From: an uncultured archaeon
GTDB taxonomy: Archaea > Asgardarchaeota > Heimdallarchaeia > Heimdallarchaeales > Kariarchaeaceae
DNA length: 35,701 nt
Direction of reading: 5' to 3'
Assembly (NCBI GenBank): GCA_964645535.1
Contig: CAZYCQ010000026.1
Span: 7,114-42,814 of the forward strand
How positions within the stretch are numbered: position 1 is the first letter of the stretch; every line of letters begins with the position of its first letter. Positions 1-35,701 of the stretch are shown in pieces. The notes beneath the pieces are model-generated. The model saw only the letters and a program-made list of their open reading frames with translations. It did no database searches and was not told the DNA's origin. The translations under genes were made by a program, and so were the position numbers.

Positions 1-108
1 ATTTTGATCCATATTAGTACGATTCCGTCTATTTTATGGGCATAAAATATGCTTTTTTCGTAAAATATTGTGACGATTTTGTGATTTTCATTTTTTTTCC
101 AAGAACAA

Positions 109-115
109 TTTAAAA
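109..115 (+). promoter_or_regulatory. Putative archaeal TATA box (TTTAAAA) for the hydrolase gene
   Basis: TTTAAAA lies 23-29 nt upstream of the ATG at 138 and is preceded by purine-rich AAGAACAA (BRE-like). Confidence 0.5.
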
Positions 116-137
116 CTGCACAATAAACACTTCGATC

Positions 138-1724
138 ATGCTTCAAAAAGCAAACAAGAAAGCATTTGCTATAATGGCTTTACTTACTGTTTCTTTGGCT
201 TTAGCTACGTCAATCCAAGCGGTTGAACCACCTAAGGTGGTCATGATACCCGGGTGGCACGGAGACGGCAGCATTTTCAAAAAGATGATTCCCGTTTTAG
301 AAAGTCAAGGATTAACTGTTGTAGACTTTGATGATTCAACACCCGGAACACAGGCAATCTCTCATGATGCTTCAGTACCTCCTGGAAATCTGGACATTCC
401 CGCCTTGGCAGATCAAGTCGAGGAAATGATCAAAGCCAAGGTTCCTGCTGGAGAACACATCAATATCGTTGCACATTCCATGGGTGGACTCATTGCAAGA
501 TATATGATTGAAAAAGGTCCCTCCGATCCAAATATCGATGATGACTGGGCAGCAAGGGTTGACACCCTGATCATGCTTGGAACACCCAATCATGGAACTT
601 GGGAGGCCTATATCGGACAGTTATCTCCACTGTTCGGGGATTGGGCAGCTTCTGCGGCACAAATGGTACCAGGAAGTTCTTTCCTTGATTCCCTAGGGTA
701 CAGTGAACCGGCAGGAGAACATTACATTACGGTGGGAGGAGACCCATGGTATCTTCCCGGTTTTGACGGAGTGGTTCCTGCTGATTCACCTCAGTTGGCT
801 GGTGCTGAGCATTATGTCATTGCAGGGCATCATGGTGAATTGGCTACACTGCCGAATGCCATTGACTTGGTTCTTGAAGAACTTGGATATGTTCCTCAAG
901 GAATAGGAGAATCTCTTCCATTGGTGGGTGCCGCATTTGTCAGGTTGGAATATTTCAAAATGGCAGGTGACCATGAATGGGGAACAGAAGAGTATTATTT
1001 GGATGTCTATGTGGATAAGGACGGAGGAAATGACAACTATGAATATATCAATACCCTCAGGTATGACAATGACGGTCCATTCGTATGGAACCCGGGCAAT
1101 TCCGGACCCAATACGGCAACATTCCTGCTTCCTGGAACCTCTCCAAGGATGGATGTGAAAATCGTCTTGAAAGAGGACAATGACTTGATCAATACGTTTT
1201 ATTTCAGGGATTTGATGTACTCCGAAGATGTAGACGGTGTGGATTATTACAGTGATACTGCACCTGATCCAAATGGAGGAACCAATGAATTGAGAATTTC
1301 ATTAAATGGCATGACTTCCGATATCAGTCAAACAGTCGATGTCAAGGTTGTTCTGGATCAAGTTCGGGTTGACTATGATGGTGATGATTTCTCAAAAGGT
1401 GAAAACTACTTTGTCACAGCAGTTGGCAAGACAGGTATGGAGATTCGTTACAGTCAATGGGCAACATGGAGTGGTGAAGATGTATATTACATCTACAACA
1501 CTTACATGCCGGGTAGCTCCTATGATGCAGTCATTTATCAGGGACGAATGGTCAAAACAGATCAATTGCATGTACATCTTGAATTATGGGACGATGATGG
1601 GGGTTGGTCAAGCAATGATCGATTGACCACCTATGATGCATATTTCACCGCCCAAAATGCGGCAGGTTCGTATGGGTATGATTCAGGGGCAGCCTATTGG
1701 TGGTATACGATAACAGTAACCTGA
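138..1724 (+). CDS. Secreted alpha/beta-hydrolase (lipase/esterase) with acidic, beta-rich C-terminal domains (C2-like?)
   Basis: N-terminal signal peptide (KKAFAIMALLTVSLALATSIQA), oxyanion motif PGWHG, nucleophile elbow AHSMGG, LGTPNHGT, catalytic Asp (FDGVV) and His (GHHGEL). The C-terminal ~260 aa are rich in Asp and Tyr. Confidence 0.88.
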   Translation: MLQKANKKAFAIMALLTVSLALATSIQAVEPPKVVMIPGWHGDGSIFKKMIPVLESQGLTVVDFDDSTPGTQAISHDASVPPGNLDIPALADQVEEMIKAKVPAGEHINIVAHSMGGLIARYMIEKGPSDPNIDDDWAARVDTLIMLGTPNHGTWEAYIGQLSPLFGDWAASAAQMVPGSSFLDSLGYSEPAGEHYITVGGDPWYLPGFDGVVPADSPQLAGAEHYVIAGHHGELATLPNAIDLVLEELGYVPQGIGESLPLVGAAFVRLEYFKMAGDHEWGTEEYYLDVYVDKDGGNDNYEYINTLRYDNDGPFVWNPGNSGPNTATFLLPGTSPRMDVKIVLKEDNDLINTFYFRDLMYSEDVDGVDYYSDTAPDPNGGTNELRISLNGMTSDISQTVDVKVVLDQVRVDYDGDDFSKGENYFVTAVGKTGMEIRYSQWATWSGEDVYYIYNTYMPGSSYDAVIYQGRMVKTDQLHVHLELWDDDGGWSSNDRLTTYDAYFTAQNAAGSYGYDSGAAYWWYTITVT

Positions 1725-1779
1725 CATTCGCTTTCATCTAATCCCAAAAACAAATTAACTTCGAATAAACTCAAACATA

Positions 1780-2730
1780 ATGGATGATGATATTGCAAAC
1801 GCATGGAAGAGGATTAGTGAGAAAATCCCTCCAACACCTTTGATTAGATCAGAATGGCTTTCCAAGCTCTCTGATGCAGATGTCTATCTGAAGCTTGAAT
1901 GCCTCAATCTTGGTCATTCCTTCAAGATAAGGGGGGCACTTAATTCCATTCTTTCACTTGATCCCCTCCCAAATAAGGTCATAACGGCAAGTGGAGGAAA
2001 CCATGGTTTAGGGGTCGCCATTGCTGCAAAACTGTTGGGGATCAAAGCAAGGATTTACCTCCCTGTTGGCACTTCAGGATACAGGATAAATATTCTCGAA
2101 CGTGAAGGAGCAGAAGTTGAAATTTTTGGTAAATCATACGATGATGCCCATCAGCATGCATTAGAGATTGCGAATCGGAAAGGGATACCATATATCCATG
2201 CATTTTCACAACGAGAAGTCTATTTGGGGCAGGGAACCTTGGTTCAAGAAATCAAAAAGCAGATAGGAGATGTTGATGCCATCATGGCATCTGTTGGAGG
2301 AGGAGGGCTACTTTCCGGAATTATTCTGACTGCAAAGGCATTGAGAATGAACACAAAATTTTACAGTGTGGAGACTAAAGGGGCAGATTGCTTTTATAGA
2401 AGTTATAAGACAGGCATGCTTCTTGAGTTGCCAGAAATTACTTCGATTGCAAAGACCTTGGGTGCAAGAAAAACCACAGAAGAAATTTTTGAGATTTTGA
2501 ATTCAGGTGTTGAGGATGCATGGGTTGTCTCGGATCAAGAAGCTGTTCAAGGATTATTTGAATTCCTTGAGGAAGAAAAGATCATATTGGAACCTGCTGC
2601 ATCCTGCCTGATACCAGCCTTCAAGAAGCATGCGCAGATGTTTTCCGGAAAAAAGGTGGTTCTTGTAATCTGTGGTTCAAACGTCACTATTGAGCAAGCA
2701 CTGGAATGGAAGAAACAGTTTTTGGAATAA
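1780..2730 (+). CDS. PLP-dependent threonine/serine dehydratase (catabolic type, no regulatory domain)
   Basis: TPLIRS...YLKLECLNLGHSFKIRGA (PLP lysine), TASGGNHG, VGGGGLLSG, EPAAS, ICGSN. Confidence 0.93.
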   Translation: MDDDIANAWKRISEKIPPTPLIRSEWLSKLSDADVYLKLECLNLGHSFKIRGALNSILSLDPLPNKVITASGGNHGLGVAIAAKLLGIKARIYLPVGTSGYRINILEREGAEVEIFGKSYDDAHQHALEIANRKGIPYIHAFSQREVYLGQGTLVQEIKKQIGDVDAIMASVGGGGLLSGIILTAKALRMNTKFYSVETKGADCFYRSYKTGMLLELPEITSIAKTLGARKTTEEIFEILNSGVEDAWVVSDQEAVQGLFEFLEEEKIILEPAASCLIPAFKKHAQMFSGKKVVLVICGSNVTIEQALEWKKQFLE

Positions 2731-2734
2731 AAGG

Positions 2735-3682
2735 TTACTTTTCAACTTCAAGCGCATAGAGGACATCATCAGCATATTCGAGAACCAATTGAAGGATGTC
2801 ACCTTCCTTCATAAAGACCACTATATCATTCCAAGTCCTTGGTTTGATCTTCTGCTGCTTGAACACAACCAATGCATCGAATTCATTGTCCAAGTCTTGG
2901 AGTTTTCCTTTTGCTGAGAAAACTGTGTAGTTGTCTTCAACATATTCTTTGAGCTGATTCACTTGGAAAAAGAACGGTTTGGAAAAGTCCAGTTTGGAAA
3001 AGTCAACTGTCTCATCTTTTTTGGGGGAGACTTCTTTTTTGGCGGTGGTTTTTGTTGATTTTTTGGCAGACTTTGCTTTGGTAGTCTGCTTCGTCTTACT
3101 TTCTGCAATTGGAGTTGGCTTGGCAACTGTTTTGCCTGTTTTTTCCTTGAGCTTGACACGTTCTCTCAATTCAGCTTCCTGCTTTTCAAGTTCAGCTTTG
3201 GTCAATTCATCTTCATATCCCACTTGAGTGAGCAATCGTGCTCTTTCAGCAATTTGTGCAGGAATGCCGGTTTCCTCATCAACTTCCATTCCAGAGAGGG
3301 AGCTTTTGATGTATTTCTGTTGGGCTGTTTTCCAAAGGTCTCCGATATTTGGATCTGAAAGTTCTTCCAGAGGATATTCGACACGGATGGTATATTTTCC
3401 GGGGATTCTGAATCCGGAACGGGTGATGCTATCTGCCTGTCTTCTTGCGGTTCTCTGACCGACAATGCCCATATGCGATCCAAAAACCAAGAACCACCGT
3501 TGACCGTTTTCATCGAGAACAAGTAGACCATCTATCTGTTCTCTTTGTAAGGCATCTTCGATTTCCGGAACCGTAGGTAGTTTTACAATTCGGGAAAGAA
3601 CTTCTTTCCGTTCGTCTTGGACATATTCATACTTTCTTTCTTCATGTGAGTAAACAAAAAATTCCATGGTTTTCTCTGACAT
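2735..3682 (-). CDS. Hypothetical protein: N-terminal gelsolin-like domain, Lys/Thr-rich linker, unknown C-terminal domain
   Basis: 315-aa ORF with its own TATA box. DGLLVLDENGQRWFLVFGSHMGIVGQRTARRQADSITRSG resembles the gelsolin-repeat core; this domain call is inference. Confidence 0.75.
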   Translation of the reverse strand: MSEKTMEFFVYSHEERKYEYVQDERKEVLSRIVKLPTVPEIEDALQREQIDGLLVLDENGQRWFLVFGSHMGIVGQRTARRQADSITRSGFRIPGKYTIRVEYPLEELSDPNIGDLWKTAQQKYIKSSLSGMEVDEETGIPAQIAERARLLTQVGYEDELTKAELEKQEAELRERVKLKEKTGKTVAKPTPIAESKTKQTTKAKSAKKSTKTTAKKEVSPKKDETVDFSKLDFSKPFFFQVNQLKEYVEDNYTVFSAKGKLQDLDNEFDALVVFKQQKIKPRTWNDIVVFMKEGDILQLVLEYADDVLYALEVEK

Positions 3683-3704
3683 TCAATTCATTTAGGGTAC
3701 TTTC

Positions 3705-3711
3705 TTATAAA
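3705..3711 (-). promoter_or_regulatory. Putative TATA box (TTTATAA) for the 315-aa gene
   Basis: The minus strand reads AAAATCTTTATAAG, with the TATA 23-29 nt upstream of the ATG at 3682. Confidence 0.55.
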
Positions 3712-3742
3712 GATTTTATGGACAACCGGTTAGAAAATTCAT

Positions 3743-4912
3743 TCAAATCATGGGTTTTCCATTTATGAAAATTTGACGACACATGTTCCGATCAAATTGT
3801 GTAATGAAATCTTCAGGAGTATCGCCTCTCAAAAGGATAAGGTTTGCCTCAGCTCCAGGTTCCAAGGGAGATAGCCTTTCTCCAGTCAAACCGAGATACG
3901 ATCCACTCGTTGCCGCCTTCATGGCAAGGTTGGGATCCATACGATAAAGATATACTGCAAGCCTGATTGCAGTCTGCATTGAATATACCAGATTATTTGG
4001 ATTGAAGTCCGTGCCCAATCCAATATTGAGGGATTCAATCCTTTTCCATCCCTTGGGTCTATCAGATGAAAACAATCCTATGGGTGCGGCTGGCATGAAC
4101 ATGGCAGTTGTGCCCGATTTGGCAAGTACCTGAAAATCCTCTTCAGTTGCCTGTAAAAGATGATCGGCAGAGAGGGCATTGAATTCAGTTGCAGCAATCT
4201 TTCCTATCCCTGTATATTCAAGTTCATCTGCATGGACTTTAACAGGAATATTTTCATCGATAGATGCTTTAAGGATTTTTCTTGTTTCATCAACCGTAAA
4301 GGCGCCCCTATCACAGAAAACATCTGTGGCGGTTGCCAATCCCTTTATATCTAGAAGTGTGGCTATTACCTCTTCTACATAGTCAGATCGTTTTTTCTCT
4401 TTTGGAAGGGCATGTGCACCACAATAGGTGGGGATAATTCTGACAGGATGGATTTCATCTGCCTTTTTGAGAAGGCGCAGAAGACGCAATTCCTGTTCTG
4501 CATCCAACCCGTATCCACTTTTGGCTTCCACAATTCCGGTTCCATGCTTCATCATCACATCGAGTCTTTCAAGAACGAGTTGAAGAAGTTCCTCATCAGA
4601 AGCTTCTCTTGTATTCTGGACTGTGGTAAGAATTCCACCTCCTTTTTCAAGAATTTCCGCATAGGATGCACCACCGACCTTCAATGGTAGTTCAAAAGAC
4701 CTATTTCCAGCAAAAATGAGATGTGTATGTCCATCCACAAACGGTAATGAGGCAATGCATCCCTGTCCGTCAATTCCTTCTTTTGATATCTCAATGGATT
4801 TCTGCGGGAGGATTTCCTTGATTTTTCCCCCTTCCATTATTATCTTGACTAGTCCTTTCCTGAAAGTTGTTCCGTCGAAATAGCCAGATAAATTAACAAT
4901 CTCGGTTTCCAC
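3743..4912 (-). CDS. hutI: Imidazolonepropionase
   Basis: DGHTHLIFAGNRSFE, YAEILEKGGGILTTVQNTR, EAKSGYGLD, GAHALP, DVFCDRGAF, KVHADEL, SADHL, GTDFNP. GTG start. Confidence 0.95.
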   Translation of the reverse strand: METEIVNLSGYFDGTTFRKGLVKIIMEGGKIKEILPQKSIEISKEGIDGQGCIASLPFVDGHTHLIFAGNRSFELPLKVGGASYAEILEKGGGILTTVQNTREASDEELLQLVLERLDVMMKHGTGIVEAKSGYGLDAEQELRLLRLLKKADEIHPVRIIPTYCGAHALPKEKKRSDYVEEVIATLLDIKGLATATDVFCDRGAFTVDETRKILKASIDENIPVKVHADELEYTGIGKIAATEFNALSADHLLQATEEDFQVLAKSGTTAMFMPAAPIGLFSSDRPKGWKRIESLNIGLGTDFNPNNLVYSMQTAIRLAVYLYRMDPNLAMKAATSGSYLGLTGERLSPLEPGAEANLILLRGDTPEDFITQFDRNMCRQIFINGKPMI

Positions 4913-4950
4913 AATTTTTAATTAATAGCTGTTTTTTATGCTTTATTACC

Positions 4951-5853
4951 TTATGCCAAGATTTTCCTTCTACGCAAGACAACTGCAATCGCGAGGAATC
5001 CAAATCCTACAAAGACGGCAGGCATGCTGAATGGAGTTGTGGTTTCATTGGTGTCTGTTGATCCACCGGTTGCAAACCAGTTGTTGAAAATCTCATCATA
5101 TTTTCCATCAGCAAACATGGCATCAAGGATTTCATTAATTTTGTTGAGAAGATTTGTGTCTTCTTTCCTGACACCAATGCCGAATTGTTCAACAGATCCG
5201 AATGTGGCGACAACCTCACCCTGAACCTCTCCAGTTCGGGCGGCATAGGCAACAACCGGGAAATCACCAAGAATCACATCGATTTCACCAAGGTCAAGTT
5301 TTTGGTAGAGAAGGTTGAAGTCCTGCAATCGGACAATGTTCTCTTCCTTCTGCTTTCCGGTGATGTAATCATCACTGGTTGTACCTCTCTGCACACCAAT
5401 TATCACATCATCTCTGGTAAGATCATTTTCATCATGGATGTTCTTGGGATTGCCGCTTGCCACAAGAATTGCCTGTGAGGAATTGTAGTAAGGCTTGGAG
5501 AAAGAAATTTCCTGTGACCTCTCTTCGGTAATTGTCATTGCAGAGATGATCACATCGTATTCCCCACTCTGAAGTGAAGGAATGATCGATTCCCACTTCA
5601 CGGTTTTGATCTCGACATCGACACCCATCCGTGATGCAATTTCCTTGGCAATATCGACATCAAAGCCAATTGGTAATTTGCTGGTCTCATTAATGAATTC
5701 GAAGGGAGGATAGGTGGTATCAGATCCAACCAATAACTTCCCTCGATCCAATACATCTTGAAGATCAGCCGCAACAGGTACACTGCTGTAGCTCATCATC
5801 ATCACTGTAATGATGAGAAAGATTGGAAGAACAAGTTTGTTTTTCATTTTCAA
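4951..5853 (-). CDS. Polar/basic amino-acid ABC transporter substrate-binding protein, C-terminally membrane anchored
   Basis: Signal peptide, GSDTTYPPFEF, GFDVDIA, SAMTITEERS, FSKPYY, GVQRGTT, DGKYDEIFNNWF. A Thr-rich linker leads to a TM helix and RRRK tail. Confidence 0.95.
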   Translation of the reverse strand: MKMKNKLVLPIFLIITVMMMSYSSVPVAADLQDVLDRGKLLVGSDTTYPPFEFINETSKLPIGFDVDIAKEIASRMGVDVEIKTVKWESIIPSLQSGEYDVIISAMTITEERSQEISFSKPYYNSSQAILVASGNPKNIHDENDLTRDDVIIGVQRGTTSDDYITGKQKEENIVRLQDFNLLYQKLDLGEIDVILGDFPVVAYAARTGEVQGEVVATFGSVEQFGIGVRKEDTNLLNKINEILDAMFADGKYDEIFNNWFATGGSTDTNETTTPFSMPAVFVGFGFLAIAVVLRRRKILA

Positions 5854-5933
5854 TTCACCGCTTCTTCAGAAGCAATTTTCATTTGGATTAAATCAATTAA
5901 ATCTTTCTTTTTCCTAATTTCCTTTTCACTAAT

Positions 5934-6692
5934 TTACAAAATGCGATTGAGGAATTGTCTAGTCCGTTCATGTTGTGGGTTCTCCAAAATTTGCTGAGGA
6001 GGGCCTTCTTCGAGGATTATTCCTTCATGAACAAAAACGACCCTGTCAGCTGCTTCTTTTGCAAATCCCATTTCATGCGTGACAACCATCATCGTCATAT
6101 GCTGTTTTGCCAGCCGTTGCATAATTTCAATTACTCCTCCCACCAATTCCGGATCCAACGCAGACGTAGGTTCATCAAACAGCATCAACTTTGGGTTCAT
6201 GGCAAGGGCTCGTGCAATTCCCACCCGTTGGGCTTGGCCTCCAGACAATTCTGCGGGATATGAAGCAGCCTTGTCCTCAAGATCTACCATTTTCAGGGTT
6301 TCATAAGCTATTCTTTCAGCCTCTTCCTGAGGTAGTCCCTTTACCTTGGTCAAACCCAAAGTTATGTTCTGAAGTACTGGAAGATGAGTGAAAAGGTTGA
6401 AGTTCTGGAATACCATTCCTATTTGCTGGCGAAGATGGTTGATATTGTATTGAGGATCAAGAATGTTCCTGCCTTCAAAAAGAATTGTTCCACTAGTCGG
6501 TTCAACAAGCCTGTTAACGCATCGCAGCAGGGTTGATTTCCCAGATCCCGAGGCACCGATAATAACCACGACCTCGCCTTTATGCACATCAAGGTTGATA
6601 TCAACCAGTGCAGGATCATCGTGTTCCCTGTATCGTTTGTGAAGATTACGTATCTGCAAAAGAGGTTGATAATCCATCTCATTCATCTCCAT
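5934..6692 (-). CDS. Polar amino-acid ABC transporter ATP-binding protein (GlnQ family)
   Basis: Walker [11 protein letters not shown]-loop [37 protein letters not shown]. The start is trimmed from 6788 to the ATG cluster at 6692/6686/6677, at the permease stop. Confidence 0.95.
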
Positions 6693-7398
6693 GGATACCA
6701 AGACCGGGAATCCTGAACTTTCTTTCCAGATGCTGGAGGGTTCTAGAGAGTGTAAAGGTAAGGGAAAAATACAGGAGACCAACGGCAAACCAAGTATCCA
6801 ATGTCCTGAATGTCAATGAAGACAATATTCCTGCGACGTAGGTTAAATCCTGAACGGCAACCACGCTGACAAGACTGCTGTTCAGGATCAGGTTGATGAA
6901 TTCATTGGCCAAGGGAGGTGTTATGACACGATATGCTTGGGGTAGGATAACATGACGCATGGCTTGAGGATAGGTCAGGCCTATTGCTCGAGCAGCTTCC
7001 ATCTGTCCTTTTGGAATGCTTGCTATTCCCGCCCTTATGATTTCTGCCTGATATGCACCAGTATTCAAACTCAAGACTATTACTACATCCCAGAATGAAC
7101 TTGGATTGGACCATGTATTCAGTTGAGGAGTTACCCCAAATACTTCTCTGATAAAGATCGGGTAAGCAAAACTCATGAAGAGAATCTGCACAAGAAGAGG
7201 AGTTGATCGGAATATCTCGATATACACCACTCCTGGAAATCGAAGAATGGGATTCCGAGATAATTTCATCAATGCACCCACCAATCCCAAGATGAGCCCA
7301 AAACTCATTGCCAACAGACAGACTTGAATGGTGATTCTTAACCCATCAAGTAACCAGTCATAATACCTGAACAGGAAACCGATGACATCAATTGCCAT
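6679..7398 (-). CDS. Polar amino-acid ABC transporter permease (HisM/GlnP family)
   Basis: [14 protein letters not shown] and the EAA loop [27 protein letters not shown], plus ILPQA. Confidence 0.95.
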
Positions 7399-7460
7399 GA
7401 TTGTGCCTATGATTTAGGGTTTTTCATTGTTTTCCGCAAAAATGGGATATGAGACCAATT

Positions 7461-7892
7461 TTAATATCCAAATAGGATACCGCCATAAACTAGAATTCCT
7501 AAAATGAATGCAATGACCCAAATATACAGAGCAAATATCATTATTTTCCTTTGAAGAGCAAGGTTTCCAATTTCCCATTTTCTTCGAAATATCAGGAAAT
7601 AGACTGCGAGATAGATCGACACCAAGATTGCAATGAAACCGAATAGAGCATGCAACATGAGAACAATTTTTCCAAAAGAACCTAAAGGACTTTCTGGGTC
7701 TTCTCTAAGGAAGAAAACATTGGGGATCATCCAAAATGCAACAATCACGAATTGGATAAAGATGGCTGGGTAGATGAGACGATGATGCAAGTCAATGTCC
7801 AATAATCTCCCGTAATAGCTTCCCAAACCGATTACAATGACAAGTACGATTTCAATTAGCAAAACCAAGGAAGAAAAAAGTGGAAATCCCAT
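7461..7892 (-). CDS. Four-TM membrane protein, DUF420/cytochrome-b-like
   Basis: Four hydrophobic segments with His motifs (LHHRLI, LMLHALFG) and W...F.LGI.VY. Its ATG overlaps the upstream stop (TAATG). Confidence 0.75.
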   Translation of the reverse strand: MGFPLFSSLVLLIEIVLVIVIGLGSYYGRLLDIDLHHRLIYPAIFIQFVIVAFWMIPNVFFLREDPESPLGSFGKIVLMLHALFGFIAILVSIYLAVYFLIFRRKWEIGNLALQRKIMIFALYIWVIAFILGILVYGGILFGY

Positions 7893-8593
7893 TAAGTCTG
7901 ACTCTCCTTGAGGTTTATATTTGTGATGCTCCCCCTATATGTAAAAGTAGTTTCTAATCGGGAAGTATTAATTTGGAAATGGTTAAAGGCTATTGCAGTA
8001 GCAATCATACCCCAAGGACAAAATCTAGTTTTTCCATCCCGATAGGCTACAGAATCATGAATGGCTGCAAAAATGCAATGATTTGATGAGAATTGGATTT
8101 GACCCTGTTTTTCCTTTACCTTTCCAGCCTTGATGAATTTATTTTTCTTAAGAAAATCTAGATAGACATCTAATTTCTCCTGAAGTGATAATCCTTGGGA
8201 CGCGAAAATTTCTGGAAGATAGGATACTAAATAATCACCAATCTTAGAAAGGACATATTTCTTTACCGCCCCCTCTCCGAGAATTTCCAAAAAAGCATTT
8301 TCAAAGCCGAAAATGATGGCTCGTAATTTCCATACGTCTTCATAGGTTATGGTTTCTGTATCATCGAAGATGGCTTTTTCAAGGAAATCTTTGAAATCCA
8401 AAAGAAACAAAGTCGCTTCATCTGTAGTCAAACCCATTTCAGGAAGAAAAGCATCTATGTAATATTTCATTCTAGGTACAATTTGTTCTTCAATAACATT
8501 TTCGCCGATCAGTTCTGTTCCTACGTCAAGGTATGCTTCGAAAATTGCATAATATAGTTGAACAGCTTCTTTTGGTGCATTTTCCACATTCAA
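7892..8593 (-). CDS. Hypothetical protein with an internal helical repeat and a C-terminal V4R/methanogen-output-domain-like Cys motif
   Basis: FSSNHCIFAAIH...RFCPWGMIATAIA follows the CxF...CPx pattern of V4R/MetOD1 domains. Residues 15-53 and 91-129 are repeats. Confidence 0.7.
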   Translation of the reverse strand: MNVENAPKEAVQLYYAIFEAYLDVGTELIGENVIEEQIVPRMKYYIDAFLPEMGLTTDEATLFLLDFKDFLEKAIFDDTETITYEDVWKLRAIIFGFENAFLEILGEGAVKKYVLSKIGDYLVSYLPEIFASQGLSLQEKLDVYLDFLKKNKFIKAGKVKEKQGQIQFSSNHCIFAAIHDSVAYRDGKTRFCPWGMIATAIAFNHFQINTSRLETTFTYRGSITNINLKESQT

Positions 8594-8594
8594 T

Positions 8595-9650
8595 TCAAGA
8601 CACTATCCGATTAAAATTTTCCTCTTCTAGACAATCACTAACTGTTCCAGAAACTAGATCATTTTTTTGGAAGGTTAACTCCAGTAGGAGACCTTTGTCT
8701 TGATCGTTCAGTGATCTAATTTGGATGGTTTGTGGAAATCGATTATGAAGTTTTGTCATTATATTCTTGGCTCCTTCAATAATGGAGATGATTGCCATCT
8801 CAGTGATGGGATCCCGCGGATCAACATCGGAGAATTTTAAAGAGGCGGTTTCTGTGTTGATTTCAAATTTCATCTTCGGAATTTCTGAGGGAACAAGACC
8901 ATCCAAGAATAAGGGATGGTATTGTCGAAGAAGTTCCAAGGTACAAAGAATGATAGGTTTCTCATCGGTAACCTCTGGAACAGCGAGAGTTGCTGAGAGA
9001 GGAGAGGTAAAGAAAGTTGCAACAAATTTCTCTCCATTCTTGATTATTGCAATTGTTGATTGAGGATTAAACTGCAAGCTCTTCTGGGTGAATTTCTCAA
9101 AAGAGGTAAGTAGAAGATTAATGTCAACTTCTACATTCTTTTTTGATAGGATTTTTGGCTTGGATAAGCTAAAAATTTCCTTTCTTTGCTTGTGGTCATA
9201 TATGGTAAGGTAATTGAATTTGATGTTTTCACTTATGGTTAATGCATTTTGAACAAGGAACTGTTCTGAAAGACCTGTATTGAGCAGGATTTCAAATTCT
9301 TCAACAGCCTTCCTTGTCATTGTATCCCCGATCTTTGCAAGGTCTTCCTGTTCATCAATTTTAAGAAATGATGACCGAATACTTTGCATCATCAATTTTG
9401 CAATGGTATCGTTAGTGGTTTTGTCAAAAATTCCAATTAGGTCAAGGTTCTTCAGCTTTTCAAAGAAGATGACTTCATTTTCCAATTCAAATTTTTTGAT
9501 TTGACTATTGCGTGCGTCCTCCGCAAAAGCAGAAATTGCAGACAGAAAACCACTTTCCAAAATTGCCTTCTCTGAATTGATTTCCCTCGTTTCTACATGA
9601 TAATGGAAAACAGGAAAACCATGGTCAAGGAGAAAGATTTCTTTAATTAT
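8595..9650 (-). CDS. Longin-like domain protein (possibly multi-longin); start codon unresolved
   Basis: The frame stays open for 30 codons upstream of the called TTG at 9560. It encodes IIKEIFLLDHGFPVFHYH...AILESGFLSAISAFAED, a complete longin-like N-terminus. The only nearby ATGs upstream of that segment (9664, 9676) are out of frame. Confidence 0.75.
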   Translation of the reverse strand: MIKEIFLLDHGFPVFHYHVETREINSEKAILESGFLSAISAFAEDARNSQIKKFELENEVIFFEKLKNLDLIGIFDKTTNDTIAKLMMQSIRSSFLKIDEQEDLAKIGDTMTRKAVEEFEILLNTGLSEQFLVQNALTISENIKFNYLTIYDHKQRKEIFSLSKPKILSKKNVEVDINLLLTSFEKFTQKSLQFNPQSTIAIIKNGEKFVATFFTSPLSATLAVPEVTDEKPIILCTLELLRQYHPLFLDGLVPSEIPKMKFEINTETASLKFSDVDPRDPITEMAIISIIEGAKNIMTKLHNRFPQTIQIRSLNDQDKGLLLELTFQKNDLVSGTVSDCLEEENFNRIVS

Positions 9651-9708
9651 TTTGGATCACTCATGGATATGTACATCTAAACAAAAATAAGCTTGTTTAT
9701 TTGGGAAA

Positions 9709-11052
9709 TCAAAGATTATGTGTTTTCAAGAATTCATCAATTATTTCTTCGAGATTGCCACCTTCTTTCTCTTTCAGGGCATAGGTGACTCTTGCAGCTG
9801 GTCTGTCAATATTGATGATTCTTGTGAGATCAATTGGAGTTCCAATGATTACTGCTTCTGCATCAGAATTCTTGATGGTCTCTTCAAGATCCCTCATCTG
9901 GTCTTTACCATATCCCATTGCAGGAAGAATTCCAGATCCCTTGAGATGTGGATATTTCTCATATGTCTCTGTGATTGATCGAACGGCAAACTGTTCAGGG
10001 TTCTTGATGATCTCGCATCCCAATCTCTGGGCAGCGATTGTTCCTGCACCGGTCGTGACCTCACCATGTGTGACTGTGGGACCATCCTCGATGACCAAGA
10101 CCTTCTTGCCTTTGACCAAGTCAGAATTGTCGACTGTAATTTCACTATCTGCCACTATGAGTTTGGCGTCAGGGTTCCATTTCCTGATGTTTGCCTTCAG
10201 TTGCTCAATGTTTTCAGGTGGTGCAGAGTCGGCCTTGTTGATGATGACCACATCACCCCTGATCAAGTTCACCTGTCCAGGATAGTATCGAAGTTCATGA
10301 CCAACTCGATACGGATCGGTAATCACGATTTCAAGATCAGGAACGTAGAATGGGAAATCATTGTTTCCACCGTCCCATAGGATGATTTCTACCTCCTTTT
10401 CTGCCGCCTCGAGAATATCCTTATAATCAACTCCTGCAAAGACGATGTTACCTGATTTGATGTGATGTTCATATTCTTCCATCTCTTCTATCGTACAATT
10501 CTGCTCAATCATGTCCTCAAAGGTCGCAAATCGTTGCACCCGCATTTTCACGAGATCTCCGTATGGCATTGGATGCCTGATTGCCGCCACTTTCTTTCCT
10601 CTGGCCTTAAGGATTTCAGATACTCTTCTGGTGGTTTGTGACTTTCCACATCCGGTCCTGACTGCGCAGATGGAAATGACAGGTTTGTTTGATTTGAGCA
10701 TGGTGGCTTTTGGTCCAATAAGCATGAAATCTGCACCGGCAGCATTTGCTCTTGCTGATTGAGTCATGACGTATTCATAACTCAGATCTGAATATGCAAG
10801 CACAACAAGATCAATGTCGAGCTCTTTGATCAACTTTTCAAGATCTTTGGCGGGATGGATGGGTATTCCTTCAGGATATTTGGGTCCAGCCAATTCAGCA
10901 GGATATTTCTTGTCATCAATTCCTGGGATCTGTTCAGCAGTAAAGGCCTTCACCTCATAGAGATCAGCATTGGGACCATCACGAAAAACAGTGTTGAAAT
11001 TGTGAAAATCCCTTCCAGCTGCACCCATTATGAGAACATTGATTTTCTTCAT
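9709..11052 (-). CDS. arcE: COG2403 P-loop protein (cDPG-synthetase-like 'predicted GTPase'); probable arginine synthetase ArcE
   Basis: IMGAAGRDFHNFN, AVRTGCGKSQT, RHPMPYGDL, TIEEMEEYE, WDGGNNDFPF, EDGPTVTHG, LPAMGY, GTPIDL. The family call is strong; the ArcE activity is transferred from my recollection of the Thermococcus enzyme. Confidence 0.8.
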   Translation of the reverse strand: MKKINVLIMGAAGRDFHNFNTVFRDGPNADLYEVKAFTAEQIPGIDDKKYPAELAGPKYPEGIPIHPAKDLEKLIKELDIDLVVLAYSDLSYEYVMTQSARANAAGADFMLIGPKATMLKSNKPVISICAVRTGCGKSQTTRRVSEILKARGKKVAAIRHPMPYGDLVKMRVQRFATFEDMIEQNCTIEEMEEYEHHIKSGNIVFAGVDYKDILEAAEKEVEIILWDGGNNDFPFYVPDLEIVITDPYRVGHELRYYPGQVNLIRGDVVIINKADSAPPENIEQLKANIRKWNPDAKLIVADSEITVDNSDLVKGKKVLVIEDGPTVTHGEVTTGAGTIAAQRLGCEIIKNPEQFAVRSITETYEKYPHLKGSGILPAMGYGKDQMRDLEETIKNSDAEAVIIGTPIDLTRIINIDRPAARVTYALKEKEGGNLEEIIDEFLKTHNL

Positions 11053-11305
11053 AGGTGAGAATATGGTCTTGTGTTTAAGAAATGATCTCTAGTTTTCGGG
11101 ATGAATGTATGCGGTAATGGAATCGTAATGGGAAGGGGGAGCAGTCCGATTTTCGTCCCCCGTGCGATTTTCGGTTCGATTTTAGGAGATAAATGTAATG
11201 CAATAGTACAATTTTTTGCCGAATTATTGAATTATTGGTGAATTTAATCAAAAATTCATGTCATTTTTGCATTCATTTATAAATGATCATGTCAAATAAT
11301 AGAGT

Positions 11306-11566
11306 ATGAGCGTAACTGCCACCCCGACCATCAAAAAGACCGATGCCATTGACTTTCCAGCCCTTTTCAAAATTTTCTGCGAAAGCAAATTTGGAAATTG
11401 GGACAAATATACCAATTCAAACACCTTCAGAAACATCATGGCCAAGAAGTTTGAATTTGGAAACCTCATTTTCCATGACCTTGTCAACTTCGTCTCCAAG
11501 GTCGAACAGGTCCCGATCAAGGATCTCCTTCATGAGTTCAGCGATTTCATTGCCAAATATTACTGA
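11306..11566 (+). CDS. Small hypothetical protein (86 aa)
   Basis: Protein-like composition, codon usage similar to htpG, and TTTATAAA at 11276-11283, 23-30 nt upstream of the ATG. Confidence 0.7.
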   Translation: MSVTATPTIKKTDAIDFPALFKIFCESKFGNWDKYTNSNTFRNIMAKKFEFGNLIFHDLVNFVSKVEQVPIKDLLHEFSDFIAKYY

Positions 11567-11612
11567 AAAATTCAGGAACATTTATTGAAAATCAAAAAAG
11601 TTGAACGGTATC

Positions 11613-11641
11613 AAAGTAAATATAAATCATTTTTTCGAAAA
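11613..11641 (+). promoter_or_regulatory. htpG promoter: BRE/TATA (AAAGTAAATATAAAT) followed by the palindrome TTTTCGAAAA
   Basis: TATAAA at 11621-11626, 24-29 nt before the ATG at 11650. A perfect 10-bp palindrome sits at 11632-11641. Confidence 0.5.
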
Positions 11642-11649
11642 TTAGACCG

Positions 11650-13578
11650 ATGACAGCACAAGTAGAGACCATCCCATTCAAAACTGATGTGAAACGCGTT
11701 TTGGATATCATTATCAGGTCCCTTTATCAGCATAAAGATGTATTCCTGAGGGAATTGATTTCAAACGCCTCCGATGCCCTCAGCAAAATGAAAATCAAGA
11801 CCTTGACAAATGAGGAGGCATATCAAAAGGACGCAGAATTGAAAATAGAACTCATTCCCGATTCCAAGAACAGAACCCTGACCATCAAGGATACCGGAGT
11901 TGGGATGACCAAGGAGGAATTGATTGAGAACCTTGGAACAATCGCCAAATCAGGAACTCTTGAATTTCTGGAAAAGATTGAAAACCTTGATGAGAAGGCG
12001 GAGCTTATCGGGCAGTTCGGTGTTGGCTTCTATTCCGCGTTCTTGGTTGCCGACAAGGTCACTGTTCGGACAAGATCATACATTCCCCAAGCAAAAGCCT
12101 GGGAATGGGTGTCAGATGGAATTGACAGTTTCTCAATGAATCGCATTGAAAAGGAGGATCGAGGAACAGAAGTCATTCTTCACCTCAATGAAGAAGATGA
12201 GGAATTCCTTAGACCCTATAAATTAAGAGAGCTGGTCAAGAAATATTCCGATTTTGTTTCATTCCCGATCTACCTGATTGAAGAAAAAGAAGAGGAGGAA
12301 GATGAAAAGGAAGGTGATGAGAAGGAAGAAAAGAAACCTGAAATTCTCAATTCAATGGAGGCAATCTGGAGAAAGGATCCAAAAGAGGTGACCGATGAAC
12401 AATATCTTGAATTTTATCGTCAAATTTCAGGAAAATGGGACGAACCCTTCCTCAAACTCCACTTGCGAACGGAGACCCCGCTTGAGTTTTTCTCAATCCT
12501 GTATATTCCCGCGACCAAGACATCAAGTGTATACATTCCTGATGCGGAATGGGGTCTAAGACTTTATAGTAAGAAGATCCTTATCCAAGAGCATAACAAG
12601 GATCTGTTGCCGGAATACCTTAGATTCGTTGTAGGTGTTGTTGACAGTGAAGACCTTCCGCTCAATGTATCAAGAGAAGTTGTCCAAAGTGGTCGGATCA
12701 TCCGGAACATAAAGAACTATCTTGAGAAAAAGCTTATCGAAGAGCTGGAAAAACTCGCAAAAGAAGACAAAGAAAAGTACTTGGTCTTCTACAGGGAGTA
12801 CAGCGCACTTCTGAAGGAGGGTATTGCCCAACAATCCAAATACAGGGATAAACTCATCAAGCTGTTGAGGTTCTATTCGACAGATGACAGTGTTGACGGA
12901 AGAACTTCAGCCGTCAGTCTGGACGATTATCTTGTCCGGATGAAGCCAAAGCAAGAAGAAATCTATTATTTATTGGGATCGGATATTGATGTCATGCGAA
13001 ACAGCCCTCATCTCGAATATTACAAGAAAAATGGTTACGAGGTTCTCCTTTTGCCTGAGCCCATTGATAATTTCCTCATGATGCATTTGAGGGAATATGA
13101 GGGAAAGAAATTCAAAAACATAGATCAAGAGGAAGAAACAAAAGAGGAAAGCAAGGAAGAAAAGGAGAAAGACGAAGAAACCAAGGATGAAGGCCCACAC
13201 AGTGAATTGATCAAGAAATTCAAGGATGTCTTGGGCGATAGGGTTCAGGATGTCAAAATTTCAGATAGATTGGTTACTTCAGCTGCAAGATTGGCAACTC
13301 CGAAAGGAGGCTTGGATTCTGGACTTCAAAGGGCATTGCATTTGATGCAGGGACCACAGTCTGGAAACAAGTATGCTACCGAACTTCTGAAAGGTCGTAT
13401 TTTGCAATTGAATCCAGAGAATGAAATCATCAAAAGGATTGAAGCCAATCTTGAGGATGAAATCGTCCCGTATCTGATCAAGCAAGTTTACCTCAATGCC
13501 GTAATGGCTGAGGGAGAATACCCCGAACTGAAGGAATTAATGGAAAACATAGAGGAAATCATGAAAAGATCATCTTAG
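11650..13578 (+). CDS. htpG: Molecular chaperone HtpG (Hsp90 family)
   Basis: LYQHKDVFLRELISNASDAL, DTGVGMT, NLGTIAKSGT, IGQFGVGFYSAF, GVVDSEDLPLNVSRE, LLRFYS, LQLNPEN. Confidence 0.97.
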   Translation: MTAQVETIPFKTDVKRVLDIIIRSLYQHKDVFLRELISNASDALSKMKIKTLTNEEAYQKDAELKIELIPDSKNRTLTIKDTGVGMTKEELIENLGTIAKSGTLEFLEKIENLDEKAELIGQFGVGFYSAFLVADKVTVRTRSYIPQAKAWEWVSDGIDSFSMNRIEKEDRGTEVILHLNEEDEEFLRPYKLRELVKKYSDFVSFPIYLIEEKEEEEDEKEGDEKEEKKPEILNSMEAIWRKDPKEVTDEQYLEFYRQISGKWDEPFLKLHLRTETPLEFFSILYIPATKTSSVYIPDAEWGLRLYSKKILIQEHNKDLLPEYLRFVVGVVDSEDLPLNVSREVVQSGRIIRNIKNYLEKKLIEELEKLAKEDKEKYLVFYREYSALLKEGIAQQSKYRDKLIKLLRFYSTDDSVDGRTSAVSLDDYLVRMKPKQEEIYYLLGSDIDVMRNSPHLEYYKKNGYEVLLLPEPIDNFLMMHLREYEGKKFKNIDQEEETKEESKEEKEKDEETKDEGPHSELIKKFKDVLGDRVQDVKISDRLVTSAARLATPKGGLDSGLQRALHLMQGPQSGNKYATELLKGRILQLNPENEIIKRIEANLEDEIVPYLIKQVYLNAVMAEGEYPELKELMENIEEIMKRSS

Positions 13579-14039
13579 AAAAGATTCTTCAATCGCTGGA
13601 ACAAACTTCGTTTACTCCTTACAAGCTTTTCCGTGAAGTTTCCCATTGCATTTTTCTGAACCTTTCCATCCAACCATTCAATAAATTCGCTTTCGTCATC
13701 AAGAGTTTCATGCCTTAGGGTCAATTCTCGATATCTGTTTTGTTTCAGTTTGTTTCGTATTTCATTGGCCAGTTGAACTGCATGTTCTTCATAACTGGTA
13801 TTTTCCACACCTACTACAACGATCTTGTTTTCGAAATGATGGAAAAGTAACTTCAGGGAATCGAATTCGACACTTACAAGATGTTCTTGGTCAAATTCAA
13901 TGGAAAATGATGAAATTGCGGCAAAGAAACCTGTCAACAAGGTATGTTCTGGATTGGTCTTGCAGGATTTCCCTGCATAGCAACGTGCAAGATATGGAAG
14001 ACCATTTCTGTCCATTATGAAGATATCACTGATAGCCAT
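13575..14039 (-). CDS. Longin-like domain protein with a C-terminal amphipathic helix
   Basis: ISDIFIMDRNGLPYLARCY...HTLLTGFFAAISSFSIEF...VEFDSLKLLF...IVVVGV; the C-terminus is KRSLFQRLKNLF. Confidence 0.8.
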   Translation of the reverse strand: MAISDIFIMDRNGLPYLARCYAGKSCKTNPEHTLLTGFFAAISSFSIEFDQEHLVSVEFDSLKLLFHHFENKIVVVGVENTSYEEHAVQLANEIRNKLKQNRYRELTLRHETLDDESEFIEWLDGKVQKNAMGNFTEKLVRSKRSLFQRLKNLF

Positions 14040-14138
14040 CCAATAAGGTATGGCTCAAGAGTATATTAATCCTTATTTCGAAAAAATAGAGGAAGAGCCT
14101 TCAATTTTCAATGTGTGCAAAGATAATGAATTTTTTGA

Positions 14139-17100
14139 GTGGTAATGGATGACCTTTTTAACCCTTATTTCCCCTTAAGGTTAGTGCCTGAGGAATATGC
14201 GTGGTTTAGTATTCAGACTGATTCAGGGATTACATTAGGCTCAATAGGACAACTTGCAGGTGAAGCGGATGCATCCCTTGTCGGTGGACTTCTGCTTTCA
14301 TTGAAAAGCCTCGTAAGTACAGAAGCTTCAAAAACGGAAACCCGATTCCTCGAAGGCGCTACTGAACACGCCGCATTTGGCGTTGCCAAAATTGACAATC
14401 CAGAAGTAACGATATTTTCCATCTTCATTCTTTCAAAGGATCGTGGTCATGTCAACAAACAGACGGTTGAACGAGCAGTTGAATTGACTTGGAGCTTTGG
14501 AAGGGAACTTTTGCATCTGAAAGAACTTCCTGCCTATTCGGAAAGTGGAAAGCAAATCCCCGAAGATGTCATGCTTAGAGCATTTCTCAAAGCAGCTGTC
14601 GTGGCGAGATTGAATCTGAAAATCACCAGAGTTGACAATAACCTCGTTCAAGAATTCAAAAATGAGGCAACAAACCTTCTCAAGGATAAGAAATTCATCA
14701 TAGACCAATATGATCGTTTCTTTTCCACAAAAGGATGGAAGATCAAAGCAGATTATTGGGAAGATGGCATGCTAAAAAGACACTTGAAAGAAGGCTTGAT
14801 CAATAGATTAACCCTCCGAATCCTCAACCAGACCCTTGGGAACAATCCAATGAACCTGCTATTTGCAGACCACAAGAAGGATCTGATCCGAACCTTGGAA
14901 GAAATCGTTAGATTGAAGATAGATGACCTTTTACCCTCCCCTTCGGATCTCATTATTGAGCAACTTCCAAAAGAAATCAAGAAGGGATATGGACAGTCCA
15001 TTGCCAAAGCCCAATTGAAAACCTTGCATAATGTAGAGGAGATTCTCTATAATCTATACGTTCGTAGGGCATTATTGAATGTCATGAAAGTTCACCCCTT
15101 GATACTTTTGGTAGATCTTTCAAAAAGCAAGATTTCGAAAAAATTCAATGAGGCACTGCCAGAAGTGAAAACCATCAATGTCGGAAGTTATTTCGAAAAA
15201 GCCCTACGTCCATTGGTTAATCCAAGAGAGCACCGTTTCATTACGAAGTTCTACAATCTTTTCATGGAGGAACTCAAAGGACTGGAGGCAAGCCAAACGA
15301 CCTATGACTTTTTTGTGACCTTTGCAACCGCATTTACAGATCTCAAATCTCTCCGAAAAGAAATTCTTGCATTGGATGATTATTCGATTGATGGACGCTG
15401 GAAGAAGGAACTGGACAAACGGGTCATCGAGCCAAAAGGACAGAGCATCAAGGTTCAGTCCTTGATTGAATCCCAGCGGTTATTGAATGCAGCAATCAAA
15501 TCAAGCCTTGAGACATTCAATTCAATGTTACATGATCAATTCATCAGAGCCTTTGATTCCTCCATTGGTTACCTGCTTGAAGCGATGATTGATCTCTACC
15601 TGCAAATTGGTCCCATTGTCAAGGTTTCTTCTGTAATTACAGACCTGATTACCGTTTTGCAGGAAAATCCATTGGGAATTGGCTTTTTTGTTCCCCTTCC
15701 CAAGGATTTTCTTTTGGTGGCAATGGAAAAGGGAGAGGTTGAAGTCTTTCATGATGAAAAACCGATAGTTCTGTCAAAAGATGGAACCATCCGACTAGAT
15801 GAGGAACAAATGAGTCCCAACAAGTTTTTTGGTTCCTACAGCTATAACGTATCTTATAATTCAAAGATCTATACCGATGTATGGCGTACAATAGAACCTG
15901 AAATGCTATTGGGGCTCCTTCAGTCTCCTGACATTTTGTACAAGGCAACATTGAATAGTGGAATCAGAAAGTTCAGGTTTTCTGTGATCAATGTGGTGGA
16001 AGAATGGATCAAAAATTTCAAATCAGAATTGGAAGTTGCAGACAAGCTTTTCGGCAAGAACAAAATTGAAGACAAAAGTCTTTTCAATCAGTTGCAGTTT
16101 GAATTTTTCAAGGATCAAACGGTATCTTTGGAAGGATTGCCATTCGTGATCCGAGAAATCCTAGAACATCTTCCAGAACGAATGGAAAAAATTGCGAGGG
16201 ATTTCCTGCTGGTTTGGAATTCGATTTCATTGGAAGTCAACAACTATAGTTCCAAAACCAGAAAAACTTGGTCTACCCTCAAAAAGAACACTCTTAAGGA
16301 ATTGAAAAATTTTGAAAAGTCATTGACCAAGGAGGCAAAATTAACCGAAAAGTTGATTTCAGATATTTTAAAGCCATTTCAGAAGATCATTCGCAACATT
16401 CCCAAAACTTCTGCTGAATCAATATTGAACTTCGAAGAGGGATCTATCGGCAGATTGCCGTCAAAGGACTTTGTCAGTGAGAAAATACAGAATCTTTTGC
16501 ATAAAACACACCAATTCTCTGAAGTTGAACTGGAAAATGTCAAATTAGGACTTTCGCTCTCCATTTTTGCAGAATCTCCCCAGATCTATCTTGAGGATGC
16601 ATATGATCAGATCATATCCAACAAAAAAAGCAAGATTGTTGAGAAAACACAGAAAGCTGCATCAAGCAAGAAAGAATTTGAAATGTTGCTGGGAGAAAAC
16701 GCAATCAGCATTCTTGAGGAATTCTATAAACGGATAGCAACCATTGTCAAATCTGTTGAAGAACTCTACATTGACAATGATGCGCCGGTATTTGTGGAAA
16801 CCCGAGCAATATTTTTACAGCTTGGTGAGGTAAGAGTTGAGGATATTGAAAATTCAGATCTTTTGAATTCTGCGTTGAATTTTCCTGACATCCATCTTGA
16901 ACGGCAAACCACAAAATGGGTAATTAAGTACCAGCTTCCATTCTTTGCTGGAGAAGACATGGAAATACCGGATTTGATCACTCTTTCAGATGCCTTGAGG
17001 TTCATCACATTGATGAAATTCAAGGAGACTACAGATAGGGTCAATGAAGGAATCAGTAAGGTGCTAAGCCTTATCAGCCAGAACTCAGCAGAAACCTACG

Positions 17101-17144
17101 ATTCTGTTATGCAAAAACTATATGAGGTTATTCTTTATTCATGA
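14139..17144 (+). CDS. Large hypothetical protein (1001 aa): longin-like N-terminus and long alpha-helical body
   Basis: Long uninterrupted ORF. WFSIQTDSGITLG...DASLVGGLLLSLKSLVSTE matches the longin hairpin-plus-helix pattern. The start could be GTG 14139 or ATG 14145. Confidence 0.85.
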   Translation: MVMDDLFNPYFPLRLVPEEYAWFSIQTDSGITLGSIGQLAGEADASLVGGLLLSLKSLVSTEASKTETRFLEGATEHAAFGVAKIDNPEVTIFSIFILSKDRGHVNKQTVERAVELTWSFGRELLHLKELPAYSESGKQIPEDVMLRAFLKAAVVARLNLKITRVDNNLVQEFKNEATNLLKDKKFIIDQYDRFFSTKGWKIKADYWEDGMLKRHLKEGLINRLTLRILNQTLGNNPMNLLFADHKKDLIRTLEEIVRLKIDDLLPSPSDLIIEQLPKEIKKGYGQSIAKAQLKTLHNVEEILYNLYVRRALLNVMKVHPLILLVDLSKSKISKKFNEALPEVKTINVGSYFEKALRPLVNPREHRFITKFYNLFMEELKGLEASQTTYDFFVTFATAFTDLKSLRKEILALDDYSIDGRWKKELDKRVIEPKGQSIKVQSLIESQRLLNAAIKSSLETFNSMLHDQFIRAFDSSIGYLLEAMIDLYLQIGPIVKVSSVITDLITVLQENPLGIGFFVPLPKDFLLVAMEKGEVEVFHDEKPIVLSKDGTIRLDEEQMSPNKFFGSYSYNVSYNSKIYTDVWRTIEPEMLLGLLQSPDILYKATLNSGIRKFRFSVINVVEEWIKNFKSELEVADKLFGKNKIEDKSLFNQLQFEFFKDQTVSLEGLPFVIREILEHLPERMEKIARDFLLVWNSISLEVNNYSSKTRKTWSTLKKNTLKELKNFEKSLTKEAKLTEKLISDILKPFQKIIRNIPKTSAESILNFEEGSIGRLPSKDFVSEKIQNLLHKTHQFSEVELENVKLGLSLSIFAESPQIYLEDAYDQIISNKKSKIVEKTQKAASSKKEFEMLLGENAISILEEFYKRIATIVKSVEELYIDNDAPVFVETRAIFLQLGEVRVEDIENSDLLNSALNFPDIHLERQTTKWVIKYQLPFFAGEDMEIPDLITLSDALRFITLMKFKETTDRVNEGISKVLSLISQNSAETYDSVMQKLYEVILYS

Positions 17145-17198
17145 AAGAAGGTTAGGTCATAAATAAATAGTTATAATGATCGCCTCAAAACTAGATTT

Positions 17199-17822
17199 GT
17201 GGAAATCCCCATCGTTTCAATCAAAGGATCAGTTATTCTTCCGCGAGCCTTTATGAAAATAATTTTTGTGAATGAGAAGTTCAGGAAGGTAGCTGACCAT
17301 GTGATGGGGGAACAACATTCACATCGTCTTTTTGCTTGCATCCAAAAGGAGGATGAAAGAGACCTGTTGGCAGGAAAAACGGTCATCGGAAGTATTTGCA
17401 AAATGCTTGATCTTCAAAAAAATGGAGACAAATGGATCGGATTTGTTCTCGGAATTAGCCCCTCAAAAATTGTTTATGACTATTCTGAAGACCTTGTCGA
17501 TTTCGGAAGAATCACCCTCATTGAAGAAATAAACGATTTGGAAGAAGAAGAGTACCAATCAATGCAAAACCAACTGTTCAACCTGATAGAAGAATATCAG
17601 CATGCATTGAATTTCAAGGCGTGTTCATCCCGGAATTTGAAGGATCTGAATCTGGAAGATCTGATCGGACAATTTGGAAGCTATAGCCCCATAACGACAG
17701 ATTTCAAGAAAAAATTGCTGAAAACCTCTTCCTTAAGGAAACGAGCACAACTCCTGATTGATTTTCTGACTGACCTGGTTCCACAGTCAGTGGTAGTTCC
17801 TACACAAGTCAGAGAAAACTGA
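17199..17822 (+). CDS. Stand-alone Lon N-terminal substrate-binding (LON/PUA-like) domain protein
   Basis: IPIVSIKGSVILP...IGSICKM...KKKLLKTSSLRKRAQLLIDFL follows the LonA N-domain pattern (LPxxxLxxxVxxP...KQxLLExxxxxxRxxxL). No AAA+ or protease domain. Confidence 0.75.
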   Translation: MEIPIVSIKGSVILPRAFMKIIFVNEKFRKVADHVMGEQHSHRLFACIQKEDERDLLAGKTVIGSICKMLDLQKNGDKWIGFVLGISPSKIVYDYSEDLVDFGRITLIEEINDLEEEEYQSMQNQLFNLIEEYQHALNFKACSSRNLKDLNLEDLIGQFGSYSPITTDFKKKLLKTSSLRKRAQLLIDFLTDLVPQSVVVPTQVREN

Positions 17823-17979
17823 ACAGAACACAGTCTCCCCAGCTGATTCAAAAACAGCAAAATTTGGTTCTGAAAATCAGTCCATCGATTATCTATAAGA
17901 GATGGGGTTAAATGCAAAATCATGTTCACTTTGAATTTTGTCTCCATTGTATTTTATTTGATCAAGGTGATGTTCAAAT

Positions 17980-18198
17980 ATGGTGAAAGGTTCGAACGAC
18001 AATTTTCTGACATTTTATGATTCCAAGATTGTGTCAGAATTAAATGGAGAAGAAAAATACAACATTTTTGTCTCAAAGAAATTCGTTGAAGACCGAATCG
18101 TTGAGATTGATTACAAACCCCAGGAGGAGAAATTGATTCTTCAAAAGAATCCAATTCAGTATACTTCCTATATCAAAAAGATAATTGTTGATGAATAG
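17980..18198 (+). CDS. Small hypothetical protein (72 aa)
   Basis: SD-like AAGGTGA at 17964-17970 and plausible composition; no recognisable family. Confidence 0.45.
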   Translation: MVKGSNDNFLTFYDSKIVSELNGEEKYNIFVSKKFVEDRIVEIDYKPQEEKLILQKNPIQYTSYIKKIIVDE

Positions 18199-18331
18199 GG
18201 TACTTTAAGCTTAGGATTACCTGAGTATTATTTTTGGTGGTGCCGCCAAAATTTGAACAAACTGCGGAAGTTTTGACGAGAAGTTTTTATAGGGTAAATC
18301 GATGTAAGCATACTCTCGAAAGGGTGGTAAT

Positions 18332-18946
18332 ATGTTAGGTTCGAATGGATATGATAGCATTAGCTATGAAAGAGGGGAAACCTCGATCAATATGATCAAA
18401 ATGTCGGAATTGATTTATGATTATCCGATTAAGCCAGAGACTGCAAATCTTGTGAAAGAGTATGAGCAAACATTCACATTTCCTTTAAGGTTTGAAGAAG
18501 AGGTCGGACAACGATTGGAAAAATACAATGGTGCAGAGAGAATCAACTCATTCAAAACCAAGGGCACAGGAATTAAGAGTCCAGTTCGTTTCAGAAAAAT
18601 AATGGAATATTGTCAGCAACAGTCAGGAATTACACCTAGTCATGGATTAAAAACCAATCCCGACATGAACAATTCAGATTCCATCATAATTCCCTTGCTG
18701 ATTGAGTTTCCAAATGGCATCAGCCTTGGTGTTATATATTTCGATGAAAAGCGATCTCTTTCATACACAAAGATTCAAAAGGCAGAAAGAGGGATTGTTG
18801 ATGCCAACCTTGATGGAGGACTTATCATCTACAATGTCCACGGAATGCAAGCAGAAAGGGAATTGCATAGGATCAATGAAATTCATGGGAGAGATAACTT
18901 TTTGACTATGGTAAGGTTTTCAGAGATAGAAAATTCATTGTACTAG
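18332..18946 (+). CDS. Hypothetical protein, possible degenerate restriction-endonuclease-like (Mrr-type) C-terminal fold
   Basis: 204-aa ORF with SD-like GGGTGG. GVIYFDEKRSLSYTKIQKAERGIVDANLDGGLII has Mrr-like topology but no clear PD-(D/E)xK motif. Confidence 0.7.
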   Translation: MLGSNGYDSISYERGETSINMIKMSELIYDYPIKPETANLVKEYEQTFTFPLRFEEEVGQRLEKYNGAERINSFKTKGTGIKSPVRFRKIMEYCQQQSGITPSHGLKTNPDMNNSDSIIIPLLIEFPNGISLGVIYFDEKRSLSYTKIQKAERGIVDANLDGGLIIYNVHGMQAERELHRINEIHGRDNFLTMVRFSEIENSLY

Positions 18947-18982
18947 CAAAATGATTTTCTTTCGTGGTATTGATCCACCTCA

Positions 18983-19423
18983 ATGGGATTTCAACCTATT
19001 GATCTCAATGATTTACCCCAATCCGATATTGAATTGATAGAAAAAGCCATTATGGCAAAAAATTTCTCATATTCCCCTTACTCAAAATTTAGGGTTGGAT
19101 CTGCACTTTTGACAGAAACAGGCGAGATATACACAGGGTGCAATATCGAAAACATATCATTTTCACCGACCATCTGTGCAGAACGAACTGCAATTTTCAA
19201 GGCAATTAGCGAAGGAAGAATGAAATTTCGGAAAATCGTGGTTGCAGTTGATGACAAGAATTTCTGCACACCTTGTGGAGTTTGCAGGCAAGTCTTGAGT
19301 GAATTCTGCGATAGAAATTTGGAGGTTTTTCTTGTCAACGGAGAACGAAAGGTTGTCAAGACAGATTTTGGATCAATTTTTCCAGGTGTCTTTCAACCAG
19401 AAAGTTCTATTGGGAAGAATTAG
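18983..19423 (+). CDS. cdd: Cytidine deaminase (homotetrameric type)
   Basis: SYSPYSKFRVGSAL, GCNIEN, ICAERTA, PCGVCRQVL. Confidence 0.96.
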   Translation: MGFQPIDLNDLPQSDIELIEKAIMAKNFSYSPYSKFRVGSALLTETGEIYTGCNIENISFSPTICAERTAIFKAISEGRMKFRKIVVAVDDKNFCTPCGVCRQVLSEFCDRNLEVFLVNGERKVVKTDFGSIFPGVFQPESSIGKN

Positions 19424-21627
19424 TTCTCATCAGAATCCGTACCTTGGTAGACAATCACCATCCGGTTATCAAGAACTTCCATCTTGATATCCAAGTCATC
19501 CTTCATAACCAATTCAGCGATCATGACCTCAAGCTTTTTCGGATCCAAGTTTAGGGTTTCAGCCAATGTGCTTAGAGGGACAACCCGCAGTTTCTTAATC
19601 TTTCTGGCAAGATCGATTCGTTCAAGTTTACGAACCATTTGAGGGGGCAGAACGCTTCCGGTAATCCTAGCTATTGCATTGTTGTCTCCTTCTTTCCAAT
19701 AGACCATGATCTTGTTGATTGTTGTTATGAAAGACCCGCTGTAACGTAATAGGGGAGATCGTCTTATCAGTTCTTCTGCCCGATCAATGGAGAAATTGAT
19801 GATCAATTCAATTCCCACCATCGCGGCATTGAATGCAGTCAAAATATTCCATATTTCTGGAGATGGATCTGCTTTTCCATCAAGAATGTTCAAAAGACCT
19901 GAAATTGCCACTCTTGACAATCTTTTGGATCCAAGGACGATTTGAAGAAGAGTCACCTTTCCCAATTCCGTGATGACGGGATTGTCTTGGTTAGGAACCG
20001 AAATCGGATGGAGAACATTCTGAACCACTTTTTCGCAGAGTTCAATATTGGTTTCCCTCAGATATTTGAAACTATTTGCAATCTTGGTGATGTAATCCTC
20101 ATCAAGATTTGAGATTTTATTGAGTATTCTTTGCGTCAGAATCTGCTCATAGCTTTGTTTGTGGTTCAAATACAAGAGGTTAATGAGGTTCCCCAATTCC
20201 TGTTTCTTTTCGATCGGTTCTGTTTCAATCCATTTTGAAATCAGAATCGAGGCAACTACAACCTCTTGGTCGGAATCACGATTGCAAACGTTCTGTAACC
20301 ATAATTGTGCCTGCTCATTTCTTTTTTCAATGATCTCATCAATCGTTACCTTGATTGAATCCTCAAAAGAAAGATCCTTAGGGGGTTTGTATGTTTCTTC
20401 CTCTTGCTCCTCGATCTCAATTTCTTTTTGCTCTTCTTCTGGTTTACTCTCTTCTTCAACAACACTTTTTGTCTTGACGGGTTCATCTTTCAATTTCAGT
20501 CTTGTAGAGGTTTCATCATCCTCTTCCCGTATTTCATCAATTGAAATGGCAGTTTTCAAGCTATTGCCTTCAGTTTTCACTGTTGGAATCTCAACCTTAC
20601 CATTAAGTTCTATATTTGCAATGTTGAAAAGAGATTCAACCAAATTCCTGGCAATTCCGGAGAAGTCTTTGTATGATTGACCAAACATTGGGATAATCTC
20701 TCTGATAACTTTGATTTCGCCATCATAAAGTCTCTGAAGTTCTTCTTCAGAAGCATCCTTGTCAATTACAACATAATCGAATATTTCCGAGAAATAAGAA
20801 TCAAAGGATTCGAAGTCCTCAAATCCGAGCAAAGGAGATAGTTCAGCATCTCTTTCTGAACTATCTGCTGCCAGTTTGGGGTTCCATAGAATAACTGCTT
20901 TATTCAATGGAGAAAGTTTTTTCACTTGTTGTGAGAGGGATTTGGATCTCAGAAAAACCTCCAGACTCAGAATGTCTGTAGGAATGAAAACCACAAGATC
21001 TGATTCTCCAAGTACATCCTTGACTCGATCATTGAGTTTCACTGATTCCAGTTTTTCAATCCCCTCAATTTCCAAACTTTTATTTCCCTTCTTTTTCTTT
21101 CCCTCTTCCCCATTCAATTTTGCGATATCAAAAAGCAGTTCCCCTGTTTCTGAGTAATATCTCAGGGGAGACCAACGTTTTTGCTTGACTGCAATCAGGT
21201 TCGGATTGAAGTCGGATAAAGGAAATATCTTGAGCTGTTTCTTTCCCACCTGACCTTCTAGGACTTCATATGCGCTTTCAATGTTTTTTGAGACGCTTTC
21301 AATTTGATTTATGTTATAGAGAATATGTAAATCGTCCTCTTCAAATTTCTTATCGTCTGCCAAACTTGAAAGAAGTTCCTCCTTAATTTTTGAAGGGATG
21401 GGGAAGGCTTCTTGTACATTTTCCGTTGTCTGCTTAAGTACAGTGACAAGTTCCCAAGGGAATAATTTAATTGGTTGAAACTTCTCCGTTTCAATCTCAT
21501 AATCCAGTAAATTTGAGCAAATGATATTGAGATGGATTCCTTCCACTTTTGTCAACATTTCCAAAACAGGACTTTCAACCTTTCCTGATACAATAATGGA
21601 AATGTTTGGAACGGTATCGCTGCTCAT
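19420..21627 (-). CDS. Multidomain protein: degenerate CofD-like N-domain, acidic linker, helical region, C-terminal PCI-like winged helix
   Basis: CofD-like blocks KIFPLSD, VKDVLGESDLVVFIPTD and FSEIFDYVVIDKD. The C-terminal VPLSTLAETLNLDPKKLEVMIAELVMKDDLDIKMEVLDNRMVIVY is PCI-like. Confidence 0.8.
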   Translation of the reverse strand: MSSDTVPNISIIVSGKVESPVLEMLTKVEGIHLNIICSNLLDYEIETEKFQPIKLFPWELVTVLKQTTENVQEAFPIPSKIKEELLSSLADDKKFEEDDLHILYNINQIESVSKNIESAYEVLEGQVGKKQLKIFPLSDFNPNLIAVKQKRWSPLRYYSETGELLFDIAKLNGEEGKKKKGNKSLEIEGIEKLESVKLNDRVKDVLGESDLVVFIPTDILSLEVFLRSKSLSQQVKKLSPLNKAVILWNPKLAADSSERDAELSPLLGFEDFESFDSYFSEIFDYVVIDKDASEEELQRLYDGEIKVIREIIPMFGQSYKDFSGIARNLVESLFNIANIELNGKVEIPTVKTEGNSLKTAISIDEIREEDDETSTRLKLKDEPVKTKSVVEEESKPEEEQKEIEIEEQEEETYKPPKDLSFEDSIKVTIDEIIEKRNEQAQLWLQNVCNRDSDQEVVVASILISKWIETEPIEKKQELGNLINLLYLNHKQSYEQILTQRILNKISNLDEDYITKIANSFKYLRETNIELCEKVVQNVLHPISVPNQDNPVITELGKVTLLQIVLGSKRLSRVAISGLLNILDGKADPSPEIWNILTAFNAAMVGIELIINFSIDRAEELIRRSPLLRYSGSFITTINKIMVYWKEGDNNAIARITGSVLPPQMVRKLERIDLARKIKKLRVVPLSTLAETLNLDPKKLEVMIAELVMKDDLDIKMEVLDNRMVIVYQGTDSDEN

Positions 21628-21809
21628 TATTGTTCAGTGCTCGATACTCTTTTTTCATCAACTTAAAGGATTCGGTCGAAATCTTAGATGAAATAAGTAT
21701 CCATTTTTCTAAGGGTCGCAATAGTTTGAAATTTGGAGTCTTTAGATGAATGGCCAAAAAAAATTGGAAATGGTTGAACTTCAACAGGAATTTTCGTCTA
21801 ATTTATTGA

Positions 21810-22454
21810 TCATGAGTTTGAAATGGGGAATCTTGGCAGGACAATCTTGAAAAAGGAATAGTTGACCATGATCATTGAGAATACCAGCAACTGAGGAATG
21901 AATGATCCAAGGATTGATGAAAAAACCGGGCTGATCACCGCTACAAGGCTTGGAGTACAGCAGGAAACCAAACTTGCTGAGGCAGACATTAAGGCGCCGA
22001 AAGAAGAAGTTGCCGTTTCTGTAGTTCCTTTGACCTGTTTATCCGTTTTTGTGGGTTGAAGGGTACAAACCGGAGGGAGGGTAAAATGAACGGAATAGGT
22101 TATGGCAATCAACAATGAGAGTGCAATGAAGGTTGTACCAGGAAACCAGATGAAGATTATTGCCCAGTGTGTTGTGAGATTAAATTTTAATTCATAGGAA
22201 TTGATGAAAATTCCTGGTTCAAGATAGTAAAATTCAGCAATACCACCAGTCAGGAAAATAAGGATGAACAGCATGGAGAAAAACAGAATGATAAAACGTA
22301 AGAACAATTTCTTTTTCATTTGTAAGTCAATGTAGTAATCGGATTGACGTAGTCTTCTGATCAAAAATAACAAGGGAACAGTGATCCCAATTATCGGCAA
22401 TCCAACAACGTTCCATAGCTGAGACAAGTCCACATCCATCATGACGGCATGCAT
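21810..22454 (-). CDS. Membrane protein with a vicinal Cys-Cys motif
   Basis: About 5 hydrophobic segments; PPVCTLQ and ASLVSCCTPSLVA. The start may be a few codons downstream (MMDVD). Confidence 0.7.
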   Translation of the reverse strand: MHAVMMDVDLSQLWNVVGLPIIGITVPLLFLIRRLRQSDYYIDLQMKKKLFLRFIILFFSMLFILIFLTGGIAEFYYLEPGIFINSYELKFNLTTHWAIIFIWFPGTTFIALSLLIAITYSVHFTLPPVCTLQPTKTDKQVKGTTETATSSFGALMSASASLVSCCTPSLVAVISPVFSSILGSFIPQLLVFSMIMVNYSFFKIVLPRFPISNS

Positions 22455-22490
22455 ATATTAAAACATGAACTTCTGAAAAATGGGATGCCA

Positions 22491-22988
22491 TCAATCCATT
22501 TTACCGTACCAGAGATTTCCGGGAATATCCACGATGTTTCCCCAATGCATTCCCTTCTCGAACTGAATGGGAGGAAGAGAATATAGGTGTCGATAGTGGA
22601 TAAGCATTGCTCCGTGATGGAGCGCATGATTGAAGGATCGTATCATAATCCATGGGATTGACAGACGGGGTTTTTCTTCATCTTTGGATTTCCAATATAG
22701 CTCCTTTTCGTCTTCCAGTGCATTTGCAAAATATTCTTCCTGCTTACGCAAAACTTCGAAAAACTGATCGACTGTCTTGATTGATGAACTGAAGGGAAAC
22801 CGTGTTCCCCTCTGTTTCATCCACCATCCAGGGGTTCCCACTACATGTTGAAGCAACTCAAAAGGAGTAAGCGCGGTTCCGATTTTTTCATGGAATTTTT
22901 CTTCTGGAAAGCCTTCCAATATTTTTTTGAAATATGGTTCAATCGTCTGATATGCACTCAAAGCGTGTTCCCGTAAGATTTCTTTCAT
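22491..22988 (-). CDS. DinB/YfiT family protein
   Basis: TPFELLQHVV...IPWIMIRSFNHALHHGAML carries the H...HxxH DinB metal triad. Confidence 0.85.
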   Translation of the reverse strand: MKEILREHALSAYQTIEPYFKKILEGFPEEKFHEKIGTALTPFELLQHVVGTPGWWMKQRGTRFPFSSSIKTVDQFFEVLRKQEEYFANALEDEKELYWKSKDEEKPRLSIPWIMIRSFNHALHHGAMLIHYRHLYSLPPIQFEKGMHWGNIVDIPGNLWYGKMD

Positions 22989-23033
22989 AGTTGTCTACAA
23001 TTGTGATCGCATTTAAGGATTTGTCAGATCTTA

Positions 23034-23645
23034 TTAGACCACAAAATATTTTGTTGTTCCACCTATTTTTTCCTTTCCAACATGACCTCTCTCAAAAAGA
23101 GTTTCTACTACACGTAAAACGGATTCTGTATCCAAATTCAGATCACTTGCTATGTTCCCGATCGTTGTCTCTTTTTTTCTCAATAGATATTTGGCTATAT
23201 CTTGGAGTTCCGGTTCCAGAAAAATTAGTGTTTTTGCATCCAATGGATTTCTTGGATCAATCCTGAGGTCTTGTGGATCATGACCGATCACCTCGTCAAT
23301 ATCTTCATTGAACCCTTCAAAATCAATGGTTTCTCCTTTCCAATTTTCAATCAAGGTCTTATATCTTCTCATGAACAAAATGCCAAGATGTTTGACTTTC
23401 TCGATTGCCTTGGTAGATCGTGTAGAGACCAGTACAACATAGAATGGTCCAGCACGTTCTGCGGAGAATTGAATCGGTCCAGCGGTTAGCTCTGAAAAAT
23501 ATGTACCTGTTACTTCTTTAATGAAATTCTGCATTGCAACAATCATGGCAGAAACAAGATCCTCATCCGGAGCAATGGTTGAGAATCGCTTGGAAAAAGC
23601 GTTTCTTCCATCTTCAGCAATGATATAAACCGCGTGTGGTCTCAC
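23034..23645 (-). CDS. Longin-like domain fused to a C-terminal winged-helix (HTH) domain
   Basis: HAVYIIAEDGRNAFSKRF...DEDLVSAMIVAMQNFIKEVTG, then TTIGNIASDLNLDTESVLRVVETLFERGHVGKEKIGGTTKYFV. The GTG start overlaps the upstream TGA, with a GGAGG SD. Confidence 0.85.
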   Translation of the reverse strand: MRPHAVYIIAEDGRNAFSKRFSTIAPDEDLVSAMIVAMQNFIKEVTGTYFSELTAGPIQFSAERAGPFYVVLVSTRSTKAIEKVKHLGILFMRRYKTLIENWKGETIDFEGFNEDIDEVIGHDPQDLRIDPRNPLDAKTLIFLEPELQDIAKYLLRKKETTIGNIASDLNLDTESVLRVVETLFERGHVGKEKIGGTTKYFVV

Positions 23646-24508
23646 ATGTCTTCCTCCTTCTTAAACGCCAATTTTAGAAAACAATCTGCAATTTGGGGCA
23701 TGTTCTTTGCAAGATTTCCATTTGGATTGGCAACTACGTGAATGGGACGTTGAGCCTTTAGTCCTTCCAAAAAGTACATTGCAAATTCCGCTTCTTTCTC
23801 AATAACCTCAAAATCAATTGGGATAAAGCCACAGACATTGACTTTTTGTGGGTCAACAAATTCAATGATATGCTTTCTGACCAGCATCTTAGTGTATTCT
23901 TCACCATCATCTTCAAGGAATGCATGTGGAACTTGATTCAAGATCAATGATGTCCTTGGTTTCAATCCAGAATAAAGCGTTTCGAGCATCTGCCGAGTTC
24001 CAGAAATGTCTGCATTGATCAACCTCAGCATGAGGATCAAATGCTTGGCCGCTGCAACTGCATTCAAGGAATCCGCTGAAAAACCGGGTGATGTGTCAAG
24101 AATTACGAAGTCTGCGTTCCATGGGTCTTTGGGAAGGATATCGTCAATTAGAGAGATCAGTTTGTATAAATTGTCCAATGAGGCTTCCTTAGTCTGTTGG
24201 GTAATCTTGGAAATGATTTCACTCTTATCATCAGCTAGACCCATGAACAATTTTCCCTCAATATTTCGTCCAATCAAAGTGGTTGCATCAAAGATAAATT
24301 CATCAGGACGTGCCTGACCACTAAAGTAATCGTTGATTCTTTTCTTTCCTTCCCCGTCGATGTAGGTCTGCAAGCTCGGGGCGCCCAAGTCCATATCCAG
24401 AATGACAACCCGAAATCCTTGCTGTACCAGATAAGCTGCGAGGTTTACGGACAGAAGTGTTTTTCCTGTTCCACCACGTAAACTATGAACCGCTATAGTC
24501 AAAGTCAT
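23642..24508 (-). CDS. MinD/ParA-family ATPase
   Basis: IAVHSLRGGTGKT (deviant Walker A), LDMDLGAPSL, VILDTSPG, ILNQVP. The start is trimmed to MTLTIAV at 24508. Confidence 0.92.
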   Translation of the reverse strand: MTLTIAVHSLRGGTGKTLLSVNLAAYLVQQGFRVVILDMDLGAPSLQTYIDGEGKKRINDYFSGQARPDEFIFDATTLIGRNIEGKLFMGLADDKSEIISKITQQTKEASLDNLYKLISLIDDILPKDPWNADFVILDTSPGFSADSLNAVAAAKHLILMLRLINADISGTRQMLETLYSGLKPRTSLILNQVPHAFLEDDGEEYTKMLVRKHIIEFVDPQKVNVCGFIPIDFEVIEKEAEFAMYFLEGLKAQRPIHVVANPNGNLAKNMPQIADCFLKLAFKKEEDM

Positions 24509-24593
24509 GCTTCGAACCTCAAGATATTTTAAAATGACCTTTTTTTTCCTTTGATTTTTGTCCTTGTTAAACTTTGCTTTGAGATTTGTCGTA

Positions 24594-24914
24594 TCACGAT
24601 TCAAGAATGTCATCTGCCCAAGATAAAGCCGCCATCATTTTTGCAAAGCCAACTTGGGTCGTCGAAAGAAAAATGGCATGGCGGATTTCATCGGCTGTGG
24701 CTCCGTGCCCCAATGCTTTGCGAACACTTGAATGAAGACTTCCTTCAGAACCAGTTCCGATGGCAATTCCTATCTTTATTAAGCTGATGGTTTTTTCATC
24801 AAGAGGGCCTGCATTCTTGATTGCATCGCCAAGCTTTTCATAAGCCCCAATGACTTCAGGATATTTTTCCTTAATCTGCATATACCGTTTGGGTGGACCA
24901 GTGTCTTTTCCCAT
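24594..24914 (-). CDS. Carboxymuconolactone decarboxylase (CMD/AhpD-like) family protein
   Basis: GPLDEKTISLIKIGIAIG...SLHSSVRKALGHGATADEIRHAI...VGFAKMMAALSW. No CxxC. Confidence 0.9.
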   Translation of the reverse strand: MGKDTGPPKRYMQIKEKYPEVIGAYEKLGDAIKNAGPLDEKTISLIKIGIAIGTGSEGSLHSSVRKALGHGATADEIRHAIFLSTTQVGFAKMMAALSWADDILES

Positions 24915-25054
24915 GCATTGATGTCGAAAAGCAGATTAAAAAAACTATAAGGATGATATCAGGCAGAAAAGAAAAAAAAACTGAGAATTTCTGAATTCAA
25001 CAAAAATATTGCTCAAAAACTCATGCTTTTATCCTTCTTCCCTTTGCATAATTC

Positions 25055-25741
25055 ATGAAATTCCTGATTACTGGAGGAACTTCCGGCATCGGAAGAGCCT
25101 TGGCGGAGAATCTTCTTACACAAGGTCATCAAGTTGCAATCATTGGAAGAAAACCAGGGAAAGTTGCGGATTTGGTAGATCAATACAAAGAACTGGCACG
25201 AGTTTATCAATGCGATGTCCGTCTTCCAGAAGAGGTCACGTCGTCCTATCATACAATAAAGTCAGAAATAGGGATTCCTGATGTAGTGATACTCAATGCG
25301 GGAGTGGGTTTTTTTGGGAATTTAGAGGATCTAACCCATGAACAGTTTGATCTTCAATTTGATACAAACGTAAAGGGAGTCTTCAATTGGCTCAAGGTTA
25401 CCTTGCCTGATTTGAAAAGGCAAAATAAAGGACAAATTGTCATCACTTCATCGAATCTAGGAATTGAAACATCTCCAAGAGCTTCAATTTATGCTGCGAC
25501 AAAGCACGCCATTCAGGCAATGGTTTCATGCCTTCGAAAAGAACTCGTCGGTTCGGATGTCAAGGTGGCAACAGTTAATCCAGGGTCAGTAGATACACCT
25601 TGGTTTGATGGCAAAAAAGTTGATAGATCCAGAATGCTTGATGTCGAAGCTGTTGTGAAAGCTTTTCTCTTGATCATTGAACAAAATCAAACCAGTGATA
25701 TAGAAAGAATTGTTCTTCTTCCTGCAAAAAGATCAACTTAA
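25055..25741 (+). CDS. Short-chain dehydrogenase/reductase (SDR)
   Basis: ITGGTSGIG, NAGVG, YAATK, VNPGSVDT. Confidence 0.95.
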   Translation: MKFLITGGTSGIGRALAENLLTQGHQVAIIGRKPGKVADLVDQYKELARVYQCDVRLPEEVTSSYHTIKSEIGIPDVVILNAGVGFFGNLEDLTHEQFDLQFDTNVKGVFNWLKVTLPDLKRQNKGQIVITSSNLGIETSPRASIYAATKHAIQAMVSCLRKELVGSDVKVATVNPGSVDTPWFDGKKVDRSRMLDVEAVVKAFLLIIEQNQTSDIERIVLLPAKRST

Positions 25742-26106
25742 ACCATCTGTGGTGGAAGTTCATTTGGATCATAGGGAATTAGTAAAGCAGCAACGATGTA
25801 AGCAATCAAAATAGATCCGCCTGTAAACAGGAAAAGGAGAACTGTAAGGATTCTGACAAGATCAGGATCCATGTTCAAATGTTTGGCCAATCCTCCACAG
25901 ACCCCTAAGAACACCTTATTGTTCCTTGTTCGGTAAATTTTGTTTGTGATTGGGGGTTGTGGTTGCATAACCTGTTGTGGCGGTTGTGTAGGTGCTGATT
26001 TTGGTGGAGCGTCTCCTTTGGCAGGAGCCAAATGTGTGCCACATTCGGAACAGAATTTGGCATTGGAATCATTCATCGCACCACATGAAGGACAAGCTAC
26101 ATTCAT
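25738..26106 (-). CDS. Zinc-ribbon plus PspC-domain membrane protein
   Basis: CPSCG...NAKFCSECG, a Pro/Gln linker, and the PspC motif KIYRTRNNKVFLGVCGGLAKHLNMDPDLVRIL...AYIVAALLIP. Confidence 0.92.
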   Translation of the reverse strand: MNVACPSCGAMNDSNAKFCSECGTHLAPAKGDAPPKSAPTQPPQQVMQPQPPITNKIYRTRNNKVFLGVCGGLAKHLNMDPDLVRILTVLLFLFTGGSILIAYIVAALLIPYDPNELPPQMV

Positions 26107-26149
26107 AATTGATTGTTGGGGGTGTAGTTAAAAAATGTTTTTCTTTCCT

Positions 26150-27379
26150 TTAAAAATTAACTTTTGACTTGTTTCGTCTGTGAAGACCAAAAACTGCAAC
26201 TGCGAAAACCAAAGTCCCGGCTACAAGAGGTAAGGAAAGGAATGAAGCCTCTTCAACCTTTCCAACAAAGGTTTGATTGCCTAGAGGATTTTCTGTTTGG
26301 TATTGAACAATTCCATCAGAAAAGTGATAGAAAGCATTGAGATAGAAAGAAGTTGCAGCAAACCAAAATGCGTTGAAAGCCGCCACTCTTTTCAGACCTT
26401 CTGAAGCGGTTTCGGATTCTCCCCTAAGATTCCATAAATTGCCATTTGCATCTTCAAAGAGAGGAAGATTTGTTGATGAATCAATCGTGGATGTTTTTTG
26501 GAATGATTTGCCTGTAATTGCTTGATCAAATTCAAAAGTGACCGCGAGTTTATCCTCTGAATGATAGAAGATTACATAGGAATGATTTTTACCCTCAACC
26601 ACATAAGCAGGAATTGCTTCCAGTGTATCAAACGGGATGACATGAGTTTCAGGACCTTCTTGAATGACTACACTCTTATGTTTAGGATGATATTTGGAAA
26701 ATGGTTCTTTGGAGGGATCATATCTAGAAGGAAAATAGATGGACTTTTCTTCATCATAGTTTCCATAAGGACTTCTAGAATAGTCTCTTGAATGCCCGGT
26801 TTCGGTTGAAAGAACCACAGTATTTGGATAAAGGGATTTCCAAGCCCGCCAAGTAGTCTCAATGATTGGAAGGGGTTCAATCAACTTTCCAAGATCCTTT
26901 CCCTTTATTCCTACATGATACATTTGGCTATAGTATGTCATTGTAGCCCTATCATACATGACTAAATTGTTTTGGTAAAGCCTACCTGACACTCCGAACT
27001 CAGCCCCGCCAATTGCTTGATCACGATCAAAAAGAAGGGCAGAACCCGTTAATGGACAATACGTAAGGGCGAGTTTCCTTCCATTTATCTCATCATTGAC
27101 GATTTCATGCCAATTCATGATCAGATAGGGATATGCCCTTGGAACACCGTCAATCACAATACCTGCAACAAGATCAGTATCTTGAAAGATCTGATCTGCT
27201 TCGGTTTTGGAAATGTAGGCCGGTTCATCAATTGAAGGAATGCCATCAATTCCTGGACCGCCATTGAGGATTTCAGAACATGGAACCAAACATTCATCGG
27301 TATTTTGACCAAAAGTCACCAATGTTTGGGATCCCAAAATCATCAACAGGATTGAAAATAAAGCGAGAGCTTTTTGCAT
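26150..27379 (-). CDS. DUF3179-family surface protein with signal peptide and C-terminal TM anchor
   Basis: GGPGIDGIPSID, RAYP, WHEIVND, TYCPLTGS, FGVSGRLYQNNLVMYDRAT, TTWRAWKSLYPNT, AFWFA. Confidence 0.9.
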   Translation of the reverse strand: MQKALALFSILLMILGSQTLVTFGQNTDECLVPCSEILNGGPGIDGIPSIDEPAYISKTEADQIFQDTDLVAGIVIDGVPRAYPYLIMNWHEIVNDEINGRKLALTYCPLTGSALLFDRDQAIGGAEFGVSGRLYQNNLVMYDRATMTYYSQMYHVGIKGKDLGKLIEPLPIIETTWRAWKSLYPNTVVLSTETGHSRDYSRSPYGNYDEEKSIYFPSRYDPSKEPFSKYHPKHKSVVIQEGPETHVIPFDTLEAIPAYVVEGKNHSYVIFYHSEDKLAVTFEFDQAITGKSFQKTSTIDSSTNLPLFEDANGNLWNLRGESETASEGLKRVAAFNAFWFAATSFYLNAFYHFSDGIVQYQTENPLGNQTFVGKVEEASFLSLPLVAGTLVFAVAVFGLHRRNKSKVNF

Positions 27380-27506
27380 ACTGATAGTGTTTCAACCCCC
27401 TCCACATTAGTCCTAAGTTTGGAAAATCTGAACCATGCTTTATATACCCATTTCGTTGGAAATTCAGGAGTATCACTTAATAACTTGTTTCACAGTATAC
27501 TAGGAT

Positions 27507-27716
27507 ATGGACATGTGTATAATGTGTGGGAATAACCCAATTGTAGAACATAATCATTGTGAAATCTGTCTGAGACAGAAGGCGGCCAAATTAAAGAAAC
27601 TGTCCTCCAAGATAGATGAAGCAAAAGCCACTGGAGATTCCGAAAAGGTCAAGGATTTAGTGTTTCAGTACAATACCATTGCTCAAAGCATCGGTTTAAG
27701 ACCCCTGAGAAACTGA
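27507..27716 (+). CDS. Small zinc-finger protein with a helical hairpin (69 aa)
   Basis: CIMC-x10-CEIC followed by amphipathic helices; TTAATAA about 25-30 nt upstream. The 3' end overlaps the convergent antiporter gene by 21 nt. Confidence 0.65.
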   Translation: MDMCIMCGNNPIVEHNHCEICLRQKAAKLKKLSSKIDEAKATGDSEKVKDLVFQYNTIAQSIGLRPLRN

Positions 27717-29531
27717 GATTGGTTCCTCCATCGCTTCTTCGGATTTGATGAAATCAAATCTCTGCAACTTGGACAACACTTCGTTGACATGGGTGGAATC
27801 ATATTTTTCACGGATTTCACAGAGTTTTTCATAGATTGAGATAAGGATTTCTATTTCCTTTTCTTCCTTACTTGAGATTTGTTCTTTCTCTGTTTCAAGC
27901 CTCAATCCCAATCGTTCAATTTCAGATACCAATTTCTTGGTCAGATCCTCTTCCTCCTGCACAAGCTTATCAATTTCAGGGTTGTCTTCAAAATCCGCTT
28001 TCTGAACCCCCAAATTAGCAAGCACATAATTGACCATTTCATATTGCAGGAGATATGAATTGATTCTCCGCCATTCTTCTCGATATTCCACTTCAAGATC
28101 ATGGAGAACCTGTGTCAGCTTATCTCGTATGGGAATGGATTGAAGGTGATATTCACTTGTTGTAAGAATCCCCCTAGTTTTCTGATCTTGGAGGTAGGTC
28201 AACTGAAGAGTCAATATCCTTTTTTTCAACTCAAGTTCCTCAATTCTATCCATAAGAATAATGGTTTCTGTTTTCTTTGCCACATATTTCATGGGAAGCC
28301 CTTGAATGATTGTTGAAAAGAAGAGAGTGACAAGAACCATCGATAGAAATTCCTGAGGTGTAAACGAAAGGTTGCCAATGAGATCTGGCCGTTCTGAAAT
28401 CTGATAGAATGCAACCGTTGCAAGAACACCTGTTGCCAACCCTCTTAGACCACCCCATCCAATGAAGATGGATTCCTTGCCTGAAAGAGATGTGGTTGAC
28501 CTAAGAAGAACAAACACGACAAGCATCCGTATCATGATACTGGCAATAGCAAGGAATAAGGAAATCTCCACCATAATCACGACCTTATCCAATCGGATAA
28601 TGGTTCCAAGAGCAGTAAAGGCAATCAGTTCACCCAATTCGGAAATGTTGGTGTGGAATTCATCCACTTCAGCAAGGGAAAATCGGGAAAACCTGAAACT
28701 AGTGGGGTTTCCAAAAACCACGCCACTTGTCAATGCGGTGATTGCCGAAGATATCGGAAGGTTGAATGAATGCAAGACAATTGCAATGAAAAAAGCCAAG
28801 ATGACAAGAGCCAAAGAAAGAAAATCGGTTTGTTCTGAAGAATTCAACTTGGTATTTATCTTCAAAAAGATTAATCCGAGCAAATAGCCCAGTAGTATTC
28901 CTCCAAAAAATGAAATAAGAAGAGCACGGATCACGTGGGTCGAAAAAGAGAGTTGGGTGTCTCCCTCCAGAAAGGAGATCAGAATAAATTCCGTTACAAG
29001 GGCGATAGCCACCGCATCATTGATGGCACTTTCACCACCAATAATTTCCTGTACTCGAGCCTTAAGTCTCAAATTTCCCTTGAACATCGAAAATGTGGCT
29101 GCCGGATCAGTAGGAACAAGCATTCCCGCGATCAAGAGGGAAATAAGGAGTGGAAAACCAAAAATCAACGTGATTACCTGCGAGAACAGGAAAGTAGAAA
29201 TGAAGACTCCAAAAAAGGCAAGAATGAGAATTGGCCTTAAGTTCTGCAAGAATGCCTTGAAATTGAGCTCCAATCCTTCTCTGAAGAGCACAAGAGCCAA
29301 TGCAAGTTCCGCTAGGAAGCCAACAAGTTCAGGTTGCTCCAAATATGTAATCGCTTCAGTAATAGGTTCAAAAGGAAGAATAAGAACCAACTGTCCTAAC
29401 AAGAACCCACTGGCCATGAGGGCGAGGAGACGAGGAAAATTATTGTTCCCGTCACTGATACGATCTGAAAGAAGTCCGAGAAGCAGGAGAATTCCAATAC
29501 CCCCAATTGCAAGTACCGGTGGGCTTACCAT
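27696..29531 (-). CDS. Cation/proton antiporter, CPA1 (NhaP) family, with a long cytoplasmic tail
   Basis: LVLFREGLEL, VPTDPAAT, GESAIND, GWGGLRG, IIQG; about 12 TM segments. Confidence 0.93.
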   Translation of the reverse strand: MVSPPVLAIGGIGILLLLGLLSDRISDGNNNFPRLLALMASGFLLGQLVLILPFEPITEAITYLEQPELVGFLAELALALVLFREGLELNFKAFLQNLRPILILAFFGVFISTFLFSQVITLIFGFPLLISLLIAGMLVPTDPAATFSMFKGNLRLKARVQEIIGGESAINDAVAIALVTEFILISFLEGDTQLSFSTHVIRALLISFFGGILLGYLLGLIFLKINTKLNSSEQTDFLSLALVILAFFIAIVLHSFNLPISSAITALTSGVVFGNPTSFRFSRFSLAEVDEFHTNISELGELIAFTALGTIIRLDKVVIMVEISLFLAIASIMIRMLVVFVLLRSTTSLSGKESIFIGWGGLRGLATGVLATVAFYQISERPDLIGNLSFTPQEFLSMVLVTLFFSTIIQGLPMKYVAKKTETIILMDRIEELELKKRILTLQLTYLQDQKTRGILTTSEYHLQSIPIRDKLTQVLHDLEVEYREEWRRINSYLLQYEMVNYVLANLGVQKADFEDNPEIDKLVQEEEDLTKKLVSEIERLGLRLETEKEQISSKEEKEIEILISIYEKLCEIREKYDSTHVNEVLSKLQRFDFIKSEEAMEEPISVSQGS

Positions 29532-29593
29532 ATGATATCGGATTAACTTGGATTAATTAAGTCTAATTGTTGAAATAAAAAATATTTTTCAAT

Positions 29594-29830
29594 TCAAATC
29601 CTCATGAAATTCTCAATTAAACGGATTTTACCCTTGAAATAACGAATGACTGCAAAAGGTTCGCCAAAATTCTCAATGAAGTAGTAATTCCTCAGTTTTT
29701 TCACCTGAAATCCATTTTCTGGGGTGAATTGTTCAAGAAGTTTCTGGAATTCTTCAGGAGACATCTCAGTTTCTCCGAAAAATTCAGTTTGCTCCAATGA
29801 TAATGTTCCGTTAAGTGTTGAAATGGTCAT
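29594..29830 (-). CDS. Small hypothetical protein (78 aa)
   Basis: Fills the intergenic gap; TTTATAAA on the minus strand at 29853-29860, 23-30 nt upstream of the ATG. Confidence 0.65.
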   Translation of the reverse strand: MTISTLNGTLSLEQTEFFGETEMSPEEFQKLLEQFTPENGFQVKKLRNYYFIENFGEPFAVIRYFKGKIRLIENFMRI

Positions 29831-29887
29831 CGAAAATAAAGAAAATGTTAGCTTTATAAATCGGAAATCGTACCGTTGGTAAAAATA

Positions 29888-30682
29888 TCAATCGATAGGG
29901 AAGAGATCCACGATCTTCAGAAAGTTTTCAATGGTTGCATCAGGAACTACACCATTTTCTTCATAACTTTCCACTATTTCCGGATCATACCGACCGGTTT
30001 TGACAAGAACTCCCTTTGCACCAATGGACTTGGCACCCAAAATATCTGCCTCTATATCATCTCCAATAAGGCAGGCATGATCAGGTTCGATTCCCAACTT
30101 TTTGCAACCATCTAGGATGAAATCCTTATTGGGTTTGCCCATCACCTTCAATTTTTTTCCAGAGGCATTTTCAAGTAACATTCCATAGGATCCAGAATCA
30201 AGAGCCAATCCCGATGAAGATACATAGGTTATCCCTTTTTGAAGAACATATAGCTCCGCTCCTCTTTTCAAACACCGGAGAGCTTTATTCAATCGATCCT
30301 GGAGATCGGAGCGACCCCTTATATCTCCCACAATAACCACATCCGGTGTGAAATCATCCTTCTTTACTTCGTGGAAATAGTCTTCCAATTCTTCTGTAAC
30401 AACAAAATATGCGGAAAGGTTGTTTTCAAGCAAATATTTTTTGGCAAATTCAGGAACGGAATATACTTTCTCTTCAGGAAGATTGAGACCGATCCTGTAG
30501 TAGTAATCCATTAGGCTTTGTTTGTTTTTACTGTCAGTATTTGTGAGGAAGAGGACATTGTAGCGATTCAGTAGCCCATCAATGACTTCTTGGACCCCTT
30601 CAAAGGGTTTACCATGTTCATAGACTGTTCCATCAAGGTCTATCAGTAGGCCATCAACCTCATCTAACCAATCCAGACTCAT
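29888..30682 (-). CDS. HAD-superfamily class IIA hydrolase (LHPP/NagD-like)
   Basis: LIDLDGTV, FLTNT, MGKP, IGDDIEADILGA, LVKTGRY. Confidence 0.94.
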   Translation of the reverse strand: MSLDWLDEVDGLLIDLDGTVYEHGKPFEGVQEVIDGLLNRYNVLFLTNTDSKNKQSLMDYYYRIGLNLPEEKVYSVPEFAKKYLLENNLSAYFVVTEELEDYFHEVKKDDFTPDVVIVGDIRGRSDLQDRLNKALRCLKRGAELYVLQKGITYVSSSGLALDSGSYGMLLENASGKKLKVMGKPNKDFILDGCKKLGIEPDHACLIGDDIEADILGAKSIGAKGVLVKTGRYDPEIVESYEENGVVPDATIENFLKIVDLFPID

Positions 30683-30796
30683 TTTGTCCAGATAATCCAG
30701 AAGGTTTTTAATCCTTTTTGAGCATGGCTGATTTCTCCTTTCAATATTGGATCAATTGAAGGTAATTGGAAATGCTTTTTTTTCGTATAATTGACG

Positions 30797-31156
30797 CTAT
30801 ACGCGATTCTCTTCGTACAATGAAAATGGATTGCCATCAGGATCCTCAAAATGAATGACTCGTTTGCTTGAGCCAATATCGACGATTTCTGAAGTGAATT
30901 TCACCCCCTTTGACTTAAGGGATTCAATAGCTTCCTCCAAATTTTCAACCAAAAAGGATATTTCCGTTCCCTTGCCAATGGAATCTTCAGTCAAGTGAAG
31001 TCCTATATAGGTATTTGATCCAGGAACGGAGACTTCTGTCCAAAAGGCACTTGTATAACCCATCTCCATGTTCAAAACAGAGGTGTAAAACTGCTTTGCC
31101 TTTTCCATGTCCGAAACATATATCACCAAGTGATGAATCTGCTTTATCATAAGCAA
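30797..31156 (-). CDS. VOC (glyoxalase/bleomycin-resistance) family protein
   Basis: IHHLVIYVSDMEKAKQFYTSVL...ISFLVENLEEAIESLKSKGV...HFEDPDGNPFSLYE. The start may be the ATG at 31150. Confidence 0.93.
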   Translation of the reverse strand: MLMIKQIHHLVIYVSDMEKAKQFYTSVLNMEMGYTSAFWTEVSVPGSNTYIGLHLTEDSIGKGTEISFLVENLEEAIESLKSKGVKFTSEIVDIGSSKRVIHFEDPDGNPFSLYEENRV

Positions 31157-31245
31157 TTCTTGGTGATATGATTAATTAAGTAGGGTTCTATTGGGCGAGA
31201 AAGTTTTGATTAATTTTTAAAGGGAATTGTCATTATCTGTTTGCT

Positions 31246-31827
31246 ATGGAGAATTCTGTACCTATCCATGCGTTTATCGTTATGTATGCATCTGGGACAC
31301 CCCTTTTTGCACGAAGGTACAGTTCCAAGCTTGAACAATTCGACAATACAAAAACTGCGCTTCTTGCGGGCTTTCTTTCGGCAATCGACATGTTCTCCAA
31401 GGTTAATCTTGAAGGTACACTAAAGGATATAGGGTTTGAAAATGAACGTTTCTTTTTTGAGAAAGTAAGCGAAGACATTGTCCTTGTTGTTTCAACACCA
31501 GATCCATACAATGATCTGATGGATCAGGATGCATGGAAGAACGAAATAATCATCAAGCGGATTTTGGATCGGTCAAGGCTTGCATTAAAAGTCATGATGG
31601 AAACGGCAAGTCGGTTAAACATACCTGTTGAAGATCTCATAGATGATTTTGGGATGACTTTGGATTCATTAATTTTGGAATCTTCATATATTGAAAGTGA
31701 AGAAAATGTGATCGAAAACTATTTTGAACAAACACAGGAGATGTCAGAAAAAATTGGGTCTTTTGATGAAATGGTCTTCAAAGAAGCCATCCAGACAATT
31801 GAAAGATATTTTGGAAAGAAAGAATGA
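31246..31827 (+). CDS. Longin-like domain protein with an acidic helical C-terminus
   Basis: IHAFIVMYASGTPLFARRY...TALLAGFLSAIDMFSKVNLEGTLKDIGFENERFFFEK...IVLVVS. Confidence 0.82.
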   Translation: MENSVPIHAFIVMYASGTPLFARRYSSKLEQFDNTKTALLAGFLSAIDMFSKVNLEGTLKDIGFENERFFFEKVSEDIVLVVSTPDPYNDLMDQDAWKNEIIIKRILDRSRLALKVMMETASRLNIPVEDLIDDFGMTLDSLILESSYIESEENVIENYFEQTQEMSEKIGSFDEMVFKEAIQTIERYFGKKE

Positions 31828-31879
31828 ATATTCTTTTGGAGTAAAAATACATCAAAAATATCCAATTCCGTCTAGAGAC

Positions 31880-32929
31880 ATGATGATCCATTTGCCAGAA
31901 AACTTCCCTTCCTCAAAATCAGATCTGCTGACGGAAGCCAATAGGATCAGGGAAGAAAGATACGGGAAGAAAATTTCAGCTTCAAGGAATTACTTCTTTC
32001 CTTTGGTCAAATATTGCCGAAATTCTTGCTTATATTGCGGATTTTCAAGAAAAAGTGCTGAAAGGAAGAGATTTTCCGAAATGGTCATGGAACCCGAAAC
32101 AGTTTTGACACAATTGGAAATCGCAAAACAAGCCAATTGTAGAGAGGCTCTGTTTGTATTAGGCGATCGACCGGAACAGATCAACAAAAAAGTGGCGAAA
32201 TTTTTTCGGGAACATGGATTTGAAACTTCAGTTGACTATGTGGAATGGGCTTGCAGGGAAACCCTGCGCAAAGGACTTGAACCTCACGTGAATCTTGGGG
32301 TCATTTCCTATGAGGAATGGGAACAATTGAAACCGGTCATTGCTTCGGCAGGTCTCATGCTGGAAAATATCTCTGAACGGTTGACAGAAAAAGGAATGGC
32401 ACATCATGCCTCTCCAGACAAGATTCCGTCAGTACGAATCAAGTGCATAGAAGATGCCTTGGAGCTCAAAATTCCATTCACATCGGGAATTCTGATAGGG
32501 ATCGGTGAAACACAAGCAGAAAGGGAAGCCACAATCCATGAATTGCGCAGATTCTCTATGGAGTATGAAACGCTCCAAGAAATAATTGTTCAACCCTTTC
32601 ATCCACTACCGAATTCACCATGGAGAAACAAGCCACAGGCTTCTGCAAATCTGTTGATAGAAACAATTGCGTTTTCCAGAGTTACCCTTCCACCGGAAAT
32701 CAACATCCAATTTCCTCCAAATCTAACGGAATTTCCAATAATCGAGGGGATCAAGGCAGGTGCAAACGATCTAGGGGGAATTTCCCCAGTCACAATTGAT
32801 TACGTGAACTATACAAGTCCTTGGCCAAAATGGGATTTCCTTGAATCCTATTTGGGAAACAATGGCTTTGAATTGACTGAGAGAGGTCCGGTATATTCGG
32901 ATTGGATGAAATATTCCTCAATCTACTAA
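31880..32929 (+). CDS. cofG: FO synthase subunit CofG (radical SAM)
   Basis: SRNYFFPLVKYCRNSCLYCGF, CREALFVLGDRPE, PHVNLG, SAGLMLE, HHASPDKIP, IPFTSGILIGIGET, QEIIVQ, IQFPPNL, GANDLGGISPVTIDYVN...PWP. The start is trimmed from 31724 to the ATG at 31880. Confidence 0.93.
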   Translation: MMIHLPENFPSSKSDLLTEANRIREERYGKKISASRNYFFPLVKYCRNSCLYCGFSRKSAERKRFSEMVMEPETVLTQLEIAKQANCREALFVLGDRPEQINKKVAKFFREHGFETSVDYVEWACRETLRKGLEPHVNLGVISYEEWEQLKPVIASAGLMLENISERLTEKGMAHHASPDKIPSVRIKCIEDALELKIPFTSGILIGIGETQAEREATIHELRRFSMEYETLQEIIVQPFHPLPNSPWRNKPQASANLLIETIAFSRVTLPPEINIQFPPNLTEFPIIEGIKAGANDLGGISPVTIDYVNYTSPWPKWDFLESYLGNNGFELTERGPVYSDWMKYSSIY

Positions 32930-32974
32930 AGATGAATGCATAAGCTAAAGTCCGTTTTCTTTCCAATAAGAGGC

Positions 32975-33568
32975 ATGCAACTTGATGTTGGGATACTGAT
33001 TTTTGATGGTATTGAACTCCTTGATTTTGCGGGACCTTTGGAAGTGTTCTATGTTGCCCGCCCTTCACCTCAACAGCGTGATGTAAGGCTATTCAATGCA
33101 TTCACCATTGCAAGAACCAAAGAACCAATTACAGTCAAAGGCGGGTTGAAGGTAATACCTGACAAGAGTTTTGACGAGGTGCAACAACTGGACATATTGC
33201 TGATTCCAGGAGGAGAAGGCGCTCGAAAAATGAAAGGTGATGAACCTGAGATAAACTTTATCAGAGGTATAGAACCGAATGTAGAACAAATTGCCACAGT
33301 TTGCACAGGAAGTTGGATTTATGCGATGTCGGGAGATCGAGCAGGAGAGAGGTTGCTAACTCATCAATTGAGAAGAGAGGAATTCAAGGATAAGTTTCCA
33401 GACATCAAGATTGTAGAAGGATATAGATACTTCGAAAATGACACGGTGGTCAGTGCTGGAGGGGTCAGCTGTGGAATTGATCTGGCACTTTACTTGGTCT
33501 ACAAATTCTTTGGTGAGGAAGCTGTGGATTATACTGCATCAGTTATTGAATATCCATTCAATCCTTAG
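32975..33568 (+). CDS. DJ-1/PfpI family protein
   Basis: VGILIFDGIELLDFAGPLEVF, LLIPGG, TVCTGS, SAGGVSCGIDLAL, IEY. The start is trimmed to MQLDVG, after AAGAGG. Confidence 0.92.
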   Translation: MQLDVGILIFDGIELLDFAGPLEVFYVARPSPQQRDVRLFNAFTIARTKEPITVKGGLKVIPDKSFDEVQQLDILLIPGGEGARKMKGDEPEINFIRGIEPNVEQIATVCTGSWIYAMSGDRAGERLLTHQLRREEFKDKFPDIKIVEGYRYFENDTVVSAGGVSCGIDLALYLVYKFFGEEAVDYTASVIEYPFNP

Positions 33569-33638
33569 CAAATTGCATGAGAAAATTTATCCTTTTCTCG
33601 CAAGCTTAATCTATACCTGTTTCTTTGAATGGTTGTAG

Positions 33639-34598
33639 ATGCTTGAAGAAAATGTTCAGGATTCCCAAAATGAATTTGAGTTCGATTTGAAGGAATTCTT
33701 CAGAAAGTTAAAGGAAAACAGACTTTCACTAGAAGCGATTCTGACGGGTGTGTTCAGTATCTTGACATTGGGATCCTATTATCTAGGCAATCCCATCTAT
33801 ATCTTCTTCCTTCATTTCCTGACAATAGGATTTGCAGTGGATGTCGCACTATATTATTTCAGGAATTATAAACCATACACGACATACATTGAAGAAAAAC
33901 TTGAAGATTTACGATCAAACACGAACCGTGCAATCAGACCAGGACTAGCGCCCTTGGAATTCATTGGAATAGAGGAAAATCTGGATCTCCTTTCCTCCCA
34001 ACTCCAAAGGACAAAGGAAGTTCGAAGAAGTTATCAGGCCGAACTTGAAGCCACATACGAAAAAATCGACTACGAAATCTCAAGAATAAACACTCTCATT
34101 GGAGATTATATCGCTTTGAGAAAAACGATCGGAGACTTTCAGCAAACCCTGAATGATACATTGAACGAAACAGCAGCAAACATTTCTAAGTTTGAGGAAC
34201 TCGTTTCAGAAAACTCCTTGAGAATCGGTGAATTTTCCACCTCATTGAATTCAATTGCCAAGCAGAACAAAATCCTTTCATTGAATGCAGAAATTGAAGC
34301 AGTAAAGGTAGGTGAACTTGGTAAAGGATTTGAAGTGGTCGCAAGCAATGTACAGAAATTAGCTGAACAAACCAAAAGATTGAGTGAGGAAATCAGTAAT
34401 GTCGGTGGATCACTTGAAGTTGAAGGATTAGGAACTAGTTCCATGGTTATTGAAGAAATTGAAACACTGACTTCCACGTTTCAGGATATTGGAAAAGCAA
34501 TTGAAAGTTTTGAAAAGCTAATAGATTCACTTAACCGTTCATTGCAAAGATTATCTCAACTTCGTCAATCCCTTTCATATGTTGACATCAGAGCGTGA
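33639..34598 (+). CDS. Methyl-accepting chemotaxis (MCP) signalling-domain protein with 2 N-terminal TMs
   Basis: IAKQNKILSLNAEIEAVKVGELGKGFEVVASNVQKLAEQT is a variant of the MCP hairpin tip, flanked by coiled coil. Confidence 0.85.
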   Translation: MLEENVQDSQNEFEFDLKEFFRKLKENRLSLEAILTGVFSILTLGSYYLGNPIYIFFLHFLTIGFAVDVALYYFRNYKPYTTYIEEKLEDLRSNTNRAIRPGLAPLEFIGIEENLDLLSSQLQRTKEVRRSYQAELEATYEKIDYEISRINTLIGDYIALRKTIGDFQQTLNDTLNETAANISKFEELVSENSLRIGEFSTSLNSIAKQNKILSLNAEIEAVKVGELGKGFEVVASNVQKLAEQTKRLSEEISNVGGSLEVEGLGTSSMVIEEIETLTSTFQDIGKAIESFEKLIDSLNRSLQRLSQLRQSLSYVDIRA

Positions 34599-35302
34599 GC
34601 TTAATGCGATGTCAGGTATGTGGAAATGAAACCGCAGGCAAGAATTATTGTGAATCGTGTGGATCCAAATTATCTAAGGATTATCTCTCTACACTGATTG
34701 GAAGACCCACATCCACACCTACCACCTATCTTTCTAAAACAAAAAAAAAGTTCAGTTCTAGCGGAAAAAGGTCTCTTAAGGAAGAAATTTTTGGAGTATT
34801 GCTTGCAGACCATGGAATTCTCAAAGGCATAATCGAAAGAAAGAATTGGAAATTTGTCATCAAAATACATCTGAGTATTTTGGCAATCATAATCCTGATT
34901 ACATATCTATACAATTCCTTTGACGGCGGTATAAGAAATTCAAACATAAGAGTTATTTGGGGTTTTTATTTCGCTCATTTAGTTTCCAGTGTGGTTTTTG
35001 CCTATGGCCTTAAACTAAGTGGTTATGCAAGTTACAACTTCCTAGATTATTTGAAATTAATGCTGACTGTAAGTTTAGGAGCAATTCCTTTCATTCTAGT
35101 CTATACCTCACCCATTTTGACGTTCATTTACCTGCCTTTATTCTATCTTTCGAGAATAACCCCTCTACTTTTTCTATATTTCCTCCTTCTAAGAATAAAA
35201 GTATTTTATGATTTCTCATTATGGAGACCATTTGATGCAGCAACCATTGGCTCAGTGGCATTGATCATAGAATTCATAGGAGTAATGCTAGCCATTGCCT
35301 AA
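34595..35302 (+). CDS. Zinc-ribbon membrane protein (about 5 TM; Yip1-like topology)
   Basis: CQVCG...NYCESCG followed by five hydrophobic segments. The GTG overlaps the upstream TGA; an alternative ATG is at 34604. Confidence 0.75.
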   Translation: MSLMRCQVCGNETAGKNYCESCGSKLSKDYLSTLIGRPTSTPTTYLSKTKKKFSSSGKRSLKEEIFGVLLADHGILKGIIERKNWKFVIKIHLSILAIIILITYLYNSFDGGIRNSNIRVIWGFYFAHLVSSVVFAYGLKLSGYASYNFLDYLKLMLTVSLGAIPFILVYTSPILTFIYLPLFYLSRITPLLFLYFLLLRIKVFYDFSLWRPFDAATIGSVALIIEFIGVMLAIA

Positions 35303-35372
35303 TTTTTCACCACAATTGATCGTAGGAATAACCGAAAAGTTGAATCTTTAAAAATCGATTTGAGTTAGTTGA

Positions 35373-35701
<329 letters not shown>

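Follow-up and report, generated by a model that had tools for sequence, protein, structure and literature searches.

A CofD-derived head domain joined to helical repeats and a PCI-type winged helix in a protein family of Heimdallarchaeia

PCI scaffolds organise the proteasome lid, the COP9 signalosome (CSN) and eIF3; to our knowledge, their prokaryotic roots are obscure. Among archaeal classes, Heimdallarchaeia is the one commonly placed closest to eukaryotes. CofD/FbiA enzymes act in F420 biosynthesis as LPPG:Fo 2-phospho-L-lactate transferase or phosphoenolpyruvate transferase. Both CofD and FbiA are dimers (PMC7253369). In the UPF0052 branch of the same superfamily, GlmR/YvcK is a UDP-GlcNAc-binding protein that alternates between the partners GlmS and YvcJ (PMC7525490), and it offers, by analogy, a precedent for a CofD-superfamily regulator that switches protein partners. 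Other Asgard proteins with PCI-like winged helices are mentioned in one paper (PMC10936438). Our literature search found no description of a CofD–PCI fusion and no database name for one.

Here we describe such a fusion, encoded in a 35,701-nucleotide stretch of DNA that was analysed as a whole (the window). By analogy with its relatives, we tentatively favour the view that the protein is a ligand-responsive, dimeric adaptor, which we regard as quite possible. The alternatives are weighed below with the evidence that bears on them.

The gene, its layout and its distribution

The open reading frame named in an earlier note, which was made from the DNA alone, was recovered exactly, with 735 aa on the minus strand. 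It begins with ATG and its stop codon occupies 19420–19422; full-length relatives (28–78% identity) align from residue 1. All strings that the note had quoted were located in the translation: ISIIVSG (residues 9–15), SGKVE (14–18), KIFPLSD (133–139), VKDVLGESDLVVFIPTD (202–218) and FSEIFDYVVIDKD (279–291). The AF2 model of the whole protein had a mean pLDDT of 83.5 and was consistent with a layout in four parts (Table 1). Profile, fold and family evidence supports an architecture of CofD-derived head, acidic linker, helical repeats and PCI-type winged helix. The Glu-rich linker, the helices and the winged helix of the original description all appear in the model; the linker, however, measures 65 aa and not ~80. 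The CofD and PCI assignments rest on family profiles and structure; Pfam applied to the single protein gives no CofD match and a PCI match below threshold.

Table 1. Features of the fusion gene, in window coordinates (residue numbers refer to the 735-aa protein).
Feature	Positions	Strand	Evidence
Whole gene, 735 aa: CofD-derived head, linker, helical repeats, PCI-type winged helix	19420..21627	-	ORF list, translation
Head domain, residues 8–340, CofD/FbiA fold without CofD catalytic motifs	20608..21606	-	hhalign, VIA, Foldseek, residue mapping
Disordered acidic linker, residues 346–410	20398..20592	-	pLDDT < 50 over 346–410; composition
Short conserved linker motif, residues 358–373, KTAISIDEIREEDDET	20509..20556	-	Alignment columns
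Helical-repeat region, residues 421–656, 15 helices, HEAT/MIF4G/MA3-like	19660..20367	-	AF2 models, VIA, profile
Predicted two-fold self-contact surface, residues 508–657	19657..20106	-	Complex prediction, two copies of 411–735
PCI-type winged helix, residues 662–727	19447..19644	-	Pfam PCI at 675–717, profile matches, conservation by window
TTTAAG, possible archaeal TATA-like box	21662..21667	-	~37 nt upstream of ATG; read from sequence

Glu accounts for 19 of the 65 linker residues, and the net charge of the linker is −13. The short motif within it takes the form K-S-I-x-Q-L-x-E-S-P-E-E-A-G in relatives, is conserved only in the nearer half of the family and may serve as a docking peptide. 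The gap of 182 bp between the gene and its upstream neighbour contains the TTTAAG element, which suggests that the gene has its own promoter.

Full-length copies were present in 59 of 64 sampled genomes from five families of Heimdallarchaeia, one per genome, and no full-length copy was found in about 220 other Asgardarchaeota genomes that were searched. BLASTP clustering of the ORFs from 24 loci revealed no neighbour, PCI and MPN genes included, that is conserved throughout the class; this lack of a consistent partner near the gene counts against the adaptor reading. The ParA-like/wHTH genes upstream in the window are linked to the gene among close relatives only. In one subclade, genes for a PAC2-family protein (proteasome-assembly-chaperone-like) and for a small P-loop GTPase lie directly upstream in four genomes, and the fusion copies of these four genomes are just 34–43% identical.

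The expectation that automated annotation would mislabel the gene cofD was not borne out. Neither Pfam nor NCBIfam assigns CofD, and public relatives are unnamed or carry the labels 'hypothetical protein' or 'C2H2-type zinc finger protein'. Having no name in current annotation, the family escapes surveys of pathways and of ESPs.

Descent of the head from the CofD/FbiA fold

The first ~340 residues had been likened to CofD block by block, and the likeness goes far beyond chance. Profile–profile alignment of the head alignment with a CofD alignment (hhalign) gave a probability of 98.9% and E 1.5e-17 over 288 columns, and the family HMM of the head matched canonical CofD at E 2.4e-22. Foldseek with the AF2 model ranked M. 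mazei CofD first (E 6.9e-8, TM by target 0.71). VIA-align superposed the AF2 head on the same protein (3cgw) with Z 21.2 and an rmsd of 3.5 Å, covering 281 of the 303 residues of 3cgw, whereas the best unrelated fold reached only Z 9.6. Other searches returned nothing: Pfam CofD (PF01933, cut-off 30 bits) had no match to the 735-aa protein at E ≤ 1, with the best-scoring relative at 25.8 bits and so under the cut-off; NCBIfam gave no CofD match for the protein; BLASTP of the head against the same genome's own CofD was not significant (E 0.4); and a PDB search with a profile of seven close relatives found no match. The profile and structure comparisons show the CofD/FbiA phosphotransferase fold to be the ancestor of the N-terminal module.

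In a tree of heads, stand-alone paralogues and CofD, the heads formed one clade with support of 100/98. The direction and the donor of the head are not settled by this tree because it has no outgroup. Asgard genomes also carry a graded series of stand-alone CofD paralogues in which the motifs are partly or fully altered.

Residue mapping bore out the reported loss of the CofD motifs. The GGTG of CofD is SGKV in the head, PDxD is ETEK and GDxD is EEDD. The Gly-rich loop SGGTGxxK, invariant in all 26 canonical CofD sequences, is replaced by V13-S-G-K-V-E-S-P20, in which G15 alone is kept. In FbiA, Asp45 and Asp57 are Ca2+/Mg2+ ligands (PMC7253369); they match D36 and D48 of CofD, and their equivalents in the head, L41 and T47, are both non-acidic. 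The first of these positions is Leu in 20 of 25 heads and the second is variable. CofD D37, adjacent to a metal-site position, is kept as D42. The GPSNP motif has become I215-P-T-D-I219, where D218, invariant throughout the family, stands in place of the Asn. Across the 30 invariant CofD columns, the head has the same residue in six. The loss of the Gly-rich phosphate loop and of both metal-binding Asp positions leaves the head, in all probability, unable to perform the CofD reaction in CofD's way.

A separate CofD was sought in the same genome, as the earlier note had advised, and one was found on another contig (307 aa, 145 bits). Judged by its residues, the head is in all probability not the F420 transferase, because the GGTG loop and both metal-Asp positions are lost and an intact cofD lies elsewhere; these same points support the earlier view that it is probably inactive, as far as CofD-type catalysis is concerned. 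Canonical CofD occurs alongside in 77 of 83 genomes of the class. Since CofD is near-universal there, its co-occurrence with the fusion is uninformative as to whether the ligand is related to F420.

The head is not decaying, because its mean column identity (31%) is close to that of the scaffold (32%) and because R156 (in PLRYY), D218 (in PTD) and D284 are invariant in 25 head sequences. G15, D42, E59, L123 and P136 are nearly invariant in the family. The conservation shows that the polar set D42, R156, D218 and D284 is kept under purifying selection, and several of these residues stand at or beside former active-site motifs. The family presents a clear-cut example from nature of an enzyme fold that now serves as something other than CofD, be it a sensor or a new enzyme.

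The second of these outcomes appears unlikely to us, and it takes the head to be an enzyme with new chemistry, e.g., another phospho- or nucleotidyl-transfer, whose active site would be D42/R156/D218/D284 and whose scaffold would only localise or oligomerise it. Three residues invariant across 25 diverged heads, and a head as conserved as the scaffold, are what such an enzyme would display; D218 stands at the Asn of PSNP and D42 at the second Asp of CofD NTGDD. The graded stand-alone paralogues suggest functional diversification and not decay, and one GlmR homologue reportedly has an accessory uridyltransferase activity. However, the Gly-rich loop and both FbiA metal-ligand positions are lost, and no substitute metal site is evident from the sequence. 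The invariant Arg/Asp set itself counts against the adaptor reading, as it could equally be a new catalytic centre.

The scaffold half and its predicted self-pairing

The AF2 model of residues 411–735 had a pLDDT of 89.8 and a pTM of 0.82. Conservation along the protein peaks in the winged helix, and the C-terminal end follows 8 residues later. Pfam PCI (PF01399) matched residues 675–717 of the 735-aa protein with 15.0 bits (E 0.029), under the cut-off of 22 bits. The same model matched 26 of 32 relatives at E ≤ 0.1 (best 3.9e-8), and nine of ten relatives examined lay above the cut-off, at 22.4–27.4 bits. The scaffold family profile matched the winged helices of eIF3e, eIF3c and CSN2, and also the HEAT protein 2db0 (E 3.8e-5). 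Foldseek placed lid, CSN and eIF3 subunits on top (E 2e-3, probability 1.0), and the nearest shapes in the ESM Atlas were CSN2 (TM by query 0.45–0.49 over 254–265 residues) and CSN1.

The wide searches were less specific. For the helices, the wide VIA fold search gave CBP80 MIF4G at Z 11.1 and Pdcd4 MA3 at Z 10.2; overall, MIF4G/MA3 domains scored Z 9–11 and many DNA-binding winged helices Z 8–9, a range common for such folds. This unbiased search of the scaffold did not separate PCI from other folds that combine helices with a winged helix. The best hit of the ESM Atlas feature search (0.77) was an unnamed archaeal cluster, below the informative range. Searched against 5.8 billion proteins, limited to candidates of 178–580 aa sharing short words with the query, the scaffold profile recovered, at E ≤ 1e-3, fragments of the family alone and no PCI protein of eukaryotes. 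The earlier note had recognised the architecture of lid, CSN and eIF3 subunits. Its order of parts holds, i.e., helical repeats and then a PCI-type winged helix; the helices, however, look nearer to HEAT/MIF4G/MA3 than to TPR-like repeats, and the predicted self-contact is not at the winged-helix edge.

In the complex prediction, the scaffold half forms a two-fold symmetric pair with itself. Two copies of residues 411–735 gave an ipSAE of 0.72, compared with 0.00 for the best of three controls; this mark was reached by 20 of 30 structures with same-chain pairs and by 1 of 23 single-chain structures, counts that are rough here owing to the custom alignment. Contact agreement between runs was at least 97% and partner pLDDT at least 87. 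A pass in this test is support for binding, not proof. Interface residues were somewhat more conserved than other helical residues (Mann–Whitney p 0.03), and the conserved ones within the surface include E554, K557, W593, F599, A601, G631, S632 and G657. The predicted contact uses helices, whereas lid, CSN and eIF3 subunits use the winged-helix edge instead. Two points count against the adaptor reading: PCI was not picked out by the unbiased structural search, and the predicted dimer differs from the PCI–PCI contact of lid, CSN or eIF3.

These features would also suit a one-component nucleic-acid-binding regulator, in which an enzyme-like sensor and a dimerising region position two winged helices on DNA or RNA; we hold this to be improbable. 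The winged helix superposes on NiaR, MarR and BirA as well as on PCI (Z 8–9), a two-fold dimer is predicted, and the helices resemble the MIF4G/MA3 domains of RNA-handling scaffolds. Moreover, sister-family orthologues are extended at the C terminus by tails of a nucleic-acid-binding kind. L039 and L040 have a helix-hairpin-helix-like tail, L041 has a C2H2 zinc finger, and the tails of L042, L045–L047 and L049 are basic and rich in Lys and Thr. The 735-aa protein, however, lacks a basic tail and its last residues are acidic, and Pfam PCI is matched in 26 of 32 relatives, whereas HTH families appear in few and with weak E-values. The helix at the recognition position (residues 696–709, PKKLEVMIAELVMK) has an invariant E700 and a nearly invariant E705 and is otherwise hydrophobic, and is therefore unlike a DNA-reading helix.

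Proposed role and comparison with known systems

In the ligand-responsive adaptor that we favour, the head would be the site for a small-molecule ligand; its relatives make a nucleotide-linked metabolite plausible. The flexible acidic linker ties the head to a HEAT/MIF4G-like solenoid that ends in the PCI-type winged helix. Self-pairing of the solenoid on a two-fold axis would leave two heads and two winged helices free, and occupancy of the head by its ligand may then shift the binding targets of the dimeric scaffold and of its winged helices.

A purely structural scaffold, in which the head is a ligand-free pseudoenzyme interaction module within a larger PCI-type assembly, is very improbable: the genome does hold further PCI-matching ORFs (three above the cut-off) and two MPN/JAB proteins as possible partners, and CofD/FbiA dimerisation implies that the head could be a second oligomerisation surface, but the charged residues that are invariant where the active-site motifs used to be point more to a pocket than to a flat interface, the C-terminal helix of the type that bundles lid and CSN subunits is absent, and neither PCI nor MPN genes are conserved neighbours.

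Beyond the adaptor reading, it is conceivable, and in our judgement decidedly unlikely, that the PCI scaffolds of eukaryotes have in this family an archaeal forerunner or sister, i.e., a dimeric PCI-type platform in which a metabolite on a captured CofD-fold domain gates assembly or the choice of partner. The PAC2-family and GTPase genes upstream in one subclade and the nucleic-acid-binding tails in sister clades are leads in this direction. If true, redox-cofactor or nucleotide metabolism would be connected, in the closest archaeal relatives of eukaryotes, with machinery linked to the proteasome, to translation or to nucleic acids. In any case, an expressible protein provides a concrete way to ask what role PCI-like scaffolds had before eukaryotes.

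Among known systems, the MIF4G/MA3 HEAT-repeat domains (CBP80, eIF4G, Pdcd4, UPF2 and CNOT1) are the best unbiased structural matches to residues ~420–650, with Z 9.3–11.1, values common for helical repeats; no sequence-level link to them was found, and they have no terminal PCI winged helix. The PCI subunits (PF01399; Rpn5/6/7/9, CSN1/2/4/7 and eIF3 a/c/e) share with the fusion the order of helical solenoid and then winged helix, and also the PCI sequence signature, which lies below the Pfam cut-off in the 735-aa protein itself. Unlike lid and CSN subunits, the fusion ends 8 residues past its winged helix without a bundling helix; its helices are HEAT/MIF4G-like, it has no linked MPN partner, and its predicted contact is a two-fold helical interface rather than the side-by-side winged-helix sheet of the horseshoe.

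CofD/FbiA (PF01933; 3C3D, 3C3E, 3CGW, 6UVX and 6UW1) has the same fold as the head across ~330 residues (Z 20–21, rmsd 3.5–3.9 Å). The head retains the order of motif positions (G15, N/S38–D42, P136, P216-T217-D218 and S221), whereas the GGTG loop, both metal-binding Asp, PDxD, GDxD and PSNP are gone. It has instead a new invariant PLRYY, which by position corresponds to the region of the deazaflavin-binding subdomain of FbiA (PMC7253369), and it is fused to about 400 further residues. GlmR/YvcK (2O2Z, 2HZB, 2PPV and 2Q7X) shares the superfamily fold at Z 16–18 and is structurally farther from the head than CofD/FbiA; it is a stand-alone bacterial protein without a PCI-like module, and it is a CofD-superfamily member that acts as a metabolite-binding regulator of proteins and not as a pathway enzyme.

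The fusion gene, its relatives and its neighbours

The fusion protein consists of a CofD-derived head (residues 8–340), an acidic linker, and a scaffold (411–735) of helical repeats ending in a winged helix. Every peptide string quoted in the earlier note was recovered at its place in the 735-aa translation. Searched alone against Pfam, the protein gave no CofD match and a sub-threshold PCI match at residues 675–717 (E 0.029, 15.0 bits; cut-off 22); NCBIfam gave no match, and BLASTP against the real CofD of the same genome was not significant. The latter is the separate intact cofD that the earlier note had proposed to look for, and it was found on another contig (307 aa; PF01933, 145 bits).

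With phmmer, an exhaustive comparison against 1.84 billion representatives yielded 43 relatives (E ≤ 1e-3); the majority are 720–900 aa long and match end to end. When 32 relatives were scanned singly, Pfam PCI matched 26 (best E 3.9e-8) and Pfam CofD matched six (best 7.4e-6, 25.8 bits), each below its cut-off and collinear with the profile; PCI exceeded the curated cut-off in nine of ten distant members examined closely. The predicted automated mislabelling as 'cofD' does not occur, the relatives being nameless, 'hypothetical protein' or 'C2H2-type zinc finger protein', and a literature search found no published description of a CofD–PCI fusion. All named records are Heimdallarchaeota or Kariarchaeota MAGs. 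Among the 301 genomes of the phylum searched, five families of Heimdallarchaeia held one end-to-end match per genome (10/10, 28/29, 1/1, 3/3 and 18/21, counts that take in a few partial or split matches), and about 220 genomes outside the class gave CofD-sized matches only, with no fusion. The fusion is conserved across most of the class. In two genomes, the head match and the scaffold match fall in separate, neighbouring open frames; the gene may truly be split there, or a frameshift or an assembly error may account for it.

The stop codons of the fusion gene and the cytidine deaminase gene overlap by 4 bp (window 19420–19423). A 182-bp gap separates the fusion gene from its upstream gene; in it, TTTAAG precedes the start codon by about 37 nt. 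The 203-aa upstream product has a weak TrmB-like winged helix, and the 165-aa and 214-aa proteins had no family match; among the loci examined, the nearer relatives keep the 214-aa gene beside the fusion gene (in L003 it is inverted), but the wider family does not. No class-wide conserved neighbour was found among the loci compared. A DUF389 membrane-protein gene follows directly downstream in members of two of the sampled families, as well as on another contig. In one subclade, four genomes have genes for a PAC2-family (proteasome-assembly-chaperone-like) protein and an Arf-like P-loop GTPase of about 190 aa immediately upstream (on the strand of the fusion gene in two of them); their fusion proteins share only 34–43% identity. 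We regard both neighbourhoods as leads only. The same genome also contains further ORFs matching Pfam PCI above the cut-off (L006, L007, L008), one of them inside a 1670-aa open frame, and two MPN/JAB proteins of 229 and 285 aa (L051, L052); none of these genes is near the fusion gene.

Coordinates of the features (L, retrieved loci; G, genomes, G000 being that of the window; C, contigs)
Feature	Position	Strand or orientation	Remark
Fusion ORF	window 19420-21627	minus	735 aa, ATG start, one long ORF
Linker motif, residues 358-373	window 20509-20556		
Cytidine deaminase gene	window 18983-19423	plus	convergent with fusion gene
Four upstream genes	window 21810-24613	minus, same strand	ParA/MinD-type ATPase; 203 aa; 165 aa; 214 aa
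Further PCI-match ORF	L006 = G000:C11:40396-40590		
Two-frame cases	G080:C2:52034-54614; G283:C23:18898-21044		
Stand-alone CofD paralogues	L050 (G013:C1:506773-507792), L053-L056, L060	L050 minus	HMM scores, tree
DUF389 gene	L005:2746-3630; L036:10380-11375; L037:7009-8013; L038:10364-11347; L039:6672-7640	convergent	
PAC2 and GTPase genes	L004:1218-2767; L019:4338-5801; L022:4272-5714; L024:4450-5818		
Scaffold with different N-terminal part	L045:7839-9644; L046:7805-9643; L047:7768-9567		
Orthologues with helix-hairpin-helix-like end	L039:7656-10535; L040:7510-10518		
Orthologue with C2H2 zinc finger tail	L041:8048-10654		
Orthologues with Lys/Ser/Thr-rich basic tails	L042:7779-10487; L049:8041-10593		

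The head is homologous to CofD

The CofD likeness noticed from sequence alone was upheld by profiles and structure. A profile of 25 heads matched one of 26 canonical CofD sequences with 98.9% probability (E 1.5e-17, 288 columns) and found Methanosarcina mazei CofD in the PDB (E 5e-5); the genome's own CofD was the second match of the whole-family profile (E 7e-7), and the head HMM scored a canonical Asgard CofD at 2.4e-22. The AF2 model of the fusion protein (mean pLDDT 83.5) matched M. mazei CofD in Foldseek (E 6.9e-8, TM 0.71) and in VIA-align (Z 21.2, rmsd 3.5 Å, 281 residues), followed in VIA-align by FbiA (Z about 20–21), the YvcK/UPF0052 group (Z 16–18) and the first unrelated fold (Z 9.6).

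FbiA binds its catalytic metal via Asp45 and Asp57 (PMC7253369), which align with D36 and D48 of the Asgard CofD; in the head these positions are L41, a Leu in 20 of the 25 heads compared, and the variable T47. As the earlier note had read, GGTG, PDxD and GDxD are lost: the head has SGKV, ETEK and EEDD there, and IPTDI for GPSNP, and it keeps the residue at only 6 of 30 invariant CofD columns. By these alignments, the head has lost CofD's catalytic set and does not count as a CofD enzyme. Even so, it is conserved to the same degree as the scaffold (mean column identity 31% for the head, 32% for the scaffold). The head has invariants of its own, namely R156 (part of PLRYY, a new motif), D218 (replacing the PSNP asparagine) and D284, and G15, D42, E59 and P136 are nearly invariant, a conservation pattern that points to a remodelled site under selection and not to decay. 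By analogy with GlmR/YvcK (PMC7525490), we infer that the fusion protein would be a ligand-responsive adaptor; the rival in which the head has a new enzyme activity would draw on the same invariants, set beside the loss of CofD's own set.

Stand-alone CofD paralogues of about 310–400 aa in other Asgard genomes have partly or fully lost GGTG, NTGDD and PDLD; by their HMM scores and a tree, they grade from canonical CofD towards the fused head. That maximum-likelihood tree, built with no outgroup and hence silent on donor and direction, groups all 25 heads in a single clade (support 100/98) that excludes CofD and these paralogues.

Scaffold, linker and exchanged parts

Folded alone, residues 411–735 gave fifteen helices followed by the winged helix (pLDDT 89.8, pTM 0.82). 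Proteasome-lid, CSN and eIF3 PCI subunits took the top Foldseek ranks, yet with E about 2e-3, and an ESM Atlas shape search placed CSN2 and CSN1 on top (TM by query 0.44–0.49 over 220–265 residues). The family profile matched the winged helices of eIF3e (E 3.6e-4), eIF3c and CSN2, and a HEAT protein for the helices. A Foldseek-independent search returned MIF4G/MA3 domains for the helices (Z 9–11) and many DNA-binding winged helices together with PCI ones for the winged helix (Z 8–9), values often seen with folds of this kind. The label with most support is therefore PCI-type, and it is mainly the sequence signature that carries it; the likeness to eukaryotic PCI subunits would not imply membership of their assemblies.

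Sister-family orthologues add nucleic-acid-binding-type tails after the winged helix, and such tails, with the DNA-binding winged helices retrieved, would fit a rival in which the protein is a nucleic-acid-binding regulator. The window's protein has no such tail and ends in acidic residues. In its winged helix, where the protein is most conserved, the helix placed like a recognition helix bears two conserved glutamates, E700 and E705, and these speak against direct reading of DNA. In another family of the class, the helical and PCI module (about 600 aa) is joined to a different N-terminal part in place of the CofD-like head; the linker is long, and there is a basic tail rich in Lys, Thr and Ala. 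From these sequences, what stays constant thus seems to be the scaffold, while heads and tails are exchanged.

The linker (residues 346–410) is predicted to be disordered (19 Glu in 65 residues, net charge −13). Within it, a motif at 358–373, K-S-I-x-Q-L-x-E-S-P-E-E-A-G in relatives, is conserved among the nearer half of the relatives and may be a docking peptide.

Predicted self-pairing

The scaffold is predicted to form a homodimer, which would suit both the ligand-responsive adaptor and the nucleic-acid-binding rival. A third rival would make the protein a ligand-free scaffold subunit; the invariant charged residues at former active-site positions of the head count against it. Two modelled copies of 411–735 scored 0.72, compared with 0.00 for the best of three controls, which speaks for binding as a prediction. 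Among proteins of solved structure, 20 of 30 one-chain pairs and 1 of 23 single chains reach this level, counts that hold only roughly here because a separately built alignment was used. The runs agreed in at least 97% of contacts, with partner pLDDT of at least 87. The predicted interface is two-fold symmetric, holds 8 of the 30 most conserved scaffold positions, and is modestly more conserved than the remaining helical residues (p 0.03). The lid, CSN and eIF3 use the winged-helix edge, whereas the predicted interface of the scaffold lies in the helices (residues 508–657).
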